43,589 nucleotides of DNA from a virus (taxonomy: Duplodnaviria; Caudoviricetes): positions 1-43,589 of IMG/VR virus record IMGVR_UViG_3300049139_000093. The stretch is one strand, 5' to 3'. This document shows, piece by piece, positions 1 to 43,589 of this stretch. How positions within the stretch are numbered: the first letter of the stretch is position 1; every line of letters begins with the position of its first letter. The notes beneath the pieces are model-generated. The model did not search any database, was not told the DNA's origin, and was given only the letters and a program-made list of their open reading frames with translations. A program made the translations under genes and the position numbers.

Positions 1-127
1 CGGTCTCGACATCGCCTACGACCATGCAAACGAATGGTTCCGCTTCGATGGCGTGAGCCCGGCGGTTTCGTCGGTCAATATCACGAACATCACGCAGTCG
101 CCTGGCGGCCTTTGTCGCGTTGCGGTG
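1..127. repeat. Terminal direct overlap (copy 1), identical to 43463-43589
   Basis: Exact 127-nt match to the end of the window; the reading frame continues across the join. Confidence 0.97.
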
Positions 128-1456
128 ACCGGCGCGCATGGCTTTGCCAGGCGCGAGGTGGTGCGCGTGGCTTCCGTGCTCGGCACCACGGAAGCGAATG
201 GCGTCTGGACGATTTGGCCGGTGTCGGCCGGTGTGTTCGACCTGCTCGGCACGAACTTCACCAACGCCTACGTATCGGGCGGCACCGCAACGCGCGCGAA
301 CGGCACCACGCGAGCGGCTTTCAAGCCGCAGACTGGTGACTGGTATTTCGGCGGCAATCCGAACAATGCCAGCCTGCACATTTTCCCCGAAGGCAGCGCC
401 GTCAATCAGGTGCAAATCCGTGGCGGCGTCGCCGGTGCCGAAGCGCAGATCAAGGCTGTGGGCGCGGACACCAACGTCGGCCTGTTCTTCCAGACCAAGG
501 GGAATGGCGCGTTCCGGGTCTTTGCTGGCGACGCCGAAGGCTTCCGCGTCAATGCGGTCACCAGTGCGGAAAATCGCATCGAGGTAACGGGCGCGGCACT
601 GGGCAATGGTCCTACGATCGGCGTCGGCGGCGACGATGCGAACATCGCGCTGAACCTGAACAGCAAGGGCACGAGTTCCGTCAGTCTGAACCCCGGCAAC
701 ACCCCCGCGATGCGCGCTAGCCGCATCGCGTCGGCTGTGAACTTCTGGAATTTCTATGGAGCGGCCGCCGGAAACGCCGTGATCGTGGAGCCGGCCGGCA
801 CCGATACCAACATCGGGATGGAGGTGCGCACCAAGAACGACGCACCGATGAGGTTCTTGCCTGGGTCTGCCGAGGCGTTACGCCTCAATCGGGTTGCGAG
901 CGCAGTCAACTATCTCGGAATCACGCCTGGCGCCGCCGGCAATGGTGTCATTCTCGCGGCTGCGGGTGCGGACAGCAACGTTAATCTCAATCTGGACAGC
1001 AAGGGGACAGGCCAGGTTGCCATCAATCCGGGGGGCACGGTCGGTTTTCGAGTCAACCGCGTGGCCAGCGCGGTCAACTACGTCGAGATCGATCCCAACG
1101 TGACCGGCGGCGACGTGAGGGTCTCTGCCAATGGATCGGATTCAAACATCAAACTCACGCTGCGCTCGAAAGGCACCGAGCGAGTGGACATCAGTCCTGG
1201 CGCGGTTAACACCGTTCGCATTCCGCACGTCGCCGCCGCCGTCAACGCCCTCGAACTCAAGGGTTCGGCTACGGGTGTGCCGGTGGACATCGAGGCGGGC
1301 GGCACGGATGTCAACGTTGATCTCCGCCTCGTCCCTCGCGGCGCTGGCCGCGTTCGCTTCGGCACCCATGTCGGGTCCGGTGACGTTGCCTGTAACGGCT
1401 ATATCGAAATCCGGGATGCTGGCGGCAATATCCGCAAGCTGATGACGACGGCATAG
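1..1456 (+). CDS. Tail fibre / receptor-binding protein, C-terminal part (continues from 41877; about 1013 aa in total)
   Basis: Same frame as the ORF from ATG 41877 once the overlap is removed; Gly/Ala/Asn/Val-rich with six 56-aa repeats. Confidence 0.88.
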   Translation, partial: GLDIAYDHANEWFRFDGVSPAVSSVNITNITQSPGGLCRVAVTGAHGFARREVVRVASVLGTTEANGVWTIWPVSAGVFDLLGTNFTNAYVSGGTATRANGTTRAAFKPQTGDWYFGGNPNNASLHIFPEGSAVNQVQIRGGVAGAEAQIKAVGADTNVGLFFQTKGNGAFRVFAGDAEGFRVNAVTSAENRIEVTGAALGNGPTIGVGGDDANIALNLNSKGTSSVSLNPGNTPAMRASRIASAVNFWNFYGAAAGNAVIVEPAGTDTNIGMEVRTKNDAPMRFLPGSAEALRLNRVASAVNYLGITPGAAGNGVILAAAGADSNVNLNLDSKGTGQVAINPGGTVGFRVNRVASAVNYVEIDPNVTGGDVRVSANGSDSNIKLTLRSKGTERVDISPGAVNTVRIPHVAAAVNALELKGSATGVPVDIEAGGTDVNVDLRLVPRGAGRVRFGTHVGSGDVACNGYIEIRDAGGNIRKLMTTA

Positions 1457-1457
1457 C

Positions 1458-1700
1458 TCAGTCGAACAGGCGCCTGAACGCGCTGGCCGGGTCTCGGGGC
1501 CACGATCCAGCGCCGTCGCAGGTGGTGCAGGCGACGGTGCTGCAAGCTTGGTCGCAGCAATAGTCGTCGGTGCACAGCTCCCGATCAACGCAGACGCGAT
1601 GCAGACCATGGCCGGTGCATCCAACGCAGATGTAGAGATCGCCGCTCTCACGCAGGCACATCGGATCCATGCCGAACGGATACGCGGTGGCGTTAGACAT
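1458..1700 (-). CDS. Small Cys-rich protein with CxxCxGxG motifs (paralogue 2)
   Basis: MSNATAYPFGMDPMCLRESG...CVGCTGHG...CTTCDGAGSWP; start overlaps the stop of paralogue 1. Confidence 0.75.
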   Translation of the reverse strand: MSNATAYPFGMDPMCLRESGDLYICVGCTGHGLHRVCVDRELCTDDYCCDQACSTVACTTCDGAGSWPRDPASAFRRLFD

Positions 1701-1998
1701 TATGCGAGCCAATAACGCGCAGCGATGGTGCTCCCGGCCACTTCCCGACGCCGTCGCATACCTCGCATCTGGTGATTATTGAATTCTCGTGCCGACAATG
1801 GATGTCGGTGCAATCAAAGTACGCACGCGCGACGGGATCGAAGCACCGGGGATACTTGCCTTCACCGTCGCATCCTGCACAGACATACTCGGCACCTTCC
1901 CGGCGCAGGGAAATTGGATCAAGCCCGAACGGGTATTCGTCTGCGCAACGGCCGCTTTTTCTCAGCGACAAAGCCGCCGCAAGCTTAAAAATGCTCAT
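1693..1998 (-). CDS. Small Cys-rich protein with CxxCxGxG motifs (paralogue 1)
   Basis: MSIFKLAAA...YPFGLDPISLRREG...CAGCDGEG...CEVCDGVGKWP; AGGGG upstream of the ATG; aligns with 1458-1700. Confidence 0.78.
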   Translation of the reverse strand: MSIFKLAAALSLRKSGRCADEYPFGLDPISLRREGAEYVCAGCDGEGKYPRCFDPVARAYFDCTDIHCRHENSIITRCEVCDGVGKWPGAPSLRVIGSHNV

Positions 1999-2070
1999 GA
2001 AATGTACCCCTGCCGAGGATAGTCCTAACAGACAAGCGGCCTCCGCGTAAATAGCGGCAGCCGTCCTGGC

Positions 2071-2111
2071 GGTGCGTTGCCGACAGATCGTGCTGGCGAC
2101 ATGGCTGGGCA
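2071..2111 (+). promoter_or_regulatory. Putative late promoter (GGTGCGTTGC motif) upstream of the lysis module
   Basis: One of six exact GGTGCGTTGC copies, all upstream of late genes. Confidence 0.65.
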
Positions 2112-2127
2112 TCCTTAAGGAGCCCAC

Positions 2128-2346
2128 ATGCAGGACCAAGACATCGCCTCCGCAATCTTCAAGAAGGGCGTCGCCGAGCAAATCGGTCGCCTCGCCATGC
2201 AAGTGCTTGAAGAGCAGGCCAAATATCAGACGCTGCACATGCAGTTTCAGGCGGCGATCGCGAAGATCGATGAGCTGCAGAAGCAGGTCGAAAGCCTCGG
2301 GTCGGCGGATGCTCCGGAAGCCGAAACGGAGCAGGGGGATGGATAA
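2128..2346 (+). CDS. Small coiled-coil hypothetical protein
   Basis: AAGGAG RBS, 72 aa, heptad pattern. Confidence 0.75.
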   Translation: MQDQDIASAIFKKGVAEQIGRLAMQVLEEQAKYQTLHMQFQAAIAKIDELQKQVESLGSADAPEAETEQGDG

Positions 2347-3070
2347 GAGCATCCCCCCCTTCGCTGCGCACCTGCTGGACTTCATCGGCAACATCGAAGC
2401 GCCGCGCGGGTACGACACGATCTACGGCAACAATCAGGGCAAGCTGCCCAAGCGCGTTACGCAGATGACGATTGCCGAAGTGCAGAGCGCGCAGCCGGGC
2501 TGGTCGAAGCGCTTCGGATCCTCCGCGACCGGACGGTACCAGTTCATGCATGCGACGCTGAAGGGGCTGATCGCCGAGCTCGGGCTCGATCTGTCGGCGA
2601 CGTTCGATGCGGACCTGCAGGACCGGCTGGGTTTTCACCTGCTGCGGCGACGCGGCTACGACAAGTTCGTCGCTGGTCGCATGGGCATGACGGCTTTCGC
2701 AAAGTCGCTTGCGCAGGAATGGGCCTCGCTGCCCGTCCTCGAGCCCACGAGGGGCGCGCACCGCACCCTAGCGCGCGGGCAGAGCTACTACGCCGGGGAC
2801 GGCCTCAACAAGTCGCTGGTCACGCCTGAGAGGGTCGAAGCCGCGCTGCGCGCTCGGCTGCCAGGCGAGGCGAAAGCGAAGAAGCCGGGCGCCTCGGCAG
2901 CAACCGGTACGGTGATTGCTGCCGGCACCGGCGGCACCGTCGCGGCCGGCGTGCAGCAGGGCTGGGGCGTCACGGAATGGCTCATTGCGCTCGGCTGCAT
3001 AGCCGTGGCGGCTGGCGTCGGGTTTGGCATCTGGCACTGGCGGCGACGCCGCGCAGCAAAGGGGGCCTGA
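2339..3070 (+). CDS. Endolysin, lambda R-like lysozyme/transglycosylase fold with a C-terminal hydrophobic segment
   Basis: LLDFIGNIE..GYDTIYG, SSATGRYQF and LAQEWASLP motifs; GGGGG RBS, start MDKSIPP. Confidence 0.85.
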   Translation: MDKSIPPFAAHLLDFIGNIEAPRGYDTIYGNNQGKLPKRVTQMTIAEVQSAQPGWSKRFGSSATGRYQFMHATLKGLIAELGLDLSATFDADLQDRLGFHLLRRRGYDKFVAGRMGMTAFAKSLAQEWASLPVLEPTRGAHRTLARGQSYYAGDGLNKSLVTPERVEAALRARLPGEAKAKKPGASAATGTVIAAGTGGTVAAGVQQGWGVTEWLIALGCIAVAAGVGFGIWHWRRRRAAKGA

Positions 3071-3739
3071 ATGGCAAGCGCCTGGAAGGACGTCGCAGCC
3101 CAGCTGGCGCAGCTGGGACTTCCCATGCTCGGCCGGGTGTTGGGCGGGCATATCCCGGTCATCGGGCCGATCATCGGATCCTCAGTCGGTGAGACCGTCG
3201 GGGGTGCCGTGGCGGATATGATTGCGGCCGCGCTCGGTGTCGAAGCCACACCAGAAGCGGTGTCGATGGCGATCGAGCAAGGGCAGACGTCCGACGTCGT
3301 GGCGAGGCTGCAGGCCGTCGAGGCGGAGGCGGCCGCGAAGTGGCCGGCGCTAGCCGAGATCGCCAAGGCCGAAACGCAGGGCGAGGTCGAGGTCGCCAAA
3401 ATCAACGCCGAATCCAGCGCCCGCGTGGCGACCGAGATCGCGACGAATGGCTTCTGGCTGACGCTCTACCGCTCGATCCTGATGTACACGGCCACGTTCA
3501 ATCTGGGGCTGTTCGGGTTCGTGTTCTTTTACGGCATGTTGTTCGATGCGATCTTGTGGGCCCGTCTCGTCGAGGGCAAGGACATGATCGCCTGGTGGCT
3601 CGGCGCTAATGCAAGCGTGCTGGGCTTCCACTTCTACACGCGCGGCAAGGAGCGGGAGGCTGCGGTCACGCGGGAGCCGCCGCCGAGTCCTGTAGCGAAC
3701 ACCATCAAGGCAATTGCGCCAAAACCGAAGAGGCGTTGA
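3071..3739 (+). CDS. Putative holin (multi-TM membrane protein)
   Basis: Directly follows the endolysin; hydrophobic segments; WWLG..FYTRGKE C-terminus resembles 3TM holins. Confidence 0.6.
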   Translation: MASAWKDVAAQLAQLGLPMLGRVLGGHIPVIGPIIGSSVGETVGGAVADMIAAALGVEATPEAVSMAIEQGQTSDVVARLQAVEAEAAAKWPALAEIAKAETQGEVEVAKINAESSARVATEIATNGFWLTLYRSILMYTATFNLGLFGFVFFYGMLFDAILWARLVEGKDMIAWWLGANASVLGFHFYTRGKEREAAVTREPPPSPVANTIKAIAPKPKRR

Positions 3740-3855
3740 GTGCGAGGCGGCTCGATCTGTCGCGCGAACGGCAGACCGAGCCTGACCACGATGCCGGCAG
3801 AGACCGGCACCATGGCTGGGATTGATCCTAGCGGAACTCACGGGGCTAGGAGTTA

Positions 3856-4281
3856 ATGGAACTTTACCAATGGCTGACGATCGGCCTCGGTGTATTCGGC
3901 TTTCTGACGACGTGGATTCTCGGCGCGTTCAAACTCGGCCGGGCCGTCGAACAGATGAAGTCTGCGGTCAAGAAAGACATCGAACTCGAGCGGGACAAGA
4001 TCGTCAAGATGATCGATGAACTGAAAGATAGGTTCGACGACGAACAGCGGGCGCAGGACCAAAGGTTCGGAGAGGTTGGAGCAGCCGGGCGGCAATACAC
4101 GGCAGACGTTGAAAAGAAGGTTCGCGAGGTCGAGATATGGGGCCGCGACAATTACGTGCAGAAAGGTGAATTCGATCGCGCTACGGAATCAATCCGACAG
4201 GATCTGCGCGAGTTTGCGCGATCGATAAAGGAGGACTTCCGAGTGCTCCATCAGAAGATAGATCAGCGCCAGGATGGCTGA
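3856..4281 (+). CDS. Protein with N-terminal TM and coiled coil (lysis-associated?)
   Basis: AGGAG RBS; MELYQWLTIGLGVFGFLTTWILG followed by a charged coiled coil. Confidence 0.7.
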   Translation: MELYQWLTIGLGVFGFLTTWILGAFKLGRAVEQMKSAVKKDIELERDKIVKMIDELKDRFDDEQRAQDQRFGEVGAAGRQYTADVEKKVREVEIWGRDNYVQKGEFDRATESIRQDLREFARSIKEDFRVLHQKIDQRQDG

Positions 4282-4289
4282 TCCTTCGC

Positions 4290-4484
4290 TTACGATTGGC
4301 GGGCTACGTCAAATCGATCAAGGGCAGCGTTAACCAAAGCAAACAGGTCGTAGGCTTGCCCGGCTTCCGTGCGGAGAACAACAGTCGGCGGATCGTCTGG
4401 CCCATGCTCTCGAACGCCTAGGCGCTCCGCGAGCTTAGGTAGCTGGGCAAAGGGGTCCGTCTGTTTGCGGATGGCCATGCTCAT
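4290..4484 (-). CDS. Hypothetical protein
   Basis: GGGAG RBS; coupled to the upstream stop. Confidence 0.6.
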   Translation of the reverse strand: MSMAIRKQTDPFAQLPKLAERLGVREHGPDDPPTVVLRTEAGQAYDLFALVNAALDRFDVARQS

Positions 4485-4861
4485 TTGTCGCTCCCTGAAA
4501 CTTGCTGCTCATGATGAGGCGGCTGCGGCAAGGGCTGCCAGTACGTCGGCTCCGTCTCCCACACGCTAGTCAGGGCCGCAAACGCTTGGCGCGGTACGTT
4601 CCAATAGCCGACAAACCGCCCCAACCCGTCCGGCTCGAAAAGAAGAACGGAGCTTCCATCCTTCGGCGCCGTCTCGATCGGCTGCCACTCCGGGAGGCTG
4701 CGGAGGGCGGCGCGAGCAGCCTTCCATCCGATAAAGGCCGCGTTGTCGGTATCATGGTCGTAATAGTGATTGTTCTCGTCGCTGCGCTCCTCAAGCTCAT
4801 TCGGCTGGATGCATCGATGATCCGACGCAGCCCAGACCTCGAAATGATCTCGCTCACTCAT
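4481..4861 (-). CDS. DUF551-like phage protein
   Basis: WQPIETAPKDG...PTYWQPLPQPP signature. Confidence 0.75.
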   Translation of the reverse strand: MSERDHFEVWAASDHRCIQPNELEERSDENNHYYDHDTDNAAFIGWKAARAALRSLPEWQPIETAPKDGSSVLLFEPDGLGRFVGYWNVPRQAFAALTSVWETEPTYWQPLPQPPHHEQQVSGSDK

Positions 4862-5196
4862 CCCAGGTCCTCCTTCGATTGCTCGGCGGGAGTGCGAACC
4901 CAGCCACATCCGTCGCAGCCTGCGCATTCGTCATCCTCGATATAGCCTTCACCATCGCAGGACTCGCAGCGGATCAGCGGCGTTGTCCCATCCACCTCGA
5001 CAGGTGTGACTAGGACGCCCCTCTGCGCGGCGATGATGCCCTTTGAGCCGCCCCAGAAGAATTCGCCGGACGATACGATATAGGCGTCGATGCGGCCCTC
5101 GTTGTTGCCGTACTCGGTCTTGAGGCACAATTCGCCGCCGCACAAAAACATGCCAATCGGGCATTCGGCGAGTGTCACAGGTTTTCCACTTGTCAT
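4858..5196 (-). CDS. Hypothetical protein with a C-terminal CxxCxGxG zinc finger
   Basis: CESCDGEG...CAGCDGCG; start MTSGKPV overlaps the upstream stop. Confidence 0.7.
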   Translation of the reverse strand: MTSGKPVTLAECPIGMFLCGGELCLKTEYGNNEGRIDAYIVSSGEFFWGGSKGIIAAQRGVLVTPVEVDGTTPLIRCESCDGEGYIEDDECAGCDGCGWVRTPAEQSKEDLG

Positions 5197-5414
5197 CGGG
5201 ATGCGTCCCCTGTGGCGAGATTGCGCAGTATCCCGCGCACGGCGTCTCGCACGTCGTCCTTGCGGGCATTGCTGTGGACCCAAGGATCAAACCCGCGCTC
5301 TCTGGCGCTGCCTTCATATAGCCCATCCCATTTCACCCGCAGGACGTTCTCAGCGAGCCACTTGGCTGCAGCATCGATCTGCTCATCAGTCATCGACAGG
5401 TGCTCCTGCGGCAT
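5193..5414 (-). CDS. Hypothetical protein
   Basis: Tightly packed ORF; start could be about 21 nt further downstream (MTDEQID). Confidence 0.6.
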   Translation of the reverse strand: MPQEHLSMTDEQIDAAAKWLAENVLRVKWDGLYEGSARERGFDPWVHSNARKDDVRDAVRGILRNLATGDASR

Positions 5415-5610
5415 TGCTGCAGTTTGGACAGGGTAAGCCGCGCTTGGCTTCCGTTACCGTGTTGAACTTGAGCCAGCCGGTACGATGTTGGCATTTCCGA
5501 CATTCGAGGACGGCGATCACCGTTCCCTCGTGGCCGGCGTCCACGACATGCATCAGCACCGGCCTGGGTCGGCGTTCCTTCTGAAATAGCTCAGCTTGGC
5601 GCGCGGTCAT
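5386..5610 (-). CDS. Small zinc-ribbon protein
   Basis: CRKC...CPNC. Confidence 0.65.
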   Translation of the reverse strand: MTARQAELFQKERRPRPVLMHVVDAGHEGTVIAVLECRKCQHRTGWLKFNTVTEAKRGLPCPNCSNAAGAPVDD

Positions 5611-5616
5611 CGGTCA

Positions 5617-5901
5617 TCACGAAAAAACTGCGGCGCGTTGGCCATACTGAGCCTTGGCGGCCTCGGCCTTCTTGATCTTTTCGGTCGCCCCCAAGTGAAC
5701 CTGCTCTTGGTCGGTTGGAAGCGCGTTCATGATCGCGATGCACTGACCGATCTCGCGCGAAAGTACAGCGTCGTTCCGGCCGTAGCCGATGCCATGGTCA
5801 GATTCGTATCCGAACCGCAGGCACTTTGTTGCAGCCTGAATCACCTCGCCGCATTCTTCGATCAGCAAAACTAGCAAGTCCTCTCGTGTCAGCGTCGTCA
5901 T
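5617..5901 (-). CDS. MazG-like all-alpha NTP pyrophosphatase-fold protein
   Basis: LIEECGEVIQAATKCLRFG...EIG pattern; GAGG RBS. Confidence 0.7.
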   Translation of the reverse strand: MTTLTREDLLVLLIEECGEVIQAATKCLRFGYESDHGIGYGRNDAVLSREIGQCIAIMNALPTDQEQVHLGATEKIKKAEAAKAQYGQRAAVFS

Positions 5902-5933
5902 TGCCGCACCTCTCTAATCGCGTGTTGGTATTG

Positions 5934-6044
5934 TCAGGCCTGCGGCCGACCGCAACGGTCACAATGCCGGCTGTCATCAGAGCAGTAGCACCAGACATGC
6001 AGCCAGATCATCAGTTTGGTGAACCATAGCGGGGGGATGCGCAT
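5934..6044 (-). CDS. 36-aa Cys/His-rich peptide (not in the ORF track)
   Basis: MRIPPLWFTKLMIWLHVWCYCSDDSRHCDRCGRPQA; GGAG upstream; fills the gap between neighbours. Confidence 0.5.
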   Translation of the reverse strand: MRIPPLWFTKLMIWLHVWCYCSDDSRHCDRCGRPQA

Positions 6045-6047
6045 AGC

Positions 6048-6266
6048 CTACTGCTCCGTGTTCGCGGCTTGCAGCCGATCAAGGTGGACCCATCGACGGC
6101 GCTTCTTGTAGTTACCCGTGCGAGCGCTGGATGCGGTGAAGGGCACCTCAAGCGGTAGCAAGAGAGCGCGACCCTTGTAGATGTCCTCGATTTCCGCGCG
6201 ATAGGGGAAACCAAGCCCACCAGCGTTAGCAACGACCTTCATGCCAATCCGGAAATCTTCGGTCAT
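6048..6266 (-). CDS. Hypothetical protein (SH3-like size and pattern)
   Basis: GAGG RBS, 72 aa. Confidence 0.65.
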   Translation of the reverse strand: MTEDFRIGMKVVANAGGLGFPYRAEIEDIYKGRALLLPLEVPFTASSARTGNYKKRRRWVHLDRLQAANTEQ

Positions 6267-6272
6267 CCCGCC

Positions 6273-6554
6273 TCACTCCTTCAATCCCGCGCTGCAATTG
6301 CCGTCGTCCGGATCGTAACTCGCAGCGAACACGTCCGGCTTGCAGGGGTAGAACTCGCCCTTAAGGCCCCGGATGATCCAGTCACCCTTTGATGCCACCA
6401 TCAGCCCCTCAAGGGTGCCGATGTCTACATAGTCGCCCTTGACCCACCCCATCGGGGAATGCGTTCCGCCGAGGAAATTCTGCACTTCCCACTTGTTGTC
6501 GCCGGTCCAAAGGATCGCTTCTTTGCGGACGGGCTTCGATTTGAACCAGGGCAT
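6273..6554 (-). CDS. Conserved phage hypothetical protein
   Basis: KPV..EA..WTG...TLEG.M.A..GDWIIRG.KGEFYPCKPD.F..SY, a common phage family signature. Confidence 0.8.
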   Translation of the reverse strand: MPWFKSKPVRKEAILWTGDNKWEVQNFLGGTHSPMGWVKGDYVDIGTLEGLMVASKGDWIIRGLKGEFYPCKPDVFAASYDPDDGNCSAGLKE

Positions 6555-6573
6555 GCTCAATCCTTCCCAATGA

Positions 6574-6876
6574 TCAGCCGGCTGCGTTAAGTTCGCGCAG
6601 CCGCGTCGTCCACGCCTCCTCGGTGAATGCAACGTCAAACTCGGCGTCCGGCATACTCGGATCGATGGCGATTTTCGCACCCTGCAGGGTAGCCGGCGCC
6701 GGCCCGAGATCGCCATTTCCTTCATCACGCCAGCGCGCCGCCAGCGCCTGCCACAACAGGCCGGAAACGAAGAAGCCGACCGGAATGCGCTTGCGGTCCA
6801 TCAGAGCCGCCGACAACTCGGCCAGGTTCAAATGCTGGCGCGGAACTTCAACTTGGTTCGTATGCATCTGCCGCAT
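6574..6876 (-). CDS. Hypothetical protein
   Basis: GAGGAG RBS near MRQMHTNQ; start 6876 or 6867. Confidence 0.6.
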   Translation of the reverse strand: MRQMHTNQVEVPRQHLNLAELSAALMDRKRIPVGFFVSGLLWQALAARWRDEGNGDLGPAPATLQGAKIAIDPSMPDAEFDVAFTEEAWTTRLRELNAAG

Positions 6877-6890
6877 CTCCTCAGTAACGG

Positions 6891-7061
6891 TTAGTAATTG
6901 CCGTCTGGCACGTCGCGCCATTCGTGGCGGACATCGTGCACGACGCTCTTGTCATTCATCTCTACGACTTCCCAGAGCTGCTGAAGCTTCCTGCGGTGTG
7001 CCTGCATTGATGACAGTGGCACCCAGCGGACCTGCCCTAGACATTTTTCCTGCGTAATCAC
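6891..7061 (-). CDS. 56-aa phage hypothetical protein (not in the ORF track)
   Basis: GGAGG RBS, GTG start; MITQEK...LQQLWE...EWRDVPDGNY. Confidence 0.65.
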   Translation of the reverse strand: MITQEKCLGQVRWVPLSSMQAHRRKLQQLWEVVEMNDKSVVHDVRHEWRDVPDGNY

Positions 7062-7085
7062 GCCTCAGTCCTCCATTCGCGAATT

Positions 7086-7358
7086 CTAATTGCCGCCGTT
7101 CGCGCGGCGGGCGCTTTCGTCCATGATGTGCTGGTCGTAGCCGTTCTGCCACGCGACATGCAGCGACCATCGGCCCCTCAACACCCACCAAGCTTCACGG
7201 ATGCGGCGACTAAAAGTGTCGTAGGGGTAGATACGGGGCCACCCGCCGGGATGCTGCGTCCGCTGCTGTTGTTCGGATGCGACGATCAGTTTCCGTTCCT
7301 TGTCGTAGACAAGCCGGCCGCGTCCTCCGAACTGAATGTTTGGTGCTTGCTCAGGCAT
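7086..7358 (-). CDS. Hypothetical protein
   Basis: GGAG RBS before MPEQAPN; RIREAWWVLRG motif. Confidence 0.6.
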   Translation of the reverse strand: MPEQAPNIQFGGRGRLVYDKERKLIVASEQQQRTQHPGGWPRIYPYDTFSRRIREAWWVLRGRWSLHVAWQNGYDQHIMDESARRANGGN

Positions 7359-7539
7359 TTTCGTCTCCAATGGCATGGCACAGGTGAGAGGGTGCGACAT
7401 CGAGCATGTCCGCAATCTTCCGGCAGTTCTCCGCGTTCTTAACGTTTGACCAGAACGCCGAATCCTCGCCGTTGATCGGACGCCGCTCGAAGTAGGCCGC
7501 CGCCTCTCGCAAAAACGCTGATGCCTGTTGGTTGGTCAT
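7351..7539 (-). CDS. Hypothetical protein
   Basis: ATGA overlap with the upstream ORF. Confidence 0.65.
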   Translation of the reverse strand: MTNQQASAFLREAAAYFERRPINGEDSAFWSNVKNAENCRKIADMLDVAPSHLCHAIGDENA

Positions 7540-7694
7540 GCCGGGCGCCCTATCGGCGGGCCTTGGCGGATTTCGCGACGCACTTCGGCGGTTGCCTTAT
7601 CGTCTGCGGCCTCCTCTGACATGCCCTCGGCGACGTACTGCCGTTTAAGAGATTGACGATGCCTGTCCCACGCATCGACTTCATGTTTGCTCAT
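7536..7694 (-). CDS. 52-aa hypothetical protein (not in the ORF track)
   Basis: GGGAGG RBS; MSKHEVDAWDRHRQSLKRQYVAEGMSEEAADDKA... Confidence 0.6.
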   Translation of the reverse strand: MSKHEVDAWDRHRQSLKRQYVAEGMSEEAADDKATAEVRREIRQGPPIGRPA

Positions 7695-7714
7695 TTGCCG
7701 CTTCCTCCCCATTG

Positions 7715-7954
7715 CTACTGAACAGTGCCGCGGCGCTTGGCTTGGTAGTCGGCCAGGTCCTGCGTATTGGCGGCGAATTGTCGGAGGAGTTCCGGATCGT
7801 CCGGGGTCTTTTTCAACCCCTCAATATTGGCGATAAGGCTGATGCAGCGCTGGCGCACGCCCTCGTCGTCGGTGGCGTCGCGGAGCTTCACCAGCTCGTC
7901 GCAGGTCGCGTTCAGCCTGCCGTATTCGGAAAGTGTATCGTCTGGTTTTGCCAT
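7715..7954 (-). CDS. Small helical hypothetical protein (antirepressor candidate)
   Basis: GAGGAG RBS; first gene after the int 3' intergenic region. Confidence 0.7.
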   Translation of the reverse strand: MAKPDDTLSEYGRLNATCDELVKLRDATDDEGVRQRCISLIANIEGLKKTPDDPELLRQFAANTQDLADYQAKRRGTVQ

Positions 7955-8092
7955 AGGGCTCCTCGTTCAAGTTGATGAACTGGAGCCAATAATATCAGGG
8001 GCCTAATGCACACGACGCATCAGGGTCATTTGTGACCTATCCCGTTGAAATTACTGACTCCGGTTCATTACTCGTTCATTAGATAGGTTCAA
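7955..8092. other. Probable attP and/or SOS-regulated promoter region
   Basis: AT-richer non-coding gap just downstream of int; GTTCA direct repeats; GGTCA-N4-TGACC inverted repeat at 8024-8037. Confidence 0.5.
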
Positions 8093-9339
8093 GCTCCGTT
8101 CTTCGCCCGAAACTCGGCTACAACGGCAGCGGTCTTGCGGTTCGTCTCCAACTGCTCTCGGCTGTAGCCCTGGGTCGTCCGGATGTCCGAATGACCGGCC
8201 ATTTTGCGCGCGGCCTCAAGGTTCCCGTTCGTGGCAGTGATAACCTCGGTGATGGCGCCGGCGCGACTATCCCGGTTCTGGATGTGCTTCGGGACGCTTG
8301 CCTTGCCGGCGAACGTCCGCCAGACCTGCCGGAAGTGGTTCTGCTTCCATGGCCGGCCGGTGCGCTCGCAGATCACCAGCGGCCCGCGGGAGCGAGTTGC
8401 CATGATGGCGCGGACCCGCTCGGCGACCTCGGGGTAGGCGTTTAGGTCGAACTCCAGCACCTTGCCCGTGCGCGACTTTGACATGGCGTGGGTCAGGATC
8501 AGGCCGCTGCTGATCTCCTCAAGGCGGATGCCGCGCATCCACTTCCGGCCGTGCCACGTCACATCCGATATGCCAGGCTCTTTGACGGGCACCCACTCGC
8601 CGATAACGTCCTTCTGGCGCAGGCCAAGATGGCGCATCATGACCTGCGTCAGGGCAATCGAGGAATGCCCGTCCGCGTCGGCGAACTTGGCGATGTCCTC
8701 GGACTGCCGCAGCGTCAGCGTCTCGGTGCGGGCCTTCACGTTCTCAAAGTCAAGATCCGACAGGATGACGCGCAGCCTGGCGCAGTGGCTCTGCTCACGC
8801 GGCAACTTCTCGATCTCGAACGTGGTGCCGAACGTCAGCATCATGCGGACGTAGGTGATGGCGTGATAGGCGCTCGACACACGGTCGGGACCGTCCTTGC
8901 CTTCTGGCCAGCGAATGTCCTCGTACAGCTTCTTGAAGTCGCGGGCGCCTGTGTCGGCGAGCTTCGTCGCACCTATCTTCCCGGCGATCTTCGTTGCGAA
9001 GTGGTCGAAGTTCTTCCGGCTGCTATAGCGCGCGGTCTGATACGGCGAATCCCGATCGGTCTGATACTCCGAGATCAACGCAAGCCATGTGCCGCCGAAC
9101 ACCTTCGGCTTGTTTTCGGCGAAAGCGTACATCTCCTTCTGCAGGCGCAGGCATTCAGCGCGAACGCGTTTAATCTCCTCGTCGGTGAGCGGCGAAGCAA
9201 AGACACCGATCTGATGCGTCGAGGGCCTGAATCCCTTCTTCTTCGCGATGTCCTGCCTAGCGAGCCACACCGCGGCCCACGAGTTCTTCCGCCGCCGCCA
9301 GGCTAGGCCGGGCGCGGCCTTTATGTGAGGTCGTTCCAT
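8089..9339 (-). CDS. int: Tyrosine integrase
   Basis: GLRQKDV, RDSRAG and MAGHSDIRTTQGY catalytic motifs; GAGGGG RBS before MERPH. Confidence 0.9.
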   Translation of the reverse strand: MERPHIKAAPGLAWRRRKNSWAAVWLARQDIAKKKGFRPSTHQIGVFASPLTDEEIKRVRAECLRLQKEMYAFAENKPKVFGGTWLALISEYQTDRDSPYQTARYSSRKNFDHFATKIAGKIGATKLADTGARDFKKLYEDIRWPEGKDGPDRVSSAYHAITYVRMMLTFGTTFEIEKLPREQSHCARLRVILSDLDFENVKARTETLTLRQSEDIAKFADADGHSSIALTQVMMRHLGLRQKDVIGEWVPVKEPGISDVTWHGRKWMRGIRLEEISSGLILTHAMSKSRTGKVLEFDLNAYPEVAERVRAIMATRSRGPLVICERTGRPWKQNHFRQVWRTFAGKASVPKHIQNRDSRAGAITEVITATNGNLEAARKMAGHSDIRTTQGYSREQLETNRKTAAVVAEFRAKNGA

Positions 9340-9577
9340 GATTCCCCTCTTGCATTCCGGCAGGATTGCCGGGCGCATCGACACTAACGCCGTTCCAGCG
9401 GTCCAAGAACATGAGAAATGCAGGCAAATAGGTCTTTCCACCGATCGAACGGGGCGGGCAGCGCGGGTCTTTGCGCATCTCCTGCAGCGCCTTGCGGCCG
9501 GCATTCAGGCCGACGCGCATGCGCTCGATCAGTTCGCGATCGTTACAGTATCGCCTATCGTCCTGCGGCGAGGTCAC
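9257..9577 (-). CDS. Putative excisionase
   Basis: Small basic wHTH-like ORF overlapping the int start. Confidence 0.55.
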   Translation of the reverse strand: MTSPQDDRRYCNDRELIERMRVGLNAGRKALQEMRKDPRCPPRSIGGKTYLPAFLMFLDRWNGVSVDAPGNPAGMQEGNHGTTSHKGRARPSLAAAEELVGRGVAR

Positions 9578-9855
9578 GCGGGCCGTCCATCTTTTGAGAG
9601 GATTGCGTTACGGGCGCAGTCGGTCATGGCCGCGATGATGCCGCGCAGGCCAGCTTCGTATTCGTTGGACATATCCAGGCTGCCAAGCCGGGCAATGTTT
9701 TCCAGTGCCTCACGGAGCGGCTTAACGTGGCTGTCGTGGACTTCCTCAATGACCTGTTCAAGGTATCGGGCGAGGCACTTCGTCACGATGCTGTTGCGCG
9801 CCAGTTCGGCGGCCAGCTCGCGATAGTCCATCTCGTGCCGGCGCTTGCGTTTCAT
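9574..9855 (-). CDS. Hypothetical protein
   Basis: Coupled ORF with an LREALENIA motif. Confidence 0.6.
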   Translation of the reverse strand: MKRKRRHEMDYRELAAELARNSIVTKCLARYLEQVIEEVHDSHVKPLREALENIARLGSLDMSNEYEAGLRGIIAAMTDCARNAILSKDGRPA

Positions 9856-10007
9856 CGCTCGCCCCGCCAAATCTGATCGAGCACGGCGTAATCACGATCG
9901 GCGTAGACAGGAAGCTGCCCCAGGCGCGCATGGAACGCGTAATGCTGGTTGACCCTGTAAAGGTTGAAGAAATACCGGATGTGCCGGATGATAGGCAGCC
10001 GCTTCAC
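9852..10007 (-). CDS. 51-aa hypothetical protein (not in the ORF track)
   Basis: AAGGAG RBS, GTG start; MKRLPIIRHIRYFF...LDQIWRGER. Confidence 0.6.
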   Translation of the reverse strand: MKRLPIIRHIRYFFNLYRVNQHYAFHARLGQLPVYADRDYAVLDQIWRGER

Positions 10008-10041
10008 TTTGGCGCTCCTTCGCGACTATTGGCGAACAGTG

Positions 10042-10284
10042 TCATGGCATCCACGCATGTTCGACCGTCACGGCGTCCTCGATGCCGTAAACGTCGATGT
10101 ATTCCTGCGCGTGCTGCTGAGTGTCGAACTTCAGGCCGTGGTCAACTTCGGTCGTCCAGCCCCAGATGTTCTGATCCGCATCATGGTCAACGACGCCGTA
10201 GTATTCGGGGCCACCCGACCGGGCCGCTTGCGGCTTCTCGATCATCCAGGCTACGTCCAATTTTGTCGTAGGTGTGTGGGTCAT
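10042..10284 (-). CDS. Hypothetical protein
   Basis: AGGAG RBS; AWMIE...WT...A..F...EHAW pattern. Confidence 0.7.
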   Translation of the reverse strand: MTHTPTTKLDVAWMIEKPQAARSGGPEYYGVVDHDADQNIWGWTTEVDHGLKFDTQQHAQEYIDVYGIEDAVTVEHAWMP

Positions 10285-10376
10285 GTGCGGTCTCCTGAAG
10301 CAGGTTCGCTACTGCGGCGAATGCTCGCAGATATTGTCTTTCCCCTGCTGATCGCTGACCCGCGTCCCGTCGTCGC

Positions 10377-10499
10377 TCATCGTCGTTGCCCCTTCGAATT
10401 GGTTGGCATGTTGAAAAGCGCGTAGAGACCAACGCCGATCGCGACGATCATCAGGACGGCATACGGAGCGAGGAGGATGTCGATGACGTCCTTGATCAT
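10377..10499 (-). CDS. 40-aa single-TM peptide
   Basis: MIKDVIDILLAPYAVLMIVAIGVGLYALF; ATGA overlap with the ATPase stop. Confidence 0.5.
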   Translation of the reverse strand: MIKDVIDILLAPYAVLMIVAIGVGLYALFNMPTNSKGQRR

Positions 10500-11431
10500 G
10501 CCGGTGCCCCTGCATCCTCGTCGGCTTGTGCGGCCGTCGCCTTGTGCCTGCGATCCAGCGCGCCTTTGAGCGACTTCTGATCCGCCGGCGTGAGTGCCTT
10601 CCATGCCTCCTGCAGTGCGGCCGTGCCCTTGTACGACGCGGCCTCGAGCGTCTTGTCGAGCTCGTGCAGGCGTTCGCCCTCGGTCGGGCCTTCCTGCTCG
10701 GTCCGCGCGATGCTCGGCGCTGGCGCACCGCCGCGGGCCCATGCAGCCAAGGCTTCGCCAGATGCTTCGCCGATCGGCTCTCTGTCGGAGAACATGCTGC
10801 GATGTTGTGATTGCAGCTTGTGCGGCAGGCTGAAATTCGGAACGCCTGGGCGGTCCGGTGTCAGCGTGAAGCTCGCCGTCATTTCGAACATGAACCGCTT
10901 TTCGCAGATCGGCATCCAGCCGAGCGGTTCGACGACGGTCTTACCGTTCTCGCGCGCGATCCTGATCTTCTCGTCGGCGCGCAGGCAAAAGATGATCGAT
11001 GCCCGGCACTGCAGCAGCGCATTCATCAGCTTCTTGTGCGCGCCCTTCGGGATCTTCCAGTTGCCGGGCGACTTGGTGCCGTTGCGTTCCAGATCGTCGG
11101 CCCAATCCATGATGCCGCCTTCGCCGTCGTATTCGTGGCTGAACGAGTCGATGATCACGACCTCGGCGCCGGAGGATTCGGCCGCACGAATGCCTTCGAT
11201 GAAGCGGTCCGGCCGGAACGGCGGCCGCATATCGGCGTGCATGAACTGGAACTGCTCGGCGTAGTGCAGACCGCGCCGCGCCTCGGTGTCGAGGAAGGCG
11301 ATCTTGCCCGACGGCGCCATGCCCTTGGCCAGGCGCAGCGCGCTGAACGTCTTGCCGCTGCCGGACGCGCCGGCGAGGGCGATGAGAAGCGAGACCTGCT
11401 CGCGCTTGGCGGGTGCAAAGGAAAAGCTCAC
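10496..11431 (-). CDS. Sak4-like AAA/RecA-fold ATPase (phage recombination)
   Basis: Walker A GASGSGKT, DTE, Walker B VVIIDSFSHE. Confidence 0.85.
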   Translation of the reverse strand: MSFSFAPAKREQVSLLIALAGASGSGKTFSALRLAKGMAPSGKIAFLDTEARRGLHYAEQFQFMHADMRPPFRPDRFIEGIRAAESSGAEVVIIDSFSHEYDGEGGIMDWADDLERNGTKSPGNWKIPKGAHKKLMNALLQCRASIIFCLRADEKIRIARENGKTVVEPLGWMPICEKRFMFEMTASFTLTPDRPGVPNFSLPHKLQSQHRSMFSDREPIGEASGEALAAWARGGAPAPSIARTEQEGPTEGERLHELDKTLEAASYKGTAALQEAWKALTPADQKSLKGALDRRHKATAAQADEDAGAPA

Positions 11432-11613
11432 AGCAATCGCTCCTTAGTCTCGGCGTCGGCGTAGTCTTTGCGGATCGCCTCAAAGATCGCGATCTGCTCG
11501 TCGGCGAGCTGCTGGGACATCCTCTTGTCCGCGACGAACCGCGGATAGGCGCGGCGCCTAAACGAAAGCTCGCGCTCGATCGCCTTGCGCTTTTGCTCTG
11601 CGGTGAACATCAT
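11428..11613 (-). CDS. Conserved phage hypothetical protein
   Basis: IERELSFRRRAYPRFV..RM motif. Confidence 0.7.
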   Translation of the reverse strand: MMFTAEQKRKAIERELSFRRRAYPRFVADKRMSQQLADEQIAIFEAIRKDYADAETKERLL

Positions 11614-12035
11614 GTCTTACCTTTGTAGAATTCCGACCGTGGCTCACTACCCTCGAAATCGTCTGACCAGCACGCCATCATTTTGTCGACGTCCTTGCTC
11701 GGTAGAAACTCTATGAGGGCATCACATCCCAAGGCGTCACCGTCCCACAGCAGGTCATATGCTCGTTGCAGCATCGCCGCTTTCAAACGATCAGTCGCAT
11801 TGCAGCTGGGAAGCATGGCGAACAGCGTGCGCTGCTGTGCGACCCTGCGTTCCTCATTCTCGTTCCAGTTTCGGTGCTCGGCGGCGCGGATAGTGCGATC
11901 CTGCGCAAAGAGCTTGATCGCCTTGACGGCATCCTTGGGCCCGTGGTCGATCTCGAGCCTAGTTGCGAAGACATTGAGGAGGTGGGGAAGGCTACGCACA
12001 TCAGCCGCCCGCCAATGCGATCTGCTTGGGAACAC
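11610..12035 (-). CDS. Hypothetical protein
   Basis: ORF fills the gap; start uncertain. Confidence 0.55.
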   Translation of the reverse strand: MFPSRSHWRAADVRSLPHLLNVFATRLEIDHGPKDAVKAIKLFAQDRTIRAAEHRNWNENEERRVAQQRTLFAMLPSCNATDRLKAAMLQRAYDLLWDGDALGCDALIEFLPSKDVDKMMACWSDDFEGSEPRSEFYKGKT

Positions 12036-12936
12036 GTGGCTCGTGCCGTTCCTCGTCCTCTTTGACCTCCCGCTCCAGCCAGGCGTTTTCCTTCCAGCCG
12101 GGAAACTCCGGCCGGATGATGCGCGCCGGATAGTCGAGCCAGAAGTCTTCGGCGAGACATTCGCGCCAGCGAGCGGCCGCGTACTCGACCATCTTGCGGC
12201 CCATGGTCAGGGCAGCCTCGCCGAGTTCGTTGACGGTGAGAGCGAACGGCGGCGCATTCTCTTGGCAGACGAACCGGAACACACGTCGGCCGGCACCAGC
12301 GGGATCTAGCGCGTCGAGGATTCGCTCGATCATTGCCGCCTGTATGTGCCAGCCGTCGTTCGCCATCTTCGCGGACATGGCGTAGGGCGACGCTGACGCT
12401 CCGGTGGTCTTGTAGTCCCATACCTCGCGCAGGTCCGGCGTGATCCAGTCGACCATGCTCTTGAGCCAAAGCCCGTTCTCGCAGTTGGCGACGACGACTT
12501 CGGCATCCCCCGCAGTGAAGGCATTGTCGCAGCCCGGCGTGCACAGAAGTTTCCCACGCGCCGCCAGCACCATCTGCTCGGCGAGTGCCATGTGCTTTTT
12601 CAGGATAGGCTCTCGGCCAGCAGACAGGGCCTCGTCCTTGAACGCCTGTGCTTCCTTCTTGCGCCAGTCGGCGAAATCACCGACGGCCATTTTCTTGCCG
12701 CGGTCCAACAGCAGGGCGTGCGCGGCATTGCCGATTGCCTTCGCCTTGTCGTACTTCTCGGGTTCCTCCTCGTCCGCCGGTAGGGCGAACTTCGGATGAG
12801 CTAGGCGCGCGTGCAGTGGCGACTGCTCGATCAGGATCTTGGCGATCGACTGAGAGAGGGACGGCGTGGGGCAGGGGTCTGCAAAGTACGCCTCGGTATC
12901 GAAATTTTTGAAAATTCCAGGGCGGTCTATTTTCAT
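12001..12936 (-). CDS. RecE/ExoVIII-like PD-(D/E)XK exonuclease (DUF3799-like)
   Basis: LSQS...GNAAH...AE...VD...DYKTT...QAA motifs; next to the Sak4-like ATPase. Confidence 0.85.
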   Translation of the reverse strand: MKIDRPGIFKNFDTEAYFADPCPTPSLSQSIAKILIEQSPLHARLAHPKFALPADEEEPEKYDKAKAIGNAAHALLLDRGKKMAVGDFADWRKKEAQAFKDEALSAGREPILKKHMALAEQMVLAARGKLLCTPGCDNAFTAGDAEVVVANCENGLWLKSMVDWITPDLREVWDYKTTGASASPYAMSAKMANDGWHIQAAMIERILDALDPAGAGRRVFRFVCQENAPPFALTVNELGEAALTMGRKMVEYAAARWRECLAEDFWLDYPARIIRPEFPGWKENAWLEREVKEDEERHEPRVPKQIALAGG

Positions 12937-13406
12937 GACAGATGCGTCCATGTTTTGCCGCGAATGATGCAACTGATCGCAGAAGGCGAAACGCCGAACT
13001 CCTTCGCGGCTTGCCGACCGGCACCCCAGTGCCGGTACCGCTCTCGAATTATTCGAACATCATCGTCGGTCAGCTTTGCGAGATAGGACGCAGTACCGGG
13101 GAATGATCCTCCGGATGCCCGGCCTTTCGCGAGCATGTCAGCGTTGTTCTCGGCCTTCGTACCGAGAAAAAGGTGATCAGGGCGAACGCAGGCCGGGTTG
13201 TCGCAGGTATGGCACACGCACTTCTCGTCTGGATCAATGCCTGTGGCGATCAGATAGGATGCCCGGTGTGCAAGAACGGGGATGCGAACGGACGTTTGGA
13301 TCATGCCGTAGCCTTTTCGGTTTTTGCCAGCAGTCCAGTTCCAGCAGCCTTCTGTCTTTTGAACCTTCGCCCAGAAGCGCGCGGTATTGATGTGCGCGAT
13401 CTTCAT
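12933..13406 (-). CDS. HNH endonuclease with a C-terminal HTH
   Basis: RFWAKV..CWNW..GYG..AHR..VCHTCDNPACVRPDHL..GT..EN..D. Confidence 0.9.
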   Translation of the reverse strand: MKIAHINTARFWAKVQKTEGCWNWTAGKNRKGYGMIQTSVRIPVLAHRASYLIATGIDPDEKCVCHTCDNPACVRPDHLFLGTKAENNADMLAKGRASGGSFPGTASYLAKLTDDDVRIIRERYRHWGAGRQAAKEFGVSPSAISCIIRGKTWTHLS

Positions 13407-13591
13407 GCTGCCGCCCTCACCACATCGCCGACGCGCACGGCATGACCGGCCGCGATCGCCCGCTGAATTGTCTCGTCGTTGAAGTGCCGGCGGCCGAACT
13501 GCCAGCCGTGCAGGTTCTTGAACCGCGTGACGCGCTTGATCTCGCCACGCTGCAACGCCGCGCGCACGATCCGATCGCAGGGGCGCTCCAT
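13403..13591 (-). CDS. Hypothetical protein
   Basis: AAGGAG RBS; MERPCDR..., coupled to its neighbours. Confidence 0.6.
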   Translation of the reverse strand: MERPCDRIVRAALQRGEIKRVTRFKNLHGWQFGRRHFNDETIQRAIAAGHAVRVGDVVRAAA

Positions 13592-13860
13592 CACACGGGC
13601 TCCTTCGCGCCGAAGTGCTTGTTCAGCACGTCCTGCACGCCGTGGAACTGCCGGTCGACCGTGTTGATGGCGGCCGCGTAGGCATCGGCCTTGCGGCCAG
13701 CGTCGTCGCCGTCGAAGAACACGGTGAGGGTCGATTCGCTTGGCCCGCCGCGATATCGGCGCGGCTCCTCGATCGTCACCTCGACCCAATGAGACGTTCC
13801 GCTGTGGTTGACTTCGGCGCGCATGCGGTGCGTGCGATAGGCGGTGATCTCAAACCCCAT
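13591..13860 (-). CDS. Hypothetical protein
   Basis: GGAGGA RBS, 89 aa. Confidence 0.7.
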   Translation of the reverse strand: MGFEITAYRTHRMRAEVNHSGTSHWVEVTIEEPRRYRGGPSESTLTVFFDGDDAGRKADAYAAAINTVDRQFHGVQDVLNKHFGAKEPV

Positions 13861-14056
13861 GGGGGTCCTCCAATTTCTGTCCGCTGACGGTCATGACGAG
13901 TCCAGGCCGCGCGTGCGGCAGCCTGAGTCCCTTGCGCTGCGCGACGGCTCGCACGTAGGCTGAATTGCAGCCCAGGCGTTCGGCGATCTGTGGTGCCGTC
14001 AATGTCGGGTGCTGGTCGTGCAGGAGGATCACCCGCGTTGTCAGATCGGCCCGCAT
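13850..14056 (-). CDS. Small HTH protein (resembles the GcrA N-terminus)
   Basis: LTAPQIAERLGCNSAYVRAVAQRKGL; GGAGG RBS. Confidence 0.65.
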   Translation of the reverse strand: MRADLTTRVILLHDQHPTLTAPQIAERLGCNSAYVRAVAQRKGLRLPHARPGLVMTVSGQKLEDPHGV

Positions 14057-14160
14057 CACCAGCCTCCCGCGCGAACGATTGCGATGCTGATCGCAACGGC
14101 GGTGCTTCCGAGCAGAAACACGGCGGCGCAGGCGATTTCGATGAGCGGCGTCCGGGTCAT
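14056..14160 (-). CDS. 34-aa single-TM peptide (not in the ORF track)
   Basis: MTRTPLIEIACAAVFLLGSTAVAISIAIVRAGGW; GAGG RBS; coupled at both ends. Confidence 0.6.
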   Translation of the reverse strand: MTRTPLIEIACAAVFLLGSTAVAISIAIVRAGGW

Positions 14161-14423
14161 GCGGCCACCTCGCACGCCTGCAGCGCGTCTCGGCGGCTGG
14201 TGATCTCGCTGAGGATGCCGAGGAAGTCGGCGGCCGTCGGCGCCCCGTAGATCGGATGCGGCGCGTAGTCCTTGCCCTTGGCCAGGAACAGGCCGTATCG
14301 GTCCTGCCAGCGCTCAAAGGCGTAGTAGAGCAGCTGGCGCTTGTCGGCGTCCGTCGGCTGGGCCGCGAGCGCGCGGTCAAGCTCGGCGGTCAGCCAGGCG
14401 AGGAGGGTGCGGGGCGCGCTCAT
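14157..14423 (-). CDS. Hypothetical protein
   Basis: MSAPRTLL...; ATGA overlap. Confidence 0.65.
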   Translation of the reverse strand: MSAPRTLLAWLTAELDRALAAQPTDADKRQLLYYAFERWQDRYGLFLAKGKDYAPHPIYGAPTAADFLGILSEITSRRDALQACEVAA

Positions 14424-14629
14424 TGCGCCACCACGTTCACGCGGACGATGCGCCAGCCTTGGGCTCTTAGCGCCTGCCAGGTGCGCCCGTTGTTGCCGCC
14501 AACGGCCTTGATGAAGTCCTCGCGGGCATCGCGTTGTGCGTGCCGAATGAACGAAATCGCGAACCACGGTGTGCCGCTAGCTGGCGTGCACATCGGCGCA
14601 TAGGCGCGTTCGGAATGGCGTTTGGGCAT
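14420..14629 (-). CDS. First gene of the leftward early operon, hypothetical
   Basis: GGGGAG RBS downstream of PL. Confidence 0.7.
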   Translation of the reverse strand: MPKRHSERAYAPMCTPASGTPWFAISFIRHAQRDAREDFIKAVGGNNGRTWQALRAQGWRIVRVNVVAQ

Positions 14630-14653
14630 AGGTGCTCCCCTGATGAGAGGAGC

Positions 14654-14695
14654 ATTTTGGGACTAATTGTCCTCTAAGTCAAGGACTATCTGTCC
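14654..14695 (-). promoter_or_regulatory. PL with two operators (14660-14672, 14683-14695)
   Basis: TTGACT-N17-CAAAAT; GGAC-TAATT-GTCC and GGAC-TATCT-GTCC. Confidence 0.8.
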
Positions 14696-14703
14696 CAAAT
14701 ATG

Positions 14704-15003
14704 TTAGCCTGCTTTGCGCTTGGCCGGCTTCGGAGCGGCCTTTGGAAGCTGTCTGGCCGGCGCAGCCTTGTCGCCCTCGATCAGATATTCGAGGGTTACT
14801 CCACAGATTTTTGCGAATCGGGGCAGCAGCCGAATAGGCATCATGCTCTTTCGGCTACCTTCGTATTTTCCATAGGTGTTCGTGCGGATTCCCAAAAGCT
14901 CAGCCATGACGGCCTGAGTCCGCGATCCGCGCGCAGCTATCAAGCGCTGGCGAAACTCTTCTCGCCACTGACTTTCCGCGAGTTTTTCGTCGTCATCTTC
15001 CAT
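14704..15003 (-). CDS. CI-like XRE HTH repressor (99 aa, no peptidase domain)
   Basis: RLIAARGSRTQAVMAELLGIRTNTYGKYEG...GVTLEYL; divergent from the cro-like gene. Confidence 0.85.
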   Translation of the reverse strand: MEDDDEKLAESQWREEFRQRLIAARGSRTQAVMAELLGIRTNTYGKYEGSRKSMMPIRLLPRFAKICGVTLEYLIEGDKAAPARQLPKAAPKPAKRKAG

Positions 15004-15088
15004 GAGGACAGTATGTCCCGAAAGCTGTGCACAGTCAGCGGACACGATGGCCTTGCGTTTTGGGACTGATTGTCCTAAACGTTGCGCC
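15004..15088. promoter_or_regulatory. PRM/PR region with operators 15006-15018, 15040-15052 (1 mismatch) and 15063-15075
   Basis: GGAC-N5-GTCC; PR is TTGCGT-N17-TAAACG; PRM is CTGACT-N17-CATACT. Confidence 0.78.
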
Positions 15089-15334
15089 ATGACTGAGCTC
15101 TCATCATTCCGATCCGTCATCGAACTCTGGCCCTCGCGCGAAGCGTTGGCAGCCGATACCGGAGCCGCTTCGTCCGCGGTTTCGAAATGGTGGCAGCGCG
15201 ACAGCATTCCCGCCGAATGGTGGTCCGCGGTCCTGGCGACTGAAAAAGCCGGAGCGGCTGGTGTCACCGCCGACTTGCTTACGCGCCTCGCTGCCCGTGA
15301 TCCTGTTCTTGAGATTGCGGAGGTCCGCGCATGA
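15089..15334 (+). CDS. Cro-like repressor
   Basis: VIELWPSREALAADTG..AVSKWWQRDSIPAEWW. Confidence 0.8.
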   Translation: MTELSSFRSVIELWPSREALAADTGAASSAVSKWWQRDSIPAEWWSAVLATEKAGAAGVTADLLTRLAARDPVLEIAEVRA

Positions 15335-15587
15335 CGACGCGGGAAGTGAACAATAATTCCCATTTTTATTTTTTCCGTGCCCTGGTTGCGCAATACCATT
15401 CAACCACGCCGGGAAAAAGTTGCACCTCAATTCTGTCGAGTATCCGACATAATCGTCACTGCGCCGCGCAACCGCGCGAATTATCCGAAAATCAAAATCA
15501 AACTTGCAGCGATTGCGAGCGCGTTCGCCGCGACCGTCGCGCAGATGATCATTTGCGTAGCCTTGTTGCGTTGAGTGGGGGGTGTTC

Positions 15588-15923
15588 ATGCGTGCTGTGT
15601 ACGGGGGTTCCGTTGCGGGAACGACAAGAGTTGACGGACAGATTTTGCGGAGCGCGAATGCCGCAGAACAATCTCAGCAAAAACAATCAGAAAGGCCGGA
15701 CAAAAGTGTCCGATCGGTCACGCGCATCAATGGCAACCGAATCCGCTTTGCCGACCTTGCGCGCTTCGCATGGCCGACGAAGACCGAATTCCACCTTGCG
15801 CATCTCGTGCGCGTCGATCCCCGTACCGCTCGCCGATGGCTCGCCGACGATAACGAGCCGCCCGCCGAAGCGCTCGGCGTCGTGCTTGCCGAAATCATGA
15901 AGCGCTACCACCAGCGCGGCTGA
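15588..15923 (+). CDS. CII-like HTH regulator
   Basis: WPTKT..LA....VDPRTARRWL; downstream of cro; GGGGGG RBS. Confidence 0.6.
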   Translation: MRAVYGGSVAGTTRVDGQILRSANAAEQSQQKQSERPDKSVRSVTRINGNRIRFADLARFAWPTKTEFHLAHLVRVDPRTARRWLADDNEPPAEALGVVLAEIMKRYHQRG

Positions 15924-16002
15924 TCTTTAGTACCTGTTGCGTTTTTTTCTGCGTCTCGGCCGTGCGGGCAGCACGGCGCATCATCGTTCGCGAGAAACGC
16001 TC

Positions 16003-16176
16003 ATGGCGACTCCGCTGCCGGACAATCCGTTCGTCACCACTCCGTTCGAGCTCGACGTCGACGCCTTCATGGCCGCGATCGAGCCGGCGCCTGCGTTCCT
16101 CCGCGATCCGAGCCCGGAATTTCTGACGGCGATCGAATTCAAGCCGATCGTCGAAGTGCTCACCGCGTATCAATAG
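16003..16176 (+). CDS. Hypothetical protein
   Basis: 57 aa, host-like codon usage. Confidence 0.5.
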
Positions 16177-16189
16177 CAGGGGAAAACGC

Positions 16190-16654
16190 ATGTCGGACAT
16201 CGGTCACAACAGCACTCGGTTTGCCAAGGATCAGCTCAAGGCCATCATCGAACGGATCGAGCGGCTGGAAGAGGAGAAAAAGACGATCGCGGACGACATC
16301 CGCGACGTCTACGCGGAAGCCAAGGGCAACGGCTACGACGTGAAGGCGCTGCGCGCGATCGTGCGCATGCGAAAGCAGGATGCCGACGAGCGGCGCGAGT
16401 TCGAAACCATTCTCGACACCTACATGCACGCGCTCGGCATGCTTTCGGATATGCCGCTCGGCCAGGCGTCGCTGCGGCAGGCGGTGAAGGGCCTCGGCAC
16501 TCCGACCGATCTGACCGACGAGGAGAAGGCGAAGGGCTATTCGGCCGCTTTCATCGGCAAGGATGGCACGCGGATGGCGATCGGCGCCGGCGCCGCTGGC
16601 CGACAGGTCGATCTCGAGGAGGCTATCGCCGAGAAGGCCAATGCAGACGCCTGA
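16190..16654 (+). CDS. gapR: GapR/DUF2312 (UPF0335) DNA-binding protein with a C-terminal extension
   Basis: [38 protein letters not shown]...YMHALGM. Confidence 0.92.
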
Positions 16655-17117
16655 TCTCGCCGATGCACCGTTCCACTGCCCGCCTGCGGATGAGCCTGAG
16701 CCGGTAACGATTTCACTGGCCGGCGATCCGCAGGGCAAGGGTCGGGCGCGCGCGTTCCGGCGCGGCAACTTTATTGGCCACTACACGCCGGAGAAAACCC
16801 GCAGCTATGAGGGCATGATCCGCACCGCGGCGATGGATGCCATGGGAAACCGGCCGCCGATCGACGTTCCGGTCGAGCTCGTCATGCGCGCGGTGTTCTC
16901 GGTGCCGGCATCGTGGTCGAAGCGGAAACACGCCGACGCCCTGGCCGGTGCGATCAAGCCTGCCAAAAAGCCGGACCTCGACAACATCGCGAAAGCTTGG
17001 AACGACGCGCTAAACGGCGTGGTCTACCGGGACGACGCGCTGATCGTCCGGGCGACGTTCGAAAAGCGCTATGGGCCGGCGCCGCTCGTCGTGGCAACCG
17101 TGCGGGTTCTGCCATGA
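16641..17117 (+). CDS. rusA: RusA-family Holliday junction resolvase
   Basis: [15 protein letters not shown]...DALNG..YRDD. Confidence 0.9.
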
Positions 17118-17380
17118 CCCTGCGCGATCCTCTGCACCGGGAAACGCAGCGGACACACGCCATCCGCCGGGCATTCGAGCGCTACGGCATGGTCATCAGC
17201 AACCGCGAATATGAGCGCATCCTAGACATGATCGCCGAGGGCAAATCGATCGTGCTCGGTGCCGCGCGCACCGGCGGCGAAATGCATGAGGTCGTGCTGC
17301 GCCGGCGCACGCTGATCGCGGTTTACCGGCGCGAAGACAGAACCATCCCGACGTTTCTGCCGATCGGGGCCGGAAGATGA
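17114..17380 (+). CDS. Hypothetical protein (HAxxR...ERY motif)
   Basis: ATGA overlaps on both sides. Confidence 0.7.
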   Translation: MTLRDPLHRETQRTHAIRRAFERYGMVISNREYERILDMIAEGKSIVLGAARTGGEMHEVVLRRRTLIAVYRREDRTIPTFLPIGAGR

Positions 17381-17985
17381 CGCTGGTCGAGACAAACACG
17401 AAGCCGCTGCGCGGACCGCTCCGGAAGCGGGAGAGCCATTTGTGGGCGCGCGATCCTCACGACTGGTACATCGAACCGAGTTGGGTCAGCGCCCGCCTGT
17501 TCGAGGTCGAGCAGTTCGAGGGCTGCGTCTGCGATCCGGCATGCGGCACGGGGACCATCCTGAAGAGTGCCGTGGCGGCCGGGCTGTGGACCGATGCGCA
17601 GGATCTAGTCGACCGGGGCTATCCGGGCACGCGCGTCGGCGACTTCCTCGAGACGCACGGCATTCTCGCCAGCAATATCATCAGCAACCCACCTTTTGGC
17701 ATTGCCGAGAAGTTCGTCGCGCATGCCCTCACGCTGGCGCAGCGGAAGGTAGCCATGCTGTTGCCGGCCAATTGGGTGCAGGGTGACAAGCGCTCGCGCT
17801 GGCTCCAGAGCACGCCGCTGCTGCGCGTGTACTTCATCACGCCTCGGCCATCGATGCCGCCTGGCGCTGCTATCCAAGCCGGCCAGAAGCCCGGCAACGG
17901 CACGACGGATTATGCATGGTTCGTGTGGCTTCGCGGCTTCGACGGCACGCCGGAAGTCCGCTGGCTGCGGAGGGACCCGTCATGA
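17377..17985 (+). CDS. DNA N6-adenine methyltransferase
   Basis: DPACGTG (SAM binding) and SNPPF (catalytic motif IV). Confidence 0.85.
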   Translation: MTLVETNTKPLRGPLRKRESHLWARDPHDWYIEPSWVSARLFEVEQFEGCVCDPACGTGTILKSAVAAGLWTDAQDLVDRGYPGTRVGDFLETHGILASNIISNPPFGIAEKFVAHALTLAQRKVAMLLPANWVQGDKRSRWLQSTPLLRVYFITPRPSMPPGAAIQAGQKPGNGTTDYAWFVWLRGFDGTPEVRWLRRDPS

Positions 17986-18203
17986 TGACCGAGGCCCAAG
18001 CCCGCACCAAGGAATGCCGCGTCGGCGGTCAGACAATCGTGGCGCCGAAGGTGCACCGATTCCCAATGTGCATCGCCTCGAACTGCATGCACTGGCTCGA
18101 AATGCGATCGGCCTTGCCGCCGTACTTCAGCCCGGTCAACGGCAACCTGATCGCCCAGGGCCAGCCGGCGCATGGCGACTGCGGACTGAAGGGGAGAGCA
18201 TGA
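17982..18203 (+). CDS. Small Cys-containing phage protein
   Basis: MTEAQA..K.C...CIAS.CM.W...G.CGL. Confidence 0.7.
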   Translation: MMTEAQARTKECRVGGQTIVAPKVHRFPMCIASNCMHWLEMRSALPPYFSPVNGNLIAQGQPAHGDCGLKGRA

Positions 18204-18988
18204 GCAGGTGGTGGCGCGCATACGACGACGCGTTGCACGATCCGAAGGTGCAAGGGCTCCCGCCCGTGCTGTTCAAATTCTGGTTCAACCTGCTGTGCGT
18301 CGCCTCCAAGAATGGCGGTCTTATCCCTCCCTTAAGCGAGCTTAAGACCGTGCTTAAGGCTCGCTTAGACCACGTTGAGACGCATGTTCAAGACCTCTTA
18401 GAGCGCGGCTTGCTCGACGAGGTGGACGGACGGTTGGAACCTCATAACTGGCGGAAGCGCCAATACAAATCCGACAATTCGACCACTCGCGTGCAGGAGC
18501 ACAGGAAGGCGAAACGAAACGTTTCCGAAACGCCCCCAGAGAACAGAGAACAGATACAGAGTACAGAAGAAGAAAAGAAAGAACCGCGCGCGAGCGCGCT
18601 GGTCGTTGTCGACGACGGCTGGCCGGAAGACTTTCGCGAGCAGTTTTGGACGGCATACCCGAACAAGGTTGGCAAGCCGAAGGCTCTTGCGAAGCTCGAG
18701 GGTGCTCGCAAGCGCGGCGTGCAGTTCGTCGACGTCATGACCGGGCTCGATCGCTACATCGCCAGCAAACCGCCTGACCGTGCCTGGCTCAATCCCGAAA
18801 CATTCATCAATCAGGAGCGCTGGGCGGACCAGCCGGCGCCAGTCTCGCAAGGGGGCCCACATGGGCGACGAACAGTTCACGACGCAGCACGAGACCTCGC
18901 AGCGCGAGTCCGCGCCCTCGACGAACCAGCGCCTGAGCTATGCGACGCAGCGGGCGGAAGTCCTCTTCGGCTCTTACCGCCGCGGTGA
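18200..18988 (+). CDS. Replication initiator (O-like / replisome organiser)
   Basis: WWR.Y....DPKV N-terminal wHTH, HNW.KRQ, low-complexity linker, FW.AYP.KVGK...P.TFIN..RW.D. Confidence 0.8.
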   Translation: MSRWWRAYDDALHDPKVQGLPPVLFKFWFNLLCVASKNGGLIPPLSELKTVLKARLDHVETHVQDLLERGLLDEVDGRLEPHNWRKRQYKSDNSTTRVQEHRKAKRNVSETPPENREQIQSTEEEKKEPRASALVVVDDGWPEDFREQFWTAYPNKVGKPKALAKLEGARKRGVQFVDVMTGLDRYIASKPPDRAWLNPETFINQERWADQPAPVSQGGPHGRRTVHDAARDLAARVRALDEPAPELCDAAGGSPLRLLPPR

Positions 18989-19535
18989 TGCAAACGACCC
19001 TGAACGCTACGTGACGGCGATCGCCGCAGTCCTGACGCTGTACGATTTCGATCTCATGCGCGAAGTCACCGATCCGCGAACAGGGATCCAGAACACCGAA
19101 GAATTCATGACGTTCATGCCTCAGTCCGGCGAACTAAAACGATACTGCGACAAGGTGGCGGCTCATCGGGAGCGCATCGCCAAGATGGCTTCGTTGCCGA
19201 GGCCGGCGCCAGCGTCGCACCGCCTCGAGGCCCCGATCGCCCGGGACCCTGGATCGCTGGCGAACGTGTTCGTACCTCAAGGCCACGGCCGCTATGCGAA
19301 GCTGGTCGAATGGACGCAGACGGCCGATCCGAAGTTCTGGAAGTTCGGCCACTCGTCGGACAATCGGCCTGGCATCTGGGTTTCGCATGACGTGTGGGAC
19401 GGCGGCAGGGATACCGTCGGGCACAAGTTCGATTGGAAGAACCTGAAGCCGGAAGCGCGCGACCTGACGCTATCGCCGGCGGCGCGCGCGGCTACCGGCA
19501 TGCCGGAGCAGCAGGACGAGGAGGTGCCGTTCTGA
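18861..19535 (+). CDS. Putative helicase loader / replication protein
   Basis: Follows the initiator; FMP..GEL...C motif; ends EEVPF. Confidence 0.55.
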   Translation: MGDEQFTTQHETSQRESAPSTNQRLSYATQRAEVLFGSYRRGDANDPERYVTAIAAVLTLYDFDLMREVTDPRTGIQNTEEFMTFMPQSGELKRYCDKVAAHRERIAKMASLPRPAPASHRLEAPIARDPGSLANVFVPQGHGRYAKLVEWTQTADPKFWKFGHSSDNRPGIWVSHDVWDGGRDTVGHKFDWKNLKPEARDLTLSPAARAATGMPEQQDEEVPF

Positions 19536-20059
19536 CCAAGGTGCCAACCATCGACGTTCCTGGCTCCGGCGAGATTCTCGCCACGGTGCGGAGCTATCAG
19601 GATTTCGTCGACGCCTTCCGCGCGATCAAGGCGCGGCTGGGGCTGAGCAACGCAGTCTGCGACGAGCTCGGCGGCCTGACCGCGGGGCATACGGACAAGC
19701 TGATCGGTCCGACCGGGACCAAGAACCTTTCACCGATGGCGATCGATACGTTCTGCGCGCTGTTCGCGGTGCGGTTCGAAATGCGCATCGATCTCGAGCA
19801 GGCGGGACGGATGGCGGGCCGCTGGGAGGGTAGGGCAAGCGGGCGCATCCATGTGCCGGCGAGCCGCGTTAGCAAGGTGCTGATCGACAGGGTGCGCGTG
19901 CCGGTCATGCGTGAGTTATCCGCACGTCGGATGGAAAAGTTGACGGAACAGCAGCGGCAGGCGATCGCCCGCAAGGCTGCGACGGCAAGGTGGGCGAAGC
20001 AGAAGCGTCGGCGCCGACGTCGGCAAATCCGCGAAAAGGCGGTGGATGCTATCGGATAG
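19532..20059 (+). CDS. XRE-like HTH protein with a basic C-terminal tail
   Basis: LGLSNAVCDELGGLTAGHTDKL; GGAGG 7 nt before the CTG at 19532 (alternative start GTG 19541). Confidence 0.65.
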   Translation: MTKVPTIDVPGSGEILATVRSYQDFVDAFRAIKARLGLSNAVCDELGGLTAGHTDKLIGPTGTKNLSPMAIDTFCALFAVRFEMRIDLEQAGRMAGRWEGRASGRIHVPASRVSKVLIDRVRVPVMRELSARRMEKLTEQQRQAIARKAATARWAKQKRRRRRRQIREKAVDAIG

Positions 20060-20095
20060 CATCGGCCGGTCGCCACATCGGCCGCGGTAAGCAGT

Positions 20096-20305
20096 TTATC
20101 GGCATGCCGATCGGTCGAACCTGCGGCGCAGATACTCGGTGCGCGCGGCCTTCCAGTCGATGCCTTTGGCCCAATACCGCATAAGCTGCCGCGATACTCC
20201 GGCGAGCTCGGCGGCCTCGGCCGGTGTGCAAACGCCACGGGCCAGCATGCGGCGGGCTGCCTTGCGTGCCTGGTCCGTGCTATCGTCTGATGTTGCCTTG
20301 GTCAT
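20096..20305 (-). CDS. Small HTH protein, last gene of the ArdC cassette (Aca-like position)
   Basis: TPAEAAELAGVSRQLMRYW; CCGCGAGGA RBS. Confidence 0.8.
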   Translation of the reverse strand: MTKATSDDSTDQARKAARRMLARGVCTPAEAAELAGVSRQLMRYWAKGIDWKAARTEYLRRRFDRSACR

Positions 20306-20342
20306 CGGGTGTCCTCGCGGGCTTCGCTGGCTGGGGTAGCAA

Positions 20343-20368
20343 GGCCGCGGGGCGCCAACCCCGCGGCC
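20343..20368 (-). repeat. TTGGCG-loop hairpin, copy 4
   Basis: GGCCGCGGGG-TTGGCG-CCCCGCGGCC; CCGCGAGGA at 20320-20312. Confidence 0.85.
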
Positions 20369-20376
20369 ACGTTGTT

Positions 20377-20556
20377 TCAGATTAGGCGCTTCTCTGGCTC
20401 AATGACCATGATGCACGGGCCGATGTCGCCCTCGTACCAGAATCCGCATTGCCAAGGGCGCCGTCCGGCGTAGTGATAGATCGCAACCCGGCACTGAAAC
20501 TCGTTGGCAAGATCCTTCGCATAGCGGACGGCGTTTGCAAATTGACGTTCGGTCAT
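20377..20556 (-). CDS. 59-aa hypothetical protein
   Basis: GAGGTGG RBS before MTERQFANA. Confidence 0.7.
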   Translation of the reverse strand: MTERQFANAVRYAKDLANEFQCRVAIYHYAGRRPWQCGFWYEGDIGPCIMVIEPEKRLI

Positions 20557-20564
20557 GGTCCACC

Positions 20565-21434
20565 TCACGCTGCGATCGGCAGGGCTGCGGCGTTGGCCGC
20601 GTCCCTGAGATAGTTGGCTGCTGCCTGGGCCTTGCTCGCGGCGGTGAAGATGGCGCGGTTATCGGCCTTCAACACCTTCAGCCAGTGGTCCAGATATGAC
20701 GCTTGGTTGGCGTGCGCGTTGTCGAGGCCGAATTCAGCGCAAAGGAACGCGGCGCCGAGCTCGGCAACAAGCTCCTCCATCGCGTATGCGTCGACGTCGA
20801 AGCGGCCTTTAAGGTCGCGGTCCAGCCGTGACTTGTGGCCGGTCCAGTGCACCAGCTCATGGAAGGAGGCCGCGTAGTATTCCGGGCTGTCCTGGAATTC
20901 GGCAAATCGCGGCACGGTGACAAAGTCCTTGCTCGGCACGTAGCACGGTGCGCCGGCGCCTTCGCGGAAGTCCGCACCGGTTGCCGCAATGAAGTCGTCG
21001 GCAAGCCGCTGGCGCTGGGCCTGGTTCAAGGGCGCGGTGATCTCGCCCATGATGCGATCGGAAAGGCCTCCGCACTGCGCCACGTTAAAAACCGTGTACT
21101 GGCGCAGCATCGGGATCGTCTTGTCTTCGCCGGTCGCCTTATCGGTGATGTCCAACTGCTTGAAGAAATACAGCGGCATCCCGGTTTCGCCCTTGCGCAC
21201 GTGTCCGCCGGCGTCTTTCGCCTGCTTGAAGGTCAGAAAGCGCGGCCGCGACCAGCCACATTCCAGCGATGCCCAATAGAGCAACACGTTGATTCCGGAA
21301 TAGGGGCGATTGCTGACGGCGTTCATGGGCACCATGCTGCCGCTGGTCGACCAGCCTTTGACCCATGGCAGGGTGCCGGCCTCGAGCTGTGCAACGATCT
21401 TGTCGGTAACGGTCTGATACAGGTCTCGCTTCAT
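20565..21434 (-). CDS. ardC: ArdC-family anti-restriction protein (ssDNA-binding N-domain plus zincin-like domain)
   Basis: VTDKIVAQLEAG..PW...N....RPYSGIN...FLTFKQA..G.VRKGE...VFNVAQ; HELVHWTGH..RLDR; YA.EELVAELG. Confidence 0.92.
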   Translation of the reverse strand: MKRDLYQTVTDKIVAQLEAGTLPWVKGWSTSGSMVPMNAVSNRPYSGINVLLYWASLECGWSRPRFLTFKQAKDAGGHVRKGETGMPLYFFKQLDITDKATGEDKTIPMLRQYTVFNVAQCGGLSDRIMGEITAPLNQAQRQRLADDFIAATGADFREGAGAPCYVPSKDFVTVPRFAEFQDSPEYYAASFHELVHWTGHKSRLDRDLKGRFDVDAYAMEELVAELGAAFLCAEFGLDNAHANQASYLDHWLKVLKADNRAIFTAASKAQAAANYLRDAANAAALPIAA

Positions 21435-21441
21435 TGGTGGT

Positions 21442-21523
21442 TCCTCGCGGTTGTCGGGGACCGCGCCAACGGTCCCGCTACTGCTTTACGCCGGGTGAGC
21501 CTCGCGGCTGCCCGGCGTAAAGC
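21442..21523 (-). repeat. Leader element copy 3: GNRA stem, TTGGCG hairpin, AACCGCGAGGA
   Basis: GCTTTACGCCGGG-C-AGCC-GCGA-GGCT-CA-CCCGGCGTAAAGC, then GGGACCG-TTGGCG-CGGTCCC. Confidence 0.85.
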
Positions 21524-21536
21524 GATGGTGTGTCGG

Positions 21537-21716
21537 TCAGACTGGCTTGATGGTCCAAGCGTCGCCCCACTGGCCATTCTCGATCACGTAGCGGCGGCCG
21601 TCCTGGGTGCGGTGGTACTCGGCATAGCCGCTGCAGCCGGGATAGCCGAACGAGCTCGACCATTTCGCGTCGGCGGGGAGTTGTGCGGCTGCTTCGCTAT
21701 ACGTGCGGTAGGTCAT
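21537..21716 (-). CDS. 59-aa hypothetical protein
   Basis: MTYRTYSEAAAQLPADAKWSSSFG...; GAGG RBS. Confidence 0.7.
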   Translation of the reverse strand: MTYRTYSEAAAQLPADAKWSSSFGYPGCSGYAEYHRTQDGRRYVIENGQWGDAWTIKPV

Positions 21717-21724
21717 TGCCGGCC

Positions 21725-21808
21725 TCATGCGCATGCGAACGTGAGCAACAGCGCGGCCGCGAACACTGCGGCTTTGAAGGCGAGATAGGTGGGATTGAGA
21801 CTGTCCAT
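21725..21808 (-). CDS. 27-aa hydrophobic micropeptide (not in the ORF track)
   Basis: MDSLNPTYLAFKAAVFAAALLLTFACA; ATG 5 nt after the conserved AACCGCGAGGA. Confidence 0.7.
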   Translation of the reverse strand: MDSLNPTYLAFKAAVFAAALLLTFACA

Positions 21809-21813
21809 TGTGG

Positions 21814-21891
21814 TCCTCGCGGTTGGGAGACGGCGCCAACCGTCTCTGACGCCTTAAGGCCGGTAGGCTTTCGCCGCCGGCCGTAAGCGCG
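21814..21891 (-). repeat. Leader element copy 2: GNRA stem, TTGGCG hairpin, AACCGCGAGGA
   Basis: ..GGCCGG-C-GGC-GAAA-GCC-TA-CCGGCC.., then GAGACGG-TTGGCG-CCGTCTC. Confidence 0.85.
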
Positions 21892-21903
21892 ATGTGTGAG
21901 CGG

Positions 21904-22161
21904 CTAAGCGGGGATGAGGCAATAGCCGCAATCCATCCACACCTCGCGCATGCGGCGGGCGCTGACCGGGTAAGCGGATGGCGGGTAATACATTCCCATT
22001 TCGCCAACGGGCGCGTTGCTGGTCTCGGCGATGCCTTCGTGAATTCGGCAATAGATCGGACGCGTCGCGTCCATGAACGCCTTTGACATTGCTGCCGCTT
22101 CGTCGTCGGCGTGCGCTGTTGCCGTGCGTCCTGATGGGAATTGAACTTGAAAGATCGGCAT
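21904..22161 (-). CDS. 85-aa hypothetical protein, first gene of the cassette
   Basis: GAGGAG RBS directly after leader copy 1. Confidence 0.78.
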   Translation of the reverse strand: MPIFQVQFPSGRTATAHADDEAAAMSKAFMDATRPIYCRIHEGIAETSNAPVGEMGMYYPPSAYPVSARRMREVWMDCGYCLIPA

Positions 22162-22170
22162 GTTCGATGC

Positions 22171-22203
22171 TCCTCGCGGTTTGAACGCTGCGCCAACAGC
22201 GTT
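22171..22203 (-). repeat. Leader element copy 1: TTGGCG hairpin, AACCGCGAGGA
   Basis: AACGCTG-TTGGCG-CAGCGTT. Confidence 0.85.
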
Positions 22204-22275
22204 TGACGGATGACAAAATGCGCGCGGCCTAATCGTTTGTCAACGGTAAAAATACGAAATCGGCAAACTATTTTA
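22203..22275 (-). promoter_or_regulatory. Strong sigma70 promoter with an AT-rich UP-like region and operator-like repeats
   Basis: TTGACA(22243-22238)-N17-CATTTT(22220-22215); inverted TTGTCA-N3-GTMAA sites at 22203-22216 and 22237-22250. Confidence 0.8.
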
Positions 22276-22617
22276 TAAGCGCTTGATTGTGTTGCCTTTA
22301 TCGAGCCATTCCGATGTCTTGCGGGATGCAATTGCGCGCTGCTGCTGCTTGTTCGGCCGCCGGCCTCGAGGCTTGTCCTGCCTGATGCGCTCGGCGCGGT
22401 CGTGCTCTTTCGCAATAAAGGCGTCGCGCGCGGTGGCGATGTCGATGCCGGCCTCACGCAACCACCTGGCAATGGTCTGCCGCGGCACGGTTGCCACCAT
22501 CATGCCTTCGCGGATCGTGCGCAACACGCCGCGGCGATAGAGCATCTCGACGTGTGTTCGGAGCGGGTGACGAGGCGCTGGCATGCGTTCCACAGCTTGT
22601 AACTCTTCGTTTGCCAT
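22273..22617 (-). CDS. HTH protein paralogous to 20096-20305
   Basis: RGV..T..E....A.V.RQ....W....GID...AR shared with 20096-20305; start 22617 or 22584. Confidence 0.7.
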   Translation of the reverse strand: MANEELQAVERMPAPRHPLRTHVEMLYRRGVLRTIREGMMVATVPRQTIARWLREAGIDIATARDAFIAKEHDRAERIRQDKPRGRRPNKQQQRAIASRKTSEWLDKGNTIKRL

Positions 22618-22701
22618 CCGCAACGCACGCAAGGGCGCGTGAGCATCGCCGGCATCATCGAGCCGTCACCGCAACGCCAGCAATATCAATCACATGCGCG
22701 C

Positions 22702-22745
22702 GGTGCGTTGCTGGCATCGGCAATCCGGCGCCACAAACCCCGCGC
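22702..22745 (+). promoter_or_regulatory. Putative late promoter (GGTGCGTTGC) upstream of terS
   Basis: Exact motif copy. Confidence 0.6.
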
Positions 22746-22828
22746 GTCCCGCATCACGTGCGCGCCCGTCTTCCTTCCGCAGGGCGCAAAGCGACCGAGG
22801 ACCATGACGAAGGCCAAGGGCCGAGGAT

Positions 22829-23443
22829 ATGCAGGCCACAAGCACCGCCGTCACGGCTCAAGACGATAAGCAGCCATCCCGACAGGCAATCGAGGCCAAA
22901 ACCCGAAGCAAGCCCGGTGCAGTCACCGGCAAGATCGCCGCCGCGATCGATCACATGATCGAAGACGGCATGTTGTGGGACAAGGCCGCTCTGCACGTCG
23001 GTTTGACAGTCCGCGCAATGCGCTTAGCCATGCAGAAGCCGCATGTCGTCGCGTTCATCAAGACGAAGCGGGAGGTGTTCAGGGTTCACGCGAGCTCGGC
23101 GAACATTCGCAAGCTTGTCGATCTCCGCGACCAGACGGAGAACAAGGCCGCTGCGGTTTCTGCGATCAAAGTGCTCGAGCAGATGGGCGATGAGACCGCG
23201 CGCGGAGGCATCGCAGGCCGCGACGTTTCGCCAGGCTTCGTCATCCAGGTGAACGTGAATCAGCCTCCGAGCCATGCGCAGGTCGCATCACGCGGGCAGG
23301 TTTTGAACGCGGTGGCGAACGACAGCGAGCAACATCAATCGCTTAGCCACGAAACCGCACTCATGGGCCATGAGCGCGGCGCGACACAGGCCGATGAGGA
23401 CGTGCTTTGGATCGATGGCCGAAGCGAAGGCGATCCGAAATGA
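22829..23443 (+). CDS. Probable terminase small subunit
   Basis: N-terminal HTH-like region, helical core, PGFVIQVN tail; upstream of terL; start uncertain. Confidence 0.6.
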   Translation: MQATSTAVTAQDDKQPSRQAIEAKTRSKPGAVTGKIAAAIDHMIEDGMLWDKAALHVGLTVRAMRLAMQKPHVVAFIKTKREVFRVHASSANIRKLVDLRDQTENKAAAVSAIKVLEQMGDETARGGIAGRDVSPGFVIQVNVNQPPSHAQVASRGQVLNAVANDSEQHQSLSHETALMGHERGATQADEDVLWIDGRSEGDPK

Positions 23444-23651
23444 GCTCGGGCCGCACCCTCGCACGCACGCAAACGCCTCGGGTGCCGATCGCCTATTGGA
23501 CACGCGCGCATAAACAGACCCGGCCGGGAAAAATCGTCGCGCGTATGAGGAGTTCCTGCGCCACGTGCGCGATTTCCCACAATTCATCTGGGCGGGTGTG
23601 TGGGAATTTTTCAGGCCAAAAATCTTTCGAAGCGGCGATAGGAGGTCGGTG

Positions 23652-23873
23652 ATGGGAATTTTTGAAGCGGTCATTCGGGCGCTGATTTATCTTTGCGTTG
23701 TGGCGCTGGTGTTTTTTCTGTGCGTGTGGGTTCTCGGTCAGCTTGGGATTGCGTTGCCGGTCATGGTGATCAACATCTTGAAGGTGATCTTCGTGCTGAT
23801 TGCGATCCTTGTTCTGGTTCGGCTGTTTTGGCCGATCGTGTCAGCACAGAACTGGTTTCCGCCGAGGCAGTAG
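23652..23873 (+). CDS. Small 2-TM membrane protein
   Basis: GGAGG RBS; highly hydrophobic, 73 aa. Confidence 0.75.
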   Translation: MGIFEAVIRALIYLCVVALVFFLCVWVLGQLGIALPVMVINILKVIFVLIAILVLVRLFWPIVSAQNWFPPRQ

Positions 23874-23875
23874 CG

Positions 23876-24070
23876 ATGAACAAGGTTGTTGCTGCGCTGG
23901 AGTGCTTTCTCGAGATGGCGCGGTCCGGGGAGATTAAGGGCGTTGTCATCGTTGCTTTGCATCAGGACGAGACGGTGAGTGGTTGGCGTTCCGGCGAGCA
24001 GGATTACCGGCTGACCGGGCTGCTGACGCAGATGATCCACGACCTTTGCGCGAAGCGGGTCGAAGGATGA
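23876..24070 (+). CDS. Hypothetical protein
   Basis: LE..L..ARSGEI.G motif; ATGA overlap with terL. Confidence 0.7.
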   Translation: MNKVVAALECFLEMARSGEIKGVVIVALHQDETVSGWRSGEQDYRLTGLLTQMIHDLCAKRVEG

Positions 24071-25647
24071 GCGGAAAGCCCGAGGCGCCGCGGGTCCGGC
24101 TGGATGAGCGCGGGCGGATTATCTACGAGCCGGACGGGGATCAGCTCACGCAGTTCGTGATGGACAATTCGCGGGTTGCGATCGTTGAGGGGCCGATCGG
24201 GTCGGGGAAGTCGAAGGGCGCGCGCATGCGGTTGTGGCGGCATGCGTGCGAGCAGGAGAAGTCGCCGCTGGATGGGCTGCGTCATTCGCGGTGGGGAGTG
24301 ATTCGCAACACGTATGCGGAGCTGAAGCAGTCGGTCGTGAAGGACTGGCTGGAGGATTTTCCGGAGCATCTTTACGGGCGGTTCACGTATTCGAAGCCGT
24401 TCGAGCACAACATTCGGGTCGGGGATGTGGCGCTGGAGGTGATCTTCATCGCGCTGGATAGCGACGAGGACATTTCGAAGCTGCGGTCGACGCAGTTCAC
24501 GGCGTTCTATTTCAACGAAGTGCAATATGCGTCGCGGGCGATGTTCATGGAGGCGCTGTCGCGCACGCCGCGATTTCCGTCTGCCGCGCACGGGCGCGCG
24601 ACGTGGAGCGGCGTGATTGCGGACATGAACTCGCCGGAGGAGGAGGACAACTGGATCGCGCTGATGCAGGGGCAGGTCGCGTTTCCTGCGCACTGGAGCG
24701 AGGAAGAGAAGGCGGAATATCGCTGGCCGGAGGAGGAGGGCTGGAAGTTCTTCCTGCAGCCGCCGGCGCTGCTCGAGGTGCTGGACGAGCGCGGGGCGGT
24801 GAAGGGGTATCGGGTCAATCCGAAGGCTGAGAATTCGAAGTGGCTGCAGCCGATCGCGCGCGGCGATGGGAGCTACCGGCCGTTCTATCTGGGCCAGGCC
24901 GTCGGCAAGTCGAAAGCGTGGATCGACAGCCGGCTGCTGAACAAGATCACGATCTATGCGGACGGCTCGCCGGTGTTTCCGCAGTTTCGGCCGGAACGGC
25001 ATGTCGCGAAGGAGATTTTGAAGCCGGTGCACGGGCAGCCGGTGGTGGTGGGGTTGGACTTCGGGCGTAACCCGGCCGCGGTGTTCCTGCAGGCGATCCA
25101 TGGTCGGGTCTTCGTGCAGTTCGAATTGCAGGGGTTCGACGTGTCGGCGCAGACGTTTGCGCCGATGGTGAAGCAGGAGATCGCGCGGCGGTTTCCTTCC
25201 TTCAAGCTGGAAGAGTTTCGATTTTTCGGGGATCCGAAGGGGCGAGACAAGGGGCAGGCGACGGACACGACGCCGTTCGAGGTTTTTGCGGCGCATGGGC
25301 TGAAGGTGAAGCCGGCGCCGGTGCGGCAGAACAACATCGGCGAGCGGCTGGCGGCGATCGACAATCTGCTCGAGCGGGCGCCGGGCGGCCTCGAGGCGCT
25401 GGTGATCAGTCAGGCGTGCCCGCGGCTGCGCATGGCGCTCACCGGAAAGTACGTGGTCGAGAAGAAGCCGGATTCGTCGGCGCGCGAGCCGAAGAAAGAC
25501 CAGTGGGCGGATTTGCCGGATGCGTTCGGCTACGGCGTGCTCGGCACCGGCGAGGGCTACGCGATGACGGGGCGGATGGCTCCGAACGCTGGCAAGCCGC
25601 AAGTGTCCGCGCGGCGCGGTCGCCGATCGCTCCGGAGGGTCGCGTGA
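24067..25647 (+). CDS. terL: Terminase large subunit
   Basis: Walker A GPIGSGKS, IRNTY.EL, Walker B FYFNE, DMNSP, nuclease GLDFG and D..DAFGY. Confidence 0.92.
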   Translation: MSGKPEAPRVRLDERGRIIYEPDGDQLTQFVMDNSRVAIVEGPIGSGKSKGARMRLWRHACEQEKSPLDGLRHSRWGVIRNTYAELKQSVVKDWLEDFPEHLYGRFTYSKPFEHNIRVGDVALEVIFIALDSDEDISKLRSTQFTAFYFNEVQYASRAMFMEALSRTPRFPSAAHGRATWSGVIADMNSPEEEDNWIALMQGQVAFPAHWSEEEKAEYRWPEEEGWKFFLQPPALLEVLDERGAVKGYRVNPKAENSKWLQPIARGDGSYRPFYLGQAVGKSKAWIDSRLLNKITIYADGSPVFPQFRPERHVAKEILKPVHGQPVVVGLDFGRNPAAVFLQAIHGRVFVQFELQGFDVSAQTFAPMVKQEIARRFPSFKLEEFRFFGDPKGRDKGQATDTTPFEVFAAHGLKVKPAPVRQNNIGERLAAIDNLLERAPGGLEALVISQACPRLRMALTGKYVVEKKPDSSAREPKKDQWADLPDAFGYGVLGTGEGYAMTGRMAPNAGKPQVSARRGRRSLRRVA

Positions 25648-26108
25648 AGATCCTGCCGGCGCTCGGCGGCCCTGATTTCTGGCTGGTGATGTTCCGGCGC
25701 GAAACATCCTCGTCGTGGCTTGACCGGGCTGTCCCCGGCCATTGGAAGCACGTCTCCGCGGTTGGGTACTTTCCGGATGCGAGGTGCTGGGTGGCGGTCG
25801 ACCCGACACTGCGGGGGATTTGGGTCGACGTGCGGCGCGGCGAGGAGTCCGGCAATTGGCTTGACGTCGTGGCGGCGGGCGGCGGGGTTCTGAAGGTGGG
25901 GCCGCGGCGTTCCGAGGCGCGGGTATTTCGGCAGTTCTGGTGCGTTCCGGCGGTGGCGGCGATGGTGGGAAGCCGCTCAGGTGCGTTGCTGCCTGACCGG
26001 TTCTGGCGCGATTTGATCGCCGAAGGTGCGGAGATTGTCGCCGATGAAGATGGATGCGCCGAAGCCACAGGCAGACCCGGAAGCGGAACGCCGGGCCAAG
26101 GAAGCTGA
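25644..26108 (+). CDS. Hypothetical protein, possible permuted papain-like (His...Cys) fold
   Basis: GGAGG RBS, GTG start; WKHV...FWCV.AV...P..FWR.L. Confidence 0.65.
   Translation: MKILPALGGPDFWLVMFRRETSSSWLDRAVPGHWKHVSAVGYFPDARCWVAVDPTLRGIWVDVRRGEESGNWLDVVAAGGGVLKVGPRRSEARVFRQFWCVPAVAAMVGSRSGALLPDRFWRDLIAEGAEIVADEDGCAEATGRPGSGTPGQGS
25980..26020 (+). promoter_or_regulatory. Putative late promoter (GGTGCGTTGC) upstream of the portal operon
   Basis: Exact motif copy within the preceding CDS. Confidence 0.55.
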
Positions 26109-26223
26109 GAACGAGCGGGTCAAGACTCTGCAGGAGGATCTTGCGGACATCACGGCAATGCGCGCGCGGCGGTTCGGTGCGCGCGGTCGCGGCCTCGCCG
26201 GCGTGACGCCGACGACCTCCTGA
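26044..26223 (+). CDS. Small virion/assembly protein before the portal
   Basis: P-rich start followed by a charged helix; position like T7 gp7.3. Confidence 0.6.
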   Translation: MKMDAPKPQADPEAERRAKEAENERVKTLQEDLADITAMRARRFGARGRGLAGVTPTTS

Positions 26224-26236
26224 AAGCGGGGCCTCG

Positions 26237-27832
26237 ATGGCCTACAACGAGAACATCGAAAAGGAGGCGTGCGAGCGTCACCACGACGCGCGGCTGCACA
26301 AGGCCCAGTTCCGGCCCGATTTCGAGGATGCGTACTACTTCTGCGCGCCGACCCGGCACCGGCAGATGGGCGGGCAGAGCGGACGCTCGGCGACACGGCC
26401 TCACGATCAATTCGAGCTGATGACCTCGGTCGCGATGGAAGCGAACGAGGATTTCGCGACGATGACGATCGGCACGTTCTTCCCGAAGTCGGACAAGTGG
26501 GCGAAGGCCCAGGTGAGCGCGGCGCTGCCGGCCGGGCTGACGGAGGAGGAAGTTGCGGACCTCGAGAAGCGCATCGAGGCCGATGACGAAGTGATTTTCG
26601 ATGCGATCAATGCGTCGACCCTGCGGCTCGAAATGGCGAAGACGTTCACGCCGGACGTGGGAATCGGCACCGTCGCGCTGCATATCGACCCCGGGCCGCT
26701 GAATACGATCCGCGTGCTCGGCGTGCCGCTGACGGAGCTGGATCTCAACATCGGGCCGGACGGTCAGGTGGACGATCGCTTCTGGACGCGGAAGACGACA
26801 GCGCGGCGCCTGTACGGGCTGGTGCCGGAGCTGCGCGAGGCCAAGGGCAAAAAGGCGGACGACTGGCGGAAGAAGATCGCCGACAAGCCGAAGGGCGATT
26901 GCTGCGTCAAGTGGGGCTGGTGGCGGGACTGGTCGAAGACCGAGGAGACCTGGGTCTGGGTCGTGATGATCGACGAGGATCTGATCGACAGCGGCACGGT
27001 GACCGGCGAGGGCAGCTGCCCGCTGCTGGTGGGGCGGTTCGGCGCGTCGCCGGAATGGGCGTATGGCCAAGGGCCGACGCTGAAGTCGCTGCCGGAATTC
27101 CGCAGCGCGGACGAGCTTTCCGCGCTTTTGATCGAGAACATAGACAACACGATCAAGCCGCCGATGTCGTGGCCGTCTGACAGCTTCATCAATGTCGAGA
27201 CCGGCGTCGAGGCCGGACGTTTCTATGCGATCGAGCCCGGCCAGGAAGACGCCGTCAAGTCGATCTATGACGTCCACTCGCTCGAGCCGGGCCACTTCCA
27301 GCTTGAACAGTTCGAACGGCGGATCAAGCGCCTGCACTACATCGACAAGCCGGAGCAGCGCGCGGACACGCCGCCGACGGCGACGCAGTGGATGAGCGAG
27401 ATGGAGCTCGGCCAGCGCCGGTTCGGCGTGCCGGGTGAGGTGTTCTGGTACGAGATGCCGCGGCAAATCTATCTGCGCTTCCGGCAGATCCTGGCGAAGC
27501 GCGGGACGATCAAGCCGCTGCAGGTCAAGGGCCAGAACATCATCATTTCGGCGGTGAACCCGGCGCAGCGTGCGCAGGACATGCAGGAAGTCGCGAACGG
27601 CAGCCGCTTCGTCGAGATCGCCGGCGCGGCATGGCCGGAGGAATTCAAGGCCGCGGTCGACGGCACGAAGTCTATGGCGAACCTGCGCGAGAAGATGGGC
27701 GTGGAGAAGGTCATCGAAATGCGGGACCCGGCAGAGGTCAAGGCGGCCGTCGAGCAGATTTCGAAGCTGATGGGTGGCGCGGTGCCTGGCATCGAACAGT
27801 CGCCCGGGCTTCTGAACGGAGCACCAGCATGA
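26237..27832 (+). CDS. Portal (head-tail connector), T7 gp8/BPP-1-like
   Basis: 531 aa; P..KW, GT.AL, P.LV.R...E.YG.GP...LP and TAT motifs; position after terL. Confidence 0.88.
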   Translation: MAYNENIEKEACERHHDARLHKAQFRPDFEDAYYFCAPTRHRQMGGQSGRSATRPHDQFELMTSVAMEANEDFATMTIGTFFPKSDKWAKAQVSAALPAGLTEEEVADLEKRIEADDEVIFDAINASTLRLEMAKTFTPDVGIGTVALHIDPGPLNTIRVLGVPLTELDLNIGPDGQVDDRFWTRKTTARRLYGLVPELREAKGKKADDWRKKIADKPKGDCCVKWGWWRDWSKTEETWVWVVMIDEDLIDSGTVTGEGSCPLLVGRFGASPEWAYGQGPTLKSLPEFRSADELSALLIENIDNTIKPPMSWPSDSFINVETGVEAGRFYAIEPGQEDAVKSIYDVHSLEPGHFQLEQFERRIKRLHYIDKPEQRADTPPTATQWMSEMELGQRRFGVPGEVFWYEMPRQIYLRFRQILAKRGTIKPLQVKGQNIIISAVNPAQRAQDMQEVANGSRFVEIAGAAWPEEFKAAVDGTKSMANLREKMGVEKVIEMRDPAEVKAAVEQISKLMGGAVPGIEQSPGLLNGAPA

Positions 27833-28152
27833 CGCCGGAAGAGGCATGGCGGGAGCTTGCGAAGCGGCCCGAGTGGCTGCATGCGCGCGAGGTTCTTCTC
27901 GCCGTTCTGGAGAGCACGACACCGGACGGGACTGAAACCGGTGCGTTGCTACGCAATGAGGGGAAACGCAGGTTCGCGTCGAAATTGCTCGCACTAGCCG
28001 AGCGAGAGGAAGTTCATGACGGACGCGACGCAGCAGCAGCTGAACCTGACCCAGCCGGGCAACCAAGCCGATGGCTCGCAAGCCGCGCAAGCCGGGTCTC
28101 AGTCATCCGCAGCCGCAGACGGCGCACCGACGCGCCCGGACGGACTGCCTGA
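27829..28152 (+). CDS. Small post-portal protein (Bbp19-like)
   Basis: NEGKRR motif; ATGA overlap with the portal gene. Confidence 0.6.
   Translation: MTPEEAWRELAKRPEWLHAREVLLAVLESTTPDGTETGALLRNEGKRRFASKLLALAEREEVHDGRDAAAAEPDPAGQPSRWLASRASRVSVIRSRRRRTDAPGRTA
27940..27985 (+). promoter_or_regulatory. Putative late promoter (GGTGCGTTGC) upstream of scaffold/capsid
   Basis: Exact motif; TTGCTA-N17-CAGGTT. Confidence 0.6.
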
Positions 28153-28786
28153 CAAGTTCTGGAATCCGGAGAAGGGCGTCCTCGTCGAGGATCTCGTCAA
28201 GGACGTTGCGACGCGCCACACGAGCGAAGCCGAACGCGCGAAGAGCATCCCGGCCGGCGCCGATCACTACAAGGTCGAACTGCCGGCGGACTTCAGGGTG
28301 CCGGACGGCCTCGCGTTCAAGTTCGACGACAAGGATCCGATGGTCGCGTTCGGCCGGCAATTCGCCGCTTCCCAGAAGCTGACGCAGACCGAGTTCGCCT
28401 CGCTGATCGGCCAGTATGCCGCGGTGCAGCTGCAGCAGGCGCAAGCCGCGCAGACGCGCACGGCGGCCGAAGAGACGGCGATCACCGCCGATCTCGAAAA
28501 GCTCGGCCCGACGAAGGACGTCCGCATCAAGGCGGTCGAAGACTTCTTCTCGGCGCACGGCGGTTCGTCCGGCGCCAAGATCGGCAAGATTATCGCACGC
28601 GAAATTGGCACGTCCGAACTGATCGAGACGGTCGAGCGCGTGATCGCATCTGTGACGCGCGGTGGCGCGTCGGTGTCTCAAGCAGGCCGGGAGGGCGCAC
28701 CGGAAGCGAAGCCGCCGGAAAACGCGACGCTCGCCGAACAACTGACCTGGGCGCGCGAGCACAACCGCAAACAGGCCGCGGCTTGA
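28016..28786 (+). CDS. Capsid scaffolding protein
   Basis: RP..LP.KFW, P...Y and LTQ motifs; between portal and capsid genes. Confidence 0.75.
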   Translation: MTDATQQQLNLTQPGNQADGSQAAQAGSQSSAAADGAPTRPDGLPDKFWNPEKGVLVEDLVKDVATRHTSEAERAKSIPAGADHYKVELPADFRVPDGLAFKFDDKDPMVAFGRQFAASQKLTQTEFASLIGQYAAVQLQQAQAAQTRTAAEETAITADLEKLGPTKDVRIKAVEDFFSAHGGSSGAKIGKIIAREIGTSELIETVERVIASVTRGGASVSQAGREGAPEAKPPENATLAEQLTWAREHNRKQAAA

Positions 28787-28802
28787 TTAGGAGACGACTG
28801 AA

Positions 28803-29741
28803 ATGCCTTTGATGACCCTGACTGAGTACGCGAAGACCCTGCCGGAGACTTCGATCCAGCGGCCGATCATCGAGATGTTCGCGCGCTCGAGCGACGTGTT
28901 CAGCGCGCTGCCGTTCGAGGATCTCGGCGGCAAGCCGGTTTACGAGGGCTTCCGCACCTCGCAGCTGCCTGCGGTCGGCTTCCGGGCGATCAACGAAGGT
29001 TCGACCAGCGGTATCGGCCGGATGGACCCGTTCCAGGAAGCAACCTACATCCTCGACCACGATCTCGACGTCGACGCGGCGATCGTCCGCCGTGCCGGCG
29101 AGAATCGCCGCGCACAGGAAGAGGCGATGGCGGTTGCCTCGATGGGCAAAATCTGGATCGACACATTCCTGAAGGGCGACAACGCCACGGACCTGCGGTC
29201 GTTCGACGGGCTGCAGAAGCGCGCCGACAAGTTCAGCCGCAAGATCGACAACTCGGTCGCGGCGGGCGGCGGGCCTCTCTCGCTGCTCAAGCTCGATCAG
29301 GCGATCAACCAAGTGAACGGTGCGACGCACATCATCGCGCCATACACCTCGCAGCCGCTCTGGATTGGGGCGGCGCGCAACACCACGCTCAGCGGCTTCG
29401 TGATCCAGTCCTGGGACGAGGTCGGCAAGCCGAAGATGAGCTATGCCGGCCTGCCGATCCTGTGGGGTTACCCCAAGGACGATCACGGCGACGTCCTGCC
29501 GTTCACCGAAGTCGGTGTCGGCGGCGGCGCGGCGGCGACGACTTCGTTCTATGTCGTCGCGTTCGGCGAGGGCAAGCTGCGCGGCCTGCAGATCAAGCCG
29601 CTCGACGTCAACGACATCGGGCTGCTGCAGGACGGCATCACGTTCCGCACGCACGTCTCATGGGACGTGGGTCTGGTGGACGAGCACAAGTATTGCCTCG
29701 CCCGCCTGACCTCCATCACCAACGCGGCCTTCGCGGCCTGA
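28803..29741 (+). CDS. Major capsid protein
   Basis: AGGAG RBS, strong codon bias, LP.V.FR.INEG, DVD, GD......FDGL. Confidence 0.85.
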   Translation: MPLMTLTEYAKTLPETSIQRPIIEMFARSSDVFSALPFEDLGGKPVYEGFRTSQLPAVGFRAINEGSTSGIGRMDPFQEATYILDHDLDVDAAIVRRAGENRRAQEEAMAVASMGKIWIDTFLKGDNATDLRSFDGLQKRADKFSRKIDNSVAAGGGPLSLLKLDQAINQVNGATHIIAPYTSQPLWIGAARNTTLSGFVIQSWDEVGKPKMSYAGLPILWGYPKDDHGDVLPFTEVGVGGGAAATTSFYVVAFGEGKLRGLQIKPLDVNDIGLLQDGITFRTHVSWDVGLVDEHKYCLARLTSITNAAFAA

Positions 29742-29754
29742 TCGGAGAAGCCAG

Positions 29755-30207
29755 ATGGCCCAGCGCAATTACACCTTCGACGCGAACAACCTGCTCGAAA
29801 ACGGGCTGGTTGCGATCGCCGCCTCCCGGGTTGGTCAGGCGACCATCAACGGGACGCTCAACAACCCGCAAATCATCGATGTTGGCCTGAACTCCCGCCT
29901 CGATGCCATGGCGCTGATCGACGTTTCGGCGATCACGGCCGGCGGCGCGGATCAGGCCTATCGCATCGTGATCCAAGGCTCGTCCTCGGCGACGTTCGCC
30001 TCGGATATCGAGAACCTGGCCGAGATGACGCTCGGCAACACCGCTGTTCGTCCGGGCGGCGCCAAGACATCGACGCCGGGCCGGTACGAACTGCCATTCA
30101 CCAACTACCAGGACGACACGTCCTACCGCTATCTGCGGGCGAACTTCGTGGTTGCCGGCACCACGCCGTCGATCACCGCCCGCGTCGCGGTCATGCTGGA
30201 GCCGTAA
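29755..30207 (+). CDS. Capsid decoration/cement protein (Bbp16-like)
   Basis: IQ.S...F...RYLR...V.GT pattern; follows the capsid gene. Confidence 0.7.
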   Translation: MAQRNYTFDANNLLENGLVAIAASRVGQATINGTLNNPQIIDVGLNSRLDAMALIDVSAITAGGADQAYRIVIQGSSSATFASDIENLAEMTLGNTAVRPGGAKTSTPGRYELPFTNYQDDTSYRYLRANFVVAGTTPSITARVAVMLEP

Positions 30208-30210
30208 GCC

Positions 30211-30498
30211 ATGCCCGTTACCCCCATGAAGACCAAAGTCTGGTACGTGGCCAAAAAGGACGCGGAGCCGATCGAAGTCGAGTTGTTCAGGATCGACGCG
30301 AAGGAGGCGATGGCTCGCTTCCCCGATCAGTATATGATGGAGCTTCCCCGCACGGCCGCGAAGGCCGACGCGGCGGATTGGGACGATCTCACGATCGCCC
30401 AGCTCAAGGCCGAAGCGGAGAAGCGAAATCTCGACCTCGGCGATGCCAAGACGAAGGCCGAAATCGTCGCGGTCTTCAAGGATCGCGTCAAGGACTGA
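30211..30498 (+). CDS. Small protein with a C-terminal SAP/LEM/Rho-N-like helix-extension-helix
   Basis: DLTIAQLKAEAEKRNLDLGDAKTKAEIV. Confidence 0.7.
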   Translation: MPVTPMKTKVWYVAKKDAEPIEVELFRIDAKEAMARFPDQYMMELPRTAAKADAADWDDLTIAQLKAEAEKRNLDLGDAKTKAEIVAVFKDRVKD

Positions 30499-30535
30499 TC
30501 TGCGCCGGCCCCTGCTTCCGGTGCGAATTAGGCGG

Positions 30536-30566
30536 CGCCCTGCCCCCCGGCAGGGCGTTTCGTTTT
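30536..30566 (+). terminator. Rho-independent terminator after the capsid operon
   Basis: CGCCCTGCC-CCCC-GGCAGGGCG-TTTCGTTTT. Confidence 0.85.
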
Positions 30567-30569
30567 GTG

Positions 30570-30611
30570 GGTGCGTTGCCGCTGTTTGAGGGTGGCGCAG
30601 TGTCGCCGGCA
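30570..30611 (+). promoter_or_regulatory. Putative late promoter, leaderless transcript for tail tubular A
   Basis: GGTGCGTTGC; TTGCCG-N16-CAGTGT-N7-ATG; no SD. Confidence 0.7.
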
Positions 30612-31213
30612 TGCCGACCTCATTCACCAAGCTCGATATCATCCAGAAAGCCTGCATGCTGTGCGGCGAGAATCCGCCTCAGACGGAGGATGATGGTTCG
30701 GCCGAATGGGACGTGTGCTCGGCCCGCTACGACCTGATTCTGCCGGTGCTGATCCAGAAGCACGGCTGGAATTTCGCAACGAGGATGGAGGTGCTGGTCG
30801 AGGCGGGGAGTAACCCTTCCCAGAATTTCGACTATGCCTATCTGCGGCCACCGGGCGCTGTGCATGTGCTGGCGCTGTGGAGCGGCGGGCTCAAGATCGA
30901 TAAGTACGAAGTGCTGGACGGCAAGTTCTGCACCGACGTTTCGCAGGCGGCGGGCGTCACCGCGGAATACGTCGTGGTCGTCGGTCCGGACGCGGCGTCG
31001 AACCTGTTCGTGCTGGGCCTGGTCGAGCACATCAGGGCCGGGGTCATCGGCGGGCTTCAGGAGGACCTGCAGCGAGCGGATGATCTCGAGGCCAAGGCCA
31101 ATCTGATCATCGATCAGGCGCGTTCGCGCGACAATCAGGAAGAGCCGGCGCGTGATCTGAGCGTCGGCCGTGTCGCGAGCCGTCGGCGTGGCTATCGGCG
31201 GGTGTCCCGATGA
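30611..31213 (+). CDS. Tail tubular protein A (T7 gp11-like adaptor)
   Basis: LDI...A....GE.P...H.WNFA...F.YAY..P. Confidence 0.8.
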   Translation: MPTSFTKLDIIQKACMLCGENPPQTEDDGSAEWDVCSARYDLILPVLIQKHGWNFATRMEVLVEAGSNPSQNFDYAYLRPPGAVHVLALWSGGLKIDKYEVLDGKFCTDVSQAAGVTAEYVVVVGPDAASNLFVLGLVEHIRAGVIGGLQEDLQRADDLEAKANLIIDQARSRDNQEEPARDLSVGRVASRRRGYRRVSR

Positions 31214-33399
31214 GGCCGCGCAATATCGATGCGCAGGTTGATTTCAGCGGCGGGCAAATCGACGCGATCGGGCTGCGGCGTGACGATACCAAGATTGCGC
31301 GGACATCGCTGCGCAAGGCGCGGAACAATCTGCCGGCGCCGACGGGGCCTACCGACACGCGCATGGGACGGGTACTGAAGTCGGTCCATGATGTGCGGGT
31401 TGACGACATCAAGATGTCGACTGGTTCGCGCTATCTGCTGTGCTTCCGGGCGGCCAGGCTGGTCATTCGCGATCGCGGCAGCGGCGCAGAACAGAAGGTG
31501 TTTACGGGCCTGCCGTGGACCGATGCGGAATGCACGAAACTGCGTTGGGACTTGTTCGGTGACAAGATCATCATTTGCCTTTCGGGAATGAAGCCGCAGG
31601 TGATTGACTGCGACGGCGCGCCGCCCAGCTGGACTATCGCGGAGTTTGCCTTCGGGGTGGGTCTGCGCGGCCAGATTTTGCAGCCCTATTCGCGGCTGGC
31701 CGATCCGGGTGTGACGATCCAGCCGGCCGGCTATGTCGGCAGCGGCATCACGATCACGGCGTCGGCCGGCGTCTTCGTGGCGGGCTACGCCGGAACGCGC
31801 ATCCGCTACTATGGGCGCGAAATTGAAATCACGGGCTTCACGTCGGATACCGTCCTGACAGGGAACGTCATCGAGGAGCTGCCGAAGACGTACCTGCTGA
31901 ACGCGGGCGGCGGCCAGAGCTTCACCGCATTCAATGCAGGCGACATCGTTCAGCTAAAGACGAATGGCGCTCAAGGCTACGTGTCGAACGTACTTTCCGC
32001 GACGGAGATGCACATCATCGTCGAAAGCGGCAATCTGAACCTTTCTGCGCCAGACGAAGTTATTGGCCCGAAGGCGCGCGCGCTGATTACCGCGACGGCA
32101 CCCCTACAGCCAACGCCGGACCCGATCACGATCTGGGACGAGCCTGTGATGTCGGGCCTCCGGGGTTGGCCCGCGTCGGTGACGTCCGATCTGGCACGCG
32201 TGGCGTTCTGTCAGATCCCGTCCTACCCGGATGGAATCGCGTGGTCCACGATCAACGTCTACAACGATTTCGGCGTGACCGGTGCTCCGGATGCTGCGCT
32301 CTTTGAGCGGATTCGCGGGCAGCCGCGCATCGTTGATATTGCGCCGGGTCCTGACATCTTCGTGCTGACCGAAAGCGGTGTGTTCTATATCCCGGTGAGT
32401 GCGGACAGCCCGCTGGTCTCGGGATCGGTGGAATTCCGACCGATCGACGAGGTGGGCGTGTCGGCGACGGTGCGGGCATCGACCACGGGCTCGTCGGTGT
32501 TGTTCGTCGATTCCGGCGCAATCGGCGTGTGGGCTATCGTCCAGACCGGACAGACGACGCGGCCGTACATTGTGCGCGAATTGACGCCGCGATGCCGGTC
32601 GCTGGTGAATTCGCCGGTGGCGCTCGCCTACCAGACCGGCGAGGCCGGCAATCCGGATCAGCTCGCGCTTGCGGTCATGGGCGATGGCACGATGATCGTC
32701 GGCCGGTTCGATCCGGTCGAGGAGAACGTCGGCTGGTTTCAGTGGGACGGCGGTGCTGCGGTGACGTGGGCCTCCTCTCGTACCACGGGCGCGCTGGTCA
32801 ATTCGACGAAGACTATCGTCGGCAACACGTTCCGCTACACCGAAGAGTTCACGAATACCGCGTTGACGGATGTCGAGGTCGATCCGGTCACGCCTGGTGC
32901 CGCGCTCGATGCGGACAAGCCGTTTGGCATGGGGCCGCTGTGGATGTTCCGTGGCGGCACGGTGCGGCTGCGCATGGGCGCGCGCGATTGGGGTGATCGG
33001 TCGGTTGACGCGCTGGGCAATCTGTTGACGGTCGAGGGCGATGACGTCACGGGTAGCGGCTGGCGCGTCGGGCTGTTCTTTGCGACGGAGGTTGGGCCGT
33101 TCGTGTGGCATGCAGATCCCGGCGTGTCGCGGAAGCAGCGGCACCGGCGGCGGCGGGTCAATCGCTCGGCCTGGACGCTGCAGCGCAATTGCGCGTTCGA
33201 GGTCGAGGACGGGGTGGGCCGGGTGCAGCAGCGGCCGGCGCATCAGCAGCGCGACGACAACACGCTGGAGGCGCCGACGCGGCTGGAGGAGCACCGCTTC
33301 AGGCACACGATGAGCGCCTTCGATCCTGATCTGACGATCAGGCAGACGACGGTGGGCAAGATGACGCTGATCGAATTTTCGCCGGAGGCAACGATCTGA
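31210..33399 (+). CDS. Tail tubular protein B (T7 gp12-like nozzle)
   Basis: Q.DFSGG.I, 729 aa beta-rich, GWP.SV, WS....Y.DF. Confidence 0.82.
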   Translation: MRPRNIDAQVDFSGGQIDAIGLRRDDTKIARTSLRKARNNLPAPTGPTDTRMGRVLKSVHDVRVDDIKMSTGSRYLLCFRAARLVIRDRGSGAEQKVFTGLPWTDAECTKLRWDLFGDKIIICLSGMKPQVIDCDGAPPSWTIAEFAFGVGLRGQILQPYSRLADPGVTIQPAGYVGSGITITASAGVFVAGYAGTRIRYYGREIEITGFTSDTVLTGNVIEELPKTYLLNAGGGQSFTAFNAGDIVQLKTNGAQGYVSNVLSATEMHIIVESGNLNLSAPDEVIGPKARALITATAPLQPTPDPITIWDEPVMSGLRGWPASVTSDLARVAFCQIPSYPDGIAWSTINVYNDFGVTGAPDAALFERIRGQPRIVDIAPGPDIFVLTESGVFYIPVSADSPLVSGSVEFRPIDEVGVSATVRASTTGSSVLFVDSGAIGVWAIVQTGQTTRPYIVRELTPRCRSLVNSPVALAYQTGEAGNPDQLALAVMGDGTMIVGRFDPVEENVGWFQWDGGAAVTWASSRTTGALVNSTKTIVGNTFRYTEEFTNTALTDVEVDPVTPGAALDADKPFGMGPLWMFRGGTVRLRMGARDWGDRSVDALGNLLTVEGDDVTGSGWRVGLFFATEVGPFVWHADPGVSRKQRHRRRRVNRSAWTLQRNCAFEVEDGVGRVQQRPAHQQRDDNTLEAPTRLEEHRFRHTMSAFDPDLTIRQTTVGKMTLIEFSPEATI

Positions 33400-33848
33400 T
33401 GGCTTTCGCTGCACCAATCGCGGCCGCTGCGGCCATAGGCTCTACCGGCCTCAGCATGTATGGCTCCTATGTCTCCTCGCGCGGCAAGGCAGAGGCCGCG
33501 AGCGCGGAGGCAAGCCGATTGAAGACGGCCGGGGTGTTGGCGCGCGCCGCGGCCGATGAAACCGATACCCGCATGCGCGAGGAGCTGCAGAGCACGCTGG
33601 GTAACATTCGCGCGGCGCGGGCGGCGGCCGGCGTGTCGATGGACTCGCCGACGCAGGATGCGATCGAAGGCGAGGAGCGCCGGATCGCCGAACGTAATAT
33701 CAAGACGCAGCGCGCCAATCAGGAGGCCCAGGCGGCAGACTACGATGCGGCGGCGGCGGCCAAGCGGCGGTCGGCGCGGCTGGCGCTGATCACTGGTAAC
33801 ATCGAAATGGCTGGCACCGGTCTGCGGCACGTGTCGGGCAGGAGGTAG
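33399..33848 (+). CDS. Internal virion (ejection) protein, gp14-like
   Basis: Hydrophobic Ala-rich N-terminus; RA..AAAGV...S motif. Confidence 0.7.
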   Translation: MAFAAPIAAAAAIGSTGLSMYGSYVSSRGKAEAASAEASRLKTAGVLARAAADETDTRMREELQSTLGNIRAARAAAGVSMDSPTQDAIEGEERRIAERNIKTQRANQEAQAADYDAAAAAKRRSARLALITGNIEMAGTGLRHVSGRR

Positions 33849-33851
33849 GCC

Positions 33852-36800
33852 GTGGTCAAGCTGCCGACGGTTCCGCGACGTTTCATCACGACCCAAGTGA
33901 CACGCTCGGCCCTGAGCGAAAGCGAGCGCGCCGCGCCCTATCGCGAGCTCGGCCGGGCTCTAGACAATCTCGGCCAGGGGATTTCCGACGTCGCCGAAAC
34001 GGTCGGCGAGGAGCAGGGCCGGAAGGCCGTCGTCTACGACGAAGCGGGTAATCCGAGCTATGAGGAGATGCCGCTGTTCACCGGCCGGGCCGGGCGGGCC
34101 TATAACCGCTCGGCGCAGGTCGCGTTCATGGCGGCCAAGGAGACGCAGGCGCAGGTCGATCTGCAGCGGCTGCGAATCCAGCACGCGAACGACCCGGACG
34201 GGTTTCGCGCGGCGTCGGAAGCCTACCTGAGCCAAAGCCTTTCCAACGCGCCGGAGGCGGCGCGGCCTGCGGTGCAAGCCAGCCTTGGCCGCGCGATCGC
34301 CGGCCACACCACTGGCCTGATGGCCGACAAATACCGCATCGACACGGCGCGCGATGCCGATCGGTTCAAGACGCGCGAACAGCAGCTGGACCGCGATCTG
34401 ACGACGCTCGCCGAAACCGGAGGCGTCGACACGGACGAGTATCGGCAGAAGTGGCAGGACTATCGCGCGATCATAGAGGAGCAGCAGGCCGATCCGCGGT
34501 TCAAGGTTTCACGTGAAACCGCGGAAGAACGGTTGCAGCAACGTTTCCGCAATTCCGAGGTCGCGGTCATCACCGGCGACGCGCGGCGAATCTTCAATGC
34601 GACGGGCGATCTCGCCGGCACGTTCAAGCGCGTGGAAACGCTGTTGGACGAGCCGTCGCTGAAGCTGACGCCCGAAGAGAAGATCACCTATCGCAACCGC
34701 ATCGTGTCGGCGGTGCAGGGCAGCGCGGCGGTGCGCGCGGCGGACATCGACCAGTTGAAGCTGCGCGCGGGCTCGATGGTGACGAGCCTGCAGAACGGCG
34801 AGTTGAAGCCGGACAACGAGAGCATTTCCGGGCTGATCGCACAGGCGCGGGGCCTGCGCCAGTACGGGCTTGCGTCGCAACTGACGGCGGCGCGGACGGT
34901 AGCGCAGTACACGGGGATGATCACCGCCGGGTTGCCTGGCGCGCGGGCGCAGGCGATGCGGGATCTGCGCGAGCAGCTGGCGTCGCAGGCGCGGGGCGAT
35001 GTGGCCTCGAGCGGCGGCGGCAGTGCGGCGGCGCTCTTGCGGCGCTTCGAAGGATTCCGCGAGACGCCGTATTGGGACGTGAACGCGCTGCGGACGGGGT
35101 TCGGCTCCGACACGGTGACGCGGCCGGACGGGACGGTCGTTCCCGTCACCGCCGGCACGCGGGTTTCGCGCGAGGATGCGGAGCGCGATCTTGCGCGGCG
35201 GGTCACGGAATTCGAGGGCGTTGCGACCGGGCAGGTCGGCGAGGCGGCATGGAAGGCGCTCCCGGACAACGCGCGCGCCGGGCTGACGTCCGTCGCCTAC
35301 AATTACGGCGAGCTGCCGGATAGTGTTGTGGCGGCGGTGCGCACCGGTGACGTCCACGAAATCGCACGTGCGGTATACGGTTTGCGCGGTCACAACGGCG
35401 GCATCAATGCCGATCGTCGGCAGTCGGAAGCGAACGTCATTCGCGGCGTCGCCGGTGGCCTCGGCGCCGATCCTGCCGTGAGCCAGGCCTACGGGGCCGC
35501 CGTGCAGCGCGTGCAGAAAATTTACGACGACAGCGCCAAGGAAGTGTTCGACCGCGTCGAGGCGGCGCACAAGGCGGGCCAGCAGGCGACGCCGGACGAA
35601 TATGCGGCACTGGCTGAACTCGCGCCGATGATCGGCGATGCGAAGCTGCGCAAGTCGATCGGCGAACACTTCGCCGCGGAAGGCGGCGCTCAGGCCGTGA
35701 TGGCGGAAGGTCCGGTCCGGGCCCGGGAAATTCTCGACGGGCTGAACGAGGCAGCGGCACAGGGCAAAGCCCCGCCGGCGGCCCGGGATGTCGCGGATCG
35801 CGTGCAGAAGCAGCTCAAGAACGTCGAGACGGTCGTTAAGGACGATACCTCGCAGGCGGCGCAACTCTATATGCCGGAGGTGGCGCGGCCGACGGCGCCG
35901 CTGGACCTCTCGTCGCCGGAGGCGCTCGCCGCGGGCATCGACGCGCGCCAGCGCAATCAGCGGCTGGTGCAGCATTGGGCCTCCGATATGGAGGTCGGTG
36001 GCCTTTTCAGCGATCGCGACATCGAAGCCCTCAAATACGGGCTGGCGAACGGCTCCACGGAACAGGTCGTCGCGACGCTGAACACCATGACCAGGACGCT
36101 ATCGGCGGACGATTGGCGGGTGGCGTTCGGCAAGGATGGCTTGCGCGATGCGCTGCTTGGCCTGACCACGACCGGTGATCCCCAGAAGATGCAGGCGGCC
36201 TATGCGCTGCTTGACGTCGAGCGCCGGCGCAACCCGCTGGAATTCGAGCAGCGGTTTACCAAGGACGCGCGCGTGCGGCTCGATGACTGGATTACCCGGC
36301 AGTCGACCATGAGCCCGGGCCAGATTGCCGAGGAGCAGCGGCGCTACGAGGACCCCATGCAGCGCAAGGCGCGGGAAGACGCGCGCGAGGCGGCGCTGAA
36401 GCTGGTCGACAAGGTGACGCCGCAGGATATCGTCAACCGCATGGGCGGCTGGACTTACACCTTCCTGGGCTCGGGCTTCGCGCCTGGTGTTCCGGCGTCC
36501 GCCGACGCCGCGGTGCTGCCGCGCAAGATGCTGAACGAGTGGAAGCAGGAATTTGCGGACTATTACGTCCGGAGCGGGAATGAGGGGCAGGCCGGGAAAC
36601 TGGCGATGCAAGCGGTGCAGAAGAAGTGGCGGCCGTCGGCGCTCGCCGGCGGCGCGATCATGGAGCATCCGCCGGAAGCCAGTTACCCGCTGGTCGATGA
36701 CTCGCACGCCTGGCTGAAGGCGCAGGCCGACGAGAAGATCGTCTCCCGCATGCTGGAGTTCACGGGCGACACGGAGCGATATGCGCCCGTTATTCGCGGC

Positions 36801-37343
36801 TTCAAGGTGCAGCCGGTGATCGACTATCGGCTCGTTGCCGATCCGACCACGGAGGCGGACATCCGCCAGGGCCGTCCGCCGTCCTATCAGGTCGTGATCC
36901 AGCGGGATGGTCAGTACGAGGTGATGCCGGGCCGCCTGTCGTTCGATCCGGCGCAGGCCCAGGAAGCGGCGCGGGCGCGGTTCGAAGCGGAGCGAGGGCG
37001 GCGGGATGAACAGCGCATCGTTGGCCTGAACGACACGGGCGGGGCCGCGCGGGCTCAAGGCGACAACATCGCGGGCCTCGTCGAGCGGGGGAATATCGAT
37101 CTCACTACCCGGCCTCGCGTGCCAAACGGGGACGATACCAGCACAGTTCTGTCTATGTCGTTTGAGGAAGACGGAAAGGAAATTCTCATTCCGATGGTCA
37201 GCGATGATGGTCGTATCCTGACCGAAGACGAGGCGATCAAGCAGTATCGCAAGACCGGGAAGCATCTCGGCAAGTTCAAAACGCCGGAAGATGCCACGGC
37301 CTACGCTGAGGAGCTTCATCTCACAGAAGAGGCGAAGCTCTGA
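33852..37343 (+). CDS. Internal virion protein with an embedded GH24 lysozyme domain
   Basis: GGAGG RBS, GTG start; helical; FEGFRETPYWDVNALRTGFG...SVAYNYG. Confidence 0.8.
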   Translation: MVKLPTVPRRFITTQVTRSALSESERAAPYRELGRALDNLGQGISDVAETVGEEQGRKAVVYDEAGNPSYEEMPLFTGRAGRAYNRSAQVAFMAAKETQAQVDLQRLRIQHANDPDGFRAASEAYLSQSLSNAPEAARPAVQASLGRAIAGHTTGLMADKYRIDTARDADRFKTREQQLDRDLTTLAETGGVDTDEYRQKWQDYRAIIEEQQADPRFKVSRETAEERLQQRFRNSEVAVITGDARRIFNATGDLAGTFKRVETLLDEPSLKLTPEEKITYRNRIVSAVQGSAAVRAADIDQLKLRAGSMVTSLQNGELKPDNESISGLIAQARGLRQYGLASQLTAARTVAQYTGMITAGLPGARAQAMRDLREQLASQARGDVASSGGGSAAALLRRFEGFRETPYWDVNALRTGFGSDTVTRPDGTVVPVTAGTRVSREDAERDLARRVTEFEGVATGQVGEAAWKALPDNARAGLTSVAYNYGELPDSVVAAVRTGDVHEIARAVYGLRGHNGGINADRRQSEANVIRGVAGGLGADPAVSQAYGAAVQRVQKIYDDSAKEVFDRVEAAHKAGQQATPDEYAALAELAPMIGDAKLRKSIGEHFAAEGGAQAVMAEGPVRAREILDGLNEAAAQGKAPPAARDVADRVQKQLKNVETVVKDDTSQAAQLYMPEVARPTAPLDLSSPEALAAGIDARQRNQRLVQHWASDMEVGGLFSDRDIEALKYGLANGSTEQVVATLNTMTRTLSADDWRVAFGKDGLRDALLGLTTTGDPQKMQAAYALLDVERRRNPLEFEQRFTKDARVRLDDWITRQSTMSPGQIAEEQRRYEDPMQRKAREDAREAALKLVDKVTPQDIVNRMGGWTYTFLGSGFAPGVPASADAAVLPRKMLNEWKQEFADYYVRSGNEGQAGKLAMQAVQKKWRPSALAGGAIMEHPPEASYPLVDDSHAWLKAQADEKIVSRMLEFTGDTERYAPVIRGFKVQPVIDYRLVADPTTEADIRQGRPPSYQVVIQRDGQYEVMPGRLSFDPAQAQEAARARFEAERGRRDEQRIVGLNDTGGAARAQGDNIAGLVERGNIDLTTRPRVPNGDDTSTVLSMSFEEDGKEILIPMVSDDGRILTEDEAIKQYRKTGKHLGKFKTPEDATAYAEELHLTEEAKL

Positions 37344-40300
37344 TGGCTGAAGAGGACATTCTCGCCCTGCGAGGCTCAACCGTACCGGAGCCGGTCAGCC
37401 CGCTGCTGCGCGTGGACCCGACGCCGGTGCAGACGCTCGGCGCCGCGTTCCGGCTGGACAACCCCATCTTTTCCGTGTTCGCCGCCTTGAGCGGCGGCAA
37501 TGCTGCGGTCGATGAGAATTTCAACCCGCTGAACGAGCCAGGCTTCAAGGGCTCGAAATACGAGCAGCGCTATCTGGACGACTTCGTGTCGGTGACGAAC
37601 CGGGATCAGTACGATTCTCTGCGCGCCCGGATCGATCAGGAGGACCGCGATCGCGAAACGCTGGACGCGGCCGGCGGCTGGGGCACCGCGGCGTCGGTGC
37701 TGGCCGGCCTGCTCGATCCGACGCTGTTGATTCCGATCGGCGGCGAGATTAGCGCGGCGCGCGGCGCGGTCGGGATCGCCCGGACGGCGGCGCGGGTCGG
37801 CGCCTATTCCGGCTTTCAGGCGGGCGTCTCCGAGGCGGCGCTGCAAGCCTCGCAAATCACCCGAACAGGTGAAACGTCGGCGATCAGCATCGGCACCGGG
37901 ACAATCCTGGGCGCGCTGCTCGGCTCGGGCGCGGCCGCGCTGCTCAGCCGCCCTGAACGGGCCGCGCTCGAGCAGATGTTCGAGGCCGATCGCGTCTCGG
38001 TGGGCCGGTCGATCGGATTCGATAGCTCGGTCGGCGCTGCGCAGACGGACGCCCGGCAGCTTGAGCTCGTGGAGTTCACGCCTGGGTGGGTTCGGGCGAA
38101 CGTGCCGCCGTCGTTTCAGGACAGGGCGGCAGAGTGGCTGTTGTCGACGTCACCGACGCTGCGGACGTTCCGGGGTGGCAATGTCGAGGCGAAGCGGGCC
38201 ATGGCCGATCTGGTCGAAACGCCGCTGCGGTTCAAGGACGCCGAACAGGGCGTCACGACCGCGCAGCACGGGACCACGGTTGACCGCCTGGTGCGCGCGA
38301 CCAAGGCAAACCTGATGATCCAGTCGGGGGAGGAGCTGAAAAGCGCCTTCGTCGCCTATCGCGGACTGGAAGGGCAGCGCCTGGCGACGGGCCGGGCACT
38401 GCTTGAAGACGTGACCGGGCAGGCTGGGGAGCGCCTGTCCTATGGTGGGTTCAAGGCGGAAGTGACGCGCGCGCTGATGAACGGCGACGTGCACGAAATT
38501 CCGCAAGTTCAGCAGGCGGCGCAGGCCATCCGCAAGAACGTGCTGGATCCGACGCAAAAGTGGCTGCAGAAGATCGGCCTGCTCCCGGAGGAGTTGGAAG
38601 GCGCCGCGGGCGATCCGACGTGGTTCGCGCGGCTGCCGAACCGGGAGACGATCGCGGCGCGGCGCAGCGAACTGCGCGACATCATCACCGACTGGCTGGA
38701 CGGCGAACAGGCGACCAAGGCCGCGACGAAGGAACGCCTGTCGGAGATGTGGGAACGAAAGCAGGCGATCGATGCCCAGGTCGCCAAGCTCGACGCCGTG
38801 CTCGAGCGGATTGACGTCCGGGAGCAACAGACCGCGGGTGCCCTGCGCGAGCGTGCGAGCGATGTGAAGAGGCTCGATAGCCGCGTCGATGTTCTTTCAG
38901 ATCGCGTCGGGCTCCTGAAGGAAGAGGCCTCAGAACTGGTCGAATTTATTAACACGATGCGCCAGACCATCCGCGACCCGGCGACGCTGGCGCGGCTCGA
39001 TGAACTGGATGCCGAGGCGCGGCGGCTCGGCCGTGTCGAGGAATCGGTCACGCCGAACCTGCAAACGCTGGTCGATCTGGAGCGGCAACAAGCCGACGAA
39101 ATCATTGGCGAGGGCGCCCGGAAGCACGCCGTCGCCATTCTGACGGGTAAGCGGAAGTACGTGCGCGAGCAGTCTTTCGCCCATTGGGTTGCGCGGCAGG
39201 GCGGCGTGAAAATGCGCGACGCGCAGGCCGAAATGCGCCTGAACGGCCGCGATCCGAACCTCGGCGATGACCGGGCGCAGCTGACGCCGCTGCTGGATGC
39301 GAAGATCCCGGGTCTGGTACGCAAAACGGCTGGACGGACGCTAGACGAGTGGGGCGAGCGCCTGGCCGATGAATTCCCGTCGATCGCAGAGCGCCTCGGC
39401 CCGGATGAGGTACAGGCGGCAATCGAGGAATCGCTGCGGTCTGGCCGGAATCCCTGGTGGTTCACGGAAGCCCAACTCGCCGGCAAGAACGGGCAGGCGA
39501 TCGAAGCCTCGAAAATCTCCGATGCGATCGAAGAGGCGCTTAGCAGTGCCGGGCTCGATCGCACGCGCGAAGACATCGCCAAGCTGCTGTCCGGGCAGGA
39601 GGGCCGCCTGCGCTTTGCCGAGGTGGACGAGATGCTCGCCCGCATGGAGCAAATGGCAGAGGGCACAGCCATCCAGCGGACGCGCGTCGAGGACGATGCG
39701 GCGCTGATCCGGGAGGACTTCGCCAAGGCCCGGGCTGCGCTCACCAAGGCACAGGAACGGCAAGGCACGGTCCGGGGCGCGATCTCGCGCGAGGGCGCCC
39801 GATTGAGCGAAGCCGAGCTCGCGGCGCGGCCGGCGCGCAACCGGCTGGAAATCCTGCGCGACCGGACGGTGCTGTACGACATCAAGCGGGACATCACCAA
39901 CGAGGCGCGGGCGATCGCCGAACGTGAGGCCGACGAGCTCCGCGCGCGGATGGAGCAGGATCTGCGCGACTGGAAGGGCAACAGCTCGGCGGATGCGGTC
40001 TCGGCGCTGAAGGCGCGCGATAAGGCCGCAGAGGGCCGGGCGCCGGACGAGCCGCGTCTGCGGGCCGCCGATCCCGCCGTGGACCGGGTGGTGAAGCGCA
40101 TCCTTGACAGCGACCGCGACCTTTCGCGGGACGAGCTCGGCGGCCGGGCAGACGAGATCATTAACCGGTGGCTGGGCGGCCCGGATGGGCGCCTGCCATA
40201 CGACGCGCCGTCGGGTGGTCCACGGAGCGGTGTGCCATCGGATGAGCCGCCGGCGCGGGGCTCGCTGAATGCCCGCGAGTGGGCGATTCCGACGAACCTG

Positions 40301-41833
40301 ATCTGGGATTTTGTCGAGCACGACACGGAGCACCTGCTGCACCGTGTGCTTGGGACCGTGTTGCCGGACGGCTTCATTGCAGAACGGTTCGGCGACGTCG
40401 AGATGCGGCAGGCTTTCCGCAAGCTGGACGAGGACGCGAACCGGCGGGTGGCGGCGGCCAAATCCGACGCGGAGCGGACCAAGATCGAAAAGGAGCGCCA
40501 GAGGAATATCGAGGACCTGGCCGCGGTGCGAGACAAGCTGCGCGGCGTTTATGGTCTTTCGGACGATCCGATGCAGCGGCGGGCGGCCAAGCTCGCGCGC
40601 ATCGCTAGCGGCTACAACACGGTGACGGACCTCGGGACTGCGGCGCTCAACAGCATGGGCGACATGGCGGGCGTGATCTTCCGCTACGGGCTCGGTAGCA
40701 CGTTCCGAGATGGATGGGCGCCCTTCCTCGCCAGCATGGCTAGCCGTGACGAGTTCAAGGGCGCGGCGCTCCGGCAGGCCAAGGCCGCACAAATTGCCGT
40801 GGAGACCGCGCTGAATCTCCGAAGCCATGCCCTGACAGACGTCCTCGAGCAGCACCAGCCCGGGTCGAAATTCGAGCGAGGCGTTCGGTGGGCGGCGGAC
40901 AAGTCGCAACTGGTCAACGGGCAGGCGTGGTTCACTGATACCGTCAAGACGGTTGCGGCCTCGGTCGTCGCCAACGACATGCTGCGGGCGATGCAGCGGG
41001 TGGTGGCCGGCACCGCAACAAAGCAGGAAATTGCGAATCTGGCCGCCCGCAATATCTCGGCTGCCGATGCTGCTGCGATCTGGCGGCAATTCGAGAACGG
41101 GGGCGGTGAGGTGATCCGGGGAGTCCGCCTCGCCAACACCGAGGACTGGACGGATGCCAGGCTCCGGCAGGTCTTTGAGGGCGCGCTCGCGCGGGAGGTG
41201 GATATCGCGGTGGTGACGCCGGGCGCGGAAAAAGCACTTTGGATGTCGCGGCCGGTCGGCTCCTTGCTCGGGCAGTTCAAAGGCTTCGTCGCCGGCACGC
41301 ATGAGCGGACACTGCTCGCCCAGATGCAGCAGCGCGACGGGCGGACGCTGGCCGGGCTGTTCTCGGCGGTGGCGCTCGGGATCCTATCGTATCGGTTCTA
41401 CACGCTGGTGTCGGGCCGCCCGTTTGAGACCGATCCGAAGCAACTCGTGAAAGAGGGCATTTCGCGGTCCGGCGTGACCGGCTGGATGGACGAGATCAAC
41501 TCGATCACGGCCAAGGCCACGCGCGGGCAGGTCGATATGTACAAGCTGATCGGGGCGGACAAGCCGCTGTCCCGCTACGCCTCTCGCTCTATCCTGGCGA
41601 CGTTCCTCGGTCCGACCGCCGGCAAGGTGGAAGGGGTCGCGGCGGCGACGGGCGGGGCGCTGAGCGGGGATTTCACCGGCGGTGATACGACGCGCCTGCG
41701 CCGGTTGCTGCCGTACCAGAACCTTTTCTTTCTCAGGGGCCTGATCAACGAGGCCGAAGTCGGCTTCAACGAGACGATGGGTATTCCGCAGAAGCAGCCG
41801 CCACAGGGCGCGACGCCGGCGCTGCCGTTCTAG
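37343..41833 (+). CDS. Large internal virion (ejection) protein, gp16-like
   Basis: 1496 aa; hydrophobic N-terminal hairpin, LLGQFKGF, LGPT, RRLLPYQNLF C-terminus; just before the fibre gene. Confidence 0.75.
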   Translation: MAEEDILALRGSTVPEPVSPLLRVDPTPVQTLGAAFRLDNPIFSVFAALSGGNAAVDENFNPLNEPGFKGSKYEQRYLDDFVSVTNRDQYDSLRARIDQEDRDRETLDAAGGWGTAASVLAGLLDPTLLIPIGGEISAARGAVGIARTAARVGAYSGFQAGVSEAALQASQITRTGETSAISIGTGTILGALLGSGAAALLSRPERAALEQMFEADRVSVGRSIGFDSSVGAAQTDARQLELVEFTPGWVRANVPPSFQDRAAEWLLSTSPTLRTFRGGNVEAKRAMADLVETPLRFKDAEQGVTTAQHGTTVDRLVRATKANLMIQSGEELKSAFVAYRGLEGQRLATGRALLEDVTGQAGERLSYGGFKAEVTRALMNGDVHEIPQVQQAAQAIRKNVLDPTQKWLQKIGLLPEELEGAAGDPTWFARLPNRETIAARRSELRDIITDWLDGEQATKAATKERLSEMWERKQAIDAQVAKLDAVLERIDVREQQTAGALRERASDVKRLDSRVDVLSDRVGLLKEEASELVEFINTMRQTIRDPATLARLDELDAEARRLGRVEESVTPNLQTLVDLERQQADEIIGEGARKHAVAILTGKRKYVREQSFAHWVARQGGVKMRDAQAEMRLNGRDPNLGDDRAQLTPLLDAKIPGLVRKTAGRTLDEWGERLADEFPSIAERLGPDEVQAAIEESLRSGRNPWWFTEAQLAGKNGQAIEASKISDAIEEALSSAGLDRTREDIAKLLSGQEGRLRFAEVDEMLARMEQMAEGTAIQRTRVEDDAALIREDFAKARAALTKAQERQGTVRGAISREGARLSEAELAARPARNRLEILRDRTVLYDIKRDITNEARAIAEREADELRARMEQDLRDWKGNSSADAVSALKARDKAAEGRAPDEPRLRAADPAVDRVVKRILDSDRDLSRDELGGRADEIINRWLGGPDGRLPYDAPSGGPRSGVPSDEPPARGSLNAREWAIPTNLIWDFVEHDTEHLLHRVLGTVLPDGFIAERFGDVEMRQAFRKLDEDANRRVAAAKSDAERTKIEKERQRNIEDLAAVRDKLRGVYGLSDDPMQRRAAKLARIASGYNTVTDLGTAALNSMGDMAGVIFRYGLGSTFRDGWAPFLASMASRDEFKGAALRQAKAAQIAVETALNLRSHALTDVLEQHQPGSKFERGVRWAADKSQLVNGQAWFTDTVKTVAASVVANDMLRAMQRVVAGTATKQEIANLAARNISAADAAAIWRQFENGGGEVIRGVRLANTEDWTDARLRQVFEGALAREVDIAVVTPGAEKALWMSRPVGSLLGQFKGFVAGTHERTLLAQMQQRDGRTLAGLFSAVALGILSYRFYTLVSGRPFETDPKQLVKEGISRSGVTGWMDEINSITAKATRGQVDMYKLIGADKPLSRYASRSILATFLGPTAGKVEGVAAATGGALSGDFTGGDTTRLRRLLPYQNLFFLRGLINEAEVGFNETMGIPQKQPPQGATPALPF

Positions 41834-41835
41834 GC

Positions 41836-41877
41836 GGTGCGTTGCCCCTGATCCTGCCGCGGGCACCTTGGCCCGCA
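41836..41877 (+). promoter_or_regulatory. Putative late promoter, leaderless transcript for the tail fibre
   Basis: GGTGCGTTGC; TTGCCC-N16-CACCTT-N7-ATG, same spacing as at 30570. Confidence 0.7.
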
Positions 41878-43589
41878 TGGCACTCTCTCCCGTTCCCTCG
41901 CTACCGAACGTAACTCGCATTGCGACGACGAATCTCGTCGCCAGCGCCGGGCCGGTCCCGCTCGGGGCCAACTTCCCGATCTACGGTGCCGGCGAGGTCG
42001 ATGTCTACGCGGACGGGGTGCTGCTCGCGCCGGGAAACTACACGCTCACCTCGGCGTCCGGCTCGCCGCTGCCATGGACCGACGCACAGGTTACGATCAA
42101 CAATCCGGTCACGGCCTCCATCGTGGTCGTCGGCAACCGCGCACCTTTTACGCAGGACATCTTCACCGACGGGGGCACCACGGCGCGGCAGCGCAACTAT
42201 GCCTATATTCGGCTGCAAACGTCGGTACGCGAACTGTGGGACCTGAAGGCCCGCATATCGCTGGTGCCGCCGGGCGTTGAACCGCCCGATGCGCTGGCGC
42301 TAAAGGACGTTCTCGATACCAACGTCGGCCCTCCCGGGCCGGCTGGCATTCCCGGCATCGGCTTCATCGAGGTGACGCCGGACGTCGAGTACTACGCGCA
42401 TGTCGGCGGGCAACCGGTCTTCACGATCAAGAACGGCGGCGGCGATGGATTCCTGTTCGGCTCGCCGGTGCGCCTGTCAGAGAACCATCCACTTTTCCGT
42501 GTCGAAACGGGTGGCCGCGGCAAGGTTCGCGCGGGCTCGCTGATCATCGGCGATCCCGGCGACACGCCAGAAATCGGCGTCTATCTTGCGATGGGCGATC
42601 CGGAGGATGGCGCTTTCTTCCCGTTGCCGAAGACGAGCGTCGGGCAACAGGGCTTCCTCCAGTACAACACGCCTTGGGCGCCTGGCGACGACAACCCGCT
42701 CGACCTGAAGCTCGCCAACCCGAACCGATTGATCAAGCCGTTCCGATTGACGAGCGGCCCGAATTTCACTGCGTCGATTTACCTGACCGGCAACTCGACG
42801 ATGTTGTCGGACCAGAAGCATTTTCCGGTCCGGTTCGTGAGCGGCTCCGGCACCGCACCGACACTGGATGTCACCAACACTCGCACCGGCGCCAACACGG
42901 GCGCGAAGGCGATCAAGCGCAATGACGGCACTGTGCCGGTGCCGGGCTATTGGGTGGCCGGGACCGAGGTCAACCTGATCTGGGTGGCCGCGTCGAACGA
43001 ATTCCGCGCCACGTCGGACACGGACGGACCGACGGGCGCGGCAACCTATCGCAACTTCTTCATGAACCCGAATTGGGCGCGGGCCGTGGGGTGGAAAACC
43101 CGGTTCGACCAGGCGCCAACCGAGACGTCGCGCACGATGTCGTTCGTGGTGGAGAACTCCAAGCCCGGCGAGACGATCCTGCGCGAACGCTTCTGGGTGT
43201 CGGGTATCGGCTCGACGGTCATCGGCGGCACAGGCTCGTTCGAGGATGCGGCCAGCGATCACGGCTGGACGGCCGAAGACAACTACCCCGGCGAGATGGA
43301 GAACTCGCCGACTGATCCAAATTATCACGGCAACTATTTTGCCGGTCTGCCGGGTCCGCACAATGCGTTCAACACGCCGGGCTTTGGCGGCCTCTCGGTG
43401 CTCATGCCTTCTCACGACAAGTGGGCGGGCATCGCAATGCGTAAGTCGGGCACGATCGACCTCGGTCTCGACATCGCCTACGACCATGCAAACGAATGGT
43501 TCCGCTTCGATGGCGTGAGCCCGGCGGTTTCGTCGGTCAATATCACGAACATCACGCAGTCGCCTGGCGGCCTTTGTCGCGTTGCGGTG
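41877..43589 (+). CDS. Tail fibre, N-terminal part (missed by the ORF track; wraps to 1456)
   Basis: Hand translation is stop-free from MALSPVPSLPNVTR; FPIY...V.VY.DG.L...YT resembles the T7 gp17 anchor; short GPPGPAGIPG. Confidence 0.88.
   Translation, partial: MALSPVPSLPNVTRIATTNLVASAGPVPLGANFPIYGAGEVDVYADGVLLAPGNYTLTSASGSPLPWTDAQVTINNPVTASIVVVGNRAPFTQDIFTDGGTTARQRNYAYIRLQTSVRELWDLKARISLVPPGVEPPDALALKDVLDTNVGPPGPAGIPGIGFIEVTPDVEYYAHVGGQPVFTIKNGGGDGFLFGSPVRLSENHPLFRVETGGRGKVRAGSLIIGDPGDTPEIGVYLAMGDPEDGAFFPLPKTSVGQQGFLQYNTPWAPGDDNPLDLKLANPNRLIKPFRLTSGPNFTASIYLTGNSTMLSDQKHFPVRFVSGSGTAPTLDVTNTRTGANTGAKAIKRNDGTVPVPGYWVAGTEVNLIWVAASNEFRATSDTDGPTGAATYRNFFMNPNWARAVGWKTRFDQAPTETSRTMSFVVENSKPGETILRERFWVSGIGSTVIGGTGSFEDAASDHGWTAEDNYPGEMENSPTDPNYHGNYFAGLPGPHNAFNTPGFGGLSVLMPSHDKWAGIAMRKSGTIDLGLDIAYDHANEWFRFDGVSPAVSSVNITNITQSPGGLCRVAV
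43463..43589. repeat. Terminal direct overlap (copy 2)
   Basis: Identical to 1-127. Confidence 0.97.

Follow-up and report, generated by a model that had tools for sequence, protein, structure and literature searches.

Next to the probable terminase small-subunit gene of a tailed phage lies a minus-strand cassette in which a covarying leader is repeated in two forms, together with an operator pair and a full-length ArdC gene. We analyzed the window (i.e., the whole 43,589-nt stretch, IMG/VR record IMGVR_UViG_3300049139_000093) and loci related to the cassette. At the operon level, the cassette is very probably an early counter-defense array repressed at the DNA by its terminal HTH protein. 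The whole model that we favor from comparative analysis is Aca2-like with non-Acr cargo, the same HTH protein also acting as RNA reader, and to it we assign a probability of roughly 0.45.

Layout of the Cassette

All minus-strand ORFs were confirmed at the positions given in the original prediction. The cassette opens with HTH-A (119 aa; 22273..22632), an accessory gene that lies upstream of the promoter and has no evident SD. The predicted sigma70-like promoter (22215..22243, minus strand) has a −35 box TTGACA at 22243-22238, a 17-nt spacer, and a −10 box CATTTT at 22220-22215. Two putative operators, neither assigned to a strand, overlap it: O2 (22237..22250; TTKWC-N4-GTMAA) covers the −35 box, and O1 (22203..22216) covers the −10 box and the predicted start site. 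The promoter had been called strong; TTGACA-17-CATTTT is indeed present, but its strength can only be presumed, because a strict promoter scan did not list it. Downstream, all on the minus strand, follow an 85-aa ORF of no family (21904..22161; Atlas search scores all <0.9), a 27-aa hydrophobic ORF (21725..21808), a 59-aa ORF (21537..21716) whose homolog is leader-proximal in locus L309, ardC (289 aa; 20565..21434), a second 59-aa ORF of no family (20377..20556), and the terminal regulator HTH-B (69 aa; 20096..20305).

Divergent from the cassette is the probable terS (22829..23443, plus strand), whose product gave a weak Terminase_2 lead and an E value of 8e-5 to the terS of L375 (phrog_2538); terL of the same phage is at 23983-25647. 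Among 21 loci, the cassette is head-to-head with terS, on its upstream side, in 13, immediately before terL in 2, and after terL in 3; no terminase gene was seen in the other 3. The record was assembled as a circle with a terminal repeat of 127 nt, and contigs from four soil sequencing runs, which gave patchy cover, contained no joint within the cassette; no RNA run was listed as containing the sequence.

A Repeated Leader RNA

The leader consists of a variable stem, a fixed UUGGCG loop, and then CCGCGAGGA. Four minus-strand copies precede, respectively, the 85-aa gene (short leader 1, 22168..22205, with a 7-bp stem, the UUGGCG loop, and AACCGCGAGGA containing the SD), the 27/59-aa pair (short leader 2, 21811..21848), ardC and its 59-aa neighbor (short leader 3, 21439..21478), and the terminal HTH gene (20312..20368). 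The pattern GTTGGCGC-N-CCGCGAGGA was matched four times in the 43.6 kb, always within 20312-22197, and not once in 100 shuffles, and folding predicted a hairpin around TTGGCG in each copy. The repeated leader is thus real, but the fourth copy, previously counted as the same leader, is a distinct long form with a 10-bp stem carrying the UUGGCG loop, 32 nt, and then CCGCGAGGA. No Rfam family reached its gathering score in positions 19500-23300 (best E 0.69), and 12 loci returned one tRNA only. A pseudoknot between the loop and CCGCG was rejected, as the loop varies to UUGCCG without a matching change; linker length was also uncorrelated with that of the stem (rho 0.03, n = 43).

The leader family extends beyond this phage, as had been proposed, to 24 other loci in phages spanning three terminase families; among the relatives, L164 is a prophage of Rhodoplanes tepidamans DSM 9987. 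With the stem left unspecified, 36 of 271 distinct pattern matches had at least 5 Watson–Crick pairs, and only 4 had exactly 4. In the stem alignment, whose rows were picked largely for the presence of a stem, 85% of cells were paired, covariation was 0.958 (0.216 when shuffled), and two-sided changes occurred at all 7 stem pairs; the invariance of the two sequence motifs was partly imposed by the search patterns. Within the inner four pairs, G-U made up 8 of the 11 noncanonical cells, which fits a single strand, i.e., RNA. The loop variant, UUGGCG or UUGCCG, was constant inside each array despite differing stems. Scanning for UUGCCG gave stems in 5 of 37 distinct matches, while CAACCGCGAGGA alone was unspecific (a hairpin in 11 of 108 loop-free matches vs. 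12% of controls). A promoter-anchored scan recovered the UUGCCG variant; it also returned a set of loci with other 5′ structures (L331, L334, L341, L344, L345, and L356), which we excluded from the family. Two probes found no real match in PLSDB, and a match in Pseudomonas phage Y2 was set aside since it sits in an apparent coding region. L546 is one possible chromosomal copy of the leader.

The two forms differ in placement. The short form overlaps the ribosome-binding site of a cargo gene and often stands just behind a promoter; the long form has two hairpins. Of 45 short leaders, 23 had a promoter-like site 10–26 nt upstream of the loop, as did 19 of 25 first leaders, compared with 0 of 10 long forms and 1.9% of random sites. 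From the predicted start site it is ∼5 nt to the hairpin, behind which come an A/C-rich linker of 2–10 nt and the SD. An HTH gene comes directly after 10 of the 12 long forms, and none of the 10 terminal HTH genes found lacks a long form. In 9 of the 10 HTH-preceding long forms, CCGCGAGG lies 16–61 nt from the start codon and is not the ribosome-binding site. The GCGA loop was predicted to be closed (P > 0.6) in 10 of 12 long forms, the short-form median being 0.04 (n = 45). The GCGA mini-hairpin in the long forms of the window and L255 was predicted to be open (P 0.02 and 0.08, respectively); in the window it is also the SD of HTH-B. When CCGCGAGG was not required in the search, it was still found 32–38 nt downstream in 7 of 8 distinct UUGGCG stems of at least 10 bp.

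Long Stems Before Internal Leaders

GNRA-capped stems of 17–18 pairs stand directly upstream of leaders 2 and 3 (z −1.8 and −6.5): stem A (21850..21891, minus strand; GAAA tetraloop), which was observed in no other phage, and stem B (21483..21523, minus strand; GCGA tetraloop), which resembles it. In phage T7, the early region, which enters first, holds small host-takeover genes with long RNase III-cut stems between them. The cassette shares this alternation of small genes and long stems, and a T7-like reading would make the stems RNase III sites that split the early transcript, each cistron then opening with a protective leader hairpin. A stable upstream stem (z −2 or lower) at 7 of 15 internal promoter-less leaders speaks for this reading. 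However, the other 8 have none, many relatives have a new promoter in place of the stem, the stem sequences are not conserved (13 pattern matches in IMG/VR, none real), and cleavage would leave the fixed loops and the long form unexplained; unlike T7, moreover, this phage is temperate, lacks its own RNA polymerase, and has a repressor with operators. We therefore consider the reading improbable and do not retain conserved RNase III punctuation as originally proposed; the long stems may have been added locally in this phage. Intrinsic terminators were also rejected: read in the sense direction, the long stems are not followed by a U-tract, and the long-form hairpin scored as terminator-like on the plus strand only.

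Variable Cargo

The cargo comprises 58 families in 73 proteins, 48 of the families being singletons (the mis-framed row L168 being excluded), mostly head-to-head with terS. ArdC occurs twice and ArdA once, making 3 of 73 named anti-restriction proteins. No known Acr was found in the window or the relatives' cargo, 64 of the 73 proteins having been scanned in Pfam and/or PHROGs, which include only some Acrs, and the remaining 9 being homologs of scanned ones. Small, variable cargo with ArdC/ArdA adjoining terminase genes was thus borne out, and the absence of known Acrs and the few named anti-restriction proteins count against our model.

The original prediction also proposed standardized leader-plus-gene units that could be exchanged at the leaders, which would then recombine as DNA, like attC hairpins or through short homology. 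Such variable cargo, and the recurrence of similar cassettes in unrelated phage backbones at three positions near terminase genes, would suit exchange. The units are not fixed, however: members of 6 of the 10 multi-member families can be leader-proximal in one phage yet lie deeper in the unit in another. Exact leader-to-leader homology amounts to two blocks of ∼6 and 11 nt, and the stems are too different for leaders to serve as long homology; the G-U bias suits RNA, as do the constant distances to the start site and the start codon, and the arrays examined contain no recombinase gene. We regard recombination at the leaders as very unlikely.

HTH Regulators and Operators

HTH-A, a paralog of HTH-B, has a basic C-terminal tail; it aligns to HTH-B and relatives (E 2e-4 to 2e-8) and matched no family. 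HTH-B gave a weak HTH_17 match below the cut-off (E 7e-4) and one other protein in a homolog search. Fold searches returned nothing more specific than generic HTH matches (best Z 4.9), and neither Pfam, phmmer, nor fold linked HTH-B to DUF1870/Aca2. By BLASTP, the HTH proteins form three groups (mostly E 2e-7 or better within, 2e-5 or worse between), HTH-B belonging to group i; the group-ii protein of L225 has a weak Aca2 match (E 0.013).

The operator pattern TTKWC-N4-GTMAA, derived with O2 left out, has 2 matches in the window against 0.14 expected. All 4 group-i HTH loci and L348 have operator A, compared with 0 of 19 others, and there are at least two operator types; the DNA operator thus varies with the HTH group, while the RNA leader stays constant. 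At the sequence level, the cassette accordingly shares with acr-aca operons an inverted repeat that overlaps the promoter and tracks the regulator, as well as a small terminal HTH gene (10 terminal HTHs in relatives). These comparisons uphold the predicted terminal HTH with a matching operator, here and in relatives. A bracketing HTH pair is not a conserved unit, because HTH-A has an upstream counterpart in only one other locus (L158).

A Model of DNA and RNA Repression

In the model that we favor, one promoter would drive the variable small genes and ardC, with the terminal HTH gene last, and HTH-B would repress this promoter through two palindromic sites. Each leader would in addition offer HTH-B an RNA site with two loops, putatively the UUGGCG hairpin plus a CC-GCGA-GG mini-hairpin, and binding there would cut translation after an early burst. 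As the mini-hairpin of short leaders is predicted to be open and holds the SD, binding would close it around the SD. In the long form, both hairpins are mostly predicted to be preformed and the SD usually lies outside; this element before the HTH gene could therefore be a sink or sensor that sets the repressor level. The leader probably adjusts an initial burst of counter-defense proteins, and the short/long pair suggests how the repressor gene is timed relative to cargo.

A single RNA element accompanying three HTH groups and at least two operator types argues against the HTH protein as RNA reader. The GCGA mini-hairpins predicted to be open in the window and L255, and the absence of any DUF1870/Aca2 match for HTH-B, also count against the model. 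Somewhat less probable than our model, yet a real contender, is that the HTH acts on DNA only, the RNA being a self-acting or host-read module that boosts cargo expression and the long form giving a lower or later repressor level. Such a module may stabilize the 5′ end, enhance translation, or be bound by RNA polymerase, a Nus factor, or another host RNA-binding protein. Constancy of the RNA across three terminase families also suits this alternative, as do the hairpin's place between start site and SD and the loci L303 and L142, which retain both leader forms without an HTH gene behind; a phage-read repressive site, we infer, should diversify to escape resident prophages. On the other side, a plain stabilizer needs neither fixed loops nor CCGCGAGG away from the start codon, the loop variant is uniform inside each array, and, L546 apart, no convincing chromosomal copy was found among the 11 best non-prophage matches from a scan of 150 Rhodoplanes-family genomes that scored only 45 candidates in each. 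It is less likely than not that the leader is a portable two-form module read by a host factor and common to unrelated Alphaproteobacteria phages, controlling a terminase-adjacent counter-defense hotspot in which repressor and operator are swapped and the RNA stays fixed, and marking ∼50 families of candidate anti-defense proteins. One motif with three regulator groups and two loop variants offers a natural test of the RNA reader's identity.

Relation to Known Systems

Control at both DNA and RNA is already published for Aca1/Aca2 (PMC13551039). According to the sections of that report considered here, Aca2 binds two 5′-UTR hairpins and blocks translation, RNA motifs also lie between genes and follow Aca1 and Aca2 phylogeny, Aca1 shows no translational silencing, and Aca10 and Aca12 show no RNA binding. 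Those operons resemble ours in a promoter with an overlapping palindrome, a hairpin immediately past the start site, small genes, a terminal HTH, intergenic RNA motifs, several operons per regulator, and PAPS-reductase-type cargo. The ZF40 probe, with its UGGC-containing hairpin and CC..CGAGGA at the ribosome-binding site, partially resembles the leader by eye. In contrast to acr-aca, however, we found no acr gene, HTH-B has no DUF1870 match, the loop is a UUGSCG hexaloop, and one RNA element serves three HTH groups. Nor do the same sections describe a separate long form ahead of the HTH gene or a head-to-head position with terS, and the main text of that report mentions neither ArdC nor terminase. 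The leader motif was absent from Rfam and the literature searched, Aca2 motifs being compared through the ZF40 probe only. Under our model, Aca-type control at DNA and RNA would also cover anti-restriction cargo, in soil phages whose hosts are likely Alphaproteobacteria, and the leader would be a landmark for candidate anti-defense genes in hosts with few known.

Plasmid establishment regulons (p576/pLS20 EGeRS and pKM101 CUP-ArdK) likewise place ardC and variable anti-defense genes behind repeated upstream elements, with transient expression until a repressor accumulates (PMC8708921, PMC6294495). Their elements, however, are >400 bp (EGeRS1 and CUP, 400- to 600-bp upstream repeats on conjugative plasmids) or RHH-repressor-bound promoters, whereas ours are ∼40-nt leaders in tailed phages.

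The ArdC of R388/pSa (PDB 6I89) is needed in the recipient cell (PMC7213743), which fits early expression. The phage protein resembles it over both domains (PF08401 and PF18818; E 1.2e-64 to R388 ArdC), with sequence features of the class, namely an ssDNA-binding ArdC-N domain, a zincin domain, HExxH (here HELVH), and the downstream EE. Here, ArdC is encoded by a dsDNA phage, and it is also known in phiCbK-like phages.

Architecture of the Cassette and Its Phage

The window is a complete virus record of 43,589 nt with a terminal repeat. It encodes integrase, repressor, and replication-initiator proteins, the large terminase subunit, a portal of the T7 type, and internal virion proteins, a predicted gene content that marks it as a temperate, podovirus-like phage. 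Its sequence is present in soil metagenome runs, with 0.39 and 0.57 of its words found in two studies besides the possible source. An ORF check of the minus-strand cassette (20096..22632) agreed with the earlier description, and the HTH-bracketed, RNA-punctuated ArdC arrangement of the original prediction is correct for this phage. ArdC (20565..21434) aligns to the ArdC of plasmid R388 along its length and retains the metal-binding residues given in PMC7213743.

The leader pattern—a UUGGCG loop sequence and a fixed downstream motif—occurs four times in the window, always within the cassette, and in none of 100 shuffles; a covariance model run over the whole window genome found no further convincing copy. 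The four stems differ in sequence, while the TTGGCG loop is identical. The motif had no match in Rfam, and no description of it was found in the literature searched.

A Conserved Leader Family

We scanned viral, metagenome, and genome collections with patterns that left the stem unspecified. Among 271 distinct matches, 231 had 0–3 Watson–Crick pairs, 4 had 4, and 36 had 5–11. After removal of duplicates, the working set comprised the window and 24 other loci, of which three match contigs of one metagenome-assembled genome (MAG) and two pairs (L291/L188 and L303/L142) are closely related. Across 37 distinct hairpins, 85% of cells were paired and the loop was closed by all four Watson–Crick types; the rows of this alignment were mostly picked for stems, and the stem-unspecified count over the 271 matches is the fairer test. 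Within each of the larger viral records scanned, copies with a stem were concentrated in a single array. A promoter-anchored scan with no loop requirement found a UUGCCG variant that is uniform inside locus L343 and inside L348, the latter having its own ArdC gene directly behind a leader. The leader family is real and conserved. Leader-bearing relatives came from Rhodoplanes tepidamans and from one alphaproteobacterial, one proteobacterial, and one Thermomicrobiales MAG.

Several other structures were also seen. The first leaders of L331, L334, L341, L344, L345, and L356 have ACCGCGAGGA in common; this second group of early arrays has multi-hairpin 5' structures and different cargo and may represent a sister motif. 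A high-GC provirus (L353:4990-5060) has a promoter, an AACGA-loop hairpin, and ACCGCGAGGA, a possible distant leader variant. One chromosomal 3' UTR (L546:1470-1535) combines a hairpin bearing the UUGGCG loop with ACAGCGAGGA and a terminator, an isolated case that may be due to chance. Finally, a long stem (GAUUGCAG...CGGCAAUCCUGCCG) without an Rfam match is common to L348:1640-1700 and L268:235-295, upstream of internal leaders.

Short and Long Leader Forms

Short leaders place GAGGA 5–10 nt upstream of the start codon. With thresholds loosened after a stricter scan had found such a site in 10/45 short leaders, a promoter-like site lay 10–26 nt before the loop in 23/45 short leaders, 19/25 first leaders, and 0/10 long forms, compared with 1.9% of random positions. 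The long form is the last copy of an array, with a stem of ~10–13 bp, then 32–38 nt, then CCGCGAGG. It precedes every terminal HTH found: 10 of 12 long forms lie immediately upstream of an HTH gene, and two close arrays without one. In nine of those 10, CCGCGAGG is 16–61 nt from the start, which has a separate purine stretch before it. The GCGA tetraloop is predicted to be closed in 10/12 long forms (the exceptions being the window and L255) and open in short leaders (median probability of closure 0.04). The distance of CCGCGAGG from the start, together with this closure, points to its being kept for some reason beyond ribosome binding. We infer that this element probably forms a two-loop site.

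Variable Cargo, Regulators, and Operators

The 73 cargo proteins from 22 loci (median ~86 aa) fell into 58 families, 48 of them singletons, a count that excludes one mis-framed row. Named cargo comprised ArdC (twice), ArdA, PAPS reductase, two methyltransferase-domain proteins, DUF932, amidoligase, gamma-glutamyl cyclotransferase, a ParB-type HTH domain, DUF6011, and DUF2958. Neither the proposed swapping of units at leaders nor RNase III punctuation is a feature of the family, and HTH bracketing does not generalize either; an upstream gene of the HTH-A type was seen at just one further locus, L158.

The terminal HTHs formed three groups by BLASTP, with that of L535 assigned to group iii by eye, and the DNA palindrome changes with the group. 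TTKWC-N4-GTMAA was present at 4/4 group-i loci and L348 and at 0/19 others, and GGGTR-N-YACCC at the two group-iii loci scored and at four more where the HTH lies outside the fragment, both motifs having been derived from these loci. The window carries the former exactly twice, over the start site and over the -35 box, the -35 palindrome having been left out of the derivation. HTH-B (20096..20305) has a predicted four-helix HTH fold (pLDDT 88), for which fold searches returned no specific neighbor; HTH-A (22273..22632) is its paralogue.

A convergent gene (window:19394-20059, plus strand) ends in a basic QxxRxIAxK..W stretch resembling the HTH-A tail (window:22273-22340, minus strand), and, by eye, similar genes flank the cassette in L309, L225, L375, and L162. 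Two phages have related CxxC..H..D proteins downstream of a group-iii HTH (L164:8072-8656 and L255:10635-11072).

A Proposed Variant of Aca-Type Regulation

In PMC13551039, the anti-CRISPR-associated repressor Aca2 blocks translation by binding two 5'-UTR hairpins, Aca1 binds one hairpin with silencing not observed, and RNA motifs also lie between genes, with multi-operon control. Most plausibly, the cassette would work by Aca2-like logic, with a 5'-UTR RNA site bound and translation blocked. We put the HTH as reader of the leader RNA at slightly below even odds (about 0.45). In its favor, complete arrays share the HTH and no other gene, and the long form is linked to that gene; a group-ii HTH also shows weak similarity to Aca2, and the ZF40 leader partly resembles the one described here. 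Against the HTH as reader, the RNA stays constant while HTH and operator vary, whereas PMC13551039 reports co-variation for Aca1/Aca2; the leader could, somewhat less probably, be a host-read or self-acting element. The cassette is best read as a variant of Aca-type regulation, although this reading does not account for the constancy of the RNA part. Plasmid establishment regulons, as outlined in PMC8708921 and PMC6294495, offer an analogue.

Position by the Terminase Genes

In 13 of 21 loci with flanks, the cassette begins head-to-head upstream of terS (assigned by family match in nine and by place before terL in four). Two others lie directly upstream of terL (in one, L255, terS is beyond the cassette), three lie after terL, and three, from one MAG, had no terminase seen. 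The terL genes at leader loci belong to three families (phrog_2, 9, and 15). By the general rule that packaging begins near terS and that the end packaged last enters first, the 13 head-to-head cassettes would enter early, promoter first, and the other five would not. The terS-adjacent site is a hotspot extending past the UUGGCG leader motif, since in an unrelated phage (L121:4870-7600) ArdC also lies head-to-head with terS, and the repeat between the small genes there is another one, with a promoter-like palindrome of its own; no UUGGCG leader is present.

In L255 and L538, terS and terL flank the cassette, which carries methyltransferase and ParB-type genes and runs on the strand opposite to them. 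L303:5800-6100 and L142:4950-5350 hold minimal, moron-remnant-like cassettes between terL and a protease-capsid gene, consisting of a promoter, a leader, a 37-aa gene, and a long form, with no HTH.
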